Position numbers and translations under genes: made by a program
Shown: positions 1-64,000 of the stretch, in pieces
Layout of the letters: the number at the start of each line of letters is the position of its first letter
Position numbering within the stretch: the stretch's first letter is position 1
Notes under the pieces: generated by a model
Databases searched by the model: none
What the model saw: only the letters and a program-made list of their open reading frames with translations
Told to the model about the DNA's origin: nothing
Source: a virus
Virus record (IMG/VR): IMGVR_UViG_3300037875_000559
Location: 1 to 64,000 of that record
Strand: one strand, 5' to 3'
DNA length: 64,000 nt

Positions 1-2
1 TT

Positions 3-2438
3 GGAGCAACCGTTGAGTGTGCTGTTGAAAACGGTCGTCTTGTCTTCACTCTAACTACCGTAGCTGGTGGTGATGTTGCTTATGGATACATCGAGTTTGT
101 AGCCAACGCAGTCGCCACAAAAGACTTTGCTTCTATTGCAGGTATTGATACTGATGTTGCGGTAAGTGGTACTCAGACTAAGTGGGGTATTCTCCCTATC
201 GCTGAAGCTATTTCTACTGCATTAGACTCAGATGGTACTAATACAAAGAAAGATCGTTTAGTGCTAAGAAATAGAACTCTCATTGGAGATAACTATTTCC
301 CACCTGTTGATCTTGGTGTTGTAGTTGTCGGTGGAGACATTCTTCCTAAACTTGGTTTGTCTCTTGGTTCTGTAAAGGCAGAGAGACAAGCTGTGGTTGA
401 GTCTGCTTCTGTTTCACTCCGACCAAGTTGGGCTGGACTTCAAGTAGATACCGATGTTGCAGTTAAGTTCTATAATGGAGATGGGGATTTCCCTGCAAAC
501 AATGTTCTAAGACTTAATGTGTCAGGCGTATCTCAAGAAATAACTTTTGTGGGTTCTGCGGGTGGAACTCTTACTAGCATTAACGGTGATGTTTTCACTG
601 CTCTAAATGTCAATGGTTTAGCGAATGTGTCAGTTCTGAGAGAGGGCATCAATCTTCGTATTGTAGATACTCTTGAAACTGTAGACTCTTTCATTGAAGT
701 TCTCGATGGCAGTGCGAATGCTCTGTTTGGTCTTTCTGAGGGTGAGACCTCCACTTCTCGTTTTGTATCTGCTAGTGCAGTTTCGTCTGCTCTCAACAAC
801 AACTATGGTGATGCAACCGCAGTTGCTTGGGCGATGCTTGATGGTGTTGAAGCGGATATGTTCCGAAAACATGGTATCTCTTACACTACAAGCACCGAAT
901 CAGGTTCAGAGTTTGTCACATTCGAGTGTTTGACAGCAGGTGTTTCTTCTGTGATTGACTTTACAGGCACTGGAAATGCTGTTTCTACTGTTGGAAATGG
1001 TTTGAAGATTACTACAGCAGACGGTGCTGTCGGAGAAGCCGCTATTCAAGGCTTCTTTGTCAAATCTTCTGTCTCTAATGGTTCAGGTTCTGCCAATACA
1101 TCTACTCTTAATGATGGTGTAGGTGTAGACGGTGTGATTGGTCAGACTTATGTAGACAGTGTGACAGGTTTCACTTTCACACTTCTTCCTAGAGATGGAG
1201 ATCAACCATACCCTTCAGGTGCTAACGCAACTATGACGTTTAATGTCTCTAAGACTATGACAGCAAATGCAAATGTGCCTGCAAATGTAGTTCCCGGAGT
1301 TCAACTGTTCGTTAGTAATACTCTTGGTACTGCTGTTGGAGATACTGCGATTGTTGAGACTTTTAATAAGGGTGGTGAAGAACCTTCTGTAGGTACACTT
1401 TACTATATGAACCTTGTCCGTAAGAAATCAGTATTTGGAACAAGTGTATTTACACGTCTTTCTGATGTTGTATCTGCGTTTGGTGATGTTGGTGCAGAGA
1501 ATCCTCTTTCTTTGGGAGCTTATCTTGCATTCTTAAACGGAGCAAATGCAGTAGCTCTTCATCAAGTTCCTCTTGAAGATGGTGCGACAAGCTTAACTTC
1601 TCTACAGGTTGCAAATGCACTGGTTGATGTCGAAGGCGATATTGTCCAAAATCAGATACAAGCTAACATCATTGTTCCTCTTGTACCTGCGGATGAGATT
1701 CTTCTTTCTGAAATCTCAAAGCATTGCGATGTACAGTCTAGTCTCAGATTTAGATCAGAGCGTACTGCGATTCTAGGTATGAGTGCTGGGACTACACCTG
1801 AGCAAGCAAGCCACCTTGCTTCTGTAACAAGAAATGCAAGAGTTCGTTTGGTTTACCCTGACATTTTGAGTTTAACTTTCACGAACACTCAGGGTGTTTC
1901 TCAGAGTTTGATCGTGGATGGTCGCTATTTGGCAGTTGCAGTAGCTTGTGCTACTACTTCTTCAACTATAGACTCTGCAACTCCTTGGACTAATCGTCTT
2001 GTGGTTGGTTTTGACTCACTGTTGCGAACTCTCGATGCTGTGGATGCAAATCTAGTAGCGAACTCCGGGGTGAGTGTTTTAGTTCCGTCAGGAAATAATC
2101 TGAAGATCCGACATGGTTTGACCACTGATATTTCTTCAGTGCTGAGAAAAACTCCAACTGTAGTACAGATTGCAGATGATGTTCAGCTACGAGCAAGAAC
2201 TTTGCTAGAGAGTTATATTGGTCAGAAATACCTTTCATCTGTCTTAGGTCAGATTGAGGGTAGGGTGAATATGCTCTTTAAGGATCTTGTGAAAGAGCAG
2301 ATTATTGATTCTTACACAGGTCTTTCTGTGGTAAGAGATCCTGAAGATCCAACAGGTCTTCTTGTAGAGGTTTACTACAAGCCTGTATTCCCACTACTCT
2401 ACATCCAGTTTACGTTTAATATCCGTAGCTCGATCTGA
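3..2438 (+). CDS. Contractile tail sheath protein, very large, 5'-truncated by the window edge
   Basis: Frame is open from position 3 (GATVECAVENG...). C-terminal sheath domain includes IRHGLTT...VVQIAD...IGQKY and ends LLVEVYYKPVFPLLYIQFTFNIR; upstream beta-rich insertion domains. Confidence 0.9.
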   Translation, partial: GATVECAVENGRLVFTLTTVAGGDVAYGYIEFVANAVATKDFASIAGIDTDVAVSGTQTKWGILPIAEAISTALDSDGTNTKKDRLVLRNRTLIGDNYFPPVDLGVVVVGGDILPKLGLSLGSVKAERQAVVESASVSLRPSWAGLQVDTDVAVKFYNGDGDFPANNVLRLNVSGVSQEITFVGSAGGTLTSINGDVFTALNVNGLANVSVLREGINLRIVDTLETVDSFIEVLDGSANALFGLSEGETSTSRFVSASAVSSALNNNYGDATAVAWAMLDGVEADMFRKHGISYTTSTESGSEFVTFECLTAGVSSVIDFTGTGNAVSTVGNGLKITTADGAVGEAAIQGFFVKSSVSNGSGSANTSTLNDGVGVDGVIGQTYVDSVTGFTFTLLPRDGDQPYPSGANATMTFNVSKTMTANANVPANVVPGVQLFVSNTLGTAVGDTAIVETFNKGGEEPSVGTLYYMNLVRKKSVFGTSVFTRLSDVVSAFGDVGAENPLSLGAYLAFLNGANAVALHQVPLEDGATSLTSLQVANALVDVEGDIVQNQIQANIIVPLVPADEILLSEISKHCDVQSSLRFRSERTAILGMSAGTTPEQASHLASVTRNARVRLVYPDILSLTFTNTQGVSQSLIVDGRYLAVAVACATTSSTIDSATPWTNRLVVGFDSLLRTLDAVDANLVANSGVSVLVPSGNNLKIRHGLTTDISSVLRKTPTVVQIADDVQLRARTLLESYIGQKYLSSVLGQIEGRVNMLFKDLVKEQIIDSYTGLSVVRDPEDPTGLLVEVYYKPVFPLLYIQFTFNIRSSI

Positions 2439-3002
2439 TTATTTCAGAGTAAACTCGGATCGGGTTGTAGGGGAGTAATGGAAGCCTACCTCAATGGAGT
2501 CCCCACCTTGGACTTCATTGCCTTGCTCATCTCTCTTTTGATTGAAGATAGCCTTCTTACCACTATTTCCAAAAGTAGATATTTCTTCTATTTCGTCAGC
2601 CCAAGCGAAAAGGTACTTACTACCCTCAAATGGTTCTCCTTTAAAGTCGGTACGAAGACCATAAGCGTATACAGGTATTTCTAGTTGAGAGACGATGTTT
2701 GAAAGTTGAAGTACTTGATTTCTGGTTAAGAATTGTGCCTCGTCTACAAATAAGATGAGGTCTTTCTTTCCCTCTACTAGTTTTTGGATTGTTTTCTCTA
2801 AGAGGTTGTCCTCTTTTGATATAGACACCGCTTTCTTTGTAAATCCTATTCTTGAAGACACTTGGTTTTGCCCATCCCTGTCCGAAGCTATTTCAGGGAC
2901 ATAAATAGTATGAGCGATGTGTTGTTCTGTGCAAGTGTATGATCTCATTAGTAAGTTTGCAGTTTTTCCTGCATTTACTGTTGAGTAAATGAAAGTTAGC
3001 AT
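2439..3002 (-). CDS. tdk: Thymidine kinase (TK1/Tdk type)
   Basis: YSTVNAGKT P-loop, SSRIG, FVDEAQFL, YGLRTDFKGEPFEGS motifs. Confidence 0.95.
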   Translation of the reverse strand: MLTFIYSTVNAGKTANLLMRSYTCTEQHIAHTIYVPEIASDRDGQNQVSSRIGFTKKAVSISKEDNLLEKTIQKLVEGKKDLILFVDEAQFLTRNQVLQLSNIVSQLEIPVYAYGLRTDFKGEPFEGSKYLFAWADEIEEISTFGNSGKKAIFNQKRDEQGNEVQGGDSIEVGFHYSPTTRSEFTLK

Positions 3003-3655
3003 GGTGCGACTCCAAGGGGGATTAAGATTCTTTTAATCTTTTCAATGTGTAGCTTTATTTTACGACTATCTAACCCACGACAACGAGATATGTGGGAGAC
3101 ATTATGTCCAAGCAATAAATCATTAAAAATATCCAGCAGATTTCCTGTGAGATGCTTTCTTATATCGTCTATGAGTATTTTTGTATCATAGTCTTCAGAT
3201 TTACAACTATGTGCAATCGCATAGTCTGTGTTTTCTATCGTGTCTTCCACACCTACAACTTCTTTTTCGGATCTCCTTCTTTTTTTGTTTATGTAGTTTG
3301 CAGTCACACATCTGCTGACCATGACAACATAAGTTGAAAAAGCTGATTTTTTAGCATCGAAAGGGCAAGTGCCTCTATTTCTTATTAGGATACCCTTATA
3401 TACTTCCATTAAGACTTCTTCTGCATCGCAATGTGTGTCTAAACACATCTTTCCACAATACTTATAGAACAGTTTTTTCACCTCTATATGTTTCTCACTG
3501 AGATCTATCCCCAATTCCACACCCTCTTCTCTGATAGATGACCGTTGTTTGAGTTTTGTAGGTATTTTTAAAGAAAGCGTTTGAAGAGGTATGATCCCTT
3601 CTTGCCAAGGTTTTCTTTTTATTTTCTGTTTTATACGATATATCTTCTCTGTCAC
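2996..3655 (-). CDS. Sigma-70/ECF-like RNA polymerase sigma factor
   Basis: Region 2-like DAEEVLMEVY...FDAKKSAFSTYVVMVSR and region 4-like HTH (LLLGHNVSHISRCRGLD). Start reassigned to GTG 3655, which has AAGGAG 9 nt upstream. Confidence 0.75.
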   Translation of the reverse strand: MTEKIYRIKQKIKRKPWQEGIIPLQTLSLKIPTKLKQRSSIREEGVELGIDLSEKHIEVKKLFYKYCGKMCLDTHCDAEEVLMEVYKGILIRNRGTCPFDAKKSAFSTYVVMVSRCVTANYINKKRRRSEKEVVGVEDTIENTDYAIAHSCKSEDYDTKILIDDIRKHLTGNLLDIFNDLLLGHNVSHISRCRGLDSRKIKLHIEKIKRILIPLGVAPC

Positions 3656-4705
3656 TTTAATGCTCTCCTTTGTAGTGGGCGTTCCGATAAAAAAAGGGTT
3701 TTTCTTTTGGAAGATGTAAAAACAATTATCTTGAGGCTCAAAGATCTCGAAAAAAGTTCTTCTGGCAATTTTCAAGATGTTATATCTAAGAATGGTATAA
3801 GTAAAGTCAAGAATACTTTAGAGTTGTATGACTCAGGTCTGAAATATGGCTTCTCTGAGAAGGAGTTGTCGAGCATTTTGTCCTCTTTGGTCTCTTTAAA
3901 AGAGGAGGAGGATGTAACACAAGAAGCCGTCTTACCCCCTGTTGAAGCAATGTCAGAGAACGATATTTTGGATTTTTCAAAATGTGTTTTAGATTGGCTT
4001 GGAGAGGATGAGCTATTTCTCTCCCCTTTTGAAGTGTGTCAATTTTATAATCGCACACCCAACACCACTTTGAGAACACGCCTTTGCAAGTACTTCAACT
4101 CAAAAGCCCTGTCCTCTGTTAGAGTAAAAAACAGTAATAAATACACTAAGACCTATCAAACACGCTATAGGATTCCTTTAGAAGAAGAGATTTTCTCAGA
4201 TATAGAAGAAATACTCAGTGCTGTTGAAGAGGATGTCTACTCTCCCTCTTTTTTCAGTGCGTATGATTTCTTAGATGGCACAGAGTGCGAATCTTATCTT
4301 ATAGATCAAGAGGGTGTGCGTTTAAATATTGTTTTAAATTTAAGTTTGGTTTCAGCTTTTGAAAACTTCAACACAAAGATGGATTACTATGTAAAAAAAG
4401 AAGATTTGTATAAAGGTAGTCCTCGGAATCTTTTTCTTTTAAATAGATCCTTGGAGGGAGTGTTCCACACCACAAGTATTTCTAGTCTTTGCAAAGAACT
4501 TATAGCTCCATTGGAAATGAGTCCTTCTGTGGTGAAGGAGATCTCTGATGCGGTTCGTCAAGATATCAAGAACATTAAAGTTAAGACTATGTGGGAGAGT
4601 CAAAAAGAAACTTCCTTAAGTTTTAAAGCTCAAGGCAGAGTTTATTTGCTTGCATATATGCTCATCATGTATAGAGCAGGTGATTTAAAAGATTTAGAAC
4701 TGTAG
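3581..4705 (+). CDS. Hypothetical protein (true start probably downstream of 3655)
   Basis: Long ORF that abuts the next gene; its 5' end overlaps the divergent sigma gene. Confidence 0.6.
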   Translation: MKRYDPFLPRFSFYFLFYTIYLLCHFNALLCSGRSDKKRVFLLEDVKTIILRLKDLEKSSSGNFQDVISKNGISKVKNTLELYDSGLKYGFSEKELSSILSSLVSLKEEEDVTQEAVLPPVEAMSENDILDFSKCVLDWLGEDELFLSPFEVCQFYNRTPNTTLRTRLCKYFNSKALSSVRVKNSNKYTKTYQTRYRIPLEEEIFSDIEEILSAVEEDVYSPSFFSAYDFLDGTECESYLIDQEGVRLNIVLNLSLVSAFENFNTKMDYYVKKEDLYKGSPRNLFLLNRSLEGVFHTTSISSLCKELIAPLEMSPSVVKEISDAVRQDIKNIKVKTMWESQKETSLSFKAQGRVYLLAYMLIMYRAGDLKDLEL

Positions 4706-4707
4706 AG

Positions 4708-5460
4708 GTGTTTCCCATGTTAAATCTATTACTTGCAACTTCCATGATTTTTCAATGCTTTGTGGAGGTTGTACATGAGTCTTCAAAGTACCATATTACT
4801 AGACCCTTCAAATTTCATAAAAATAAAAGAGGGGCTAAGAAAAAACGGATAGAGAAACTAGTTAGAGAGGTATGGGAAGAGGGTGGTGCAGATGTTCGAT
4901 TTCTTGCTATTTCTTGGGTGGAGTCTCGATTGCGACTGAAAATAAGAAGAGGTGATAAAGGTAAGGCTTGCGGTACGTTTCAAATCCACGCCCGACATTC
5001 GTACCCCCTTTTTCGTAGAAAAAAAGGGTATGTAGATTGGGATGAGAGTGAAAATAAACCTCAGATAGAAAGAGAGTGCCAAAAGTTAGAGAACATAAGC
5101 TATTCTATAGACACTCAGAGTAGGCTTCTATCTATGATGGATAAAAGAGGGCTTCACACCTGCCACCACAACAGTGGGTTTTATGGGAAGTGCAGTACTT
5201 TTTATAGGCAGAGGATTGACTTTTGGGTTTCTTATTATTCTATTGCTCAATACTTATGTAATGAAAGGTCTTTGATTATGGCTATGTTGAAAATAGGTGC
5301 ACCAGCTCTTGCTACACCTTTAGAGAAGATACAAGGATACCTTGACTCTATAAAGAACAAAGAAGCACAGAGTGACTCTGAACTATATATGGAAGGGTAT
5401 AATCTAGCCTCCAAAGTGAAGCTTGGAGAGGAGTCTGCTCCTGTCTGGGCTCCTACATGA
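4708..5460 (+). CDS. Lytic transglycosylase (SLT/lysozyme-like), candidate endolysin with hydrophobic N-terminus
   Basis: LAISWVESR (catalytic Glu-Ser) followed by ACGTFQI and HHNSG, the SLT motif order. Confidence 0.7.
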   Translation: MFPMLNLLLATSMIFQCFVEVVHESSKYHITRPFKFHKNKRGAKKKRIEKLVREVWEEGGADVRFLAISWVESRLRLKIRRGDKGKACGTFQIHARHSYPLFRRKKGYVDWDESENKPQIERECQKLENISYSIDTQSRLLSMMDKRGLHTCHHNSGFYGKCSTFYRQRIDFWVSYYSIAQYLCNERSLIMAMLKIGAPALATPLEKIQGYLDSIKNKEAQSDSELYMEGYNLASKVKLGEESAPVWAPT

Positions 5461-6137
5461 GGATAGAGGATTATTTAAGGCAAGGGTTTTGTCAAACTTC
5501 TCTTCAGTATAAACAATATCTCAGTAAGAGATTAGTTTCAGACAGTACAAGCCTAGATTTCTTCTGCTGGCAACCCCCAGCAGAGGTCGCCCCTTGCTCT
5601 AGGTTTACTTCTTCTTTTGGTGCTAGAGGAGAGAAGTTACGAGACTTCCTTATCACCCCAATTTATTCTTATGGTGGAGGCATTTTAGCCTTTGAAGCTC
5701 GTAAGATATTAAAAGAGGATTCTAAGTATGTTCTTAAATACCAAACGGATCGTGCTTCTTGGAATCCTTATCTTTTGGGGGTCAAGAAAGTGACAGATAC
5801 TTTATGGGAGGGTACTGGAGATGTTTGGCTTGTAGAGGGTGTTTTTGATTACACCGCTTTGGAAGTAGCAGTGCCTAAAAGTGATGCTGTCATGTGTACT
5901 CTGAGAGCCGGTATGACCAACCTTACTTTCAATCATATTTTAAGGTTTTACACACCTTCTACTACTCTCAATATTGTGTATGATAATGATGAGGCCGGGA
6001 GAAATAAGTCAAAAATGATACATCGAAAGTTCAACCAAAATGGAGTTCGCTCTGTGGTTTGGAAATATCGAGGTAAAGATCCTAACGAAGTCTTAACCAA
6101 AGGAGGCTTGAAAACTATGCGAAGGATGTTTACTTAA
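5457..6137 (+). CDS. DnaG-type primase catalytic/TOPRIM subunit lacking a Zn-binding domain
   Basis: VWLVEGVFD, VYDNDEAG and GKDPNE motifs. Confidence 0.85.
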   Translation: MRIEDYLRQGFCQTSLQYKQYLSKRLVSDSTSLDFFCWQPPAEVAPCSRFTSSFGARGEKLRDFLITPIYSYGGGILAFEARKILKEDSKYVLKYQTDRASWNPYLLGVKKVTDTLWEGTGDVWLVEGVFDYTALEVAVPKSDAVMCTLRAGMTNLTFNHILRFYTPSTTLNIVYDNDEAGRNKSKMIHRKFNQNGVRSVVWKYRGKDPNEVLTKGGLKTMRRMFT

Positions 6138-6605
6138 CTATTTCTTCATTCTTTCGATAGCTTCTCCGAGAATATTTTTAATCTCAGAATCTTTGAAGAT
6201 CGGCACATTTGGAAGTGGGGTAGATTTAGAGGCTACGTCTACAGTTTCTCTATCTGAGTGGGGTATTCTTTGCCTGTAGAAATCTTCTCCCATAGTGATG
6301 AGAGCATAGTTAGTTTTATCTAGTTGTCTTTCTATCTCTGACAATATCTGAGGGAGCGATAAAAAGTTGTCTCCACACAGACGGTAGATTTCCTCTCTGA
6401 CGGGAGAAGATTTGATCGCTTTTTCCATTTGGTTGATAGCTACTCTTAGTTTATATGTCTCTACTCTAGCGTCTGATACTCCACCTGCTAGGAGAGACCA
6501 AGATGCTTGGCTAGAAGCTACCTTCTCCACACTACCTAACTCAGGTTGGGTGTTTGTAGGAGAGTCCTCAGTGGTATTACTAGAAGTTTTTGCCATATTT
6601 CTCAT
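6138..6605 (-). CDS. Hypothetical helical protein
   Basis: ORF fills the gap between genes; contains KVASSQAS. Confidence 0.6.
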   Translation of the reverse strand: MRNMAKTSSNTTEDSPTNTQPELGSVEKVASSQASWSLLAGGVSDARVETYKLRVAINQMEKAIKSSPVREEIYRLCGDNFLSLPQILSEIERQLDKTNYALITMGEDFYRQRIPHSDRETVDVASKSTPLPNVPIFKDSEIKNILGEAIERMKK

Positions 6606-6688
6606 AAGATCTACTCTTTTTATATTGGTTATGTCGTATTGTCAGTAGGTGGAGTGGATAAAAAAACAACAAATGTGTGTTGGGTTGT

Positions 6689-6700
6689 TAGTTTATTTAT
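6689..6700 (+). promoter_or_regulatory. Recurrent upstream motif TAGTNNNTTTAT (putative late promoter)
   Basis: TAGTTTATTTAT, 53 nt before ATG 6742. Confidence 0.65.
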
Positions 6701-6741
6701 TGTGTTCTGTTTATTAATTGAAAACATAGAAAGGTTTCGTC

Positions 6742-7347
6742 ATGTATGAAAGATTAACCTCAGAAGAAAAAAGACTCGTAAGGATTGCTAAAGAGCGTCC
6801 CGACTTGAGAGATAAAATCGCCAAGTACATAAAGAAATCTTCTTCTGAGACGGTTGTACTTTTTCTCGAAGCTGTTTTAGGCGATTCAGAGAAACAAAAA
6901 CTACTTTCTTGGTTGGGTCGGCAAGAAAGTACACCAAGTAATTGGGCGGGGTGGGAAATAATCGCACATCATATGAAAGTGGAGTTCTTTGGAAATAAAG
7001 GTAGACCAAAGAATATACCAAAAGAGTATGTCAACAAAATTGGAGAGACTGTGGGCTTAGAAGTTGTTGGCATTGCAATGGATGAAAAAGCGATTGCTGT
7101 TCTTATTAAACCCCCCTCTTCTCTGGCAAAGTTAGTAAAGAACGAATTTCCTCACATCACCATCGCAGTGGATGGTGTTAAACCACCCTACAGCAACAAG
7201 CTAATAAAAAAATCTATAGAGCGTAAGACTCTTATTACCAAAGACGAGAACGGTAGGAATATTTCTTTTAATATAACTGCAAAAGTAGGGTACTTTGAGG
7301 GACGCACAAAGGCAGATCTCTTTGAGCTACCTTCAGAACTTTTCTGA
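6742..7347 (+). CDS. 2H phosphoesterase-like protein (tRNA-ligase CPDase-like) with basic N-terminal leader
   Basis: Two His motifs, AHHMKV (degenerate HxT) and PHITIAV...PPYSNKL; leader ends KIAKYIKKSS. Confidence 0.7.
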   Translation: MYERLTSEEKRLVRIAKERPDLRDKIAKYIKKSSSETVVLFLEAVLGDSEKQKLLSWLGRQESTPSNWAGWEIIAHHMKVEFFGNKGRPKNIPKEYVNKIGETVGLEVVGIAMDEKAIAVLIKPPSSLAKLVKNEFPHITIAVDGVKPPYSNKLIKKSIERKTLITKDENGRNISFNITAKVGYFEGRTKADLFELPSELF

Positions 7348-7590
7348 GATCCATGCTTTTAGTTGCTCGTCTGTCATTTCAAGTCCGTCTAGTTTGTAGA
7401 TTCCTTCCGATTTTTCTATTTTCACACCTTTTTCGATCAACTGCGAAATGAAGAAATAGTAAGTGATGGGGTCTTCCAAGTCTGGTACGCAAGAAGAATA
7501 ATTTCCATTTTTATGTGTCCTTATTTTCTGAGTTCTCTTAAAATGTGGGTATACTAGTATGCCCTCTACGTTTTTCCATGAAAATCTCAT
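7333..7590 (-). CDS. Hypothetical protein
   Basis: ORF between neighbouring genes. Confidence 0.55.
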   Translation of the reverse strand: MRFSWKNVEGILVYPHFKRTQKIRTHKNGNYSSCVPDLEDPITYYFFISQLIEKGVKIEKSEGIYKLDGLEMTDEQLKAWISEKF

Positions 7591-7605
7591 AGGAGTACCC
7601 TTATC

Positions 7606-7878
7606 ATGTCAAATCAAAAAAGAGAATCGAGACAACTGAAAGTGAGACTCTCCAACAGTTCAGATTCTCTGAGATCTGTAAAATCGTATCTCGTTAGGAA
7701 CAATGTAAACTGGCTCCCAAGCGACTTTCTCCCTCGGATAAATGCTACCTTAAAAAATATAACTTCTTGCATGGAGACACTTGGTGAAATAGAGAAACAT
7801 TCTAAGAACCAAGAAATAGAAATAAAACAAGAAGACAAGAAGACAAGAAGACAAGAAGACAAAAAAAAGGATCGCTGA
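7606..7878 (+). CDS. Hypothetical protein with a 3' octamer repeat
   Basis: SD AGGAG upstream; stop overlaps the next ATG (TGATG). Confidence 0.6.
   Translation: MSNQKRESRQLKVRLSNSSDSLRSVKSYLVRNNVNWLPSDFLPRINATLKNITSCMETLGEIEKHSKNQEIEIKQEDKKTRRQEDKKKDR
7828..7862 (+). repeat. Tandem 8-bp repeat (CAAGAAGA)x4, running into an A8 tract
   Basis: Read directly from the sequence. Confidence 0.9.
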
Positions 7879-8057
7879 TGCCACTTTACCATTATCGCTG
7901 TAAAAAAGAAGAGTGTAAGCAAGAGTTTGAAAAACAACTCAAAATGTCAGACCCGAACCCCCCATGCCCTAAGTGTGAAGGCGAAGTTGATAAACTAATA
8001 CTACCGTCTACTTTCATTCTTAAAGGAAAAGGTTGGTTTAACAGTGGTGGTTATTAA
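7878..8057 (+). CDS. FmdB-family zinc-ribbon protein (59 aa, absent from the ORF track)
   Basis: Manual translation: MPLYHYRCKKEECKQEFEKQLKMSDPNPPCPKCEGEVDKLILPSTFILKGKGWFNSGGY. Confidence 0.85.
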   Translation: MPLYHYRCKKEECKQEFEKQLKMSDPNPPCPKCEGEVDKLILPSTFILKGKGWFNSGGY

Positions 8058-8385
8058 CTTCCCTACTCAATATGTTCTTCCTGTTTCCATGATCTTTGTT
8101 GCCAACTGCGTTTTTTGGTTTAAGGGAAACTCAAAAGAGCTTTTTGACATAGATTGGTCGCCTTTTAGATGGTGGCTTTCAACGAGCTTGTTTACAAATT
8201 ATTTAACTTTGATCGCTTGGTGGAAACTCATTGAAATAGGAGATGTGTGGAAAGCAGGTGTAACTTGGGGTTTTTGCTCTTTAACCGTAGATCTTATTCT
8301 TAATTGCTATTTCTTTGGTTTTAATATGAAAGGTGTAATAGCTTTAGGTTTATGTGCTATTGCAGGAGTTGTTTCCCACATGTAG
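8044..8385 (+). CDS. Small multi-pass membrane protein
   Basis: About four hydrophobic segments; start uncertain. Confidence 0.6.
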   Translation: MVVINFPTQYVLPVSMIFVANCVFWFKGNSKELFDIDWSPFRWWLSTSLFTNYLTLIAWWKLIEIGDVWKAGVTWGFCSLTVDLILNCYFFGFNMKGVIALGLCAIAGVVSHM

Positions 8386-8540
8386 TTGCATTTTTTATTT
8401 ATTTATATTAGTCAAAGTCCTCATATTTCAAAGTTTTATATAGTGGGTTTCTAATGTTGTATTTATGCGTGTTTGGTCTCTTTTACACTTACTCAAGTAT
8501 TTTTGTGGTTGCGTATCGTTCTTATCTCGATTCAGAGTAA

Positions 8541-8552
8541 TAGTCTTTTTAT
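8541..8552 (+). promoter_or_regulatory. TAGTNNNTTTAT motif
   Basis: TAGTCTTTTTAT, 47 nt before ATG 8588. Confidence 0.65.
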
Positions 8553-8587
8553 CTTCTTTGTGGTTTTAGATATTGGAGTTTATAAAC

Positions 8588-8953
8588 ATGAAGAAACTTT
8601 CTGCGACTAAAAAAGAAATCTTAGTGGGTCTGAGTCAAGAAATACTTAATAGGGCAGCTAGTCTTACTGTGATCGCAAACTTTGAGCGTAAAATCATGGC
8701 TCGTCCTTTAGAGTTTTTTGTGGATGGGCATACTGTCTTAGTGAAGACACAAGGTTCTATAGTACAGCCTGACTATCTCATAACTTGTGACTGCAAGTTC
8801 TTTCGATATTCAGGGCCTGAATACTATGCTTACACAAATGGACACCTTTTAGGAAATCCGAGGGGCTCTGTTTCTTCTCCTAAAAAACGAGATCCAGATG
8901 GTATAAACAGAGTGTGTAAGCATATCGCTGCTGTTATGCGTGACTATTTCTAG
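8588..8953 (+). CDS. SWIM zinc-finger protein
   Basis: ITCDCKFFRY...VCKHIAAV (CxC...CxH); SD GGAG. Confidence 0.8.
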   Translation: MKKLSATKKEILVGLSQEILNRAASLTVIANFERKIMARPLEFFVDGHTVLVKTQGSIVQPDYLITCDCKFFRYSGPEYYAYTNGHLLGNPRGSVSSPKKRDPDGINRVCKHIAAVMRDYF

Positions 8954-8966
8954 GAAAGTAAAAACC

Positions 8967-9356
8967 ATGCCCTCGTATACATATCTTTGCAAGCCACCTT
9001 GTCAAAATGAATATGAAATTAACAATGTGCCGATGAAGGACTATAAGAAGGAAAAACCTTGTCCAAAATGTGGTACGATGAACATTAAGATTTTCCAACC
9101 AACAAAAAACTTTATTCTCAAAGGAGATGGTTGGGCTGGAAAAAACCATAGGATAAGTCAACAGATGCGAGCTAAAAATAAGAAACTAGATGCTCGTACT
9201 GCTGAGATGAAGCGTGATGCTCCAAATGTGACTCTCGCTCCTAATGTTGATGGAGAGCGAGTCGGTAGTTGGTCTGAAGCTCAAAAGCTGGCAAAATCCA
9301 AAGGGAAAGAAACAAGTTCTTACGAGCCTTTAATAGCGAAAGAGAGTAAAAAATGA
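8967..9356 (+). CDS. FmdB-family zinc-ribbon protein with C-terminal extension
   Basis: MPSYTYLCKPPC...CPKCG...FILKGDGW; paralogue of 7878-8057. Confidence 0.8.
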   Translation: MPSYTYLCKPPCQNEYEINNVPMKDYKKEKPCPKCGTMNIKIFQPTKNFILKGDGWAGKNHRISQQMRAKNKKLDARTAEMKRDAPNVTLAPNVDGERVGSWSEAQKLAKSKGKETSSYEPLIAKESKK

Positions 9357-10081
9357 GTAGAGGGAGATTAATACCAAGTCTTAATTATAGAAACAAAGAG
9401 TTCATAGATATGCACTTACCCTCCGATTCTTTAAGAAATATGGATGGTATAGAACTATATGCAGCTTCTAATCTGACAGATGCTCAAACGAACCCTGCTT
9501 TTATTTTCTTTGTTTCTTATCAGTCTACGTTTTTTTCAGAGACAATCAGAAGAACAAATAGAAGAGGTGCATACGAGTCTACAAGAGGTCAAACGAGATT
9601 TATTTTCAATCTCAATGATTTCTCAAATGTCCCACAGGCAAACCAAACGAGGATTCCTCCCGATGGGGATATCGCCTATATCAGAGTTAGAGGCAGATAT
9701 AAAGACGGTACTTTTAGTCCATTGGGCCCTATAGTGGGTGTGCCTTCTTATGACTTTTTTGGAGTAACTGCACCAGTATTTACAACTATCGGTACTGCTC
9801 CAAACTTAGAGACTAATGGTGTGATACCTGATGTTTTAGGTGAAGGTTGTATGAATTTCCACCTCCCCTATTTTAGTCAGACCTTAAACCTTCAGAATAT
9901 TTCTTCCGCCCAAGGTGGAAGTAACTTATTCTTTTCTTGCGGTGCAGGTATGTCTCCTTCTATTTTGCGACCCGGAGAGAATTTCACTCTTACAGGGAGT
10001 GCAGTGCCAGAGTTTTTCTTAGGTGGTGAGGATGGAACTCCCCTATTCACAATAAGGTGTTCTCTTGTAAATAGAGGCTGA
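9353..10081 (+). CDS. Hypothetical, probably structural protein
   Basis: Beta-rich ORF in the structural cluster. Confidence 0.55.
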   Translation: MSRGRLIPSLNYRNKEFIDMHLPSDSLRNMDGIELYAASNLTDAQTNPAFIFFVSYQSTFFSETIRRTNRRGAYESTRGQTRFIFNLNDFSNVPQANQTRIPPDGDIAYIRVRGRYKDGTFSPLGPIVGVPSYDFFGVTAPVFTTIGTAPNLETNGVIPDVLGEGCMNFHLPYFSQTLNLQNISSAQGGSNLFFSCGAGMSPSILRPGENFTLTGSAVPEFFLGGEDGTPLFTIRCSLVNRG

Positions 10082-10093
10082 TAGTTTATTTAT
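10082..10093 (+). promoter_or_regulatory. TAGTNNNTTTAT motif
   Basis: TAGTTTATTTAT ahead of the paralogue triad. Confidence 0.65.
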
Positions 10094-10148
10094 GACCTTC
10101 CCTATTTCGTGAAAAAATAATAAGTTCTCTTTCTTAAGGAGTGATGAG

Positions 10149-10871
10149 ATGCCTACTCAAGTTTACGTTGTAGCAAGAAGACCCGAAATACAAAACGGAT
10201 CTGTCATGGTTACAGATCTATTTCCTAATAAAAGTCAATCAAACCCAACAATTGACCCTGCTCCCCAAAGTCCTCTTTATATAAAGATTCCTTCAATGGG
10301 GAAAAATGTGAATCTGTCAACACCTGTTGCGGGGACTTTGAAAGTTCGATTTCCTTCAAGAGGTCTTGTTCCTTTCCTCCTGAAAAATATTCAGCATGGT
10401 GCAGGTACTGCTTTATCGTTAGCAGAAGCTATCGTAGTTGCGGATTCGATCCTGCTTGCAGTTCGTGGTGGTGATACACTCAATGAAAATGCGATCAATA
10501 AGTTTCTCGAAGATGCGACCAATAATGTTTTGACTGTTCTCGATGATGGTGCTGGTAATAGTACCTCTGTCGCTACCGTTGAAGATATATTAAGAGTTCT
10601 TTCAGGTGAGACATATGAAGTTTCAGCGAATACTACTATTCAAGTCAATAATGTATTCGTCCCTGACATTAACCATCTTTACGGATTTAAAAAAGATCAG
10701 AAACATTTAGTTCCTGGAGACGACTCTTGGGTTATTTCCTTCAGAGAAGGTGGACTCAAAGGTTTGACCTCTGTTCGTGATGCCGTTTACGGTGATCTTT
10801 TTGCAGGTGTGAAATCAACTTCTCCTCTTCTTACTGTCTATGTTTCAGATGGTTCTTTGTTTGCCCTTTAA
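10149..10871 (+). CDS. Putative virion protein, paralogue 1 of 3
   Basis: TDLFPNKSQ and C-terminal VYVSDGSL shared with the next two genes; SD AAGGAG. Confidence 0.7.
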   Translation: MPTQVYVVARRPEIQNGSVMVTDLFPNKSQSNPTIDPAPQSPLYIKIPSMGKNVNLSTPVAGTLKVRFPSRGLVPFLLKNIQHGAGTALSLAEAIVVADSILLAVRGGDTLNENAINKFLEDATNNVLTVLDDGAGNSTSVATVEDILRVLSGETYEVSANTTIQVNNVFVPDINHLYGFKKDQKHLVPGDDSWVISFREGGLKGLTSVRDAVYGDLFAGVKSTSPLLTVYVSDGSLFAL

Positions 10872-10888
10872 GAAATAGGAGATTTTCT

Positions 10889-11584
10889 ATGCCTTTTTTA
10901 TGTACTCCAAGAGTTTTAAACTCTACAGATGGTCGTGTTTCTGTTCAGATTACCGACTTATTTCCTAACAAATCTCAACACAGTGCTGTAATGACTCCTA
11001 ACTTCCAAGGGCCTGCTTATCTTCATGCTCATGGTAGGAAGTTGACAGAGACTGTTGCTTTGGATGGCGATTTCGCAACGACTACAGACTTAAGTGGGTT
11101 AGCAGTATATTTCTTGACTACTCTCATAGATAGTGATGGAGGTGGTGTTGCTCTTACTGCGGTTATGGCGAATGCTATTGCAAATGCTGTTATCGAAAGA
11201 ATGGAAAGTGGTCTCAGTCTTACAAAGGCTGATATGAATACCATCATTGTTGCAAAGACAGGTGGTGCTAACAATAATATGGATCTTGGAACTGCATCTG
11301 TTCTTGAGGTTCTTCAGATTGTTAGTGGCTATAAAACTTTCTCTGTACCCACAGGTCAAGATGTTGAAAACGGTGGTGCACAGGTAGCTTTAGACGCAAA
11401 TGTCCAAGCTGGCTTCTTCTCAACCCCGTATGACGCTAGTAAGTTGTTCTCTAAGTTCGACTCATCTTTCTTTGTTTCAGCTAGAAGTGGACAACTTAAG
11501 ATTGCCCAACTTCGTACTGACGCTAAAGGTAACCCAACGCCACTCGTTGTCTGTTATGCAGATGACGGTTCGCTCATCCAATAA
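10889..11584 (+). CDS. Putative virion protein, paralogue 2 of 3
   Basis: TDLFPNKSQ...CYADDGSL. Confidence 0.7.
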   Translation: MPFLCTPRVLNSTDGRVSVQITDLFPNKSQHSAVMTPNFQGPAYLHAHGRKLTETVALDGDFATTTDLSGLAVYFLTTLIDSDGGGVALTAVMANAIANAVIERMESGLSLTKADMNTIIVAKTGGANNNMDLGTASVLEVLQIVSGYKTFSVPTGQDVENGGAQVALDANVQAGFFSTPYDASKLFSKFDSSFFVSARSGQLKIAQLRTDAKGNPTPLVVCYADDGSLIQ

Positions 11585-11596
11585 GGAGACATAATC

Positions 11597-12244
11597 ATGG
11601 CAAGTCCTGTAATATGTATTAGAGATACTTCTATAAAAAATGGTCAGTTAATGGTTTCTGATCTTTTCCCCAACAAATCACAAGCAAGTGCCGTAATCGA
11701 CCCTGCTCCCCAAGGCCCTAGATACCTAAGAGTAGTTGAAGACGGAACTCCTGTTGTAGCCAACGATGTTGTTACTAGAAATGTTAGTGGTCTTACTGCA
11801 TATCTATTGACCACAATAGACGTTGAACAAGGCGGAGCTAATCCTACTCCTGCCCAAGCTGGTGAAATGTCAGCCACGTTATTAAAAAGAATGAGAAATG
11901 GGAATGAACTCACTCACGCCAAAATAAATGAAGCGATCATATCCGCAGGAGGCCAAGGAGGAGATTTTGATAATACAGGTCTTGGTTTAGGTGCTTCCAC
12001 TGCTACTGTTCAGAATATCTTGAGCATTCTTGGTGGTGCGAACTTTACTGTTTCAGCGGGTACGAGTGTAGATGGTTCTTATCTCTCTGTTGTAGATCAA
12101 GCTAGTCTTTTTGACTCTACGGTTTATGCTCCTGTCTTGGATGAAGACTCAAGCTTCCATATTTCTCGTGTAGAGGGCTTTCTTTCAAAAGCTAAGAGTG
12201 CTAACTTAGTTGTAGTTTATGCAGGGGACGGTAGCTTACTTTAA
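11597..12244 (+). CDS. Putative virion protein, paralogue 3 of 3
   Basis: SDLFPNKSQ...VYAGDGSL. Confidence 0.7.
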   Translation: MASPVICIRDTSIKNGQLMVSDLFPNKSQASAVIDPAPQGPRYLRVVEDGTPVVANDVVTRNVSGLTAYLLTTIDVEQGGANPTPAQAGEMSATLLKRMRNGNELTHAKINEAIISAGGQGGDFDNTGLGLGASTATVQNILSILGGANFTVSAGTSVDGSYLSVVDQASLFDSTVYAPVLDEDSSFHISRVEGFLSKAKSANLVVVYAGDGSLL

Positions 12245-12254
12245 GGAGTAATAG

Positions 12255-12470
12255 GTGAAGATCACTTTGCTAGATAGAAAAGCAATTGGAGCTTTCTTAG
12301 AGAAAAAGAATTTCGATGGACGTGTTATTTTTTCACAAGGGTCTGAGCTAAGAGCGTCTTGGGGCAAGAAGCCTCTCATAGCAAAGTGGGACAAACGAGA
12401 TAAACTTATCCTCATCCCTTCAGAAGATAAGGGTGTGAGGAAAGTCCAAGACTTTATGGGAAGAGAATAA
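12255..12470 (+). CDS. Hypothetical protein
   Basis: SD AAGGAG with GTG start. Confidence 0.6.
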   Translation: MKITLLDRKAIGAFLEKKNFDGRVIFSQGSELRASWGKKPLIAKWDKRDKLILIPSEDKGVRKVQDFMGRE

Positions 12471-12476
12471 AGTCTT

Positions 12477-12740
12477 ATGTTGAATGGTGTTGAAGAAATA
12501 GAGGATCAGTATAAGACCTCAGACTTATACTTTGCAGCCTATTTGAAGGTTGCAGGGTTAGAGTTTCTTTTTACAGAGAAGCAAGGTCGCAAGGTTATAT
12601 TTGTTTTCAGAAAAACAGATTCCATACAAGACTTGAAGAGAGGCTACTTTAATCGTTCGACTAAAGTCTTAGCTCTAAATTATGTAGATGAAATAAGGTC
12701 TATGAAGTCTCTCACCTACATGGCTAAATCAGACGTATAA
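12477..12740 (+). CDS. DUF5659-like small phage protein
   Basis: YKTSDLYFAAYL pattern recalled for this family. Confidence 0.6.
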   Translation: MLNGVEEIEDQYKTSDLYFAAYLKVAGLEFLFTEKQGRKVIFVFRKTDSIQDLKRGYFNRSTKVLALNYVDEIRSMKSLTYMAKSDV

Positions 12741-12743
12741 ACA

Positions 12744-12755
12744 TAGTTTTCTTAT
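12744..12755 (+). promoter_or_regulatory. TAGTNNNTTTAT motif variant
   Basis: TAGTTTTCTTAT, 41 nt before ATG 12785. Confidence 0.55.
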
Positions 12756-12784
12756 ATCTCTCTTTTAAAGAGAGAGAGGTATTT

Positions 12785-13567
12785 ATGTTTCGTCTGATGT
12801 TTGTTTTATTTCTTTTAAGTCCATTTACTTCACATGCTCAAGTAAATATTGAAAACCAGAGATCTGGTAAAAAAGGGTTTCTTACGACTGTTACTGTTGG
12901 TTCTCAGTTGAAGAAAGGGAATAGTGATGTGTTTGATCTTAAGTCTTCATTAAGACTAGATCATAACACACAACACAACCATTTTTTCATCCTTACAGAC
13001 TATGAGTATGGACAGAGCAATGGTGAAGATTACAAGGGATCAAAATTCTATCATGTAAGAAATACATATAGGTTTCTTAGAGGTTTAGAAGGGGTGTTAC
13101 ATAAGTCAAATCTTGGAGTTGAAGGCTTTACTCAATATCAGAGTAATGTTTTCAGTGATTTAGAACTCCGTCAACTTCTAGGTTTTGGTCTTAGGTATGA
13201 AGAAGTAGATGACAGGGGGGTTAAGGTTTCAGCGAGAGATGTTTATGCTTTTGGTTTGGCCGGTATGTTAGAGTATGAGTCTCTGATTTCTGGCGAGGAG
13301 GGTGGCCTTTCTTTAAGGATGACAAGTTATATTTCTTTTAGAAAAACAACAGAAGGAAAAAACGCTTTCTTTTTGGTAGCCTATTTCCAACCCAAGGTAC
13401 TAAATTTAAAGGACTTCAGGGTCCTTTCAGAGTGTGGTGTGGAGTTTAAGTTATCTAGAAACGCTTTTATTCGCAATGCTTTTCAGTTTAACTATGACTC
13501 AAGACCTCCCACAGAAATAGAGAAATATGATTTATCAAACCTCGTTTCTTTGAAACTTGATTGGTAG
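12785..13567 (+). CDS. Outer-membrane beta-barrel protein, DUF481/YdiY-like
   Basis: Signal peptide (SHA/Q), amphipathic strands, GNSD...YDSRPP pattern, C-terminal beta-signal SLKLDW. Confidence 0.75.
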   Translation: MFRLMFVLFLLSPFTSHAQVNIENQRSGKKGFLTTVTVGSQLKKGNSDVFDLKSSLRLDHNTQHNHFFILTDYEYGQSNGEDYKGSKFYHVRNTYRFLRGLEGVLHKSNLGVEGFTQYQSNVFSDLELRQLLGFGLRYEEVDDRGVKVSARDVYAFGLAGMLEYESLISGEEGGLSLRMTSYISFRKTTEGKNAFFLVAYFQPKVLNLKDFRVLSECGVEFKLSRNAFIRNAFQFNYDSRPPTEIEKYDLSNLVSLKLDW

Positions 13568-13644
13568 CTTTTCAATGTTTTCTTTATTTCTTGCTGTATT
13601 GATATACAATGCGGAATCTTTTAATTGTGGGGTGTAATACGCTA

Positions 13645-14592
13645 ATGAGAAATATTATAAAAAAAGTAGCAAGTCATAAATATCAACGGACAAAGGTTGC
13701 AGAGAAGCATATCTATAAGACTTTTCAGAAAAAGGCTTGTGTGATAGCTCATGTGAACTCCGAAGGTTCTAGAGTTTTGTTTAAGAATAGAGATAGAAAC
13801 TATTCTCCAGAACTAAAAGTGTATCATACGCTTCGTAGGGGGGTAGAAATAGTCTACATGAAAGATGAGAATACAGGGTGGGTAGAAGGTGTAAATGAGT
13901 TTGGTATAGGTTTAGTGAACTCCGCCTTAATGGTTCTTTGGGATGAGAAAGAGGGTGGCAAAGGAAAAGGTAAAAAAAATGACTCTGCTACTTTGGGCAT
14001 TGTGGGGTCTAAAGACGCTAAAAGAATTCTTAGAGCATTGGAGTGTGAGACACTAGAAAAAGCGATGGAAGAACTTATTTCTTTTGAAGGAGGTATTCGA
14101 GGTCATACAATAGTTTCCGATGGTGTCCGAGCATTCTCTCTTGAACATACTGCAAAACACGCTCCCTATTACCAAGAAATATTAGAAGACGAAATCTTAG
14201 TTCGTAGTAATCATGGGTCGAAGTATCCTGATGCAGGTTATACAATAGGAGAGAACGCTCTTAGTAGTAAGCGTAGGATGCAAATCACTCTTGAGACACT
14301 TCCAAATCTTAAAATTGAAGAGATCGCACCCTCTCTTTATTCTCAGAAATATGTGGACGTGGGGAGTCCTTTCAATGTTGTCCGTAAAACGGACAATATG
14401 TACACTAGCTCTCAAATTGTATTAGATCTAAAGAGTAGGAAGATGGTGCTTTATCTGATCCCAGAAGAAGCGAGTTTTTTGGGTGTCTCTATAGATAAAG
14501 AAATAGAACAAGCCAAATGCTCTTTTGAAGTCAAAGAGTTCTCATTCTTTGATGAAGCAGGTGGTTTTGAAATCAAAAATGTCGTTTATTGA
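13645..14592 (+). CDS. Ntn-hydrolase (Cys nucleophile; C45/AAT or choloylglycine hydrolase-like) with basic propeptide
   Basis: CVIAH...LFKNRD...EGVNEFGI...VRSNH...SSKRR; Cys codon at 13738. Confidence 0.75.
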   Translation: MRNIIKKVASHKYQRTKVAEKHIYKTFQKKACVIAHVNSEGSRVLFKNRDRNYSPELKVYHTLRRGVEIVYMKDENTGWVEGVNEFGIGLVNSALMVLWDEKEGGKGKGKKNDSATLGIVGSKDAKRILRALECETLEKAMEELISFEGGIRGHTIVSDGVRAFSLEHTAKHAPYYQEILEDEILVRSNHGSKYPDAGYTIGENALSSKRRMQITLETLPNLKIEEIAPSLYSQKYVDVGSPFNVVRKTDNMYTSSQIVLDLKSRKMVLYLIPEEASFLGVSIDKEIEQAKCSFEVKEFSFFDEAGGFEIKNVVY

Positions 14593-14601
14593 GGCTTAAG
14601 T

Positions 14602-15498
14602 ATGTCTGTATTGTTTAAAAAAAATCAAACCCTTGGTCGTGGCGATTTAGATATTTTTCTCACTAATAGTAATGGGAATGTTTCTAATGCTTCAGAAATA
14701 ACATACGCACTTTTCTTTGTAGATCCGGGCCCTCCAGAAGCAGATGTTCTTATAGGAGACCCTGTGAGGATACCTGAAAACCCTAGTGTTGGTGAATACT
14801 ATGCTTCAGTAAGAATCCCGCCATCTGCGAGCTATGGCACTTATCGGATTAGGTGGTCTTTGAAAGAACTTGTGAATAGTCCTGTTCAAACAGTTGTTCA
14901 AGAGTTTCAGATTATCCCAGAAAACGCTTCTTTTGGGATCTCTTTAAATAAAGCAGAGAAGGGGATGATAGATAAACTTAGAATGCTACTTCGAGATCAA
15001 AATCCTGATAAATACTATCACTTCAGACCTCCAGAGCATGAAGCGAACATTGGTGCATACAACAGAGTATTTGGTCAAGTATGGGAGGACGCTGAGTTCT
15101 TAGAATATCTTGAAAGGTCTTTAGATTGGTGGAATATGCAACCCCCTGAAACGGAGAACTTAACTACAATCCAAAACCTTGTGGATCGAAAGCCTGTTTG
15201 GAGGACACCTGTACTCCAAGGAGCGATACAGTTTGCAGCTATGGCACTCCAAGCTAATTGGATTGTAGATGAGTTTGACTACTCTATTGGTGGGATAAGT
15301 CTGAACATAGACCGTTCTTCTAAATATGAGAGTTTGAAGTCAAGTGCAGAACAGATGTGGAGTCAGAGCGTTGAAGCAAAAGCTCGAACTACAAAGTTTA
15401 TGAGAGGGCTTTCCCAACCGAAATATGGGATCGGGATTCGGTCGGCCTTTGGGCCCCACGTTGGTCGAGGTGTTTTATCTCCTCGTAACTTCATGTAG
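14602..15498 (+). CDS. Putative neck/head-tail adaptor protein
   Basis: N-terminal beta-sandwich (GEYY...GTYRIRW), then a helical domain LRMLLRD...FDYSIGGISLNIDRSSKY typical of large-phage neck proteins. Confidence 0.55.
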   Translation: MSVLFKKNQTLGRGDLDIFLTNSNGNVSNASEITYALFFVDPGPPEADVLIGDPVRIPENPSVGEYYASVRIPPSASYGTYRIRWSLKELVNSPVQTVVQEFQIIPENASFGISLNKAEKGMIDKLRMLLRDQNPDKYYHFRPPEHEANIGAYNRVFGQVWEDAEFLEYLERSLDWWNMQPPETENLTTIQNLVDRKPVWRTPVLQGAIQFAAMALQANWIVDEFDYSIGGISLNIDRSSKYESLKSSAEQMWSQSVEAKARTTKFMRGLSQPKYGIGIRSAFGPHVGRGVLSPRNFM

Positions 15499-15507
15499 GA
15501 GATAACA

Positions 15508-15855
15508 ATGTCTGAACAAATACAACAAACAGAAGAGAGGGTGCAAAAGAAACTTTTAGATTTATTTTTCAAAGGTCTTTCCGCTCTAATGTTGCCTGTT
15601 CTAATCTGGGCGTACTCTGTTTCTTTGGATATCGCTATAATTAAAGATTCTGTTTCAGACCTAGAAGGTGACCTGGGTCAAGAGAGTGTGAGAATCAAAA
15701 CGAATACTTCTTCTATATCCACTAATAATAGTAAGATTGGTGATCTTAAATATGTTGAGAAGTACCAAAAAAAGATGGAGAAAGACTTAGACGATACTAA
15801 GAAATCTCTAGAAAAAATCCATATCGCTCTTGTTAAGATTCTTCAAAAAAAGTGA
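15508..15855 (+). CDS. Single-TM coiled-coil protein
   Basis: One TM segment followed by heptads; SD AGGAG. Confidence 0.55.
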   Translation: MSEQIQQTEERVQKKLLDLFFKGLSALMLPVLIWAYSVSLDIAIIKDSVSDLEGDLGQESVRIKTNTSSISTNNSKIGDLKYVEKYQKKMEKDLDDTKKSLEKIHIALVKILQKK

Positions 15856-15864
15856 GTCGCTTCC

Positions 15865-16176
15865 ATGAAAACTCTTTCCTATATTTTCATACTGTTTTTC
15901 TCTTTAGTTGCTCTTTCTGCCTTTCCTACACAAGGTGAAAGGAGTAAGAAGAGGGGTTTGCAAGAGAGCCAAGCAGAGGTTCTCCAAACAGTAGAAAATC
16001 GTTTGGAAGAAATAGGGGTAGACACTGAAACAAAAGTGCTTAAAACTAGAACAAGCTCGGTAGAGTCTCTTAGTCCTCAGAGTAAGAGGGTAGAAAATCT
16101 AGTTGTCACCACAAAAAACATAAAAGAAAAATGTAAAGAGATTCAAAATCTCTTGGAGGAATATAATGAGCGTTAA
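15865..16176 (+). CDS. Secreted or membrane-anchored helical protein
   Basis: N-terminal signal peptide without a lipobox Cys. Confidence 0.55.
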   Translation: MKTLSYIFILFFSLVALSAFPTQGERSKKRGLQESQAEVLQTVENRLEEIGVDTETKVLKTRTSSVESLSPQSKRVENLVVTTKNIKEKCKEIQNLLEEYNER

Positions 16177-16462
16177 CACTCAGCCTGTACAAGTTGGAAA
16201 TCTGAATGAAGAAGAGCTTTCTGAATTCACTCGTGTTCGCAATCTTGCATCTCAAATGATTCAACAACTTGGAACTTTGGAGCTTCGTAAGGCAAGATTG
16301 GTTTCAGATTTGAACACGAACGAAGAGTCTGCACAAGCTCTTTTAAGCGTTGCGAGAGAGCGAGTCGGTGTCGCAGAAGACACCCCTTGGCAGATCCGAG
16401 ATGATGGCACTATCTTTGTTATGCAAGCTTCAGAAGAAGAAGCTGTTAGCGAAGAAGGTTAA
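16166..16462 (+). CDS. Hypothetical coiled-coil protein
   Basis: SD GGAGG; overlapping start. Confidence 0.6.
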   Translation: MSVNTQPVQVGNLNEEELSEFTRVRNLASQMIQQLGTLELRKARLVSDLNTNEESAQALLSVARERVGVAEDTPWQIRDDGTIFVMQASEEEAVSEEG

Positions 16463-16482
16463 GAATGAAAGAGAGGTAGCAT

Positions 16483-17844
16483 ATGACAGCAGGTTGGTAT
16501 TACTCTAGGAGTCCTTATCCTTTACCTCCTACTTCAACAAGTGCAACCTCTCCTTTCATAAGAGGTCTTATCGACCTTCGTTGGGACAATCCTTCTTCTC
16601 GACATGAGAATGAAGGTTGGCTAGTTAGAGGTGTAAATGTATATCGCTCCCAGAGTTCAGATGTAGGTCCTTTTCGTAGGGTGAATCTGAGTCCTGTGGG
16701 AGGCACTTTCTATCGTGACGGAGATTGTACTGAGACTATACATGATGAAATAGTAGATAACTGGATTTCTTTCAACAATCAGGGCGAAAGACCTTATCGG
16801 TTCAAAACCAAATATGCTATTTCTAGTGTTTCTGTAGTTGGGGAGGCTTCGACTTCACCTAAAGATGTTGTAGTAACTGTTAATGGTGTAGTTATTCCTG
16901 TCATGTCGGTTTTAGGGCAGACAGGCGAAGTTTCTCTTGCAGAATACCACATAGAAGACCCTAAGAATCTTAGGGTGGAGTCCTATCCTCCTCTTATAAA
17001 AGAGGGAGATGAGGTTGTTATTTCTTATGTGGCTTACTTTTCTGATAGAAAAGTAAACACGGGTATAGACCGTAGAGATTACTATCGTATTTCTACAGTA
17101 GCAGAAGACCCAAAAACAGGTTCTTTGTATGAAACTCCATTAGAGTTCTGTCCTCCTTTCTCAGATAGAGAAATAGAGAGGGTGGATTATATGTGGAAAG
17201 AGGGCATACGGAGAAATAACTGGATACTAGAACAAGGTGGAGAGAGGGTTAAGCTTTTCAATAGGAGGTTGAATGGAGAACCTTGTGGCTGTGTCGCTTT
17301 TAATAGAGAAACTTTAGAATATGCAAAACAACCCGACTCTCTTTGCAAGACCTGTTTTGGTACAGGAATTAAAGGGGGTTATGACGGACCTTATGATATT
17401 ATTGTAGGTCCTGATGAGGGAGAGAAACGTATTTCTCAAGAAGAAAGAGGTCGTAGGAAAGAACACAACTATGGTGTGTGGATCGGACCTAGTCCAATCG
17501 TTGCTCAGAAAGATTTCATTGTGAAATTGAACAATGAGAGGTTTTCCATAGGGGCGATCACTTATTCTTCTAATCGTGGAAATATACTACATCAAGCTTT
17601 TAACATCGCATATCTAGATCAAGGAGACATACGCTATAAAGTGCCAATACATGGTGTTCCAGTGAGCTGGCCTCAAACAAGGTATTCACGTTGGCATATA
17701 AGAGAGACTTATGACGCTAGGTCAGACGCTCCTTATTCTTTGGGTGTTGACAATTCTTATCCTATGGAAACAGATCGCCCTGACAAACCTAATCAGTTTG
17801 AAGTGAGTGGTAGAACTGCTACATGGGAAAACCACAATTCATAG
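16483..17844 (+). CDS. Putative head-completion/neck protein with Cys cluster
   Basis: FnIII-like N-terminus (LRWDNP...GVNVYRS), CGC...CKTCFGTGIKGGY, then a head-closure-like beta region. Confidence 0.5.
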   Translation: MTAGWYYSRSPYPLPPTSTSATSPFIRGLIDLRWDNPSSRHENEGWLVRGVNVYRSQSSDVGPFRRVNLSPVGGTFYRDGDCTETIHDEIVDNWISFNNQGERPYRFKTKYAISSVSVVGEASTSPKDVVVTVNGVVIPVMSVLGQTGEVSLAEYHIEDPKNLRVESYPPLIKEGDEVVISYVAYFSDRKVNTGIDRRDYYRISTVAEDPKTGSLYETPLEFCPPFSDREIERVDYMWKEGIRRNNWILEQGGERVKLFNRRLNGEPCGCVAFNRETLEYAKQPDSLCKTCFGTGIKGGYDGPYDIIVGPDEGEKRISQEERGRRKEHNYGVWIGPSPIVAQKDFIVKLNNERFSIGAITYSSNRGNILHQAFNIAYLDQGDIRYKVPIHGVPVSWPQTRYSRWHIRETYDARSDAPYSLGVDNSYPMETDRPDKPNQFEVSGRTATWENHNS

Positions 17845-17854
17845 GGCTTGAGTT

Positions 17855-18433
17855 ATGTCTCAGGGAAGAAGCCAAAGAAGAACAGACGGCAAGTTTGTTT
17901 TTATAAAAAAAATAAAACCGAAGATGGTTTTCAGAAATAGTAATAACTCTATTCTTTCTTCAGCACCAAACTTCGGCTTTACACAAGATGTTTTAAAAGT
18001 GATTGGCGATTACATCTTGATGAGCATCAAAGAAGAAATAGATAGGGTGTCTAATCTAGGTCAAGGTATACCAAGAAATAGCCAATTTAAAGAATCGTTT
18101 TTCTACGAGATCAAGAAAGACACTAAAGGGGTTCTCAGACTATATCTCCATTCGGATTGGAGATGGGTTGGTAGGTATTTGAGTGATCGTGGGGAAATAG
18201 AGATGAAGTGGCTCACAGGGTTAAAGAACAATAGAGGCAAAAGACAGACTATTCCTATCAAAGATAAGAAGACAGGGGAGATGGTTTTTAGAAATGTGCC
18301 TTTAAAGACTAAGAATGCTTGGGTTCATCCTGCAATAAACAAGTACAACTTCATAGAGAACGGTATAGAAAAAGGACAGCGAAGGGCTATTCCTGTTATT
18401 TCTAAGATGATACAGAGAAAGATCAGAACTTAG
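17855..18433 (+). CDS. Basic putative neck/tail-completion protein
   Basis: FRNVP...WVHPA...FIENGI pattern and gene context. Confidence 0.45.
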   Translation: MSQGRSQRRTDGKFVFIKKIKPKMVFRNSNNSILSSAPNFGFTQDVLKVIGDYILMSIKEEIDRVSNLGQGIPRNSQFKESFFYEIKKDTKGVLRLYLHSDWRWVGRYLSDRGEIEMKWLTGLKNNRGKRQTIPIKDKKTGEMVFRNVPLKTKNAWVHPAINKYNFIENGIEKGQRRAIPVISKMIQRKIRT

Positions 18434-18506
18434 TTTTAGTTATTAAATAGACAAAAAAGATGTCTATTTAAATTATTTTACTTGAGCTAAGAAAAGTGCG
18501 AGTGGT

Positions 18507-18665
18507 ATGAGAAATCTGTTTGTGTGTGTGTGTGTGCTTATTATTTCTAGTGGAGATGAAGTTCCAAAACCCCCGAATACAAAAGAGTTTTACTCTGAAG
18601 AGGAGGATGGAGACATTCTTTTGGATTTTAACTTTGTATCTCTACAGAATAGAAGATTCGCTTAA
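18507..18665 (+). CDS. Possible 52-aa peptide with signal-like N-terminus containing a (TG)8 tract
   Basis: Manual translation MRNLFVCVCVLIISSGDEVPKPP...RRFA; below the ORF-track cutoff; weak SD. Confidence 0.35.
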   Translation: MRNLFVCVCVLIISSGDEVPKPPNTKEFYSEEEDGDILLDFNFVSLQNRRFA

Positions 18666-18756
18666 GAGATTTTTATGTTAAGATTTTGTCTGCCTAGTAA
18701 AAAGAGTGTGTACTCCTTTTATTTCCTAGTTTACTTGGAAACTGTTTAAATAAGAA

Positions 18757-19176
18757 TTGAGGGTTCTAGTGAGTGAAAAAAAAGAAGTAGCAGAAACACA
18801 TGAAATGGTGGGTCCTCCTAACCCAAATGAAATAAAAACAACAGTGCATATGGTGGACGTTCAACCCCATATGGGACATGTCTACCTTATAGTTGTGGCG
18901 GCGATTGTAAGTTATGGGATTACAGAAGTTGTTAAACCTTTTATAGCCCTCACCTGTAAAGAAAAGTCTGAGGCAGTAACTCGACTCGTGTCTGTTATCA
19001 TTGGAGGTATAGTTGGATATACGCTTTCCTATGAGATCCTAGACCTATGGTTAGGGGCTTCAGCTGGAGCTTTAAACGTCTATATTGTTAAGGTTGTGAA
19101 GTCTAAGATTAAGTCAACACTTGGTGTGGATCAAACACCTGCCACAGAAGCTGAAAAACCAAAGGATAATCCATGA
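18757..19176 (+). CDS. Holin-like membrane protein
   Basis: Three hydrophobic segments and a basic C-terminal tail; motif variant TACTCCTTTTAT at 18711. Confidence 0.5.
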   Translation: MRVLVSEKKEVAETHEMVGPPNPNEIKTTVHMVDVQPHMGHVYLIVVAAIVSYGITEVVKPFIALTCKEKSEAVTRLVSVIIGGIVGYTLSYEILDLWLGASAGALNVYIVKVVKSKIKSTLGVDQTPATEAEKPKDNP

Positions 19177-19211
19177 AATATCTATACCACTATAAAGCTG
19201 AAGTCCTTTCC
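19173..19211 (+). repeat. Orphan duplicate of the first 13 codons of the SNase gene (second copy 20506-20544)
   Basis: 37/39 nt identical, both mismatches synonymous; encodes MKYLYHYKAEVLS, then LMASH and a stop. Confidence 0.9.
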
Positions 19212-19279
19212 TTGATGGCATCGCACTAGAATACTCAAAACATCCCTACGCTAATAATAGAACCTATGGAGAATAAACT

Positions 19280-20503
19280 ATGTCTAAGACAATCACACTA
19301 ACACATACAGGCAAAGGTTCTATCGACCCTCGCTCTAAAATTGAACTCTCAGGAGAAGGGTATACTCTCTATTTCAATGATCTTGCAGATAACCTCGATC
19401 AGAGTCAGTACACAAGATCAATAGCCCCTCCCTCAAGTCTTACTTACACCACAGGTGGGAATAATACAGTCTCTATGGCTCTCACAGATAGAGTGGAACT
19501 ATCTATCGAGAGTGGGTCAATCGCTAACTATCTCGCTAACGGATATGTTACGGCTGTTTATAGTGGTTCTGAGGGAGGTTCTCTTGAAGTTGTGGAAGGT
19601 ATTACATTATACGCCACAGACCCCACAGGCAACGGAGGAGAAGATCCCGATGTGAACGATCAAGGTATCAGAATTAATGGAAAGAGCGGGGTCAGTAATG
19701 GTTATATAGACTTTTTCTATGACGATGATGACTCAATGTTAAGAGTCATCGCACACCCTTCCACTAATATACCTAATGACGCAGGTGATGCCGATATGGT
19801 ATTTATGACATCAGCAGGGTACGCTGTGGGAAATGACAGTACAGGGGGTGGAGAGTTTCGAGTCAAGACAGGGTATGGTTTGGATTCTAATGCCCAAGAC
19901 GCAAACGGTAAAAACGGAGGTGATGTTGAGATTTTAACTGGAAGTGGTGGAGAGTTTGGGGGGAAAGGGGGTACGATTTCAATCACAACAGGACAGGGGC
20001 ATGGAGATAAAGGTGGAGATATTCTGATCGTGACAGGCGAGGATCGCATAAACGGTAACGGAGGGGATATCTACCTTGAAGCAGGAGCAGGCTTAGGCGT
20101 AGGCAATCGAAGTGGTAACATCACTCTAGCACCTATGACGGGTATAGCAGGGGCTACTAGCGGCAATCTTAAAATCGCAAACATGGATCATGGGCTACTT
20201 TCTATTGATGGGAACTCTAATGTAGTATCCACAGGGAATGGTTTCCTCGTAAAGAAAGAAACTATTAATGTTGCTATTGGTCCACTCACCCAACACATCA
20301 TTGCAGATGCAGACTTTCAAAATGTACTCCGAGCCGAAAGTATTATCACTGTAACACTCCAAACCGTAGCAGGTGTAACTGTAGCCACTGCACCTTATGT
20401 TTCAGACATACAACCAGATACAAACTTCACTGTAGGGTTCGATCTCACAAATGGTAATGTTGGGGCAGTTGATATTTTTATTAACTACATGATTGTAGGA
20501 TAA
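19280..20503 (+). CDS. Gly-rich fibre/appendage-like structural protein
   Basis: Repeated GGxxxIxxGxG units; SD GGAG. Confidence 0.55.
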   Translation: MSKTITLTHTGKGSIDPRSKIELSGEGYTLYFNDLADNLDQSQYTRSIAPPSSLTYTTGGNNTVSMALTDRVELSIESGSIANYLANGYVTAVYSGSEGGSLEVVEGITLYATDPTGNGGEDPDVNDQGIRINGKSGVSNGYIDFFYDDDDSMLRVIAHPSTNIPNDAGDADMVFMTSAGYAVGNDSTGGGEFRVKTGYGLDSNAQDANGKNGGDVEILTGSGGEFGGKGGTISITTGQGHGDKGGDILIVTGEDRINGNGGDIYLEAGAGLGVGNRSGNITLAPMTGIAGATSGNLKIANMDHGLLSIDGNSNVVSTGNGFLVKKETINVAIGPLTQHIIADADFQNVLRAESIITVTLQTVAGVTVATAPYVSDIQPDTNFTVGFDLTNGNVGAVDIFINYMIVG

Positions 20504-20505
20504 CT

Positions 20506-20874
20506 ATGAAATACCTATATCACTATAAAGCTGAAGTCCTTTCCGTATATGATGGAGATACTGTCACCCTCATGATAGATCAAGGCATGAAGCACTTTGC
20601 TCGTGTGAAAGTAAGAATGATTGGGATAGACACTCCAGAAATACGAACTAAAGACCTCGAAGAAAAGAAAAGAGGGTATGACGCTAAAGACTACCTCAAG
20701 TCTCGCATCGAGGGTAAAACCATCATTGTACAAACACAGAAAAAAGGAAAGTTTGGGCGATGGCTTGGTGTGCTGTGGGAGTATTCTGAAGATTCAGAGG
20801 AGCTAGGTGAATCACTCAATGACGAAATGATCCGTATGGGTCATGCCAAAGCGTATGATGGTGGTAAGAGATGA
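20506..20874 (+). CDS. Thermonuclease (SNase-like)
   Basis: VYDGDT, VRMIGIDTPE, GKFGRWLG, GHAKAYDGG. Confidence 0.9.
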   Translation: MKYLYHYKAEVLSVYDGDTVTLMIDQGMKHFARVKVRMIGIDTPEIRTKDLEEKKRGYDAKDYLKSRIEGKTIIVQTQKKGKFGRWLGVLWEYSEDSEELGESLNDEMIRMGHAKAYDGGKR

Positions 20875-21515
20875 ATCCTCGTTCCTCTCCTCACGCAACA
20901 AGTCGGGAAGCACTTAGAGTTTGGAAATCTCTAACTCGTAAATATGACAACGAGGACGATGTGCTTGCCATTACACATAGACCACACAATGTAGAGAAAA
21001 AGTCAGCGTCTTCAGTCCTTAGAGACTTAGAAATAAGAGTCGCAAGACTTGAAAGACAATCTTCCCCAAGAGTTAGTTTTGAGCGAGAAGAAGAGACCCT
21101 ACGACTGAATAGGAAATACAACTTAAAGTATATTTATATAATCGCCAAGAATGAAGCAGACGAAGAGATGGGGTTTGTGGCTGCTAAACTAGAGACCATA
21201 GATTACAGTCGAGATTGTAGTGATGATCTCAAAGCACTACAATCTAAGTATCCTCAACTACAAGAGCGAAAATCTTTAATCTTATACTGGAGTAGTGTGG
21301 CAAAGGAATATCAAGGGCAAGGTATAGGGTCGAAGCTATACTATGAGAGTATAAAAGAAGGATGGCGGGAAAATAAAAATAAACCCTTCATCTTTGTTCC
21401 GCATTACTGCAAACATAATGGGTCTACTAGCGAAGAAGCACTGAGGGTTTGGAACTCACTTGTTCGTAAATATCCCTCCTCTGGTCATTGTATTGCCATT
21501 CTCAAAAAACCATAA
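20871..21515 (+). CDS. GNAT-like acetyltransferase, paralogue A, preceded by a remnant of another copy
   Basis: YQGQGIGSKLY acetyl-CoA motif; PFIFVP..C...STSEEALRVWNSL shared with paralogues at 56827 and 61121. Confidence 0.65.
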   Translation: MNPRSSPHATSREALRVWKSLTRKYDNEDDVLAITHRPHNVEKKSASSVLRDLEIRVARLERQSSPRVSFEREEETLRLNRKYNLKYIYIIAKNEADEEMGFVAAKLETIDYSRDCSDDLKALQSKYPQLQERKSLILYWSSVAKEYQGQGIGSKLYYESIKEGWRENKNKPFIFVPHYCKHNGSTSEEALRVWNSLVRKYPSSGHCIAILKKP

Positions 21516-21618
21516 GGGTATGTTTGGCTTCCTACTCTTACACCTTAAGCTTTAATAATTTTCTGATACCTCTTTCTTTCGTAGTCTTCTCAAACACCAT
21601 CCTATAAGGAGAATCTTA

Positions 21619-21960
21619 ATGAACCGATCCGCATCTGAAATAATTCTCAACCTTGAGAACAGGGTTACAAGACTTGAAAATCGGATTGCTAGTGAGGCCG
21701 TAGATCTGCGTTATGTTCACGATCTTGCCAAGCAAAAACTATCAAACAGAAATGTTGTTGATGTGCAAAGAGGGAAGGACCCTACAGGTCGAGAGATGGT
21801 TTCTATCACTCTTTCTAATGGTGTAGAAATAAGCTACTCAAAATACCATAATATTATTATGACAACATCTACGGGTGACGCTTTAGATATTGGAAACCCG
21901 CCTCATGGAATGATGAATGAACAGATGGATTCAGACATAGCTAAATACAGTCGTTTTTGA
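21619..21960 (+). CDS. Hypothetical protein with leader MNRSASEIILNLENRVTRLENRIAS
   Basis: SD AAGGAG; leader matches the internal linker of the 20871 ORF. Confidence 0.7.
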   Translation: MNRSASEIILNLENRVTRLENRIASEAVDLRYVHDLAKQKLSNRNVVDVQRGKDPTGREMVSITLSNGVEISYSKYHNIIMTTSTGDALDIGNPPHGMMNEQMDSDIAKYSRF

Positions 21961-22285
21961 GTCCTATTTCTTTACGGCCTCGACACCATTTAGAGTCTTC
22001 AACTGTCCAAAGTAACCTTTTACGTCCTCTTTTGCGTTTAAGAGCTAACTCTGCTTTCATAGCTTCAGATCTGTTAGCGTATGTGCCGTAAGTACACATG
22101 AGCTTCCAAGGTCTGTGTTTTGAAGTATATTTCCCTCCGCCCTTTATTTCTCCATTATGTTGGCGTAGTCTACGATTAACATCGGTAGTACAACCGACAT
22201 AAAAGAAGCCTTCAAGTTGTTTTCCTGTCTTTGCTGACTTTCTTAATTGTTGGCTTTGTATGACGTATACGACCCATTCACTCAT
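21941..22285 (-). CDS. SLX1-like GIY-YIG endonuclease
   Basis: VYVIQS...FYVGCTTDVNRRLRQHNGEIKGGGKYTSKHRPW. Confidence 0.85.
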   Translation of the reverse strand: MSEWVVYVIQSQQLRKSAKTGKQLEGFFYVGCTTDVNRRLRQHNGEIKGGGKYTSKHRPWKLMCTYGTYANRSEAMKAELALKRKRGRKRLLWTVEDSKWCRGRKEIGLKNDCI

Positions 22286-22290
22286 CTCTG

Positions 22291-22302
22291 TAGTTCCTTT
22301 AT
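22291..22302 (+). promoter_or_regulatory. TAGTNNNTTTAT motif
   Basis: TAGTTCCTTTAT, 46 nt before ATG 22337. Confidence 0.65.
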
Positions 22303-22336
22303 CTAATCTCTTACATATATATTATAGGAGAGTCTC

Positions 22337-22387
22337 ATGGATGTAATCCGAAAAATCGCAACATTACACATACAAGCGAAAAGCTAA
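22337..22387 (+). CDS. 16-aa leader-like micro-ORF MDVIRKIATLHIQAKS
   Basis: SD AGGAG 6 nt upstream; stop overlaps the next ATG (TAATG). Confidence 0.5.
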   Translation: MDVIRKIATLHIQAKS

Positions 22388-24153
22388 TGGGAAGTCTAGC
22401 TCAAAGGGTTGCCTACACCTATTTAAAAATAGCTGAAGAGAAATCTTTAAATCTTAAAATAGATGAGAAGTTTAAAACGTGGAAAGGGAAGAGTCCTGTA
22501 ACGGAGAATGAAGTAGGTTATTGGACTGTTAAAGGTTGGTTGCAAATAAAAAAGCCAAACAAAAACCAAACAGGGCTTAAAGAATATGCGGAGGAGGTGT
22601 TTGAGAAATTCCGAGAAGCAATAGAAGAGGATGAGGAGTCTGAAAGTGATTCCTCCTCACATGGATCTTTCAAAGGTGAGAAAAAAGCTCCTGGACTAGA
22701 TGGAAAAAGTCAGAAAATCTTAGAGGATGCACAAGAGGCTTTGGGGAAGGAGAACTTTGGTCTTCCAAAAAATGTTTTTGAGAAGAATAAATTTGTTCTC
22801 ACCTCCGCTTCAAAAGTGGAGCGTAAGGAAGTAGAGAAATTTGCCAAAGATATAAGGGATACCTTTAAGACTCCGGGATATAGTCGTGGGGCTATAAAAC
22901 AAAATCTTGATGTTTTGGGGAAGGATGAATGGCTCAAGCGTCATCTTTCAATGGTGGCAAAGCCTATCCAAGCGGCTATTGCTACAATGGGGCCTAAAGG
23001 GGATTTAAAGAAAGAAATGGGAGAGATTTTAGAAAGTAACCCTGAAGTAGCGGGAGCAGCTAAGAATTTAGCATCTAATTGGACACAAAGCACTGTTATA
23101 CCTATGGTGACAGGCACAACGAGTCTTGCAGGTTTAGCAGGGAAAGCGGTGACAGGGGCTATAGGAAAAACTGTTCTTGCTACTATACCTGTTCTTGGGT
23201 CGCCCATTACAGTGGCTACTATTGCTTCTGCTGTTGTAGGTACTATTGCGTATAAGACTCTTTTTCATGGGAGATCAAAAAAAGCCAAGGGAAAACTATT
23301 TTCTGTCAGCTCAGATTTACCTGATTCATATGATAGCTTAACTTCCGATGTATATGCAGGATATGCCACACCTGAGAGTGTAGAGGCAGAGTACAATAAA
23401 AAGCTTGATGAAGTGCTTGAAGATCAGACTTTAGGTGCAGAGGGGCTTCGGGAGAAGGTTTTAAAACTACATAAAGAGTTCGAGGACAATGCCCGACCTG
23501 CCATAGATAAGGCTTTATATCAGTTGGGTAAAACTGAAGGTTCAGGTATGTTTTCTTTCTTGAAGCGAGGCGTAGAAGAAAAGAAAGGTGCTCCTGTACT
23601 CATTAAGCTTCTTAAATTAAAAGATCAATTTGATGCACAAGATCAAATTGCAGATTATATAGAGAATAACTCAGAAGAAGTTGGAGAGCTAATTAAGAGA
23701 GTGCTTCAAGGAGATGAAGAAATACCTCCTGAAGTGATGGATGCACTTAAAGGTAAATGTGATACTGAGTCTTCTTCTGTAGAAGAAGCTCCTTCTAAGA
23801 AAGATAGAAAGGCTTCAAAAATGGATCGAGCTTTTGAAAAAAGCATAAAGGAATTTAAAGATCTTGAAAAGTTCTTACCCGTAAGAAAGATTATACCTCT
23901 AGTTGAAAACCAAATTAGGGATTTCATAAAGAGGTGTAACAGTTTAGATCCTATTGAAGATGTAGAAGTCTTTAAAAAAGCTGTTACAAGAGAGCATTAT
24001 CAGAAGAGAATAAACTTCTTGAAGAACTGGCTTTTAGAGCAAGGTTATTCTTATGATGTAAGAAGAAAGAAAGTCACTCCACTTTCAAGAGAAGAATCTA
24101 AAAGAAGGGTCTTAAGAGTAGCCTGTTTCAGGCTTTTCAGATCAAAATCGTGA
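22387..24153 (+). CDS. Large helical protein with leader (QRVAYTYLKIA) and central hydrophobic hairpin; candidate internal/ejection protein
   Basis: Ala/Gly-rich hydrophobic stretch around residues 240-290; leader-like motifs at both termini. Confidence 0.55.
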   Translation: MGSLAQRVAYTYLKIAEEKSLNLKIDEKFKTWKGKSPVTENEVGYWTVKGWLQIKKPNKNQTGLKEYAEEVFEKFREAIEEDEESESDSSSHGSFKGEKKAPGLDGKSQKILEDAQEALGKENFGLPKNVFEKNKFVLTSASKVERKEVEKFAKDIRDTFKTPGYSRGAIKQNLDVLGKDEWLKRHLSMVAKPIQAAIATMGPKGDLKKEMGEILESNPEVAGAAKNLASNWTQSTVIPMVTGTTSLAGLAGKAVTGAIGKTVLATIPVLGSPITVATIASAVVGTIAYKTLFHGRSKKAKGKLFSVSSDLPDSYDSLTSDVYAGYATPESVEAEYNKKLDEVLEDQTLGAEGLREKVLKLHKEFEDNARPAIDKALYQLGKTEGSGMFSFLKRGVEEKKGAPVLIKLLKLKDQFDAQDQIADYIENNSEEVGELIKRVLQGDEEIPPEVMDALKGKCDTESSSVEEAPSKKDRKASKMDRAFEKSIKEFKDLEKFLPVRKIIPLVENQIRDFIKRCNSLDPIEDVEVFKKAVTREHYQKRINFLKNWLLEQGYSYDVRRKKVTPLSREESKRRVLRVACFRLFRSKS

Positions 24154-24220
24154 ATTTCTATTTCGCAGATGGATCTATACTTATAAGGCTTTTTATTTTA
24201 AACTTTTGAATGAAGTTAAA

Positions 24221-24232
24221 TAGTTTTTTTAT
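24221..24232 (+). promoter_or_regulatory. TAGTNNNTTTAT motif
   Basis: TAGTTTTTTTAT, 61 nt before ATG 24282. Confidence 0.65.
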
Positions 24233-24281
24233 GTCTCTTTTCTTGTAGTGGTTTTTTTTAATATTCAAACAGGAGTGCCAG

Positions 24282-25016
24282 ATGAGCCTAACACAAAAAA
24301 TTGCAACTTTAATGGGTCGCATTGAGCGTCTTGAGCGTTCTGCAAAGGTCAACTTTGATCGTGACATTAATACGCTTAAGCGTAAGAAATCTATTTCTCA
24401 ACTTTTTGAACTTGCGGAGGAGGTTCTTCTAATCGCCAGAAATAAAGGGTTTATGGGAACGAAAATCCAAGAAGATGGGGACTTACCTGTGGTTGTTCTT
24501 GGGAGAGGAATGTACATTTTCTTGCGACCTACAGAATATGTTTTTGAATCAAATGGTTCTTCTCGAAGTTATCAACATTGGGGAGATCTCATCAGTCGTC
24601 TGAGCCAAGAGCAAGGTGCTTTTGGTAACGAAGAGGCTATGATGGAAGCCACTGACATCATGTCTACAACCCAAGACGTTCTTTCTATTCTCCAAGGAGC
24701 AAGAAACGGTGACGGATTTATGGGAGAGCGTTGGATGCTTTCTTCAGATAATGGGAAGAAAGCTACTTTCACCACAGGTTCAGGATCAATGAGTCTTTCT
24801 GTAGTACTAACGGCTCGTGGCATTAAGTATTCTCTTACAGGCCCTTATGTGAAGCCTAATCAGCCTATGGCTACCTTAAATGGCTTCATTCGAGAAGAAG
24901 GTCGGGCGATGCAACTCAATATGCTTGCATATAAGCTAGATGATATAGTACAAAAAGCAGGTAAGCGTGTTCGCAAAACACGAATGAATGCGATGAAAGA
25001 GCTGAAACTCGTATAG
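24282..25016 (+). CDS. Hypothetical protein with leader MSLTQKIATLMGRIERLERSA
   Basis: SD AGGAG; leader motif. Confidence 0.7.
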   Translation: MSLTQKIATLMGRIERLERSAKVNFDRDINTLKRKKSISQLFELAEEVLLIARNKGFMGTKIQEDGDLPVVVLGRGMYIFLRPTEYVFESNGSSRSYQHWGDLISRLSQEQGAFGNEEAMMEATDIMSTTQDVLSILQGARNGDGFMGERWMLSSDNGKKATFTTGSGSMSLSVVLTARGIKYSLTGPYVKPNQPMATLNGFIREEGRAMQLNMLAYKLDDIVQKAGKRVRKTRMNAMKELKLV

Positions 25017-25017
25017 T

Positions 25018-26121
25018 TCACCAGACTTGGAAAAGCAATCCCAAGCTCAGATTATTTCTTTCGCTAGAAAATAAATAAGAAACATTCGGAGCAAAGTTTA
25101 AGTACTTACCTCCAAGTTTAGGGTGGTAAGAAATAGAGAGTCCTGCTCCAAAGTAGGTGTTGGAAATATAACCTACTCCTCCCATTCTTAGTTTAGCGTC
25201 TAATAAGTTTAAGAAGCTCCCCCCCACTTGAACGCCCATGTCGTACTCTTGGTTTGGGAGTGTGCTTAATCCTGCGTAGTAGGCAGGCTCAAAGGTCTTA
25301 TATTTCTTTGAGTGTCCATAAGGCACAGTAGGTACATAGAAGAACTTAGGGTCTAGGTTTGGGTCGCCTTCTAGCATTTTGTCTTCTACTAGAGTGATGA
25401 ACTCCCCACTTTCAGAGAAATATCCTGCTTTTATATACACGCCTTGGTTTTGAACACCGCCACTACCTAAACTATCTTGGTTTTCACCATAAGTGACGAC
25501 ATCAATTTTAAAAGCTAGATTGAGGTCTAAGTTTCCAAAATCAGATAGCCACAAGTTCTCTGTTCTAAAAGCCCCTACAGGTTTCCCTCCATTTTTATAG
25601 TTTGTTTCCCAAGAATAAGAAATACTAGGGCACTTATCAGGGTCATAGTAGTGTACACAGGTTAAGAAATCATCTGCATCTATACCGTTCCATTCTGAGG
25701 TTGGTGCTTTTATTTCTTCTGTTGTTTTTTGACCTGTGATTTGGACTTTTATTTTCCCACCTTTCAGAGTTTTTTCGATCCTAGAGAAACGCTGTGAATA
25801 AGAGAGGATCTTGGAGTCTGTTTCATTGAGGTGTTTTTCAAGAGCTTCTGTCTTATTTCCTATTTGTGAGATAATGTCTTCCGTTCTGTTCTCCATGTCA
25901 GAGTATGAGATCATCTTTGACTTTGCAGAGTTTATGTTTTCTTGTAACTCAGAGATCTTGGTAGCATTTGCAGTCAACACACCTTCAAGTTGCAAAGAAA
26001 TAGTATCTTCTAGCTTTTGTTGTTTATAATTGTTCCAAATCTGTAGTCCTGTTGAGAGAAATAGAGCCAAAGCTAATAAATATTTCGGAAGTTCTGCATA
26101 AGCTAGTATATCTTTCCACAT
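25018..26121 (-). CDS. Envelope-spanning candidate: N-terminal TM, coiled coil, C-terminal amphipathic beta strands
   Basis: TM YLLALALFLSTGLQIW, heptads, C-terminus LSLGLLFQVW. Start 26121 has SD GAAAGG (ORF track start 26166). Confidence 0.55.
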   Translation of the reverse strand: MWKDILAYAELPKYLLALALFLSTGLQIWNNYKQQKLEDTISLQLEGVLTANATKISELQENINSAKSKMISYSDMENRTEDIISQIGNKTEALEKHLNETDSKILSYSQRFSRIEKTLKGGKIKVQITGQKTTEEIKAPTSEWNGIDADDFLTCVHYYDPDKCPSISYSWETNYKNGGKPVGAFRTENLWLSDFGNLDLNLAFKIDVVTYGENQDSLGSGGVQNQGVYIKAGYFSESGEFITLVEDKMLEGDPNLDPKFFYVPTVPYGHSKKYKTFEPAYYAGLSTLPNQEYDMGVQVGGSFLNLLDAKLRMGGVGYISNTYFGAGLSISYHPKLGGKYLNFAPNVSYLFSSERNNLSLGLLFQVW

Positions 26122-26288
26122 AAGTCTGAACCTTTCGTAATAATGTAGAGACAAGATACTAGACATTATAAAAGAGAAATAAGCTAGTGTAGACCTCTAT
26201 TAATAAAACTTTTAAGGGGGGCTGGACTTAAACCCCTCTAAAAAGTATATAGAACACTTACCCTCCCTAACATAAAGGAAAAAAGCGT

Positions 26289-27830
26289 ATGTTGTACTCT
26301 TGTGCAGTTGTTCTAGTAGGTGGAGAGAAGACCTATGCCAGTCAATTTAAACTAAAAGCCATGAAGCATGGCATCTATTTAAACATTGTGTCTCATATAC
26401 ATTGGGATCAGAAAGTGAAAACACTACCGACTAGTGGTGTAGACGCTGTTATTGTCCTTAAAGATATATGTAACCATAACCTCAGAGATTGGGCTTCAGC
26501 CGAAGCAAAAAAACATGGGATGAAGTTCTGTGAGATCAGTCAGAAGATCTCCATTGGGATTGCAAGATTAAGAATCGTCTTGGGTATGGATTTCACACCT
26601 ATCGGGTTGGACTTAGAAGACGAAGGTCTTATGGCTACAGGAGTTAAGTCCGAGGTGTCGACTCTTCATGATATAATAGAAGCCAACCCTGAGTTTCTAC
26701 TACCTAAAAACAGAGCATCGCTTTCTTCAAAAAAGAAGTATGTGTCTTATATTTGTAAGAATTTCATATCTTACTTGAGGGCTGTTGAAGAAACGAATCC
26801 CTTTGATCAATTTCCAAAAGAGGTGCTGACCCACACTCGCTTTAAAGAGCAATCATTACACTGCTTCCATGAACTAAGAAAAATATATGGCTCTGCTCTC
26901 CATCATAAAAAAAATGGGTTTTTAGAGGTCAACGAAATTGCCAAACAAGTCATAGTGTTGATGTGTTTGGATAAGAAGTGGAGTGCTTTCGACATAAAGA
27001 GGACCCTTAGCTTTGGTTTAGGGTATGTACTTACAAAAGAAGAAATGGATACTATAAAAATGACTCTTACTGCTGTTGACGAAGATAAGGATACCTTGTC
27101 ATTGATATTGCGTCATGCTGTCTTGTTAAATCCTGTACGAGCTTTCGGGTTTCATTCAGACCAAGAATCTCGTAGAGATTGTTTCAACACTTTCACACAA
27201 GACTACTCTGAGGGTGTAGACCAAGATGATTCTATCATGGGGAAATTTAAATTTCCTGTCTTGGATGAAGCTAAATACCAAGAGCTTGAAGATAGAATCC
27301 ACACCGTCAGTCGAGATCGAAAACAGAAATCAGACTTGAAGAGAGCCTTAATCGTTGCAAGAGAGGAGTGGTCAAGACACTACCTGTCTCTTAGAGAACA
27401 AGGAACGCTTGCTTTCAGTAATCGAGAGTTCGCTCGTTGTCATAAAGAAACATGGGGCAGTCGTGTATCAGACTCTTTAAGAAAAGAGCTTCACCAAGTG
27501 ACAGAAGAAGTCCAAGTGACAGAAGAAGTTCAAGTGACAGAAGAAGTCCAAGTGACAGAAGAAGTTCAAGTGGCTGAAGAAGTTCAAGTGGCTGAAGAAG
27601 TTCAAGTGGCTGAAGAAGTTCAAGTGGCTGAAGAAGTCCAAGAGAAAATAGAAGCTCTTGGTCAGTGTCTTTCGAGAATAATAATTGGAGATCTAGAGAT
27701 GGTACTCGAAGGCTCTCTCTATATCGAAGAAGTTTCTATGGGTACACAAATTAAGATTTTAGAGGGACAGAGAAAAATCACGATTGATTCTTTTGATGGT
27801 TCTTCTCTTAAAGGGGTGTCTATTCGGTAG
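26289..27830 (+). CDS. Hypothetical protein with DUF2325-like N-terminal domain and acidic repeat
   Basis: VVLVGG...DAVIVLKDICNHNL...AKKHG; SD AAGGA. Confidence 0.55.
   Translation: MLYSCAVVLVGGEKTYASQFKLKAMKHGIYLNIVSHIHWDQKVKTLPTSGVDAVIVLKDICNHNLRDWASAEAKKHGMKFCEISQKISIGIARLRIVLGMDFTPIGLDLEDEGLMATGVKSEVSTLHDIIEANPEFLLPKNRASLSSKKKYVSYICKNFISYLRAVEETNPFDQFPKEVLTHTRFKEQSLHCFHELRKIYGSALHHKKNGFLEVNEIAKQVIVLMCLDKKWSAFDIKRTLSFGLGYVLTKEEMDTIKMTLTAVDEDKDTLSLILRHAVLLNPVRAFGFHSDQESRRDCFNTFTQDYSEGVDQDDSIMGKFKFPVLDEAKYQELEDRIHTVSRDRKQKSDLKRALIVAREEWSRHYLSLREQGTLAFSNREFARCHKETWGSRVSDSLRKELHQVTEEVQVTEEVQVTEEVQVTEEVQVAEEVQVAEEVQVAEEVQVAEEVQEKIEALGQCLSRIIIGDLEMVLEGSLYIEEVSMGTQIKILEGQRKITIDSFDGSSLKGVSIR
27495..27642 (+). 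repeat. 18-bp tandem repeat x8 encoding QV(T/A)EEV
   Basis: CAAGTGACAGAAGAAGTY x4, then CAAGTGGCTGAAGAAGTY x4. Confidence 0.95.
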
Positions 27831-27932
27831 TTTCTACCATTGGGGTTCAGCTTCTAAAAATCCCACTGAACCTCTATTTATACTTTTTTATGACTTCACG
27901 TTTTTAATTTATATTTAAATGCTCTTCTAAGT

Positions 27933-27941
27933 TGGTAGTGT
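27933..27941 (+). promoter_or_regulatory. Possible extended -10 promoter (TGGTAGTGT)
   Basis: TGnTAnnnT upstream of the dNK gene. Confidence 0.35.
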
Positions 27942-27974
27942 TTACTACTATCTAAAGAGAATGAGGAGCTGAAA

Positions 27975-28553
27975 ATGAAGATAAGCGTAGAGGGTTTAAT
28001 TGGGGTTGGGAAGTCTACATTCGTAAAGCATTTTTGCGAGATGACTTCTTACTCCCCTTTGTATGAGTCTGTTTCAGACAATCCTTTTTTGAATCTGTTT
28101 TATGAAGACCAAAGCAGATGGGCATTTACCCTCCAAATGTATTTCTTGTATGATCGTTGCAAGAACCACATGGTAGAGGGCAATACTCTCCTTGACCGCT
28201 CTATCTATGGAGATATTTGTTTTGCGAACATTCTCCGAGACCAAAAAACAATGGACATACAAGAATTTGAATCTTATATGAGTCATTTCAGTTTGGTTGA
28301 ATCTTTCATTCCAAAGCTGGACGTGTGTATTCACCTTCATATTTCAGAAGAAGAAGCTATGGGTCGCATAGCCAAGAGAAATAGAAGTTTTGAGTCCAAC
28401 ATACCTTTGGATTACTTACAAAGACTACAGGAACAGCTTCAGAGTTTGCCTGAGTATCTCCCAAAACAAACAAAATACATAAGAATAAATTGGGGGGATA
28501 TGTCAGAGAGCGAGATCCGAGAGGAAATAAAGGGCGTTATTTCTACCCTTTAG
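27975..28553 (+). CDS. Deoxynucleoside kinase (dNK/dGK family)
   Basis: ISVEGLIGVGKST, LLDRSIYGD, RIAKRNRSFE. Confidence 0.92.
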   Translation: MKISVEGLIGVGKSTFVKHFCEMTSYSPLYESVSDNPFLNLFYEDQSRWAFTLQMYFLYDRCKNHMVEGNTLLDRSIYGDICFANILRDQKTMDIQEFESYMSHFSLVESFIPKLDVCIHLHISEEEAMGRIAKRNRSFESNIPLDYLQRLQEQLQSLPEYLPKQTKYIRINWGDMSESEIREEIKGVISTL

Positions 28554-29406
28554 TGTTTGCAGGAGTTTGCCACTTCTTTGGATATGGTTTCATTTTCTTA
28601 GGGTCTTTTTGACCTTGGTTCATGAGGTAGTATCTCTTATTTCTTTCGCAATGATCGCTGTTTGGCTCTTTGTATTTGCAGTATATGCTCCAAGCTAATG
28701 CCCAAGCCTTTGAAGTCTCGTAATCTTCTTCTTCTTCAAAGTAGTGTGCTTTTTCAGTGACATACTTAGGGACATCTCTTTCTTTTTTTTCAGCGACGAA
28801 CATCTTTTCTGCATTTCTTGTAGGTAGGGAATGAGTTGAATATCCTCCCCAGGCTTTCTCATAGGAATTGAATGCTAGTTTAAGACTGTCCACATTTCCT
28901 GCAAGGATGGTGTGGTTATTATCTTTTATCCACTGTCCAATAGCCCTCAAATACTCCATATCCCTTTTCTGGTCTCGTATTTCTTGTACCTCTTCTTGCC
29001 ATTTGAAGAAGAGGACTGTGGCTTTATTTATCTTTCTCACTTGTGACCCGTAGATAGTACCGTAGGGTTCTGCGAGAAAACCTGAATCATTCAAAAATGC
29101 TTTTTGACTTCCCGGTAAGTAAATGCGAGCTAAGAAACCTTGACCTGTTTGTTTTGTCCATAGGTTGTGTTTCTGCCCAACTTTCGTTAAGAGTGATGAG
29201 AGCTTCTCTATATTCTCGATGCTTTCCTCTTTCTCCCACTCTTTATTTCTTTTACTCTCATTCAGCTTCCACTTCTTATATTCAGGGGACTTTCGGAACT
29301 TGTACTCTAAAAACTCTTTACTGTCTGAATCCGTTAGATCAAAGGTATGCCCTGATCTCTTCAGATAAGCGTTTCTGACTATTTTTCTTATTTCTCTCTT
29401 ATACAT
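28543..29406 (-). CDS. Hypothetical protein with leader MYKREIRKIVRNAYLKRSG
   Basis: SD AAGGA; leader motif. Confidence 0.65.
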   Translation of the reverse strand: MYKREIRKIVRNAYLKRSGHTFDLTDSDSKEFLEYKFRKSPEYKKWKLNESKRNKEWEKEESIENIEKLSSLLTKVGQKHNLWTKQTGQGFLARIYLPGSQKAFLNDSGFLAEPYGTIYGSQVRKINKATVLFFKWQEEVQEIRDQKRDMEYLRAIGQWIKDNNHTILAGNVDSLKLAFNSYEKAWGGYSTHSLPTRNAEKMFVAEKKERDVPKYVTEKAHYFEEEEDYETSKAWALAWSIYCKYKEPNSDHCERNKRYYLMNQGQKDPKKMKPYPKKWQTPANTKG

Positions 29407-29422
29407 TGTGTGTTCCTTTTAA

Positions 29423-29445
29423 TAGTATATTTATAGTCTTTCTAT
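29423..29445 (+). promoter_or_regulatory. Two overlapping TAGTNNNT(T/C)TAT motifs ahead of the tail operon
   Basis: TAGTATATTTAT (29423) and TAGTCTTTCTAT (29434). Confidence 0.65.
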
Positions 29446-29484
29446 GTTTGTGACTATTAAGATTCTATGAAAAGGAGAGAAGAT

Positions 29485-30315
29485 ATGGCTAATACTGACT
29501 CAACCCCCGCAAATGGAGCACAAGGCTCTAGCCACATTTACGATTACAACTCAAGTCCAAACACTAGGGCGGCTATTTCTCAGAAGGTGAGGATTCTTAC
29601 TCCTGTGTATAAGCCAGGTCAAGAACAGAACAACTTACTTTATCAGTTAGGTGTGTGTTCTTCTTTCTCTGCTGATTTCAATAGGAGTGTAGAGGACATT
29701 CGTGGTATTGGCTTTGGCGATCAGATTGCAGAGCGAGTTCCAGGTGTTTCTGATCCTGTGGATGTTTCTATAGAAAGAACTCTTATGTATCTTTCTAACG
29801 GACACCAAGCGTTTGGTTTTGCTGGTGGTGTAGATGGCCCTGTTAGAACTCTTCAACATCACAGATGGCCTTTTGACATTGAGCAACAGTTGGTTTTCTC
29901 ATCTATTGCAGATACTGAAACACCTACCGCAGTTTTTGAGAATCAGCAGGGCTTAAGAGATATTGACTTTAGTGGTCAAAGTGTGACAGGTGCTTCTGAT
30001 TACTATACCGAGCAAAAACACAAGGCTATAATCACTTATTTCGAGGCTTGTTGGATGACTTCCATAAGTGGAGCGAATCCAACTGCTGACTCTTCACTTA
30101 TGGCTCAGAGTATTTCAGCAGCAGCTCAAGATGTACACGATCTGTTCTCAACTTATGGTGAGTTCTTACCAAGCGGTAATGACCCTACTATCGGTCAGAA
30201 CGCCACTATTCGCCACAACAATGTAAGTGTTGCTTCAGGTAACGACGCTCTTTCGAGATCAGGAGCTGAAGATGTTGAAGGATCTAGTGGTGGTGTTGCA
30301 GATGGTGGTCTTTAA
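29485..30315 (+). CDS. Tail tube protein
   Basis: RSVEDIRGIGFG..E.VPG, WPFDIEQ, TYFEACW; position before chaperones and tape measure; SD AGGAG. Confidence 0.7.
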   Translation: MANTDSTPANGAQGSSHIYDYNSSPNTRAAISQKVRILTPVYKPGQEQNNLLYQLGVCSSFSADFNRSVEDIRGIGFGDQIAERVPGVSDPVDVSIERTLMYLSNGHQAFGFAGGVDGPVRTLQHHRWPFDIEQQLVFSSIADTETPTAVFENQQGLRDIDFSGQSVTGASDYYTEQKHKAIITYFEACWMTSISGANPTADSSLMAQSISAAAQDVHDLFSTYGEFLPSGNDPTIGQNATIRHNNVSVASGNDALSRSGAEDVEGSSGGVADGGL

Positions 30316-30391
30316 TACCTAAAGAAATAGAAGTCTTTGGGTATTATAGGGTAGCCGTACCCTCTAAACAAACGGACAGGATTAAAAAATA

Positions 30392-30982
30392 ATGATTACA
30401 TTAAAAGATTTAGAGAGTGCTTTTGCACCTCTTTCAGAAATAGGTCACAAAGAAAAAGTCTTTGATCTTTTTGGTATGAAGATCACTCTCTCCACTCTTA
30501 CTCCTTCACAAGAGTCTGCTGTACAACGTGCTGTCTCAGATAGTCAAGAAGACACAGATGCTCTTGCTTTAGAGTTTGTAGATAAGTTTCGCTCCGAAAC
30601 ATTAAGTCGTTGTATTGCTCAGATAAACGACTTTGATCTAAGATCTTCTCATGTTCTTACAGGAGAAGTCTTAGATAATGGTGTTGGAGTTAGAATAACA
30701 AAAGAGGAGGCAGTATTTGGTATTATTTCTTCTTGGAGTAGAGCAGTTATTTCTCAAGTTTTTAACTCGTATGCTCTTCTCGTAGAAGAAGTTGAAAAAG
30801 AGCTAGACGCTAAGTTTGATCTAAAGAAACTTGATGTTGAAGACGAAAAAGAAAACCTTCAAAACAGACTTAAGATAATTGAGAGTGCCGAAGCTGTTGA
30901 AGAAGTTTCAGACACTCCAAAAGAAAACATAGAGGTGGCAAAGTCTGAATACTCAGATGCCTTAAAGGGTATGGGGCAATGA
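30392..30982 (+). CDS. Tail assembly chaperone
   Basis: Acidic helical protein between tube and tape measure. Confidence 0.55.
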   Translation: MITLKDLESAFAPLSEIGHKEKVFDLFGMKITLSTLTPSQESAVQRAVSDSQEDTDALALEFVDKFRSETLSRCIAQINDFDLRSSHVLTGEVLDNGVGVRITKEEAVFGIISSWSRAVISQVFNSYALLVEEVEKELDAKFDLKKLDVEDEKENLQNRLKIIESAEAVEEVSDTPKENIEVAKSEYSDALKGMGQ

Positions 30983-30985
30983 TAG

Positions 30986-32110
30986 ATGTCCGACCCATAT
31001 CAAGAAATAAGACACCTCATATATGATGGGTTCTTACAGAACCATATAATTATTTCTGAGGGTGATTTCTTTTTGAAACTTAGAAATCCTTCTAATGAAG
31101 ATTTAGATTGGGTTTCAGAGTATTCTCCCACTTTAATGTGGAAGAAAGAAATAGCCTTGGTTGGCAGGAGTATACATTCTGTCAATGGTAGGAAGATTGA
31201 CAGAGAAAACATATTTGATCTGATACGTTTTTTCTCCACTTTTAATACTCAAACGATTAGTCGTATTTCTTCCATAACCTATCGTCTTATGGAATCCGCA
31301 AAAAACGCTCACCGCTACCTGGAAGCGTACTGCTATGAAGACGAGTCTAGGTCTTTGTGGAATATGTGGATGGCTAATCAAAAGTTTGGCTATTCTCCTA
31401 TAATAAATCAGACTAAGCTCAATGAACTACAAACCTCTTGGGTGAATTGGAACTTAGCTGAAGATGACCGTAAGTCTTCTCGGAGAGATTGGGATCAGTC
31501 TCTCTTGATCACATCTAGTATGAACCACAAGGGTGCTAAAGAAATAAGCTCTAAATGGGAAGCTACTGATAAACGAGAAGAAGAATATCGTCAAAATATA
31601 AAGAAATCCGCTAAAGAAGGACATCTAAATAAAGAGTCCGTATCTAAGTTAAGAAATAATCTCGATACTTTTGATGACCTCAAAGAAGAAATGCGAAAAT
31701 GGGTGGCAGGGGAAGAAGACGACCATGATCGTATTGTTAGAGAATATAAAGAGTCGATGTACCGCAAAATCGAGGATAGTAAACTAAGAGCTGAAAACAT
31801 AAGAAGAGACAATGAAGAGCGGAGAAAAGATTTATCAATATTTAATGATCCTTCCTATAGAAGCAGTCCAGTAGTTGCACTATCAGATGAAGAAGTTAAG
31901 AAAATGGTATCTTCCACAAAGAAATATAAAATCTCAGATGACCACGAAGAAAAGTTTGAACACGTTAAAGATCGTTATATTACGGCACATCAAACAAGTG
32001 GTCATTTGAAGATAGACGAAGATGGAAATATTGTAGACACTAAAAAATCTGAAAAGCAATCTTTGATGAGTCAGCTAAAGAAACGGCCTACCGTATTAGG
32101 AGATAGATGA
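30986..32110 (+). CDS. Second tail assembly chaperone-like protein
   Basis: Immediately upstream of the tape measure gene. Confidence 0.45.
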   Translation: MSDPYQEIRHLIYDGFLQNHIIISEGDFFLKLRNPSNEDLDWVSEYSPTLMWKKEIALVGRSIHSVNGRKIDRENIFDLIRFFSTFNTQTISRISSITYRLMESAKNAHRYLEAYCYEDESRSLWNMWMANQKFGYSPIINQTKLNELQTSWVNWNLAEDDRKSSRRDWDQSLLITSSMNHKGAKEISSKWEATDKREEEYRQNIKKSAKEGHLNKESVSKLRNNLDTFDDLKEEMRKWVAGEEDDHDRIVREYKESMYRKIEDSKLRAENIRRDNEERRKDLSIFNDPSYRSSPVVALSDEEVKKMVSSTKKYKISDDHEEKFEHVKDRYITAHQTSGHLKIDEDGNIVDTKKSEKQSLMSQLKKRPTVLGDR

Positions 32111-35100
32111 TGGCTAGTGAAAGTGCAAAAGTAGCAGAAATAGGAAACAACTTAGACGCTGTTATTTCCAACCTGCAAAAAGCAGGGAAGATGGACATCA
32201 TCGGTGCAGGTGATCTCCAACGTATGAAGGCTATGGAGAAGCTTTCAAAAGATGTGTCCAAGACATTAGTTGAAGGTGGGGCTAAGAATTATAGACTCAT
32301 GACTCAAAACTTGGAGGCTATTTCTCATAGAATAGGTGGGCTTCAAAAAGAGCAGATGAAATACCTGACCATATATGACAAAGCAGTCAAGTCAGGTAAT
32401 GAGAACATGATCAAGCTCGCTGAGAAAAGACTCAAATTAGCTAACAAACAAATGGAAGCGAGGCAGAAAGAAATAGAGCTTGAGCAAAAAAACTACACAT
32501 ACGAATATCAGAAGCTCAAAGACCTAAAGAAAGAATTAGAGTTCGCAGGGTCTAATATGCAGGGTACGATGTTCGACCCCGACCTTAACTTCAGAAATAT
32601 AGATAAAGTTGCAGAGTACGCAGAAGGTCAGTTTGATCATGTAGCCGGTGCTTTTGGCGATGCGATGAGTGGGAGTCTTGATAATGTTGCAAGTAGAGGT
32701 ATTGGGATTACAAGAGGTATTTCTAAAAGACTAAGAATTGCAGGTCAGCAGATTGAGGCTAGGGATGAGAAAAGTGGAGGACACTCCAAACTAGGAGGTA
32801 TGATTACCAAGCTAGGTAAAGGTTTAGCTGTTTTTGGTGGTATCGCCGCAGGTTTATTCGCTGTAGCTAAAGCCATGCAAGCTGTTGAGGAAGCACAGAA
32901 AGGTGCGAACAAAGAACTCTTAGACTCTGTGGGTGGCACAGACCTAATGGTCTCTGGTACAAACAATCTTTATGACGCAGTAAATACACTGAGGAAAAGT
33001 TTATCAGACGGTTCGTTTGCTAACTCAATGGGTATGTCTCTCGATGAAGTAAGAGGGTTAGTAGGTGAGCTTCATAGTGTAGATATCACTATGAGAAGTC
33101 TCCAAGGAAATACTTATGCTCTTAAAGACATTATGAAGGATTTCCAAGGTAATGCTAAAATGCTTGGTGTTTCTTTTGCAGACGTTGCTGATTATTCTAA
33201 TAACTTTAGAATGGAACTCGGCTATGCCGCTCAGGATGCGTCTTTCTTAGAAAGAATGGCAGATCAGTTCAATACTATTAGAGATTTAGCCCTCCAATCT
33301 GGTTATAATACTAACAAGTTCTTTCAGACTGTGAAGAAACTTACGGATGGCGTAGACAACATGAACTATCGTGTAGGTCAAGCAGGTAAATTATTTCTGA
33401 ATCTCTCTAAAGTGTTAGGGCCTAAAGCTGCTGAAGCATTTGCAGAAGGCTTGGCAGGTGGCTTCAAAGGTGAGGGTGTTGTCGATAGATACAAAAGAAT
33501 AATTCTTACAGGTGGAAAGAAATCGAAGAAAATTATTAAGAGCGTAGCTGAATCGGCAGCCGCTAACTTCAAGAAAACTTTCCAAGGGTCGGGAGAAGAT
33601 GACTTTAGTAAAGAGAAAGAAATACTTCAGAAATACGGTATTAACGTAGAAGGAGACAAGAGATCAATAGTGCAGGCTCTAGCGAGCAAGTCAGATAAAG
33701 AACGTCAGATGATAATGGGAGAGTTGCAGACTACAGGAGGTAAGGGTCAAGGTATGTCTCGTCAACTTATGGGCATGTTTGACTTGGCTAAAGGCTCAAA
33801 AGGTGGTCTTTCTAATATGGCGATGGCTCTTGGTCAAATGGACATGATGGGCAGTATGCAAATGCAAATGGCTCAAGTGAACGCATTTCTTGGGGATAAG
33901 GGTTTTGCAGGAGCAAGTGCTACACAACTCGAAGCTCTCTCACAGTACACAGGGAAGAGCATGGAAGAACTTGAGAATATGCGTCAGATTGACTTTATGA
34001 TGAGAGGTCAATTCATGGAGCTTGAGAAAATAAGGCAAGGTACAGGAGATGATGCAACCAAAAAGGCGGAACTAGAAAAGAAGGGCTTCAAAGGTCTGAC
34101 AGTCAAAGACGGCAAGATACTTACAGACACAGGAGAAGAAATAACGAATCTTAATGAATATATGGCTTCTCAAGGTTCTGTAATGGAAGACATGAAGATG
34201 GACACAACAACTCAGAATCAACTTTTGAGAGATCAAACAGATGCAACTCTTACTTCGGCACAAATGATTAACAATCATTTAGGTGGAATCATGCAGAACG
34301 CCACAGATGTTTTGGGGCAGATGCTACGCCATCAAACAAAAGACGATGACATCGCTCAATACCAACAACAATATATAGCGGAAACACAGGCTCAAATAAC
34401 AGAGCAAAAGAAGCTACTTGAAAAAGAAACATCTAAAGGTAAAAAAGAACTAAATGAACTTATCTCTTCCAAAGAGGGGGTTAAAGATGCCAACGCTCTC
34501 AGAGAAATAAACAGCAAGATAAAAGAAAAGAGATCACAGATCGAAGGAGGTTCAAGCCAAAGAAAACAAACTTTGGCGAGATTACGAGCACGAAAAAGAG
34601 GGCTATCCGGTTCTTCTGGCTATGCGATGTTGGAGAGTTTACAAAAACAGGGTGGTGGAGATGTTAGTAACTTTGATGAAAAGGGTTTAGATAATGTTTC
34701 AAAAGAAGACTTGATTAAGAAATATGGCTATTCTCCCGAAGAAGCTAATCAGATGGTGGCTCGTAGGGCTTTAAGAAAAGCAGGCGGAACTCTAAAGGGT
34801 CAGATAACAACCAAAGAGCAAGCAGATAAGGTTCTTAAAGATTATGAGCAACAAGATGGTCATTTATCAAGAGCTGGGGGTAAAGGGGCAGAATCCGAGC
34901 GTATTAGGAAAGCAACAAGCTCGTGGGGGCCCGGGGGTGCGACACAATATAGTGACGTTATGAGTAGTGTAGGGTCTGCTTTGAGAGGTGCAGGGGTTGA
35001 GAGAAAAAGAGAAGGTGCTTTTAATAGATCAGGGGGTACAAGTAGTTTGGTTGCAGAAGATGGAACTGTAATAAGCAGATCTAAAAGCAAAGGGAGAAAT

Positions 35101-35748
35101 ACGGGTGTGCTTCAAACTAAAGAATTAAAAACCGAAGATGCGAAACAAAAAGAGCTAAGAGAAGGAAATGCTCAAAAAATCGCTGATGAAATCAGTACTT
35201 TAAAAGATAAAATGACCAATGAGACCGATGAGAAGAAGAAAGAAAAAATACGTCAAGAAATGTTCGCTAAGAATAAGAAATTGAAAGATTTCTATGCAGA
35301 TGCAGCCGTTCTCGCACAAAGGAAAATAGCAAGAGAGAGAGGTGAGGGTGTTGTTAAGAACATTTTAGGTCAAGACACTAAGCTCGACTCTAAAAACAGA
35401 CGTGATCAAGCGATGAAAAAGCTTCAACGTCAGCTGGCAGACCCATCTTTAGATGATCAAGGCAGAACTAGAATACAAACAGCGATGGATGCTTTAGGTG
35501 CAAATGAAGTGTTCTATAGTACAGACTCAAGAAGTGCTTCAACTAGCAACAAACCTATGCTCTTTAGGAGAGGTACTCTTACGGTAGGTCAACCATACGA
35601 TCAAGTCGATATGTACGACCCAAGAGGAGGAGGAGGTAGTGGAGGAGGTGCTTCTCCTGTCATTAATATTTACGGAGGAGATGAAAAGAGAGTCTTTGAT
35701 GTCGTTAAAAGAGCAATGAAAGCTCAGTCTAATACTATGATGGGATAA
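32107..35748 (+). CDS. Tape measure protein
   Basis: 1213-aa helical A/G/K/M-rich protein with a hydrophobic segment and PVINIYGG C-terminus; gene context. Confidence 0.8.
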   Translation: MMASESAKVAEIGNNLDAVISNLQKAGKMDIIGAGDLQRMKAMEKLSKDVSKTLVEGGAKNYRLMTQNLEAISHRIGGLQKEQMKYLTIYDKAVKSGNENMIKLAEKRLKLANKQMEARQKEIELEQKNYTYEYQKLKDLKKELEFAGSNMQGTMFDPDLNFRNIDKVAEYAEGQFDHVAGAFGDAMSGSLDNVASRGIGITRGISKRLRIAGQQIEARDEKSGGHSKLGGMITKLGKGLAVFGGIAAGLFAVAKAMQAVEEAQKGANKELLDSVGGTDLMVSGTNNLYDAVNTLRKSLSDGSFANSMGMSLDEVRGLVGELHSVDITMRSLQGNTYALKDIMKDFQGNAKMLGVSFADVADYSNNFRMELGYAAQDASFLERMADQFNTIRDLALQSGYNTNKFFQTVKKLTDGVDNMNYRVGQAGKLFLNLSKVLGPKAAEAFAEGLAGGFKGEGVVDRYKRIILTGGKKSKKIIKSVAESAAANFKKTFQGSGEDDFSKEKEILQKYGINVEGDKRSIVQALASKSDKERQMIMGELQTTGGKGQGMSRQLMGMFDLAKGSKGGLSNMAMALGQMDMMGSMQMQMAQVNAFLGDKGFAGASATQLEALSQYTGKSMEELENMRQIDFMMRGQFMELEKIRQGTGDDATKKAELEKKGFKGLTVKDGKILTDTGEEITNLNEYMASQGSVMEDMKMDTTTQNQLLRDQTDATLTSAQMINNHLGGIMQNATDVLGQMLRHQTKDDDIAQYQQQYIAETQAQITEQKKLLEKETSKGKKELNELISSKEGVKDANALREINSKIKEKRSQIEGGSSQRKQTLARLRARKRGLSGSSGYAMLESLQKQGGGDVSNFDEKGLDNVSKEDLIKKYGYSPEEANQMVARRALRKAGGTLKGQITTKEQADKVLKDYEQQDGHLSRAGGKGAESERIRKATSSWGPGGATQYSDVMSSVGSALRGAGVERKREGAFNRSGGTSSLVAEDGTVISRSKSKGRNTGVLQTKELKTEDAKQKELREGNAQKIADEISTLKDKMTNETDEKKKEKIRQEMFAKNKKLKDFYADAAVLAQRKIARERGEGVVKNILGQDTKLDSKNRRDQAMKKLQRQLADPSLDDQGRTRIQTAMDALGANEVFYSTDSRSASTSNKPMLFRRGTLTVGQPYDQVDMYDPRGGGGSGGGASPVINIYGGDEKRVFDVVKRAMKAQSNTMMG

Positions 35749-35754
35749 AGAAAT

Positions 35755-36393
35755 ATGGCTAAGATTATTAAAACACCATTTCGATCTCATGAAGATCAGT
35801 TTTTAAATCAGAATAAGCGACCTGTTGTTTTTGACATCATAGCCCCTGACGGTAGAGATACTATGCTCCCCGATGGGATAAAATTAGTATGTCATTCCAA
35901 TCCGAAAGACTTAAATTTCAGCTATACAAAGAAAGTCTCACGCTCTCCAACAATTGGTGGTTGGGTTGAAACTTATTGGGGCGAAGAACCCTACACTATT
36001 TCTTTATCTCTTTCTTCGGGAGGCTTTATTCGACTTGGTTCTGGTTTGTCTAATGTTACTGGTTCAGTTCAGACTCAGGGAAGTAAACTCGACTCTAAAG
36101 AAACTTTTGGAGAAAACTTAGGTGGAAATAGGCGAGAGACGATTACTTATGACAAGTATTTAGACCTTCTCTCACTTTTTCACAACAACGGTTCTATCTA
36201 TGACGAGCAAGGCTTCATAGCTTTACAAGGCTCTATTAAGATGTCTTATGATGGAGGTACTTGGTATGGGTGGTTTCAGAGTTTCTCGGTGAGCGAAGCC
36301 GCTGAAAAGCCTTTCACTTTCGATATGAGTTGTGTTTTCCAAGTAGAAAGAGAAATACATGGAGTAAGAACACAAGGGGGAGTATTCAAATGA
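35755..36393 (+). CDS. Tube-initiator/baseplate protein, paralogue 1
   Basis: NP..L...Y...T.GG.V..WGEE...GGFI...YDG.W.G motif shared with the next gene. Confidence 0.6.
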   Translation: MAKIIKTPFRSHEDQFLNQNKRPVVFDIIAPDGRDTMLPDGIKLVCHSNPKDLNFSYTKKVSRSPTIGGWVETYWGEEPYTISLSLSSGGFIRLGSGLSNVTGSVQTQGSKLDSKETFGENLGGNRRETITYDKYLDLLSLFHNNGSIYDEQGFIALQGSIKMSYDGGTWYGWFQSFSVSEAAEKPFTFDMSCVFQVEREIHGVRTQGGVFK

Positions 36394-37385
36394 AGGGGAC
36401 TACAGCTACATTTCCTTATGTCAATCTGCCGACAGATGAAGACTTCATATTATTTCCTGAAGACAACATAGGCACTATACCCATAGACGGTAGTCATCAG
36501 AATCTTAGAAGGTTTTCACCCTTTATCTTAGAAGTCATACCTCCTAAGATAAACGATCCTAGTACAGGGCAAGAGCGTGTTATCAACTATGGTCTAGTTT
36601 CAAGAGTAGATGAAAGAAATAAGCCTTTTTCTTCTCCTCTCAGACAAGTCACACAGAGTCGCCCTTCAAGAAGTCCTCATATTTCTCCTAATCTTTCTTC
36701 TTTGGCTTCACAACCTGTAGGTGGAACTAGAACAAGAGCACAAGGAGATGATTTTGTAACTATTTCAGATTCTCTAGGTTCTAAGTTTACAGATAGAAAT
36801 AATCTTTTAGAAGTAGCAAGACAGACTTTCACTTTAGATTTCTTACCTCCGATAGTATTTCTCATCAATCCTGCAAGTTTAGATGTCGCTTATAACGCTA
36901 TTCAGAATTTCTCTGAGCAGACAAGATATGGTTTCATCTTTCAAAGGTGGGGTGAAGAACTGCCTGAACTAACTCTAAGTTGTCGTGTTGGGGGTTTTAT
37001 TGCAGGTAGAGCCCAGAGTGAGTCTGCTGATGAGAATGGGAATCTAAGAGGCGTTTCAGGTCTTCAAATGGCAAGTAAGAAAGACAGTGCTTCTTACAGA
37101 CAGTTGATGTCTTTGCTTGCTATTTATAAGAATGGTTCAGCCCTTGTAGATACTGTAAGTAGGTCGAGAGCTTACTATGCTGTAGGTAGGCAAGCTATTC
37201 ACTATGATGGACAGACATGGGAAGGTAGAATAAATACTTTCTCATATTCAGAAGATGAGAACTCTATACATGGTGGTCTTACTTTAGACATCGGGTTTAC
37301 TGTTTATAAGCATTATTGGCACGATCAAGGTAAAGGGAATATCGAACCACATTTAACCAACGTGGCTAAGAAAGAGGGGGGTTGA
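36390..37385 (+). CDS. Tube-initiator/baseplate protein, paralogue 2
   Basis: INPASL...TRYGFI..WGEE...GGFI...YDGQTWEG; start reassigned to ATG 36390. Confidence 0.6.
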   Translation: MKGTTATFPYVNLPTDEDFILFPEDNIGTIPIDGSHQNLRRFSPFILEVIPPKINDPSTGQERVINYGLVSRVDERNKPFSSPLRQVTQSRPSRSPHISPNLSSLASQPVGGTRTRAQGDDFVTISDSLGSKFTDRNNLLEVARQTFTLDFLPPIVFLINPASLDVAYNAIQNFSEQTRYGFIFQRWGEELPELTLSCRVGGFIAGRAQSESADENGNLRGVSGLQMASKKDSASYRQLMSLLAIYKNGSALVDTVSRSRAYYAVGRQAIHYDGQTWEGRINTFSYSEDENSIHGGLTLDIGFTVYKHYWHDQGKGNIEPHLTNVAKKEGG

Positions 37386-37386
37386 T

Positions 37387-40300
37387 ATGTCTGTAGATAA
37401 AAGACCATATGCAGGGAATTGGTCACCTGACATTCTTAATTATAAGAGGAAATACACGACTTGGACACCCGATGCGATTGTTCTTTTCAATGGAGACACT
37501 AAGTTACCGGGCTGTAATGAGTGTAAGAATAAAATAGATTTCCAAGCTTTTATTACAAGTGTCAACTGTAGTGGAGGCACAGACTCAGGCTCTTCTTCCG
37601 CAGATATTTCTTTAGCAATACCTTCTCATTATGGAGACAGTATTTTTAAAGATGGAGAATTTCTCTTCCAAACGGGAGTTGAGGTCAACATTTACTACCG
37701 AGGTTTCTTTGAAGTTAGTGGTTTACGTCCTGAAGGAGAGACCGTTTCAGAGAATATAGGTGGGGAGCAAGTTGAGTTTGATCTTAACAAAGTAGAAATG
37801 CGTCCTTACTACCCTGTATTTCATGGAGTAGTCACATCTGTGAGTTACAGCTTTTCGGGTGGTTTTTATTCCGCTTCTCTTTCCTGTGCAAACATTCTTC
37901 ATTTTTGGAACAATCAAAAGATAAGCACATCCGCCGCATATCTGGCTGCAAAACCCTCTGCGAGTCGTGGGTCTGTAAGATTTAATGGTCATGTCTACAC
38001 GAATATGACACCACATCAGATTATCTATGACTTATATAGAGACTCCTCTGGTTCAGCCGATGGTGTAGGGTGGACATTCTCTAGGAAATCCAATATGACA
38101 GGAAAGACACAACTAGAGGGTAGGTCTGAAAGTCTTTATTCTCTTTCTTTGTTGTATTGGAACAGTCGCTTTGCACAAGGAGCTTATTCTTTAAGAATGT
38201 ACGGAGCATCGGGGGCAGTATATACAGGGCTTCAAACAACGTACTTGGGAAATAAGATAGCTACTTCTAAGAAGCTACAGAAGTTGAGTACATCGGCAAA
38301 GAAATCTAACGCCGCTCAAGAGTTTCAAACTGAGTATGCAATCAAACTTTCGGAGAGAGATGAGAAGCTCAGAGTATTGAGACAACCTGATGGTGATTAT
38401 CTCCCTGCACTCCCTGGTTCTAAAACAGGTGTTTCCGTAGCAGATCAGAAATCTTTTATTACAGATATTTCTGCAATGGGTAGCTTTGAGTTGTTCGATA
38501 CTCAATATGACACGAAATTAGGAATTGCAAGTCAAGTCGCAGACAAAGCAGGTTATGAGTTTTATCAAGATGTAGATGGGTCTTTGGTATTCAAGCCCCC
38601 CTTCTATAACCTAGATACGAGTTCTAGTCGTGTATATAGAATAGAGAATGAGGATATTCTTGATATTTCTTTTGAAAACCAAGAGCCTGAGTATACATAT
38701 GCAGTGTGTAAGGGAGGCTTATTCAGAAATACCGCAGGGCTTGGTATGGAAGGTACTTGGGGTGTTAAGAGCACCTATGTCGATTATAGGCTTGTTGCGA
38801 AATATGGTTGGAAAGCTTTAGAGTTTGACACGACTTTCTTTAATAACAAGACAGCAGCTTACTATGCGGCAGTTGTGGAGCTAGAGAAATCGAATGTAAA
38901 TGTGAATGGGTGTAGTGTAACTATTCCTTTAAGACCAGAGATGAGACCCGGCTATCCTGTTTACATCCCCTACATAGATTGCTTTTATTATGTTACGGCA
39001 ATAAGTCATTCTTTCTCTTTTGGTTCAGACTGTACGACAAGTTTAACTTTGACAGCTCGAAGAAAGAAGTTCCATGCTCCTGCAACTTCATCTAAAAATG
39101 GAATAGAAAGTGTAGACTTAGGTAACCCTGCTCTACCTCCCAAGAGACTCATTTTTAAAGATCAGAGAGGGCATTATAATACAATAGGTTTTCCTAATGT
39201 AGTTATGGCTCTCGACCCAACTAAAGTGAATCCAAACCATTCTTTCTTTAGGTTTGATTTCCATGAGGGGCTTGTCTCTAACAACAGTAAACTTAGAAGA
39301 GCATTTAAGAATGCTCTTATTTTGCAAGCGTATGAGATGAAGATACTAACTCTTTCAAGCTCGGCTAGTGCTGATCCAAATGACGATGGTTTCTTTAATG
39401 GTCCTTGGACTTTGAGTATAGAGGGCGAAAATGGTGGGGCAGAGACAATTAAACTTGGAAGAGAAGTTAGGAGAGTACCTATTTATAAAAAAAACCAAGC
39501 GGGGAAAAAAGTAAAATCAGGAAGGTCTAAAACAGTTGGAGTGGATATTAAAGGCACTTCAGCACTAAGGGGACTCGCTCAGGCAAGAGACAAAAAGATT
39601 TCAGACGCTATGAAAAATAGAAATAAAGCAGACTTTGGTGAAGTAGATAAAGAAGCTAGAGAAGCATATTATAAAGCAAGAAATGATCTTAAAGGGGGAG
39701 ATAATTTTACAGTAATAGACTTAATCGACCTTGTTCAAGATAGTAATCCAAGTGGGGGTCAACCTGACAGTGATAATTCTGCAAGCACTGCTAATATTCT
39801 TAAGTTGTTGGACGACAAGAAATCTTCTTTCAACCCCAATGTGCCAGGCTACTATCGCTATTACTCTAGTTCACACCCGAAACCTGAACATCAAGCTCCA
39901 CTTGATATGGTAGTAGACCCAGAAACTAATAAACTTACGAGTTTAGACCCACAACTCTTGGTTGATGGGGTAGAAGGTTTTGTAATAAAGGATAAGAAGA
40001 CTACCCCCGCATTACCTGACGAAGTTGTAGTACAGAAAGAGACTATCAAGAGAGGTTTTAAAACTAAGACTAAGTATTCTAAGGCAGAGCCAGAAATAGT
40101 CCCTACGAAAGACATCCTTCATCTTTCTTTCCAATATCATGGTGCTTACAAGAAGAAGGGGATTTATACTGACGCTATTAAAGTGAAGCGTAGTCCTAAG
40201 AGTATAATAAGAGACATTAGAAAGGCAGTTACAAGCGGAGTAAATAGGGCTTTCAAGGGAAAGAAATCTATTCTATCTAGTGCTTTAGTGCTGAGTGTAT

Positions 40301-41361
40301 TTCCTAATACAGGCCAAAAAAGTCAAGCTCTAGGAAACCAGTTGAAAACCGCTCAAGTTCGATTTAAGGATGAGCATATCTCTATTACGGATAAACACAA
40401 AACTGTTGTTCCTAAAGACAAGAGAGGGATTATTTCTCAAACTATTAAAGGGGTAGTCGCAGGAGTTAAATCCGACCATGCACCTATTTTCATAAATATG
40501 AAAAATCTTACAGAAGCACAGTATAAAACAGAGGTAAACAAGATTGTTCTAGACCTAACTCTAATCTTTGGGGTAACAAACATAAAAGGTTCAAAAGGTA
40601 TTTCGGGGAAATCCAGAGTAGGAGAGACCAATAAGTTTAATGGTTATGTCTCACCCATATTTCCTATTTCTGATGAAAAAGGTTATGAGGTTTTCGGGGC
40701 ATATCAATATGGTAGAGGTTTGGACATAATCCCCAATGGGGAGTTTGATTCACTCTTAAAAAGAGATGCTACTTTGCTTCTCACAAATACTGAGTCAGAC
40801 CAACTTCTTGAGGGGGTGAAAGAAGGGAATGGACGATTCGCCTATCTTACCGTAGCAGGAGCTGTTTACAAGAGACTCAATGGAGACGGTGCATCAATAG
40901 GGCAGGAGTTAAAAGACGTTTATTTCAGACTGACAGGAAAAGAGGCTCCAGGTGAAAAAAAGAACTTAATTAGAGGTATTGCTACTGCCTTAGAAAAATC
41001 GGATCGTGGAGATCAAATTGTAGTGAACACACCGACAAGGTTGAGAGATCTACGACCTTTATTACAAGAGAAAGAGGCGTGTGATTGTCGTGCAGATAAC
41101 GCAGACATTCAGATTATTTTGGCAGAGGAGTTCCTTCAACCTGTTGAAGGAGAGGAACAAGAGAGTGCAATCGTAAGAGCACAGAAAGCCAAGATAGAGA
41201 GCAAAGTAAAAGATTGGTCAGACAGACAAGCTTCTCTTCAAGGAGAAACAGAGTCTTCTTCTTCAGCTTTACCTACAAACATTGGTAGTAGAATAGAGGG
41301 GGCGATTAAAGACTTTAAGTCTCTGAGTGATTTCCCATTACCTAAGCCACCAAAGGATTAA
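37387..41361 (+). CDS. Baseplate hub protein with long C-terminal extension
   Basis: YEFYQDVDGSLVFKPPFYN and PLRPEMRPGYPVY...YYVTAISHSF hub-like motifs. Confidence 0.7.
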   Translation: MSVDKRPYAGNWSPDILNYKRKYTTWTPDAIVLFNGDTKLPGCNECKNKIDFQAFITSVNCSGGTDSGSSSADISLAIPSHYGDSIFKDGEFLFQTGVEVNIYYRGFFEVSGLRPEGETVSENIGGEQVEFDLNKVEMRPYYPVFHGVVTSVSYSFSGGFYSASLSCANILHFWNNQKISTSAAYLAAKPSASRGSVRFNGHVYTNMTPHQIIYDLYRDSSGSADGVGWTFSRKSNMTGKTQLEGRSESLYSLSLLYWNSRFAQGAYSLRMYGASGAVYTGLQTTYLGNKIATSKKLQKLSTSAKKSNAAQEFQTEYAIKLSERDEKLRVLRQPDGDYLPALPGSKTGVSVADQKSFITDISAMGSFELFDTQYDTKLGIASQVADKAGYEFYQDVDGSLVFKPPFYNLDTSSSRVYRIENEDILDISFENQEPEYTYAVCKGGLFRNTAGLGMEGTWGVKSTYVDYRLVAKYGWKALEFDTTFFNNKTAAYYAAVVELEKSNVNVNGCSVTIPLRPEMRPGYPVYIPYIDCFYYVTAISHSFSFGSDCTTSLTLTARRKKFHAPATSSKNGIESVDLGNPALPPKRLIFKDQRGHYNTIGFPNVVMALDPTKVNPNHSFFRFDFHEGLVSNNSKLRRAFKNALILQAYEMKILTLSSSASADPNDDGFFNGPWTLSIEGENGGAETIKLGREVRRVPIYKKNQAGKKVKSGRSKTVGVDIKGTSALRGLAQARDKKISDAMKNRNKADFGEVDKEAREAYYKARNDLKGGDNFTVIDLIDLVQDSNPSGGQPDSDNSASTANILKLLDDKKSSFNPNVPGYYRYYSSSHPKPEHQAPLDMVVDPETNKLTSLDPQLLVDGVEGFVIKDKKTTPALPDEVVVQKETIKRGFKTKTKYSKAEPEIVPTKDILHLSFQYHGAYKKKGIYTDAIKVKRSPKSIIRDIRKAVTSGVNRAFKGKKSILSSALVLSVFPNTGQKSQALGNQLKTAQVRFKDEHISITDKHKTVVPKDKRGIISQTIKGVVAGVKSDHAPIFINMKNLTEAQYKTEVNKIVLDLTLIFGVTNIKGSKGISGKSRVGETNKFNGYVSPIFPISDEKGYEVFGAYQYGRGLDIIPNGEFDSLLKRDATLLLTNTESDQLLEGVKEGNGRFAYLTVAGAVYKRLNGDGASIGQELKDVYFRLTGKEAPGEKKNLIRGIATALEKSDRGDQIVVNTPTRLRDLRPLLQEKEACDCRADNADIQIILAEEFLQPVEGEEQESAIVRAQKAKIESKVKDWSDRQASLQGETESSSSALPTNIGSRIEGAIKDFKSLSDFPLPKPPKD

Positions 41362-41366
41362 GAAAT

Positions 41367-43679
41367 ATGAGTCCAAAAAATCCTGTTAGCAGAGCTAAAA
41401 TGTCAGCCAATGAGCTGAACTTAGAAATAAAAACAAGAGCACCTAGAAGTAAAGATCCAGGAAATAACTTTGGTTTAGCTATAGCGAGAATTACACATGT
41501 CTATTGGGAAGAAATGCGTGTTTCCATAGAGACTGTATTCGGAGATTCTGATAGGACACCTTATAATGGTGTAGAAATAACTCAAGCTTCTATTGGGTCT
41601 AGACATTTCTTAGGGGCAATGCCCGAAATAGGGGATTTCTGCGTTGTGGGTTGGTTTGGAGCTAATACAGGAGGCGGAGCAGGAAAGAAATCGCCTGCTA
41701 TTCTTTCTTGGATGCCTAGACCTTCTTATTTCGGCTATGATTGGCTTCCTGTTCAAGACTATGGCTCTGATGAGGGTGTGATGGAAACACCTGCTCAAAG
41801 AGAAGAAATAGAGTCTCATGCAAATCGCTTAAGGTTTAAGATGAGACATTGGGAGCCAGGGATGGTGGGTGCGAGTTCATCTCAAGGTTCAGATTTAGTA
41901 TTAGACGAGAGTGTCTTACTGACAAACCGAAGAGCAAATGAAATCTTACTTAGAGATCAAGACCAAGCGATTGTAATGAGGTCTCTTCAACAGTTTCATG
42001 CTATGTCAGGAGCTAGGATTTATGGTGGCATGGTACAGAGAGATGCTCAAATGCTTCCTAAAGAAATGGTGTATGAAGATACTCTTTGGGATATCAAAGA
42101 AGTCTTAGACGAAGATGGGTTTCCTGCTGAGAACACAGATACAGACCAAGATAAAATAGGACACCTGAATCCACACCCATTATTTCTTAAAGGTACAGAT
42201 GGTAAGACAGACATAGAGAGAGAGCGAGGGGATACACTCCCTTCTACAATCGACCCATATTCTTTCTTTCTTGATGCGGGGGTTATTTCTTCTGATGGAC
42301 AAGTTCTTTTCGATTACGACAAGGGTGTAGTCTATGGGGGCAAATCTATCCTCAGAATAAACAAGGTCGGGGATTCAGCAACTACAGAGTCTTTGACAGA
42401 ATATCGTGTTGAGCTTTCCCATACTTCTAAAGGTACACTACCTGTAACAGAGGAGACAGATGGCTTTGATGTAGATAAGCAGGAAGACAAAGAGCGATAC
42501 ATTGAAAATGTGTTAGGTTCTGTCGTAGGTAATGACCCTTTCGGAGATGAATCTGAGCTATATGGCATACCACTAAAAGCAGTGGTGGATGATGAGGGTG
42601 CTAGAATTGAAGCCGAGACTTCGGAACTAGGAGATCAAAGTGCTACTTTGTTCAGATTATTTCCGATAGATGAGCCGGAACAGTCTGCGACTTTCACATC
42701 TTTCAAAAAAGATGGTTCGTTTATAGCAAGTATAGGTTCGCTATCTTCTGAAGCAGTGAACATAAATGTTGAGGGTGGTTTAAAAGTACGCTCAAGGACT
42801 ACTACAGAAATAAAAGCATCTAAAGTTAGTCTTGTCGGTGGAGTAGACGAGGGAGACGGGGTGGAGATTTCATCGGGTCAAGGTGTAGTTGTAATCAAAG
42901 GTGAGGGCAGTCAAGAAATAGGGGGTCAAGGTTTAGGTTCAGATTTAAAGAAGACTAGTATTTCTTTGCAAGCGAAAAAGAGTATTTCTTTACAGTCTAG
43001 TACTGCGATAGTAATGGATGCTCCGATGGTTGACTTTTCAAACGTGAAGAGTTTCAACTTTTCAGCTCAAGACCAAATGGCTTTAAAAGGCGGAAGACAA
43101 GTAAAGATAGACACCGAGAACTTGCTTGTGAACTCATCAGGACCAAAAAGAGAACTTATTTCTGGCCCAAGCCAAGGTATACCGATAAACGATCAGGGTG
43201 AGAGTAAGATAATCGCTTGTTCTCCTGCTACGGGTTCTGTAGGTGGTGTTGTTAAGAATACGACACTTGTAGCAGGCGATGAGCTAAAGACTCAGATAGG
43301 TCCGGGAAACAACACTACGTTGATGAGTGCAGGTACACATTCAACTGCGGTTGGGACAGGGGCTATTTCTCAAACTGTGGGTGTGAATAATACACTAACG
43401 AGTCCTGTGGGTGTGGTTCAGACTTTAGGAGCAGGCAACTCGATAGTGAATGTGTCTACAGGAGCACACAGTGTGAACTCAACTGTTGCAATAGGTATGC
43501 GAACAGTAGGTGTGGCTAATCTTTCGGGAGCGTCTTTAGTTTTAGAAGCTACTGCAAGCCCGTCTGTTGTAGGCCCTATAATGTGTGGTTCAGATATCCA
43601 CCCTTTGATAGGACTACCTTATGCCGCTCTAGGTATGTTGCCTAGATCCCAGGTTTTAGCACCGAAGGTTGCCCCTTAA
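41367..43679 (+). CDS. Baseplate central spike (gp5/gpV/VgrG-like)
   Basis: OB-fold GAMPEIGDFCVVGW, beta-helix-like repeats, terminal HPLIG. Confidence 0.65.
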   Translation: MSPKNPVSRAKMSANELNLEIKTRAPRSKDPGNNFGLAIARITHVYWEEMRVSIETVFGDSDRTPYNGVEITQASIGSRHFLGAMPEIGDFCVVGWFGANTGGGAGKKSPAILSWMPRPSYFGYDWLPVQDYGSDEGVMETPAQREEIESHANRLRFKMRHWEPGMVGASSSQGSDLVLDESVLLTNRRANEILLRDQDQAIVMRSLQQFHAMSGARIYGGMVQRDAQMLPKEMVYEDTLWDIKEVLDEDGFPAENTDTDQDKIGHLNPHPLFLKGTDGKTDIERERGDTLPSTIDPYSFFLDAGVISSDGQVLFDYDKGVVYGGKSILRINKVGDSATTESLTEYRVELSHTSKGTLPVTEETDGFDVDKQEDKERYIENVLGSVVGNDPFGDESELYGIPLKAVVDDEGARIEAETSELGDQSATLFRLFPIDEPEQSATFTSFKKDGSFIASIGSLSSEAVNINVEGGLKVRSRTTTEIKASKVSLVGGVDEGDGVEISSGQGVVVIKGEGSQEIGGQGLGSDLKKTSISLQAKKSISLQSSTAIVMDAPMVDFSNVKSFNFSAQDQMALKGGRQVKIDTENLLVNSSGPKRELISGPSQGIPINDQGESKIIACSPATGSVGGVVKNTTLVAGDELKTQIGPGNNTTLMSAGTHSTAVGTGAISQTVGVNNTLTSPVGVVQTLGAGNSIVNVSTGAHSVNSTVAIGMRTVGVANLSGASLVLEATASPSVVGPIMCGSDIHPLIGLPYAALGMLPRSQVLAPKVAP

Positions 43680-43689
43680 TAGCCTTCTT

Positions 43690-43956
43690 TTATATCAAGT
43701 CTTGGTACATCTCTCTTAAAGTCTCGACTATTTCTCTAAAGTCATTCGTCTTAGTTTCAAAAGCAGGCACTTTTATTTCATATTCTCCGTTTATTTCGCA
43801 GTAAACAACTACATCGTCAGGAAACTGATCTTCTTTGAGAAGGAGTTGGTATTTCATACCTGTGAGAGTTTTGGAATCAAACTCAAGTTTAATTCCAAAA
43901 CCACTCGATGAGAGTATTTGGTCAGAGATTATATTTGCTTTTTCTTTTGCTTGCAT
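43690..43956 (-). CDS. Hypothetical protein
   Basis: ORF in a minus-strand run. Confidence 0.55.
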   Translation of the reverse strand: MQAKEKANIISDQILSSSGFGIKLEFDSKTLTGMKYQLLLKEDQFPDDVVVYCEINGEYEIKVPAFETKTNDFREIVETLREMYQDLI

Positions 43957-43973
43957 ACCTTCGTATATTTCTT

Positions 43974-44480
43974 TCAGATTGAGGATAAGATCGAAGCTTC
44001 TTCATTGTCCCAAAGGATTTCTCCTTGAGATAACTTGGCGTGAAGAAGTTTAAGCCTGGCATCGCTTTGGAATCGGGGGCTTGAAGAAATAGCTGACATC
44101 CACTTGGTCTTATACAGATCACGATCAGCGATCTTTTCGTAGAATGTGTGCTTACTCATATACTCTTTTTTCCAATGAGAAATACCTTCCGCCCAAGTGG
44201 TCTTCCAATTAGTAGTCCTCTTGAAGTGCTTTCGATCTCTCGCCTTTCGATTAAGAGTCCAACCATTGACTCTACTAACGAGAGTCAAGTTCATGGAAGC
44301 GAACCCCTTCGTAACGCAGTTGTCGTTTTTGGTTTGAGTAGAAGAAAGTTTGATAGCCACTTTGGGGCTAAGGACAATAAAATAGATTCCTTGCTTATCT
44401 AAATCTCTTGTCCAAGAATAATTCTTGGCGTTGAGCCACGTTTCAAGTTCAGTTCGGCTAATATTAGTGTACGACATCAT
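43974..44480 (-). CDS. Hypothetical basic protein
   Basis: SD GGAG. Confidence 0.6.
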   Translation of the reverse strand: MMSYTNISRTELETWLNAKNYSWTRDLDKQGIYFIVLSPKVAIKLSSTQTKNDNCVTKGFASMNLTLVSRVNGWTLNRKARDRKHFKRTTNWKTTWAEGISHWKKEYMSKHTFYEKIADRDLYKTKWMSAISSSPRFQSDARLKLLHAKLSQGEILWDNEEASILSSI

Positions 44481-44501
44481 TACGCTCCATTTGTTTGGTG
44501 T

Positions 44502-45404
44502 TTAGAGGTTTTCTAGGAAATCATCAAAGTTATCAGACACATTGTCTTGTTCTACATTCTTCACGGGGGGTGTGGAGTCCAGGTTTTTTTCCTTTTTCCA
44601 CTTTAAGAATTGATCTCGGTTATCTTCATATTCTTTAAAGAGAGCAAAGTTCTCTTTGTCCATAGCGTTTATGGACCAGTACTCTCTAGTCTCTTCACCT
44701 TCGGGACAAACTTTGGCTTGTTTTTTAGTGTTGTGTAGATCTTCGGGGAGAAGACAAGTCCAATATCCCTCTTTATTAGAAAGAGGCACAGCATATACTG
44801 AAACATGGACTTCGGTGATCTCTACTTGTTTGACAGATTGGTCTGCACATTTAGCCCAAAATACATCTCCTTTTCTTGGTATTTCTGTTTCTTTAGAAAT
44901 AACACTACCCTTTATGTTTTTAGGTTGAGTCACATTTATTTTAACAAGACCAGAACCTGAAACATAGTCATCGGGATAGAAGCCCTTCTTATCTCTCTTG
45001 GGTTCTCTGACTGTCTCAGGCACGACTTCTTTTGTTTGAGATGGAGTTTGACTTTTGCTCTGTTTCTTTGTGTCTTTTTGATATGCTTCGTTTAAGCCTA
45101 GTACTTTACTTTCACCAAGAGCGTTATTGAGTAGCTCCACTTCAATATTCAAATCCATGATAGAGGTTTGTTTTTTAGAGCCTGCGACAAGAATGGTTTT
45201 TGATGCGAGAGCTTTATCGTCTCTATGGAATACCCCTAGTTTTTCTCCATGTTCTAAGAGTAAGTTCCAACGAGCATTTCCCATTTTTTTAATGCCCAAT
45301 GCCTTACACGCATATTTCTTCCAATGGTCTGCTTTTTTTCTTTTCCCTTTGTCACTCTTCAGTGCGTCTAAAACTGCATTGCAGGCTTTTGTTTGTATGT
45401 CCAT
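44502..45404 (-). CDS. Hypothetical protein
   Basis: Start reassigned to MDIQTK (SD AAGGAG); acidic end DNFDDFLENL. Confidence 0.6.
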   Translation of the reverse strand: MDIQTKACNAVLDALKSDKGKRKKADHWKKYACKALGIKKMGNARWNLLLEHGEKLGVFHRDDKALASKTILVAGSKKQTSIMDLNIEVELLNNALGESKVLGLNEAYQKDTKKQSKSQTPSQTKEVVPETVREPKRDKKGFYPDDYVSGSGLVKINVTQPKNIKGSVISKETEIPRKGDVFWAKCADQSVKQVEITEVHVSVYAVPLSNKEGYWTCLLPEDLHNTKKQAKVCPEGEETREYWSINAMDKENFALFKEYEDNRDQFLKWKKEKNLDSTPPVKNVEQDNVSDNFDDFLENL

Positions 45405-46017
45405 ATGTTGGTGTCTCCTTGTGTGAGAAAATAAAAAGATGACTTTCGTCTTCGACAATATGTGTAGCATCTCTAAACATAGACGTATCTTTGTAGCCTA
45501 TTTCTGTGAGTCTGTACTCTACACCTAGAATTTTATATACGAGTACTTGGTTTGTGGTTTGTGCCTGTTCTTCAGAGTAGAAGCCACATTGTATTGGACT
45601 CTCTAAAATACGAGCGTGGGTCTTGTCTGATTTTAAGCCGATGTCTTTTCTATTTTTGAAAGGACAATAGCCACAGACATTGTACAAGTATTCTATATTC
45701 TTTTCGGAGGGATCTTGATCCAGATTTAAATCGAGACTTTTTTCTTGTGTCTCCCAATGTAAGGGTGGGGACACAGGTTGAGCAGACAACTTAAGGTAAT
45801 GGTTTAAGAATTTACGATAGAGTTCTTCTTCGCTCATAAACTTAGTTCTACCAGAATAGTCAGAAGCCATGTATTTCCTCTCATATGAAGAGAAGGAACT
45901 ATTTCCATGAAAGACTAAGTTGTAAAAACTAGTGTCGTTTTCTATTAGAGAACACACAGGTCGTGTGTACCCTAGATTTCTAATAATTCTTAAATCAGTA
46001 GGGTTGATGTATAACAT
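45352..46017 (-). CDS. Hypothetical protein with CxxC
   Basis: SD AGGAG. Confidence 0.55.
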   Translation of the reverse strand: MLYINPTDLRIIRNLGYTRPVCSLIENDTSFYNLVFHGNSSFSSYERKYMASDYSGRTKFMSEEELYRKFLNHYLKLSAQPVSPPLHWETQEKSLDLNLDQDPSEKNIEYLYNVCGYCPFKNRKDIGLKSDKTHARILESPIQCGFYSEEQAQTTNQVLVYKILGVEYRLTEIGYKDTSMFRDATHIVEDESHLFIFSHKETPTYGHTNKSLQCSFRRTEE

Positions 46018-46068
46018 AGGAGACTCCTAAAGTTTTGTTTACTAACATATCTCGTAAAAGGTTTTAAA

Positions 46069-48021
46069 ATGAGCGTAGACCCAGATAAACTCTCTTCTTT
46101 CTTTCGGGACTTATTTAAACGCCCGACATACCGTATGTCCTTATTTGGGCTTTATAATATTGACCGCAATGGAGACATTGAAGAAATAAAGAATGAAATT
46201 AATGGTTTCATAGACCCTGTTTCTTTGGCAAAAAGAGGATATGCGGGTTTTGTGTGGGATCTTAAAGATTTGGGAAAAAAAGAAATAGTTTTCAAGGGTC
46301 AATCTGCTAGTCCAGGAGACGAGTTGAGTTTGTCTCTCAAAAATAACCAAAAGGCGGGGCTTTTTGCCTCACTAGAAGACCTCAAAGCTATTTTCAACTT
46401 ATTGCGTGTTCGATTTCCTCAGAAATTGGACAATATGCTAAAAACAGCAAAAGCTAATGTGAATCCTATTAGGCAACGATCACAATTCACTTGTGTAACA
46501 ACTTCGACCTGCATGGCATTAAATGCTTTAGGTGTTCAATGTTCAGAAGATGATGTGAACAAGGTCATAGGGGCGAAGCCTATGCAGGGTGCCAGATGGG
46601 AAGAAGTGTTAGCTTGTGCTCAGTATTTTGGAGCAAGAGCAACTTTGACGACACCTGCTACTTTAACACAGGTGAAAGAGTGGACAGACGCAGGTAAACC
46701 CGTTCTTATCGCATGGAATCCTGAAGGTAGGGAGTGGAGTCATGCTAGTCTTATCTTTGATGTTACAGGTGAGAAGGGGAGCTATTTAGTACATATCGCA
46801 GACCCCAATATACCTAACCCTGATAAAACGGTAAGACTCGTAGAAGAAGATGAGTTCTATTCTAAATGGTTTGAAAAATGGCCTAACTATTTAGTGCGAA
46901 GACCTGCTCTGATGTTAGATAGAGAAATAACATCTGACGGAAGACAAGTGATGGCAAGCCAAGAAAAAGAAGCAAGTGCAAGAGACAAACCTCGAACTCT
47001 TAAAGGGGGTACGATTAAAGTACCCATTAGAGGGGGTCATGTCCTTATTTCTCAGTGGGTTTTAGATCATGTAATGCACCACAACGAAGTTGGCTCTGGT
47101 TCTGTGTTTTCAAGTGCTATGGATGAGCGAACTTTGATCAAGTTGGCTCAGAAAGCTCCGATCAAAGGCGACGGAGGGCTACACACTATGAAAGCCAATG
47201 GAGTTGGCTATGACTTAGTTATGTCTATAGAGGAAGCACTTTCTTTACCCGACGCAGTTCAGACTGAGGTAGTAAAGGAGGAGCGAGGTAGGAAAGTGAC
47301 TGTTCCTGCTGTTGAAACATCAGCACCTCTCAGATCATTTCAGACTGACGTAGTTACTTTGATTGTCAAACCTAGTAACCCGAAGTTTTTGCCCGATGAT
47401 GCTAAACGTATACCTGCTATTCTTAAAGATGTTCAAGATGGCAGGTCTTATTCAGTTCTCACTGCATTTCCCGGAGACCCCGATGTGCCTGTGGCTTCTC
47501 AGTGGGGGGGACGTTTTGCAGTTGTGATTCCAAACACTCAAGGTAGAATGGCTTCAGAGAAACCTAACTTCTTTTCTGTGGTAAAAGAAATGACTTCTAC
47601 AGTGAGGCATCTCGGCTATCTTATGACTTTTGATAGAGGTTCTTCAAAAATATGCACGAAAGAGCCTTATCTTGTGTTTAAAATCTCAGTTCCAGGTATC
47701 GGACACTATTCGTTAGACTTTGAAAGAAATAATGTTTCTCTCTATGAGGGAGGAGAGCTTCTAAAATCTTTCACAGATGTTAAAGACTTTCCTGATATTT
47801 TAAGATTTCTTCCTAAACAGCTTGCTGACATGAGTTTAAAACCTCAAGTAAAAGAAATGACAGTCGTAGATGGACACACAGTAGAAGAAATAACTGACCT
47901 ATTAAACTCAGACTTACCTAAGCGAGAGAAAGCACATGAGCTTCAAGATCTTATTCCGTCAACAAAAGACAGATTGAGTAAGACAGATCGAGCGTTAAGA
48001 GAGATGAACAAGATTCTTTAG
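46069..48021 (+). CDS. Multidomain protein containing a C39-like papain-fold peptidase
   Basis: RQRSQFTC...PVLIAW...SHASLI...HIADPN (Q-C-H-D); domains separated by LKTA, KEAS and RMAS. Confidence 0.7.
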   Translation: MSVDPDKLSSFFRDLFKRPTYRMSLFGLYNIDRNGDIEEIKNEINGFIDPVSLAKRGYAGFVWDLKDLGKKEIVFKGQSASPGDELSLSLKNNQKAGLFASLEDLKAIFNLLRVRFPQKLDNMLKTAKANVNPIRQRSQFTCVTTSTCMALNALGVQCSEDDVNKVIGAKPMQGARWEEVLACAQYFGARATLTTPATLTQVKEWTDAGKPVLIAWNPEGREWSHASLIFDVTGEKGSYLVHIADPNIPNPDKTVRLVEEDEFYSKWFEKWPNYLVRRPALMLDREITSDGRQVMASQEKEASARDKPRTLKGGTIKVPIRGGHVLISQWVLDHVMHHNEVGSGSVFSSAMDERTLIKLAQKAPIKGDGGLHTMKANGVGYDLVMSIEEALSLPDAVQTEVVKEERGRKVTVPAVETSAPLRSFQTDVVTLIVKPSNPKFLPDDAKRIPAILKDVQDGRSYSVLTAFPGDPDVPVASQWGGRFAVVIPNTQGRMASEKPNFFSVVKEMTSTVRHLGYLMTFDRGSSKICTKEPYLVFKISVPGIGHYSLDFERNNVSLYEGGELLKSFTDVKDFPDILRFLPKQLADMSLKPQVKEMTVVDGHTVEEITDLLNSDLPKREKAHELQDLIPSTKDRLSKTDRALREMNKIL

Positions 48022-48338
48022 TAGGAAATAACCCCAAAGTATTTCTTCCCTACTATTTCTAACGGGGAGTTTTGGGTTCTTTGTATTGTCCATTCAACAT
48101 AGTATTCTCCCATTGTCATTGAAGTGGGGATAGCTTCGTTGACATAGTGCCTACCTTCAGAGAATCTAGTGGGAATCCTGTTAGGAAGCCCGACTCTCCA
48201 TTTTCCTCTAGTGTTGCTATTTCCGTAGATAGTATAAGAAATAGCGTAGGGGTCAAAAGGATTCCCTTGTTCATCTTTGAACGTGACAAACAAATCCTTT
48301 TCATTGAGTTGTTGTAGTTGTTGGAATGCGACAGCCAT
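48018..48338 (-). CDS. Beta-sandwich structural protein, paralogous to the N-terminal domain of 14602
   Basis: DLFVTF...G....I.Y...RIP....G..Y....IP....G.Y...W aligns by eye. Confidence 0.55.
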   Translation of the reverse strand: MAVAFQQLQQLNEKDLFVTFKDEQGNPFDPYAISYTIYGNSNTRGKWRVGLPNRIPTRFSEGRHYVNEAIPTSMTMGEYYVEWTIQRTQNSPLEIVGKKYFGVISY

Positions 48339-48347
48339 TTTATTTCC

Positions 48348-48692
48348 TTAGAAAGAAGTGTAGAATCTTTGTGTGTCTATAGCACCATTAACTACAACCA
48401 CTTGGTTGGAAGTAATCGTAGTTTGATCGTCTGAGAATGTCGCAGAAAACTCACAGAATACTATTTCTCCTTCAAGTCCTTCTGTTATTTCTACTCTAGT
48501 AATGAATCTGTGGTTTTGGTCTGTAGCAACCATAGGGACATCTGCATTCCCTATTAGAGTCTTAACCCCTCCCACATAATAGAATATATTGGCGATGACG
48601 TTCTCTACGTTGAGAGGTCTTCCATAAGGGTCTACCCATGATACTTGAAATGGGTGTGAGTCTCCTACTCTTGCTGTAGTTGTATATGTCAT
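48348..48692 (-). CDS. Beta-sandwich putative structural protein
   Basis: Similar strand pattern; motif variant TAGAATGTTTAT at 48740-48729 on the minus strand. Confidence 0.5.
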   Translation of the reverse strand: MTYTTTARVGDSHPFQVSWVDPYGRPLNVENVIANIFYYVGGVKTLIGNADVPMVATDQNHRFITRVEITEGLEGEIVFCEFSATFSDDQTTITSNQVVVVNGAIDTQRFYTSF

Positions 48693-48743
48693 GTCTCGTA
48701 TCCCTTTCTTTTTAGAAATAACAATCAGATAAACATTCTATAA

Positions 48744-48755
48744 TACTTTCTTTAT
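48744..48755 (+). promoter_or_regulatory. TAGTNNNTTTAT motif variant
   Basis: TACTTTCTTTAT, about 60 nt before the start. Confidence 0.55.
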
Positions 48756-48802
48756 TATAAGTACGTTTTAGCTAAGATTTCACATTGGAAAAACATAGGA
48801 CA

Positions 48803-49669
48803 ATGAATATGGACATTTTCGACAAGATTGCAGACGATTTCATCAGTAAAAAAGCTTCTCTCTCGCAACCTCTCAGATTAAGAAGAGACTATGGCGAGGA
48901 AGAAATCACTAAAGAAGCTCAGATGACTAAAGAGAAGTTTGCAGAGCGTATGGAGAATGATCCTGAGTTCGCTGAGAAATGGAACGCTAACAAGAAGACT
49001 AAGAAGCAGGCAGGCGAGGATGAGATTGACCGCATTTCTTCAGAGTTTATTTCTGAGCGTGTAGCTTACGCTAAAGGCTCTAAAGGTTCTAAGGACTTCA
49101 AGAAATATCATGGCTCGAACAAAGATTTTGCCGAAACTTGGGATGGTCAGATCGAAGCGAATAAAGATATGATTAAGTCAAAGGGCAAGAGCGACAGTAA
49201 AAAAATCGACCTCTCTAGTAAGCCAAAGGGTAAGTCTAAAGGTCCTGATATTTCCGCTATGGGTCGTTTAGCGACCGAGAGTGATATTGATCGTATTGTT
49301 TCAGAGTTTATTTCTGAGAGAGTCGCTTATGCTAAAGGCGAAGAAGGTCGCAAGCAACTTGAGGAGAAAAAGAAGAATGATCCTGAGTTCGCTGAGAAAT
49401 GGGAAGAGAATACCGTCCACTCTAAAGAGGAGATGGACGAGAAGATGGGTAAGTCAGCAGGCCATCATGATCACCACAGAGGTTCTTACATGAGTGTACA
49501 GCATCTAGCTGAGATGCAAGACCTTATCGCAGGTATTTCTGATATGGTACATCGTGATGAAGAGCTTCCTAATTGGGTGGATTCCAAAATCGCTCATATA
49601 CATCAAAATCTCTTAGATCTTGTTGGTTATTTCCAATATGGTAATGGCTACCACACACACGAGGATTGA
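48803..49669 (+). CDS. Charged repetitive protein with many [KR]xA sites; candidate scaffold/core polyprotein
   Basis: NDPEFAEKW x2 (29-bp identical DNA at 48954 and 49374), IDRIxSEFISERVAYAKG x2, terminal LPNWVDSKI domain; start 48803 or 48809. Confidence 0.6.
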   Translation: MNMDIFDKIADDFISKKASLSQPLRLRRDYGEEEITKEAQMTKEKFAERMENDPEFAEKWNANKKTKKQAGEDEIDRISSEFISERVAYAKGSKGSKDFKKYHGSNKDFAETWDGQIEANKDMIKSKGKSDSKKIDLSSKPKGKSKGPDISAMGRLATESDIDRIVSEFISERVAYAKGEEGRKQLEEKKKNDPEFAEKWEENTVHSKEEMDEKMGKSAGHHDHHRGSYMSVQHLAEMQDLIAGISDMVHRDEELPNWVDSKIAHIHQNLLDLVGYFQYGNGYHTHED

Positions 49670-49673
49670 AAAA

Positions 49674-50450
49674 ATGAGCTTCCAACTCGAACAACTAGAA
49701 AGGCGAGTCGCTCTCTTAGAAAAGAGAGCTTCTATGTCTCGTGTAGCTTCAATTCAGAAAATCGCAGGCAAGGCATACTTGTTTGATGAGGGTCTGACGA
49801 AAGCTAAGGTCGGTTCTGGTGAGGGTGCGATGCTTTACAAGATTGATAAAGGCAAGAATCAATCTAAGTATTACGAGATGTTGATTACACCTGTTCGAGA
49901 TTCGTATGGACTCCCCAAGTTTCAACTAAAGAAGCAATGGGGTCGTTTAGGTCCTCGCAATCAGAATAAGGTGGTGACTTTTGACACACTTAGGAGTGCA
50001 AAACAAGCTCTTGCTATTGTTTTAGCAAACAAGGTCAGAGGAGGGTACGTTTCAACGTATGATGCCTCAGTACATAAAACGATTGGAGGTCAGCTTAAGA
50101 GTGGTCAATATCCGATAGGATTGAACGCAAAAGCAGGCCCTTGGAGAAACCAAGAAGTTTCCTCAGAAATAAAGACTTTGCGAAAGCTAAGAAATAGTAT
50201 CAGCGAAACTTTGGATTTACTAGAAGATGGCGTAATGCCTTCAAAAGTTTTAAAGGATTTAGAAAAAGTACACTCTGCGACAGAAAGTTTCGATGAGTCT
50301 CTCACTAGAGAAATAAGAAAAAGACTCAGACCGCCTATGGAAAGATTGAGAGGTACAAATAAGAGATTTGTACGATGCCCAAAGAAGACAGTTCGTGAGT
50401 TGAGGTCGCTTCATAACTATTTAAAAACTCAACTTAGTGTAATCTCTTAA
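49674..50450 (+). CDS. WGR-domain protein with stacked leaders
   Basis: SKYYEMLI...KQWGRLG...F....A.......K..GGY; N-terminus ERRVALLEKRASMSRVASIQKIAG. Confidence 0.75.
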   Translation: MSFQLEQLERRVALLEKRASMSRVASIQKIAGKAYLFDEGLTKAKVGSGEGAMLYKIDKGKNQSKYYEMLITPVRDSYGLPKFQLKKQWGRLGPRNQNKVVTFDTLRSAKQALAIVLANKVRGGYVSTYDASVHKTIGGQLKSGQYPIGLNAKAGPWRNQEVSSEIKTLRKLRNSISETLDLLEDGVMPSKVLKDLEKVHSATESFDESLTREIRKRLRPPMERLRGTNKRFVRCPKKTVRELRSLHNYLKTQLSVIS

Positions 50451-50475
50451 ACTTTATAAAAAATAACTTTCATGT

Positions 50476-50484
50476 TGGTATAAT
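50476..50484 (+). promoter_or_regulatory. Extended -10 sigma70-type promoter TGGTATAAT
   Basis: Perfect TGnTATAAT in the intergenic region before 50548. Confidence 0.55.
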
Positions 50485-50547
50485 AGGTCTGAGTAGTAAT
50501 TGTTCTGCTCAGTCCCCAACACACACACACATGAAAGGTTACTTCCT

Positions 50548-50751
50548 ATGGGCGACAATAATAAGAATGGTTATGAGATCCGAGAGTCTCTACTTGGTAT
50601 GGCTATCGGCATTCTCTCCGAAAGAGACACTAAAGAACGTGAGAATGAATACTTAAAACCTGAAGGCACTCGTAAGCCTGTTTTGGGTTACGATGTGAAG
50701 GAGGTTCTCGAAACTGCGGAACGACTCTATGAGTTCGTAAACCGTAAGTAA
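50548..50751 (+). CDS. Small hypothetical phage protein
   Basis: NGYEIRESLL...VLETAERLYEFV; SD GAAAGG. Confidence 0.65.
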   Translation: MGDNNKNGYEIRESLLGMAIGILSERDTKERENEYLKPEGTRKPVLGYDVKEVLETAERLYEFVNRK

Positions 50752-50768
50752 ACTTGTTTTTTTAGTGC

Positions 50769-50814
50769 TTCTAACACTAACCTATTCCTCCAAAAGAATA
50801 GGTTAGTGTTAGAA
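50769..50814. terminator. 19-bp perfect inverted repeat (8-nt loop) between convergent genes
   Basis: TTCTAACACTAACCTATTC-ctccaaaa-GAATAGGTTAGTGTTAGAA. Confidence 0.7.
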
Positions 50815-50857
50815 TTACATAAATTATGTAGCGGTTGCTCAACCTGTGGGGTTCAGA

Positions 50858-51223
50858 TTAACCTTCTTCTCCGCCCATTGAGCCACCTGAAACACCCATG
50901 TCAGACATCTCAGTTCCTGCCATACTCATGTCAGACATCTCAGCACCTGCTTCAGTAGATTCTCCACCCATCTCAGTTCCTGCTTCGACAGATTCTCCAC
51001 CCATCTCAGTTCCTGCTTCAGTAGATTCTCCACCCATCTCAGTTCCTGCTTCGACAGATTCTCCTCCCATCTCAGTCCCTGCTTCGACAGATTCTCCTCC
51101 CATCATCTCAGCTCCCGCTGAAGAACCTGCCATACCCATGTCAGAGGTTGTTGAGCTAGTTTCTTTGTCTTTTCCACAGGAGGCTAAGACAAAGATAAGA
51201 GTAATAGTAATAAGTTTTCTCAT
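50858..51223 (-). CDS. Lipoprotein with about five 11-aa AGTEMGGES(V/T)E repeats
   Basis: Lipobox LASC; 33-bp tandem repeats at about 50935-51115. Confidence 0.8.
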   Translation of the reverse strand: MRKLITITLIFVLASCGKDKETSSTTSDMGMAGSSAGAEMMGGESVEAGTEMGGESVEAGTEMGGESTEAGTEMGGESVEAGTEMGGESTEAGAEMSDMSMAGTEMSDMGVSGGSMGGEEG

Positions 51224-51295
51224 AAGAAGACCTTTCTAGGTAATGTTTGTTTGCATGGTGTTTAACATACTAGTTAAAAATAGTAAATAGAGATA

Positions 51296-51922
51296 CTATT
51301 GAAACCTATATATATTCATAGGTTTTTGCTCTATAAACCATTTGTAGTCTTCTTCTAATAACCCCTGAGTAGGTGGTTCTATATTAACGAGGTGTCCATA
51401 GAAAGGCATTTCTAGACTTTGGCAAACTTCCTTATAAGCATTGATGTTTTGCTGATTATCTTCCCAAAGATGTACACTTGTAACATTTTTGAGAGTATTT
51501 ATCTTTTTGAGCAATACGCTTACTTTATATTCGATAGTCTCTAAATGTCTTTCTCTTAAGAAGACTTCATCGAAATCTAGATTTCTTGCAGAGAGTATTT
51601 CTGCGATTCTATATCTCAGACCGCCATTATCTTCTCTTGCAGTACACAAGATAGCCCATGTGTTTTGTGAGCTAATGGATTTTTCAGCTTCTTTTACTGT
51701 TTGGGGGATCCAGTGTCTTGCAGATTGAGGGAAATCTGGGATAAAGGGTCTGCCTAAAGAAATAGCTTCTGACTCCCATTCTCCATATTTCTCATCCTCC
51801 CACCATATGGGTTTAGGAGGGCTCTTGAAAAGAGTCCAATCAAAATCATAGACGTGGAGACTCAGATTTTGAGAAGACTTCTTTAAAAACTTGGTAGCAA
51901 CTCTAGCTGTCTTATTTCTCAT
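51296..51922 (-). CDS. HAD phosphatase (Swiss-army-knife RNA-repair-like) with leader
   Basis: LHVYDFDWTLFKSP, LCTAR, YK, LWEDN; leader MRNKTARVATKFLKKSS. Confidence 0.8.
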   Translation of the reverse strand: MRNKTARVATKFLKKSSQNLSLHVYDFDWTLFKSPPKPIWWEDEKYGEWESEAISLGRPFIPDFPQSARHWIPQTVKEAEKSISSQNTWAILCTAREDNGGLRYRIAEILSARNLDFDEVFLRERHLETIEYKVSVLLKKINTLKNVTSVHLWEDNQQNINAYKEVCQSLEMPFYGHLVNIEPPTQGLLEEDYKWFIEQKPMNIYRFQ

Positions 51923-52004
51923 ATACCTCTCCTTTTTCTATTCTCTACACATAGAATAAAAACAAAAAGGAGCGTTTTCTAGAGTCTACAGGAGCGAACT
52001 TTAA

Positions 52005-52187
52005 TTATTTCTCTCTTGCTTCAAGTACCGCTTTTCGGATTTCCTTACACTCAGCAATCACTTCTTGCATCGTCTTTCTAATACGAGTGCCAGCAGATTT
52101 GTTGCCTTTGTCGCATTTCCCGGCATCTTCTTGAGATTCAGTTAGAAGTTTAGTTAGCTTTTCCATTTTCTCTGTAATAGTACTCAT
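52005..52187 (-). CDS. Hc1 histone H1-like small basic protein
   Basis: KGNKSAGTRIRK..QE....KEIRK signature; TGGTATAGT extended -10 at 52237-52229. Confidence 0.75.
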   Translation of the reverse strand: MSTITEKMEKLTKLLTESQEDAGKCDKGNKSAGTRIRKTMQEVIAECKEIRKAVLEAREK

Positions 52188-52242
52188 AGGTGAGTCCTTT
52201 CTATTTTAAATTGGGTTCTGAACTTCAGACTATACCAACTCG

Positions 52243-52608
52243 TCAAAGAGGTTTTTCTATTTTTTTCAGCTCTTGTAATATTTTTTTCTTATTAGTGCCG
52301 ATTTTTTTCAATATTTCTGAGTCCATTTTAGAGATTGCACACCTAGCATATAGGTCTCTCAGATGTGGCTCACTTTCTTCCATCATGTAAAGAACACCAT
52401 CGTCTGAAACCCAAACTTTTTCTGCACCTTTGGCGATATTTTGAGCAAACAGAATAGTTAGACCATGCTCTTCTATCCATTTCTTTGCTTTTACTATCGC
52501 TTCAGGTTTTTTTTGTAGGAAATCTTCTAATATATCTAAAGGCAATCTACTTTGAGGTTTTACTCTTCGCCAAGAAAGCTCTCCAAATTTGTTTTTCTTG
52601 CTCATCAA
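52243..52608 (-). CDS. Hypothetical protein
   Basis: Co-oriented downstream of polA. Confidence 0.55.
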   Translation of the reverse strand: MMSKKNKFGELSWRRVKPQSRLPLDILEDFLQKKPEAIVKAKKWIEEHGLTILFAQNIAKGAEKVWVSDDGVLYMMEESEPHLRDLYARCAISKMDSEILKKIGTNKKKILQELKKIEKPL

Positions 52609-52780
52609 AGCTCCCTAGCTTTACAATTTGTTTACCCTCATCTCCTTTTTTTATTTGTTGTGGGTGTGTATAGACCCCTTCCAAAGCAAAAGCGGTTAAG
52701 TGGAGTTTGATTAAATCTTTCTTACCTAAAGCGACTATTCTACCTTTGAGTATTTCCGCTACTATTTCTACTTCTAACAT
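52547..52780 (-). CDS. Hypothetical protein
   Basis: TAATG coupling with the upstream gene. Confidence 0.5.
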   Translation of the reverse strand: MLEVEIVAEILKGRIVALGKKDLIKLHLTAFALEGVYTHPQQIKKGDEGKQIVKLGSFDEQEKQIWRAFLAKSKTSK

Positions 52781-53289
52781 TAGTTGTCTCCCATTTTGAA
52801 TACCCCCCCAACTTTAACTTCATTTTTAGAAGCTACAGCCCAAGGGTCAGATACCGGCTTTCGTTCTACATTACCACCAACAATGATACTTTGAGCAGGT
52901 ACATTAAAACTTTTTATGTTGGTGGGTTGAGCTTCTTGTGGTGTTTCACTCTTTATTTCTAAAATGACCTTTTTTTCTTCAGAAATGGTTTGAGTAGGAG
53001 GGGGTGTCTCAACAGGATTCTTATTTTCAGAACCCCAAACTTCTACCACTCCAGTATATTCTAATGTCTCAAGGTCTGAAATACCCTCCCAACGAGAGCT
53101 TTCCTCTTTCTTTACAATGTTAGGGTTCACTAGCATACGATCTTCTTGGGTTCTTATTCTTTTGTCCCAAGAAGAGAAAGCCCAATCTGCACGAAAACAT
53201 TCTCTGTTTTTACACCTATCGCAGAAGGTCTGTTTAAACTCTTTTTCAGACAAACCCATATCGTTGCACTCTACATAAAGGTCTTTCAT
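52780..53289 (-). CDS. Hypothetical protein with N-terminal Cys cluster
   Basis: C...FCDRCKNREC. Confidence 0.6.
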   Translation of the reverse strand: MKDLYVECNDMGLSEKEFKQTFCDRCKNRECFRADWAFSSWDKRIRTQEDRMLVNPNIVKKEESSRWEGISDLETLEYTGVVEVWGSENKNPVETPPPTQTISEEKKVILEIKSETPQEAQPTNIKSFNVPAQSIIVGGNVERKPVSDPWAVASKNEVKVGGVFKMGDN

Positions 53290-53297
53290 CTTTTATC

Positions 53298-56033
53298 TCA
53301 CAGCAAAGTGTTTATATTTCTTCCTTCAAAAAAGACCTGTGTCTTTTTATCCTTGTTTTCATTTAACCACAAAGCTAGTGCTTCTGCTTCTTTTTTTGTC
53401 AGCTCTTTGATTTCGTATCTCTCTGTAGATTCAGAAATAGTGGTTTTTTCAGTAGCTTCCGTTGTCACTATTTCTTCTTTTTCACTTTCTTTAAATATAG
53501 AATAAAGCTCATCTACTTCATTTTGTGTGGTTTGTCTCTCTTCAGCAGAGTACTTGTAATCTGTATTATGACTATCACATTCTTTACATATAGCTTCAGA
53601 AATAGTGGTTTTGATTTTACCTGTCTCGCCACAATCTAAGCACTTAAATCCTTTAAGTATTTTCTCACCTGCGGTTCGCTCTTTGATGTCTTTTACATCG
53701 TAAGGTACATCCCAACGCTTACCTAGTTCCACATCTACTAGAAGAGGCACAGCCCAATTTTGTGAAGCTATCGCTTTATTTCTAGCCATGATCTTAGAAA
53801 TTATTACGATGGCTTCTTCTAGTATAGAAGAATGTATTTCAAACACGATCTCGTCATGTACTGTAAGAATCATGTGGAGTTTGTCGAACCAATTCTTCTG
53901 CTTAACTGCTTTGTAGATCAAGCTCATAGCAAGTTTGGTTATGTCTGCGGATGTTCCTTGAATCGGGCCATTTACCGCTTTTCTCTCGTCTTTAGATTTC
54001 CTTCTAAAATCTTCAGATTTAATCTCAGGTAAAGGTTGTACTCTACCAAAAGCAGTTCTGACGTAGCCTTGTTTTCTCCCTAGTTTGTGTTGATGACTCC
54101 ACCAACCTGTGAGAGTCTTATAAGTAGATGTAAACTTTCGGAACTTTTCTTCTCCCTCTTCGGCAGTACAACCTTCAATGGATCTTTGTACTGCTTTACC
54201 AGTACCTCCGTAAGAAAGTGCAAAGTTACAACGCTTACCATGCCCTCTCAAGGCTTTCCAACGAGGGTCTTTCTTAGCTTGCTCTCCGTAGAAAGCAACT
54301 GCTGTGATTGTGTGTAGATCCCCAATCTTGTCAGATCCACACTTTGGACAAAAAGGGGGTGTCTCGATGGGTAAATTGTTTTCTACTATTTCTTGGGGTA
54401 GCTCATATCCACACTCAGAACATTGGTAAAATGCTTTGATCCATTTAGGTTCATTGGAGAGGTTTGTTACAAGTCTTAACTCCACTCCTGCATAGTCTAT
54501 GGCTACAAGCCAATTTTCTTTATTTCTCACATCAACACAGCTTCGCATTTGGTTGACTATGCGAGGCTTATTTGAGTCATATGAAGACGGGATTCCTTGA
54601 AAGGGTACACGACACCCTCCGTCTTTGGTCTTTTGTGGGTCTTTTGTAGTCTTACAGCTAAAGCGACCTGTGTCAGCAGAAAACTGCTTAAACGAAGGTT
54701 TGAGCGTACCGTCTCTCCCTACGTCTTCTAAGAATGGTATGAGATACTGATTTAAGGCTCTACTGATATTTCTTAGTCTTTTCATTTTAGCCATAAAGGG
54801 GAACTCTTTATAGGACTTCTCGATCACGTCATCGAGAACATCAGCCCCTGTTTTAACCTGCCCCGACTTTTCAGATAATTGTAAGTTGGGGATATTAAGC
54901 TCACGAAATAGCAAACCTAACTGTTGTGGGGACATAATGTCATATACGAGAGGGAACTCGATATTTTCAGTACCCTCTCTTCCCACATAATTCACTGTTT
55001 TTTGGGTTGTTTGTTTGGGGTCGGGGTATAAGCGTTTTGCTTCTTTACGAGCTTCGTCTAAGATTATCTTATAAAACAAACCGCTCTCAATCTTCTCGGT
55101 ATTGAAATGGTTCTCGCCTTTCAACTCGCCTTTCATAAGTCTAAGAAAGGAGGGGGTGATGTCTCTTTTGAGTATATCTTTAGCACCACGATATACTTCT
55201 AGTAACGAATCCCACCATTCTTGGTGTCCCTCTAAAATAAACTCTTTTGTTTTTACAGGATCTACATGGACACGACAACGGTGCATCCAACGCACTGAAA
55301 CAGCACACGATTTCTCTAAGTTATACATGGAGTCCGAATGCTCAGGGAGTTCAACATATTTCTTTCTCTGTATGTTGAATACTCTTAGCGTACATAGTGG
55401 GTCTGCTCCTGCATATAAAACACTTGGTCGCCATGAGGGGTCTAGTGTGGAGTAGTCTTTAACCTTTGTTTCGGGCAACAGTTCCTTAAGCTCGATCATT
55501 TCCATCCCACAAAGATTTTTAGAAAGAGCTTTGAGTCCACGACCTCCTTTTTCTCGTGGGTTGAGAAGATAAGTCAGAATAAGAGTGTCTTCCCATTTTC
55601 TCCCGCTGTTAAATCTTTCTCTTCCTAAGTTGAAGAATCCATTATAGTCGAGAAACTCTAAGTCAAAGTTAGCGTTGTGGAATACAGGGTTGGCTTCAAC
55701 TTCAGTTGAGAATAAGCGAGCGAACTCCATCCCTAAGACAGACCAAGGAAGATTATGTTCAGAGCCTTGTTTATGTCCTACAGGGAAATAATAGGCTTTG
55801 TCTTCTGTAGGAGCGATACCGATCCCTACAATAGAGTCTATGGTTCTCCCCCCATAGACTCTGCTGTCTAGTCCTGTAGTCTCTATGTCACACCCATAAT
55901 AATCTGAAGCAATACACTCATCTATTGCTTGAGAGATGTTTTCTTTTGTTCCAAGTATTAGCTCTACGTCTGCCATCCAGTCTTTCGGCTTAATGTCGGG
56001 TCGTCTTATTTCTTCTAAAAAATCAGAAAACAT
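53298..56033 (-). CDS. polA: Family A DNA polymerase with 3'-5' exonuclease
   Basis: DIETTG, FHNANFD, TGRFS, motif A IDYAGVELR, motif B RGHGKRCNFALSYG, motif C TVHDEIVFE. Confidence 0.95.
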   Translation of the reverse strand: MFSDFLEEIRRPDIKPKDWMADVELILGTKENISQAIDECIASDYYGCDIETTGLDSRVYGGRTIDSIVGIGIAPTEDKAYYFPVGHKQGSEHNLPWSVLGMEFARLFSTEVEANPVFHNANFDLEFLDYNGFFNLGRERFNSGRKWEDTLILTYLLNPREKGGRGLKALSKNLCGMEMIELKELLPETKVKDYSTLDPSWRPSVLYAGADPLCTLRVFNIQRKKYVELPEHSDSMYNLEKSCAVSVRWMHRCRVHVDPVKTKEFILEGHQEWWDSLLEVYRGAKDILKRDITPSFLRLMKGELKGENHFNTEKIESGLFYKIILDEARKEAKRLYPDPKQTTQKTVNYVGREGTENIEFPLVYDIMSPQQLGLLFRELNIPNLQLSEKSGQVKTGADVLDDVIEKSYKEFPFMAKMKRLRNISRALNQYLIPFLEDVGRDGTLKPSFKQFSADTGRFSCKTTKDPQKTKDGGCRVPFQGIPSSYDSNKPRIVNQMRSCVDVRNKENWLVAIDYAGVELRLVTNLSNEPKWIKAFYQCSECGYELPQEIVENNLPIETPPFCPKCGSDKIGDLHTITAVAFYGEQAKKDPRWKALRGHGKRCNFALSYGGTGKAVQRSIEGCTAEEGEEKFRKFTSTYKTLTGWWSHQHKLGRKQGYVRTAFGRVQPLPEIKSEDFRRKSKDERKAVNGPIQGTSADITKLAMSLIYKAVKQKNWFDKLHMILTVHDEIVFEIHSSILEEAIVIISKIMARNKAIASQNWAVPLLVDVELGKRWDVPYDVKDIKERTAGEKILKGFKCLDCGETGKIKTTISEAICKECDSHNTDYKYSAEERQTTQNEVDELYSIFKESEKEEIVTTEATEKTTISESTERYEIKELTKKEAEALALWLNENKDKKTQVFFEGRNINTLL

Positions 56034-56097
56034 ACACTCTCCTGTTAATATGTTTATATTGCTTCTATGTATATATAGCTAAAAGGAGAAAAGTCAC

Positions 56098-56445
56098 ATG
56101 GCTAATTTTTGGATAAATAAGGAAGGACAGAACACGCTTAAAGGTAGTCACACGAACCCTTCTAATCGTATTTATTTGCCCGACCATCTGATTGCTGAGT
56201 TCCTATTGGACTACCCATATTCAAGAGCGGATTTTTGGAATCTATTTAAGACCATGTTACCAGAAGAGCAGTTTAGGCTACAAGAAATAATAGATGCGTA
56301 CCCAAGTTTGCTTGTAGATCGAGAAGAATACCAACAGGCAGAGGATACTTTTCAAAGTAGAGCAAATAAACAGCGAGTTAACACTATTTCTAAGATTAAG
56401 CCGAAAGAAGATACGCCTAAAAAAACATTGCGAGTGAACAGATAG
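56098..56445 (+). CDS. Hypothetical protein
   Basis: SD AAGGAG. Confidence 0.6.
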   Translation: MANFWINKEGQNTLKGSHTNPSNRIYLPDHLIAEFLLDYPYSRADFWNLFKTMLPEEQFRLQEIIDAYPSLLVDREEYQQAEDTFQSRANKQRVNTISKIKPKEDTPKKTLRVNR

Positions 56446-56454
56446 TTTATTTAT
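56443..56454 (+). promoter_or_regulatory. TAGTNNNTTTAT motif
   Basis: TAGTTTATTTAT, 53 nt before ATG 56496. Confidence 0.65.
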
Positions 56455-56495
56455 CATTTAGTTAAGATAAGAAATAAAATTAAAGGAGAACTCTC

Positions 56496-56840
56496 ATGTC
56501 TCAAGACCCAACACAGCTCGATAAACTACCTCTCAAAAGCAAAAAGTTCCTAGCGTATTTGATTGCTGACATAGGATGGAAGATCCTCATGTTTTATGTA
56601 ATATGGGAGTACCAAACTAAGATTGAGCATTATGCTTTTATGGTTCTTGTTACTATGATCGTAACAAGCGGCTTCATTCAGATCGGCTATATTTTAGGGC
56701 AAGCTGCTCTTGATAAATATACAACCGTTGCTGTTTCTGCTCTCGATAGAGAGGGTAAAAGTCCAACACCACCTTCATCACCTCAGAAAAAGAAAGAGGG
56801 TGCTTCTGAAGAAGGTGGAGACTTTGATGGGACTCTTTAA
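56496..56840 (+). CDS. Two-TM holin-like membrane protein
   Basis: LKSKKFLAY N-terminus, two TM segments, YILGQAALD. Confidence 0.55.
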   Translation: MSQDPTQLDKLPLKSKKFLAYLIADIGWKILMFYVIWEYQTKIEHYAFMVLVTMIVTSGFIQIGYILGQAALDKYTTVAVSALDREGKSPTPPSSPQKKKEGASEEGGDFDGTL

Positions 56841-57363
56841 AGAAAGAAATAATGCATCTGCAAAAAGAGTAGCGGAGAAGTTTTCTTCTTCGATTAAGAA
56901 TAAAAACTTCACTCTTCCAATACAATACGAAAAGGATTTAACAGTAAGTCCTTTTGGGATTAGTCTTGTTTTAAATTTGCAGTATGAGGGTGGAGATGTA
57001 GGGTTTATCTCAGGCTATATAGATCCGATAAAACAGACTGGTGTCTCTGCATATCAGTGTGCTTCAGATATTCGGAGTTTGTCCCAACAACACCCCTCTG
57101 TTAATACCAAGAAAGGTGAGATTAGGCTTGTTGCGGTCGGTCAGTCTGAACTATACAAACCATATAGAGGTGTGGGTTTAGGGGTTCAGATGTACACAGA
57201 ATTCCTCCGCTCTGTTTGGGACAAGGTTAGAAAGCCTTTCATATTTATTCCAGATGCTTGTGATGTAGGTAGGACTTCAGACGACGCAAGAAGGGTTTGG
57301 AAGTCTTTAGCTAGAAATAAACCCTCTTCTAATCTTTGTATTACGATCTTGAACCGACCATAA
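56827..57363 (+). CDS. GNAT-like acetyltransferase, paralogue B, with leader SAKRVAEKFSS
   Basis: YRGVGLGVQMY, PFIFIPDAC..GRTSDDARRVWKSL; start reassigned to ATG 56827 (SD GGTGGAG). Confidence 0.65.
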   Translation: MGLFKERNNASAKRVAEKFSSSIKNKNFTLPIQYEKDLTVSPFGISLVLNLQYEGGDVGFISGYIDPIKQTGVSAYQCASDIRSLSQQHPSVNTKKGEIRLVAVGQSELYKPYRGVGLGVQMYTEFLRSVWDKVRKPFIFIPDACDVGRTSDDARRVWKSLARNKPSSNLCITILNRP

Positions 57364-57375
57364 GGAGAAATAGGA

Positions 57376-58731
57376 ATGCCTAAGTACAATTTAAATTTAG
57401 TACAACAAAGAGAGCAAGCCCGTCATGTTACTCAAGCTCTAAGTGCATATACTCGTTTAGCTAGAGAAGTTGTGAGTATGGGTGCTTCAGCGAAAGCAGA
57501 CTCTAATCCAAAAAGAAGATTTACACAGCTTGCTAGATCCTCTTCAAAGGTGTCTGCTTTTTTAGATGCTTTTATAGGGCAACCTACAGACTATTCTGTG
57601 GCATATAGTTTTCGTGAGAAATGTATATATGCTCTTAGAGATCAGCTCTTAGGTTTAAAAACACAGGCTGAAGCCGAAGAAATAATTACTAAGAATGCAG
57701 AGAAGTCCTACATACAAATGTCTGTCTCTTCTGCTCAGAAGAACTTGAGAGGTCTTTTACCACCTGAAATAAAGGCGTTCTTACCTGAGAACATTGTGAT
57801 TGAGACTGACGATGACGGGTCTATTACAAGTATGACGGATGTTTTTGGTAATGAGAAAGACGACCTTCAAACTAAAGTCAATTTAGTTCGTAAAATTGTG
57901 ACTGATTACAATAAGATTGTGAAACAGGTGAAGAAAGATCTAGCTTCAAAGAATGAGCGTACTAAGTTCAAGGCAATAGTGACTTCTATTCTTATGGAAA
58001 CAGGAATCCGACCTGGACGAGAAGGAAATGCGTCTAAAGTAGCAGGGGTGCTAATAGAGACATTCGGGGCTGTAACTTTAGCTCCCGAACACATTACTTT
58101 TGTAAAAAGTAACCTTGCTGAGTTGAAGTTCGTGGGGAAGGCAGGGACTGTGAATGTTGCGTCTCTTTCAGATAATGCTGTGATTAGAGAACTCAAAAAC
58201 TACGCATTAAAAGCTTTAAAAGGTAAATTGAAGCGTGTTTTTGTAGATAGAAATGGTATTTCACTATCTCATGTAGAGATAAACTACTATTTCCAAGAAT
58301 ACTTTGGGTCTATCCGACCTTCTGACTTGAGAAAATATAAAGCTACAGAGCAGATGTTTGAAGCATTGAAAGAAGAGCAACAGAAGTTACAGGCGAATAT
58401 CTTAAAATTCGTAGATGAAGAGGCTGAAGACTTAAAAGAGCGAGTTCTGTCCGAAATAGTGAACACTTTGAATCTTGCAGTCGAGCGAGCGAAATCGTCT
58501 CTGAGTCATTTATCAGGAGCAGATACCGTTGGGTATTATATTAATCCCGATGTCGTCTTGTCTTTTCTCTCACAAGGATTTGTTGACGCAGACTTGAAGA
58601 GTGCGATCATTAAGAATGACCGTACTCTTTCTTTTGATGTGGATGTTTTTGTACAGCATGCACTTTCTAAGAGAGGTTCTTCTTCTCACAATCTGCTTTC
58701 TATTTTCACAGAAATCGAAAATATGTTTTAA
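57376..58731 (+). CDS. Type IB DNA topoisomerase with N-terminal extension
   Basis: Catalytic pentad pattern GIRPG / FVGKAG / DLRKY / LSH / GYYINP. Confidence 0.85.
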   Translation: MPKYNLNLVQQREQARHVTQALSAYTRLAREVVSMGASAKADSNPKRRFTQLARSSSKVSAFLDAFIGQPTDYSVAYSFREKCIYALRDQLLGLKTQAEAEEIITKNAEKSYIQMSVSSAQKNLRGLLPPEIKAFLPENIVIETDDDGSITSMTDVFGNEKDDLQTKVNLVRKIVTDYNKIVKQVKKDLASKNERTKFKAIVTSILMETGIRPGREGNASKVAGVLIETFGAVTLAPEHITFVKSNLAELKFVGKAGTVNVASLSDNAVIRELKNYALKALKGKLKRVFVDRNGISLSHVEINYYFQEYFGSIRPSDLRKYKATEQMFEALKEEQQKLQANILKFVDEEAEDLKERVLSEIVNTLNLAVERAKSSLSHLSGADTVGYYINPDVVLSFLSQGFVDADLKSAIIKNDRTLSFDVDVFVQHALSKRGSSSHNLLSIFTEIENMF

Positions 58732-58774
58732 TCTTCGGTATGCTCCTTTATACAAAGACGAAGGAGGTGTTGTT

Positions 58775-58915
58775 TTGAAGCTGTCTGTTTTTTATTTAGT
58801 TCTGATTCTTATCTTTATTTCTGTTCTCTCTTTTGATGCCGGTTCTGAAACTAGCCAACCCCAAGAAATTCTTGAGGGTTCTGAGGATTACGAAGACTAT
58901 GGGTGTTTTAAATGA
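58775..58915 (+). CDS. 46-aa signal-peptide/TM peptide with acidic tail
   Basis: Strong SD AAGGAGG before TTG 58775. Confidence 0.5.
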   Translation: MKLSVFYLVLILIFISVLSFDAGSETSQPQEILEGSEDYEDYGCFK

Positions 58916-59514
58916 AAGATAAAAACGATTTTGGTGGTGGAAATAAAAACTCTTTGTACATACCTATGTCAGAGATAGAGCAAGAGTTCATACAAAGGTT
59001 AGTTGAAACACAGAGCTTTAGACTTGTTATCCATGATTGGGGCTATGTGGAAGAGCCAAGAGTGACCTTTGGAGATAAGAATCTTCATGTGTTCTTTAAA
59101 CTGTGTTTTGATCGTCCTGAGAACCCAATGCCTGTACATTATTTTGATTTGGAACTTCAGACAAGATCGGGTGTGACTCTCTCCAAGCAAAGGATGAACA
59201 CTGAATATGGAGGACAGCCTATTTTAGTGAAACAAGGTCTTGATCTTGATATGGTTTGGGATATAGCGATCAAACACATAGATCCTAAACTCTTAAAGTC
59301 TCTTATGCCTTCTGTTACAGGGCTTACTTCAAGACTTCAGGATAGAGATAACCATGAGTTTACAGTTTTCGGTAATATGCGATTAAACAGAGACTTGAAA
59401 GATAAGGCTCTTAAATTAAACCAAGCAGAGAAGAACTTGAAAAGTGTTGAGGCTCAGATCAGAGCAGATGCAAGAAAGAACCCTAGAAATATGTTTGAAA
59501 AAGTTGAGGATTAA
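58912..59514 (+). CDS. Hypothetical protein
   Basis: 200-aa ORF. Confidence 0.65.
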   Translation: MKDKNDFGGGNKNSLYIPMSEIEQEFIQRLVETQSFRLVIHDWGYVEEPRVTFGDKNLHVFFKLCFDRPENPMPVHYFDLELQTRSGVTLSKQRMNTEYGGQPILVKQGLDLDMVWDIAIKHIDPKLLKSLMPSVTGLTSRLQDRDNHEFTVFGNMRLNRDLKDKALKLNQAEKNLKSVEAQIRADARKNPRNMFEKVED

Positions 59515-59786
59515 GCTACTTCAAAAGAATGGTCTTTTTCCTTCTCTAAGAGAATACGGATGTCTGACATTATGCAGTACACTGCTTCAGACTTTCTCTT
59601 GTGTAAGTAAAAGCTAGGTATCCACCATTTATCGTATCTCTGATCTCCTTGCTCTACTATCTGTGTTAAAAACCCTATGTATTTCTCTTTTCTCTTTTCA
59701 TCTTCCAACCCGAAGATCATTATTTTTGTGGTGTGTAAGATAATAAAATATCTTGTCTTGTATTTTTTGTTCAGATTTTTAATCAT
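59511..59786 (-). CDS. Hypothetical protein
   Basis: Overlapping minus-strand operon. Confidence 0.5.
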   Translation of the reverse strand: MIKNLNKKYKTRYFIILHTTKIMIFGLEDEKRKEKYIGFLTQIVEQGDQRYDKWWIPSFYLHKRKSEAVYCIMSDIRILLEKEKDHSFEVA

Positions 59787-60201
59787 TCGATACTCTCACA
59801 AGGTTATAATTCTCTCTCCAAGCAGAGATTATTATATAGTTTAATGTAGAATTTTCGATTGAAAAACAATCTGGCATTTTTTTATGGTCTATCTTGCAAT
59901 AACTCTTATGAAAAGAAGCACACTCTTTAGAAGACGCACATATTTTATTTACAGGAGCTAGTTTTAAGCATCCTTTTGGATCTCTCACTTCCCTCATTAG
60001 AGGTGTGGTATCTCCATGTATTGCTCTGTCTAAAAGACTTTCAGAAATAAGAGGAATGAGGTTTTCCCATTCTGATCCCTCTAGCTCCTTAAACACCCCC
60101 CAAGGGTCTTCGTTTACGGGCATTATTCTAGCTATTTTTGGGTTTGACCATATTTTGTCTTTGAGGGTCATAAATACTATCCCGTCTCTTTTGTAAATCA
60201 A
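59779..60201 (-). CDS. Hypothetical Cys-rich protein
   Basis: Five Cys near the C-terminus. Confidence 0.55.
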   Translation of the reverse strand: MIYKRDGIVFMTLKDKIWSNPKIARIMPVNEDPWGVFKELEGSEWENLIPLISESLLDRAIHGDTTPLMREVRDPKGCLKLAPVNKICASSKECASFHKSYCKIDHKKMPDCFSIENSTLNYIIISAWRENYNLVRVSND

Positions 60202-60515
60202 TGGACTTCTCCTTTCCTTTTTTCAATGTCTCCTAGTATTTTTTCTACTACCTCATCGTTCATTGTTTCTTCAGAACTTAAATACTCAACCACCTCTTCT
60301 GAAGCAGACCCTATCAGAGCTAGTATTTCTCTCCGTTGCCCCTCCTCTTCAGAGTGTACTATTACTTTTAAGTGTGGAAAATAGTATTCTATTCCAAGTT
60401 TCATCCCTATATTTATCCAAATTCGGATTAGCTCCTCTGAAGTTTCTGCTTCAGAAGTTAATGCCGATATCGTTCTATCGAATAAACTCTTAAGTTCTTC
60501 GTTTGTAAAATCCAT
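60198..60515 (-). CDS. Hypothetical acidic protein
   Basis: SD GAGG. Confidence 0.55.
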   Translation of the reverse strand: MDFTNEELKSLFDRTISALTSEAETSEELIRIWINIGMKLGIEYYFPHLKVIVHSEEEGQRREILALIGSASEEVVEYLSSEETMNDEVVEKILGDIEKRKGEVH

Positions 60516-60526
60516 GTTTTTTTACC

Positions 60527-61051
60527 TCAAGGTATTTTCTTTAAAAGCGTATACCAATGTTTAGACGATTGAAGATCTAATGATTTTATCAAGTCGAATG
60601 CTTCCCATAGTTTGATTGCAGTCGAGAGTTCTATTTCTCTCTTTGTCGTTTTGTCTTTTAATATCTGATGTGTTCTTTTAGCGAGGTTTTCTATTTCTAT
60701 TGTGTTTGGGTTTTTGTCCGTATTTTCTTCAACATAGAGATCTTTCTTTCTCGTCTGAACCCAACCACTCAAGCCATACTTCTTCTCTAAGAGAGTGCAG
60801 GATTCAGAAAAAGAGAGACCTTCTTTTTCTAATACTGTTGAAATTGCATCTCTACTTTTCCCACAAGCAAAACAAAACCAACTGCTTGTTTGAGGGTAAA
60901 CTCTAGCGGAAGGTGCATTGTCCTGCCCATCTCCATGCAGATCGCACCTAAACTGTTGCTCTCCTCCTCCTTCATAAACATCGTACCCATACCCTTGAAG
61001 TACGGACTCTATGCTTATTTCTTCTTTGATTCTATCTGCTCTTTTGTTCAT
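60527..61051 (-). CDS. CHC2 primase zinc-binding domain protein (stand-alone)
   Basis: RCDLHG...PSARVY...WFCFACG..DAI...EGLSF. Confidence 0.85.
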   Translation of the reverse strand: MNKRADRIKEEISIESVLQGYGYDVYEGGGEQQFRCDLHGDGQDNAPSARVYPQTSSWFCFACGKSRDAISTVLEKEGLSFSESCTLLEKKYGLSGWVQTRKKDLYVEENTDKNPNTIEIENLAKRTHQILKDKTTKREIELSTAIKLWEAFDLIKSLDLQSSKHWYTLLKKIP

Positions 61052-61120
61052 TTCTACTTCCTTTGTTTTTCTTTTATCTCTCTATATCGTTACTAAGAGA
61101 AGAAAAGATGGAGATTAATT

Positions 61121-61639
61121 ATGAAGTCTGTAGAGTCTTACACTTATGATGGAGTGTTACAGTATGAAGAGTACTCTAGGGGTCTAGATGTTGGTGTTAC
61201 ACTATACGCTAATGATAGTGAAATAGGCTACATTCGGGGGCAGAAACTCAATTATAATAACTTTGAGAGCTTACAAAAAGCTAAGACTTGCTACAAGGAT
61301 GTTATCCATCTTGCAGGTCTGGGTGGGAAATCTGTGTGCGATACGGTAAAAGGTACTTCTTGCCTTTTACCTAGAGTTTTTATGATTACAGATGTAGAAT
61401 TAGAGAGTTATGACGACCAAGGAGTGAAGCTTAGAGGTCTTGGTCTTGGTAAGATTCTCTATGAGGTTATTTTTACAGAGTTTTTTGAGGAGAATGGGGA
61501 TTTCATTGCAGTTCCAATGAAATGTATTTTCGGAAGAGATAATACTTCTCCTGACGCACAAAGAGTGTGGGACTCTCTTGCTAGAAATCTGGAATCTTCT
61601 TCGGATCTAGTTCTTGTAGATAGGGCTTTGCACTTTTAG
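61121..61639 (+). CDS. GNAT-like acetyltransferase, paralogue C (no leader)
   Basis: LRGLGLGKILY, FIAVPMKC...NTSPDAQRVWDSL. Confidence 0.65.
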   Translation: MKSVESYTYDGVLQYEEYSRGLDVGVTLYANDSEIGYIRGQKLNYNNFESLQKAKTCYKDVIHLAGLGGKSVCDTVKGTSCLLPRVFMITDVELESYDDQGVKLRGLGLGKILYEVIFTEFFEENGDFIAVPMKCIFGRDNTSPDAQRVWDSLARNLESSSDLVLVDRALHF

Positions 61640-61980
61640 TCTTTCTCCCACCAATCGTCAAAACTGCCAAAAGGGATAAGGTCGTATATTTCTACAGGTA
61701 TGCTACCAACACAATCATAGCTGAACCACTCACCACTCCCTCTCCACCTTTTAAGTGTCTCATGAAGTTCCTTTTCTCTCCACCCTAATCCTTCCAAAGA
61801 TATAATTATTTTCAGAGTGTTAGGGTTACCTGTTTGTAAGTTCTTCAACCTTTTCTGAGGGTGCTTAGACCTGCCTATCTTTATTTCTCCTGTCTTTGAT
61901 GATTGTATGAAATAAAGACAGTCGCCTTTTCTTTTCAGTTTGCTTTTTTTGTAACTAACTATTAGATCATCGTAGTTCAT
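61636..61980 (-). CDS. T5orf172/MUG113-type GIY-YIG protein
   Basis: LYFIQ...IKIGRS..P.KRLKNLQTGNP...EKELH...GEWF. Confidence 0.85.
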   Translation of the reverse strand: MNYDDLIVSYKKSKLKRKGDCLYFIQSSKTGEIKIGRSKHPQKRLKNLQTGNPNTLKIIISLEGLGWREKELHETLKRWRGSGEWFSYDCVGSIPVEIYDLIPFGSFDDWWEKD

Positions 61981-61982
61981 TC

Positions 61983-63134
61983 TTATACTCCAAAGAAGTT
62001 GTCTTGTTTTTTGGAACGGTCTTCTTGTCCTTTTAAAAGTCTAGTCCCATCTCCAATATATTCGTGAGAATAGCAGAGTCGATCAGCATGGGCTTCATAG
62101 TCAAAGCTTGTGTAAGCACCACGCTTTTTGGAGTTATTAGAACCCATTCCTTGATAACTGTTCTTTCTACTCACTTTATTCATGCTTGTTGGCTTCCATA
62201 TTTCAGAGTTATTTCTATGTTCCCCTAGCTTTGGGTGAGCTGTTTTAGAGAAATAACGGCAACCCCTATCATAAAACATCTTTGCTACTGCATTTGAGAG
62301 CTTAGATCCTAGTCCCATCCCTTGAAAATCTGGTAAGATCACAGTCCTATGCTCTCTCCAAGCATTTCTCAAATCTCTGCTAGGGAAAGGGATAGCCGAT
62401 CCAAACCCACAAATCGTGTCATGCTCATTAACAAGCAACCAACAGTGAGCCGACTTATTTATTTCAGAGCTTAAATAGTGATGGTCGCAGAAGACTGACC
62501 ACGCTTCGGTCGAGCAAGGTAGGACTCTAAAATCTGAAGAGAGCCTTTCCGACCTCCCTTCTACGAGCCGTCTCGTTAACGTGTTAGCCACCCAATCAGG
62601 CTCTAACCAATTAATAACATCTTCGTGACAGGTGGCAATGACTACATTTCTATAGCCATAGTGGTCTATTACGTTTCTTACACCTACAGAAATAGAGTGA
62701 GCTAAGTCTCTATTACACACAGATGTAAACTCATCTATCACACAGCCGTCTTTCAGACTTATGGCTATCTCCGCTCTGTGTTTTTCTCCTGTAGAGAGGA
62801 CATGGTAAGGTCTGCAAAGAGAGGGTATGGAAGATAATCCTATTTTCATAAGTAGATTGGGTTCTACTTGTGAAGCTATAGCTAAGTTCCCCTTCCAAAC
62901 TATTTCTTTCACCCCTCCCATTTCTTTAAGGAGAGTTGATTTACCGCTTCCACTAGGGCCGAAAATAACTCCAAGTGAGAAATCTTGAGGTACTTTAAAA
63001 GTAGGTACTGTGAAAGAGCTTTCTCCATTAAACCTATAGTCTGAAACTTCGGCTACTCTCTGAATGGTAGGTTCTAGGTCTACTTTTGAGGTGAGGGTTT
63101 GCCCTCCTATTTTTCTATAATTAAATAAGTCCAA
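61983..63134 (-). CDS. ABC-type ATPase fused to a GNAT acetyltransferase
   Basis: GPSGSGKST, LSTGEK, VIDEF, ATCH; then HHYL...RTVILPDFQGMGLG...KTAHP. Confidence 0.8.
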   Translation of the reverse strand: MDLFNYRKIGGQTLTSKVDLEPTIQRVAEVSDYRFNGESSFTVPTFKVPQDFSLGVIFGPSGSGKSTLLKEMGGVKEIVWKGNLAIASQVEPNLLMKIGLSSIPSLCRPYHVLSTGEKHRAEIAISLKDGCVIDEFTSVCNRDLAHSISVGVRNVIDHYGYRNVVIATCHEDVINWLEPDWVANTLTRRLVEGRSERLSSDFRVLPCSTEAWSVFCDHHYLSSEINKSAHCWLLVNEHDTICGFGSAIPFPSRDLRNAWREHRTVILPDFQGMGLGSKLSNAVAKMFYDRGCRYFSKTAHPKLGEHRNNSEIWKPTSMNKVSRKNSYQGMGSNNSKKRGAYTSFDYEAHADRLCYSHEYIGDGTRLLKGQEDRSKKQDNFFGV

Positions 63135-63136
63135 TT

Positions 63137-64000
63137 TTAAACTCCAAAAAAGTTCTCAGTTTTATATTTAGGTTCAGGAGCTACACCTTTACTCCAAATC
63201 CAAATTGGTTCGCCAAAAGGCTTTGTTGTTTTTTGCCCCCCACGCTGATAAAGCTCGTAGCCGATTACACCTTCGTAATGAGCGTTAAGATTTTCCATAT
63301 GTTTGAGCATCGGCTCACATAGGTTTATGTTTTTTTTGTCGTTGATATTAATACACATACGACCACCTTCAGATAAATGCTTCCAACACTTTGTTAGGGT
63401 TGGAAATAGAAAACCCTCTAGCCATTTTTCAGGTGTCGTGTATCGCTTCCAACTTTGTGTCTCTTCTTCACTATATCGTTCAATGTTGAAATAAGGAGGA
63501 GAGGTAAATACAAAATCAAACTCTCTCTCTCCAAGATCAACATCTTCAGCAGGAGAACAGATAAACTCTGTTTTCTTTTTTGTGTTACAGAAATCAGAAA
63601 TAGCTTCATATTTCTCATGGAGTTTAGTGTTTGGATCTATGCCTACATAAGAAATAGCGTTTGAAGCATGGAAGCCTACGAGCCGATCTCCCCATCCTGC
63701 TGAGAAATCGAGAACATTCTTAGCATCAAAGAACTCGTATATCCATTTCGCAACTACAGGTCTAAACTGTTGAGCCATATAAGAATGGCTCATGATAGCT
63801 CTCCTTAAAGTCTGGCTGTTTATGCCACCTCTAGTGTAAGGTTCATCGCTTCTAAACCCAAAGAACCCTCTGAGGAAGTTGTTTTTCTTATCTGAGTTCT
63901 CCCACTCATATATAGGAGACTTACTTGAATGATAACCACAGCCCATTCTTATTATTTGTGTGAATTGATCTGAGACTGTCTTGCCTCTGTTATTTCCAAA
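63137..64000 (-). CDS. Amino-type (N4C/N6A) DNA methyltransferase, 5'-truncated by the window edge
   Basis: LDFSAGWGDR (motif I), GIDPN, FTSPPYF (motif IV); frame stays open to 64000. Confidence 0.85.
   Translation of the reverse strand, partial: FGNNRGKTVSDQFTQIIRMGCGYHSSKSPIYEWENSDKKNNFLRGFFGFRSDEPYTRGGINSQTLRRAIMSHSYMAQQFRPVVAKWIYEFFDAKNVLDFSAGWGDRLVGFHASNAISYVGIDPNTKLHEKYEAISDFCNTKKKTEFICSPAEDVDLGEREFDFVFTSPPYFNIERYSEEETQSWKRYTTPEKWLEGFLFPTLTKCWKHLSEGGRMCININDKKNINLCEPMLKHMENLNAHYEGVIGYELYQRGGQKTTKPFGEPIWIWSKGVAPEPKYKTENFFGV

What the first reader, a model, noticed from the sequence alone, without database searches (positions are those of the whole stretch)
13645..13752. Ntn-hydrolase catalytic Cys sits exactly after the KKA site: possible maturation-activated zymogen
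Seen: ...KTFQKKA|CVIAH...KNRD...EGVNEFG...SNH. Known: Cys-type Ntn hydrolases need the nucleophile as a free N-terminal residue. Cleavage after K-x-A would expose Cys (codon 13738). This independently places the predicted cut site of the shared leader and suggests the enzyme is switched on only at head maturation. The substrate is unknown.
Basis: partly seen in the sequence, partly recalled or inferred. Interest (0 to 1): 0.8.

Follow-up and report, generated by a model that had tools for sequence, protein, structure and literature searches.

The report
Phage Ntn-hydrolase proenzyme behind cleavable leader
A huge uncultured phage encodes an amide-cleaving enzyme whose catalytic cysteine is masked by a short leader ending in Lys-Lys-Ala, and comparison with hundreds of relatives suggests, but does not prove, that the phage's own head-maturation protease removes the leader and so switches the enzyme on.

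Summary
ORF 13609/13645-14592 encodes a phage-specific relative of the Cys-Ntn hydrolase family C45/AAT, and its invariant Cys (codon 13738) follows K-K-A directly.

Across 161 + 133 distinct relatives, the three residues before this Cys are almost always one of two types, or the protein starts Met-Cys:
- class A: [KR]-x-[ASG]
- class B: [LIVM]-x-E

Class B and Met-Cys genomes carry a T4 gp21-type protease, which cuts after Glu, in 5 of 6 tested. Class A genomes carry it in 0 of 8. Five of five near-complete class A genomes have a different head protease, and the acidic scaffold next to it is rich in [KR]-x-A-S.

The leader's R-V-A element recurs at termini and junctions of giant phage polyproteins, where Ntn self-cleavage cannot act.

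Activation in trans is therefore plausible (about 0.55). Self-processing, the norm for Ntn enzymes, is not excluded. The A/B split is a single evolutionary change. The contig is only 27% of the genome and holds no head protease. The substrate is unknown.

The scan made the same reading earlier on a relative (e1-6066585).

The parts
13609..14592 (+). ORF of the Ntn-hydrolase proenzyme (327 aa from ATG 13609; 315 aa from the likelier start ATG 13645; stop included)
   Evidence: 120 homologues were found, and 653 clusters at E<=1e-3 in the profile search.
13645..13737 (+). 31-residue basic leader/propeptide, less conserved than the enzyme (45-58% identity against 77-86% in three orthologues)
13663..13671 (+). 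First K-V-A element of the leader, a [KR]-x-A candidate site; conserved as [KR]-[VI]-A in 4 of 4 orthologues
13693..13701 (+). Second K-V-A element of the leader, a [KR]-x-A candidate site; conserved in 4 of 4 orthologues
13729..13737 (+). K-K-A, positions P3-P1 of the proposed cut
   Evidence: [KR]-x-[ASG] stands before the Cys in 89 of 161 and 75 of 133 relatives.
13738..13740 (+). Cys codon TGT, the proposed N-terminal nucleophile of the mature enzyme
   Evidence: Invariant in A1. It is the first residue after Met in 9 of 161 and 3 of 133 relatives.
13738..14589 (+). Mature catalytic domain (284 aa)
   Evidence: Pfam AAT matches in homologues begin about 9-12 residues after the Cys (about 5 residues after it once extrapolated to profile position 1) and span about 225 residues.
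13783..13803 (+). K-N-R-D-R-N-Y motif, 15-21 residues after the Cys; K59, R61, D62, R63 and Y65 are invariant
   Evidence: The spacing resembles Cys143/Arg159/Asp162 of acid ceramidase (PMC5915598).
14209..14217 (+). Invariant N-H-G (N201, H202, G203); the Asn is a candidate oxyanion-hole residue
   Evidence: The assigned role is inferred, not tested.
22387..22434 (+). Related R-V-A leader at the N-terminus of an unrelated 588-aa protein, ending K-I-A
51875..51922 (-). Related R-V-A leader at the N-terminus of a 208-aa protein, ending K-K-S
48803..48856 (+). Related K-I-A leader ending K-K-A-S. This N-terminus matches residues 4-41 of the capsid-like protein of related genome G011.
   Evidence: tblastn E 8e-4.
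46423..46989 (+). C39-like cysteine peptidase module inside the 650-aa ORF 46069-48021. It is the alternative candidate for the leader-cutting enzyme.
   Evidence: Pfam Peptidase_C39_2 scores 25.9 bits against a cut-off of 24. The module is 65-83% identical in 5 of 5 class A genomes and absent from 5 of 5 class B or Met-Cys genomes. A [KR]-x-A stands at its N-boundary in 6 of 6 sequences.

Best explanation
The gene encodes a phage-specific Cys-Ntn amide hydrolase related to peptidase family C45 (Pfam AAT). It is made as an inactive proenzyme because 31 residues precede the nucleophile Cys.

The leader belongs to a leader and junction system used by this clade of huge phages. That system consists of R-V-A-type elements followed by a [KR]-x-[AS] site. 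I propose that the clade's head-maturation protease cuts after K-K-A inside the prohead. That cut would free Cys as residue 1 and arm the enzyme only once it is packaged, so that it acts in the next host after ejection.

What is shown:
- family membership of the relatives
- invariance of the Cys
- the two conserved P3-P1 types and their co-occurrence with two protease types
- enrichment of [KR]-x-A-S in scaffolds
- recurrence of the leader element at junctions that have no Ntn domain

What is inferred: packaging, cleavage in trans, timing of activation, and the substrate. For the substrate I can only guess a host amide metabolite such as a gamma-glutamyl compound, because some relatives are fused to ChaC/GGACT domains.
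For: **Ntn family**
- PF03417 is matched by 32 of 66 relatives (best E 9.1e-10), with 9 of the 10 relatives rescanned above the 23.2-bit cut-off.
- The Cys, R61, D62 and N201 are invariant.
- Met-Cys starts occur in 9 of 161 and 3 of 133 relatives and arise up to 5 times in the tree.

**P3-P1 types**
- 161 of 161 distinct domains are [KR]-x-[ASG], [LIVM]-x-E or Met-Cys.
- 121 of 133 further representatives are the same.

**Protease match**
- The T4 gp21-type family PF03420 is present in 4 of 5 class B genomes and 1 of 1 Met-Cys genome, and in 0 of 8 class A genomes.
- T4-type proteases cut after Glu. T4 Alt loses only six residues at I-T-E (PMC5694885, passages read).
- Five of five near-complete class A genomes have another head protease, matched by phrog_18299 at E 3.6e-15. 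It is absent from 5 of 5 class B or Met-Cys genomes.
- The acidic scaffold next to this protease has 4-9 [KR]-x-A-[SC] sites against a shuffle mean of 0.3-0.7. Shuffles reach the observed count in 7 of 5000 for one genome and 0 of 5000 for the other four.
- Each of these proteases carries a conserved K-[AS]-A-S just after its catalytic part.

**Leader is a general junction**
- The R-V-A element gives 40 hits in 54 polyproteins of at least 700 aa, against a shuffle mean of 1.43 and a maximum of 6 in 300 shuffles. Only 5 of the 40 lie just before an Ntn Cys.
- It heads other proteins in the window, with 6 of 12 motif hits in the first 30 residues against 1.2 expected.
- It also heads proteins in a 62% GC relative.
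- The Ntn domain lies deep inside polyproteins of up to 2792 aa.
Against: - Ntn hydrolases normally cut themselves. IAT does so at Gly102-Cys103, and acid ceramidase at Cys143. Nothing here excludes this.
- Class A is a single clade in the enzyme tree (one change, support 83). The agreement between motif and protease therefore counts as about one independent event.
- Most class A relatives carry only a five-residue M-x-K-x-[AS] propeptide, too short to act as a targeting signal.
- No head protease, scaffold or capsid gene lies on this contig.
- In ±10 kb around other class A copies, the leader motif is not enriched at N-termini (1 observed against 1.2 expected).
- An HMM built from homologues' leaders did not separate real ORFs from reversed ones (best E 0.78 against 1.2).
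- The R-V-A pattern used was written after I had seen examples.
- No structure model could be made, and no solved structure matched by sequence.
Confidence: 0.55

Rival explanations
1. Classical self-activation. The enzyme removes its own propeptide by an N-to-S acyl shift at Ala-Cys, as other Ntn hydrolases do. The leader serves only for targeting, or for nothing, and the P3-P1 residues are conserved for reasons internal to each enzyme clade.
For: Self-processing is the rule for the closest family and for the superfamily (PMC2692852 and PMC5915598). The class A and class B split follows the enzyme tree with a single change. Short five-residue propeptides dominate class A.
Against: - Two chemically opposite and near-invariant P3-P1 types occur within one family that shares the same catalytic invariants.
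- Each type equals the site type of the co-resident head protease.
- Met-Cys forms show that the propeptide is not needed for folding.
- The same junction element flanks domains that have no nucleophile.
Confidence: 0.3
2. The cut is made in trans by the conserved C39-like cysteine peptidase module (window 46423-46989), not by the head protease. It would act like a bacteriocin leader peptidase that recognises a helical leader and cuts after a small residue.
For: - The module passes Pfam Peptidase_C39_2 (25.9 bits against a cut-off of 24).
- It is the most conserved protein segment I saw, at 65-83% identity in 5 of 5 class A genomes, and it is absent from 5 of 5 class B or Met-Cys genomes.
- Its N-boundary carries [KR]-x-A in 6 of 6 sequences.
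- It lies on this contig.
Against: - The same presence and absence pattern holds for the phrog_18299-type head protease.
- The [KR]-x-A-S enrichment is in the scaffold that sits beside that protease.
- The double-glycine specificity of C39 enzymes (recalled, not tested) is not what is seen here.
Confidence: 0.12
3. The Cys is not an N-terminal nucleophile. The protein would work with its leader in place, for instance through a Cys-His pair, or it would not be an enzyme at all.
For: The window protein itself matches no Pfam, PHROG, NCBIfam or PDB entry. No fold model was obtained. H202 is invariant.
Against: - 32 of 66 relatives pass PF03417.
- Recurrent Met-Cys starts fall at exactly this Cys.
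- A cleavage-type motif always abuts it, even inside 2000-residue polyproteins.
Confidence: 0.03

Closest known systems
Isopenicillin-N N-acyltransferase and relatives (MEROPS C45, Pfam AAT PF03417)
   Same: It is a Cys-Ntn amide hydrolase or acyltransferase family made as a proenzyme, with the nucleophile Cys exposed by cleavage of the preceding bond. Half of the phage relatives pass the Pfam model.
   Different: IAT cuts itself at Gly-Cys and keeps the N-terminal piece as a subunit (PMC2692852). The phage clade has [KR]-x-[AS] or [LIVM]-x-E before the Cys and often only a short leader. It is virus-specific, with 1 hit in 185,579 species genomes, on a MAG contig. The window protein does not itself reach the Pfam threshold.
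T4 internal proteins IPI-III and Alt: capsid-targeting sequence removed by prohead protease gp21
   Same: Unrelated proteins carry a short N-terminal leader that ends in the head protease's site. Alt loses only six residues at I-T-E (PMC5694885). Class B relatives of this enzyme carry exactly that site type and sit in genomes with a gp21-type protease.
   Different: In T4 the cut is not known to create a catalytic residue. Here the first residue after the cut would be the nucleophile. The window's clade uses a different site, [KR]-x-[AS], and a different protease family. Packaging is not shown here.
Acid ceramidase / NAAA and penicillin V acylase / bile salt hydrolase (Cys-Ntn hydrolases)
   Same: A nucleophile Cys is followed 16-19 residues later by Arg and Asp, and later by an Asn (aCDase Cys143, Arg159, Asp162, Asn320). 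Here the equivalents are C44, R61, D62 and N201. Met-Cys starts, as in bile salt hydrolase (recalled), occur in 12 relatives.
   Different: There is no detectable sequence match to these families apart from one weak CBAH hit (E 0.041) and one weak Peptidase_C69 hit (E 0.0069). Activation in those enzymes is by self-cleavage or by Met removal.
Phage polyvalent proteins (Iyer et al. 2017, PMC5512222)
   Same: The Ntn domain occurs inside polyproteins of 700-2800 residues and is fused to 2H, ART-PolyVal-like, cytidylyltransferase-like and ChaC/GGACT modules. These are thought to be packed in heads and injected.
   Different: A search of the paper's text found no mention of Ntn or ChaC domains and gave no passage on a protease-site junction that doubles as the activating cut.

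Membership tests
Peptidase C45 / Pfam AAT (PF03417), Ntn-hydrolase superfamily | The protein itself matches the family model above the curated threshold | tested here: not met
   The window protein gives 0 Pfam families at E<=1, and nothing in NCBIfam, PHROGs or PDB sequences.
Peptidase C45 / Pfam AAT (PF03417), Ntn-hydrolase superfamily | Clear homologues match the family model above the curated threshold | tested here: met
   32 of 66 aligned relatives match at E<=0.01 (28-83% identical to the window protein across A1), with a best E of 9.1e-10. Examples score 36.1, 37.0 and 33.3 bits against a cut-off of 23.2.
Peptidase C45 / Pfam AAT (PF03417), Ntn-hydrolase superfamily | A conserved nucleophile Cys that is residue 1 of the mature chain | tested here: met
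   The Cys is invariant in A1. Met-Cys starts occur in 9 of 161 and 3 of 133 relatives, and every other relative has a conserved site motif abutting the Cys. The mature N-terminus itself is inferred.
Peptidase C45 / Pfam AAT (PF03417), Ntn-hydrolase superfamily | Alpha-beta-beta-alpha sandwich fold with the nucleophile at the start of a central strand | not testable with these tools
The ESM Atlas holds no model for the window protein or for P0062.
Peptidase C45 / Pfam AAT (PF03417), Ntn-hydrolase superfamily | Autocatalytic cleavage of the bond before the nucleophile | not testable with these tools
   This needs expression of wild type and a Cys-to-Ala mutant. The comparative data lean against it being the only route.
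T4-type capsid-targeted cargo processed by the prohead protease | The same leader on unrelated proteins of one phage | tested here: met
   In this genome, 6 of 12 R-V-A-type hits lie in the first 30 residues against 1.2 expected, in 4-5 distinct proteins. In genome G007, 5 of 17 hits do so against 1.9 expected. The element is 28-fold over shuffles in polyproteins.
T4-type capsid-targeted cargo processed by the prohead protease | The leader ends in the recognition site of the phage's own head protease | tested here: inconclusive
   For class B the site type equals the published T4-type site. For class A the site is inferred from scaffold enrichment in 5 of 5 related genomes. No cleavage data exist.
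T4-type capsid-targeted cargo processed by the prohead protease | A head protease encoded by the same genome | tested here: inconclusive
   None was found on this 84-kb contig, but the contig is only 27% complete. The protease is present in 5 of 5 near-complete class A genomes.
T4-type capsid-targeted cargo processed by the prohead protease | The protein is present in virions in processed form | not testable with these tools
   The only cultured phages with a homologue are Chryseobacterium phages MA9V-1 and MA9V-2. The MA9V-1 paper reports SDS-PAGE only, with no mass spectrometry (passages read).
C39 double-glycine leader peptidase systems | Gly-Gly (or Gly-Ala / Gly-Ser) at P2-P1 of the leader | tested here: not met
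   P2 is E, K, Q or R and P3 is K or R in class A. The definition of the C39 site is recalled, not taken from a call.

The most novel reading that the evidence does not exclude
A whole family of phage Ntn hydrolases has handed the step that creates its catalytic N-terminus to the capsid-maturation protease.

The three residues before the nucleophile would have been rewritten to match whichever protease the phage lineage uses: [LIVM]-x-E for T4-type proteases, and [KR]-x-[AS] for a so far undescribed head protease of a huge-phage clade. The enzyme would then be armed only inside the head and would fire in the next host.

If so, the Cys also fixes the exact scissile bond of that undescribed protease, which would cut after the third residue of [KR]-x-[AS], for example K-K-A before Ser or Cys.
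Probability: 0.5. Interest if true: 0.75.

Novelty: new variant of a known kind. Interest (0 to 1): 0.62.

Why it matters
**For Ntn enzymology.** Ntn hydrolases are textbook self-activating enzymes. A family whose nucleophile is unmasked by another protease would be a new way of controlling the class.

**For phage biology.** It would be a clear case in which head maturation acts as an enzymatic switch for injected cargo, and not merely as trimming.

**For an uncultured clade.** The Cys gives a residue-exact prediction of the cleavage site of an uncharacterised head protease in a clade of uncultured huge phages. That prediction can be tested with two or three recombinant proteins.

**For annotation.** The [KR]-x-[AS] and R-V-A junction grammar would help to cut the giant polyproteins of these phages into their functional modules.

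Tried and rejected
**Fold evidence**
- The ESM Atlas has no model for the window protein or for P0062.
- PDB sequence searches with the protein, with profile A1 and with two homologues gave only chance hits at E of about 1.

**Leader tests that failed or were weak**
- An HMM of homologues' leaders, searched against all stop-to-stop ORFs of the genome, placed three real N-termini on top (E 0.78-4.4). Reversed ORFs scored as well (E 1.2), so I do not count it as evidence.
- The class B leader was not found on neighbouring ORFs within ±10 kb.
- The R-V-A leader was not enriched at N-termini around other class A copies.

**ClpP as the class A head protease: rejected**
- ClpP is present in only 4 of 9 class A records and in 1 of 4 class B records.
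- In G008 it lies among genes on the opposite strand, not in a head module.
- HK97-type S78 was absent from 5 of 5 records tested.

**Other dead ends**
- PHROG and Pfam scans of 30 window and contig ORFs named only a tail sheath, primase, topoisomerase IB, baseplate J, sheath initiator, DUF2325 and the C39-like module. They named no head gene.
- Cellular relatives were sought in 185,579 species genomes. One MAG contig was found.
- The genome search 'relatives' is not available for a virus record, so I could not build a cellular C45 alignment for a profile-profile test of the Cys column.
- Literature searches linking Ntn or C45 enzymes to phage head proteases found nothing. Subscription journals and supplementary files were not searchable.
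Full report
**What is there.** The + strand ORF 13609..14592 encodes 327 residues. The sequence runs ...Q-K-K-A-C-V-I-A-H..., with the Cys codon at 13738-13740. It is followed by K-N-R-D-R-N-Y, E-G-V-N-E-F-G and S-N-H-G, as reported. The three closest orthologues (74-84% identical) have leaders of 32-33 residues that align with the 31 residues from ATG 13645, so that start is the likelier one. The window is the first 64 kb of an 84,198-base IMG/VR virus record that CheckV rates 27% complete. It is therefore a fragment of a huge phage with a contractile tail: it has a sheath, baseplate J and a sheath initiator.

**Is it an Ntn hydrolase?**
- The window protein itself matches nothing in Pfam, PHROGs, NCBIfam or PDB sequences.
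- It has 120 homologues in the word-indexed search. A profile of 66 of them finds 653 clusters at E<=1e-3 among 1.84 billion representatives.
- 32 of those 66 pass Pfam AAT (PF03417, MEROPS C45) at E<=0.01. One also hits Peptidase_C69 weakly and one hits CBAH weakly.
- The AAT matches begin about 9-12 residues after the conserved Cys, which puts profile position 1 about 5 residues after it.
- In the alignment the Cys is invariant, as are K59, R61, D62, R63, Y65, N201, H202, G203 and R223.
- The spacing of Cys, then Arg and Asp 17-18 residues later, then a later Asn, resembles Cys143/Arg159/Asp162/Asn320 of acid ceramidase (PMC5915598, passages read).
9 of 161 and 3 of 133 do.

I rate 'Cys-Ntn hydrolase of the C45 kind' at about 0.85. 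The family is essentially viral. At least 550 loci encode it in IMG/VR. Two cultured phages have it. One MAG contig has it among 185,579 species genomes.

**What stands before the Cys.** I pooled the proteins and the ORFs of 80 viral loci, which gave 161 distinct domains. Of these:
- 85 have [KR]-x-[AS] and 4 have [KR]-x-G before the Cys (class A);
- 63 have [LIVM]-x-E (class B);
- 9 start Met-Cys;
- none is of another kind.

Among the 133 new representatives of the profile search, 75 are class A, 43 are class B, 3 start Met-Cys, 3 are other, and in 9 my pattern found no Cys. Class A most often carries a bare five-residue M-x-K-x-[AS] propeptide, with Met at P5 in 59 of 85. In a FastTree tree of the 161 domains, class A is one side of a single branch (support 83), and Met-Cys forms arise up to five times inside class B. 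The class A to class B switch is therefore a single event.

**Do the two motif types track the phage's protease?**

| Genome set | T4 gp21-type protease (PF03420) | phrog_18299-type head protease | C39-like module |
|---|---|---|---|
| Class B | 4 of 5 (G001, G002, G004, MA9V-1; not G003, 71% complete) | 0 of 4 | 0 of 4 |
| Met-Cys (G009) | 1 of 1 | 0 of 1 | 0 of 1 |
| Class A | 0 of 8 (three of them at least 95% complete) | 5 of 5 near-complete; not on the window's contig | 5 of 5, and on the window |

- T4-type and phiKZ-type head proteases cut after Glu. T4 Alt is cut at I-T-E after only six residues (PMC5694885, passages read). Class B propeptides therefore look like ordinary substrates of their phages' protease.
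- In class A genome G011 I found a head module made of four genes: a 480-aa protein matching phrog_18299 'head maturation protease' (E 3.6e-15), an acidic scaffold, a protein of about 200 aa, and a 292-aa capsid-like protein with weak Phage_capsid hits.
- That protease is present at 42-77% identity in the four other near-complete class A genomes.
- The scaffolds carry 4-9 [KR]-x-A-[SC] motifs against a shuffle mean of 0.3-0.7. Shuffles reach the observed number in 7 of 5000 for one genome and 0 of 5000 for four. Three of these motifs are conserved just before the scaffold's C-terminal tail.
- All five proteases share K-[AS]-A-S just after the catalytic part. This recalls the C-terminal self-cut of the phiKZ and SPN3US head proteases (gp175, gp245) reported in PMC5694885.
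- In K-K-A-C of the hydrolase, the Cys sits where the scaffold sites have Ser.

**Is the propeptide related to other leaders?**
- In this genome the pattern [RK]-[VI]-A-x-x-[FYHK] gives 12 hits in 92 ORFs. Six lie in the first 30 residues against 1.2 expected, in the hydrolase, a 588-aa protein, a 294-aa protein and a 208-aa protein. Each is followed by K-x-[AS].
- Many class A relatives have R-V-A-x-x-[YFH]-[LIVM] followed by [KR]-x-[AS] and then Cys, at N-termini and inside polyproteins.
- A 62% GC relative, G007, has two further proteins that start in the same way.
- In 54 polyproteins of at least 700 residues the element occurs 40 times, against a shuffle mean of 1.43 and a maximum of 6 in 300 shuffles. 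Five hits lie just before the Ntn Cys, 6 at protein N-termini, 7 at C-termini, 17 at other internal places, and 5 within or just after the Ntn domain. I wrote this pattern after seeing examples, so the fold-enrichment is generous.
- R-V-A-S is itself a [KR]-x-A-S site. The leader therefore looks like a string of sites, as described for propeptides of giant phages (PMC5694885).
- These junctions lie next to domains without a nucleophile, so something other than Ntn self-cleavage must act on them if they are cut at all.
- The N-terminus of window ORF 48803 matches residues 4-41 of the G011 capsid-like protein. This suggests that the leader imitates the capsid protein's N-terminal arm, but that is an inference.

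**Results against the trans-cleavage reading.**
- Self-processing is the norm and cannot be excluded.
- The motif-protease link is about one evolutionary event.
- Five-residue propeptides cannot target anything.
- A leader HMM did not beat reversed ORFs.
- Neighbours of other class A and class B copies show no shared leader within ±10 kb.
- The three sites in this one leader are not significant alone.
- The contig holds no head gene.
- No proteomic data exist. The MA9V-1 paper has SDS-PAGE only.

**A second candidate protease.** The C39-like module at 46423-46989 has the same presence and absence pattern and very high conservation: 65-83% identity in 5 of 5 class A genomes and 0 of 5 others.

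**Function.** The substrate is unknown. Relatives are fused to GGACT/ChaC (P0059), to a 2H phosphoesterase and a ferritin-like domain (P0067), to an ART-PolyVal-like domain scoring below its cut-off (P0051), and to a cytidylyltransferase-like domain (P0107). Many sit in polyproteins of up to 2792 residues. This is the company kept by injected 'polyvalent' cargo (PMC5512222, passages read, which do not mention Ntn or ChaC). A gamma-glutamyl or other small amide substrate in the host cytoplasm is my guess, at about 0.2.

**Comparison and verdict.** The protein works like a C45 Ntn proenzyme combined with a T4-style leader-tagged head cargo. Membership in C45 is met at family level but not by the window protein's own score, and the fold is untested. 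Membership in the 'prohead-protease-processed cargo' class is supported only by comparative evidence. I found no paper joining the two (searches; subscription journals and supplements not covered). The scan reached the same reading on a relative earlier (e1-6066585), and I do not count that as independent evidence.

- the test of protease family against motif class;
- the head module of the class A clade, with its site-rich scaffold;
- the single-origin caveat;
- the junction element in polyproteins;
- the C39-like rival.

Odds: trans-activation by the head protease 0.55, self-processing alone 0.30, the C39-like module 0.12.

Noticed in passing
window 46069-48021 (module 46423-46989): A C39-like cysteine peptidase module sits inside a 650-aa multi-module ORF. 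It is 65-83% identical in five other huge-phage genomes, including one with 62% GC. There it occurs in open frames of 194-980 aa, always starting after [KR]-x-A-[KR]-A and ending ...G-R-Q-x-M-A-S. One uncultured 485-kb phage record, LR745208.1, also has it.
   Followed up: partly
L115:912-5674 (G011) and the matching regions of G005-G008: A conserved head module of this huge-phage clade. It contains a 480-520 aa protease with a Cys-rich insert, an acidic scaffold with [KR]-x-A-S repeats and a weak EF-hand-like hit, a protein of about 200 aa, and a very conserved 290-292 aa capsid-like protein, which is unusually small for genomes of 275-375 kb.
   Followed up: partly
window 48803-49669: The N-terminus of this repetitive, charged 294-aa ORF matches residues 4-41 of the capsid-like protein of G011 (tblastn E 8e-4). 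It may be a decoy or a scaffold-like protein that carries the capsid protein's N-terminal arm.
   Followed up: partly
window 12785-13567: The gene just upstream of the hydrolase encodes a 260-aa protein with a signal peptide that looks like a beta-barrel outer-membrane protein. Smaller proteins that start in a similar way lie a few genes after the capsid gene in G005, G006 and G008.
   Followed up: no
window 10149-12244: Three tandem paralogues (240, 231 and 215 aa) share an N-terminal D-L-F-P-N-K-S-Q block. None has a PHROG match.
   Followed up: no
window 57376-58731: A 451-aa protein matches the catalytic core of eukaryotic-type topoisomerase IB (Pfam Topoisom_I, E 1.4e-14).
   Followed up: no
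P0059, P0067, P0051, P0107 and the polyproteins: The Ntn domain is fused to ChaC/GGACT, 2H, ART-like and cytidylyltransferase-like modules. It occurs at internal positions, for example residues 1553-1837 of 1879 and 1223-1553 of 2792, in giant phage proteins.
   Followed up: partly
L027/L028 (IMG/VR loci): One open frame carries an R-V-A leader, an acetyltransferase-like domain, a second R-V-A element ending K-H-A, and then the Ntn Cys. The leader therefore serves both as an N-terminal tag and as an internal joint.
   Followed up: no
W01 (Chryseobacterium phage MA9V-1) 126606-126944: The gp21-type protease domain of this cultured jumbo phage lies in a 1349-aa open frame, annotated as a 4,044-nt 'prohead core protein serine protease'. 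That is far longer than T4 gp21.
   Followed up: no
G002:C1:57578-58084: A ClpP-like gene in a T4-like class B phage contains one in-frame TAA.
   Followed up: no
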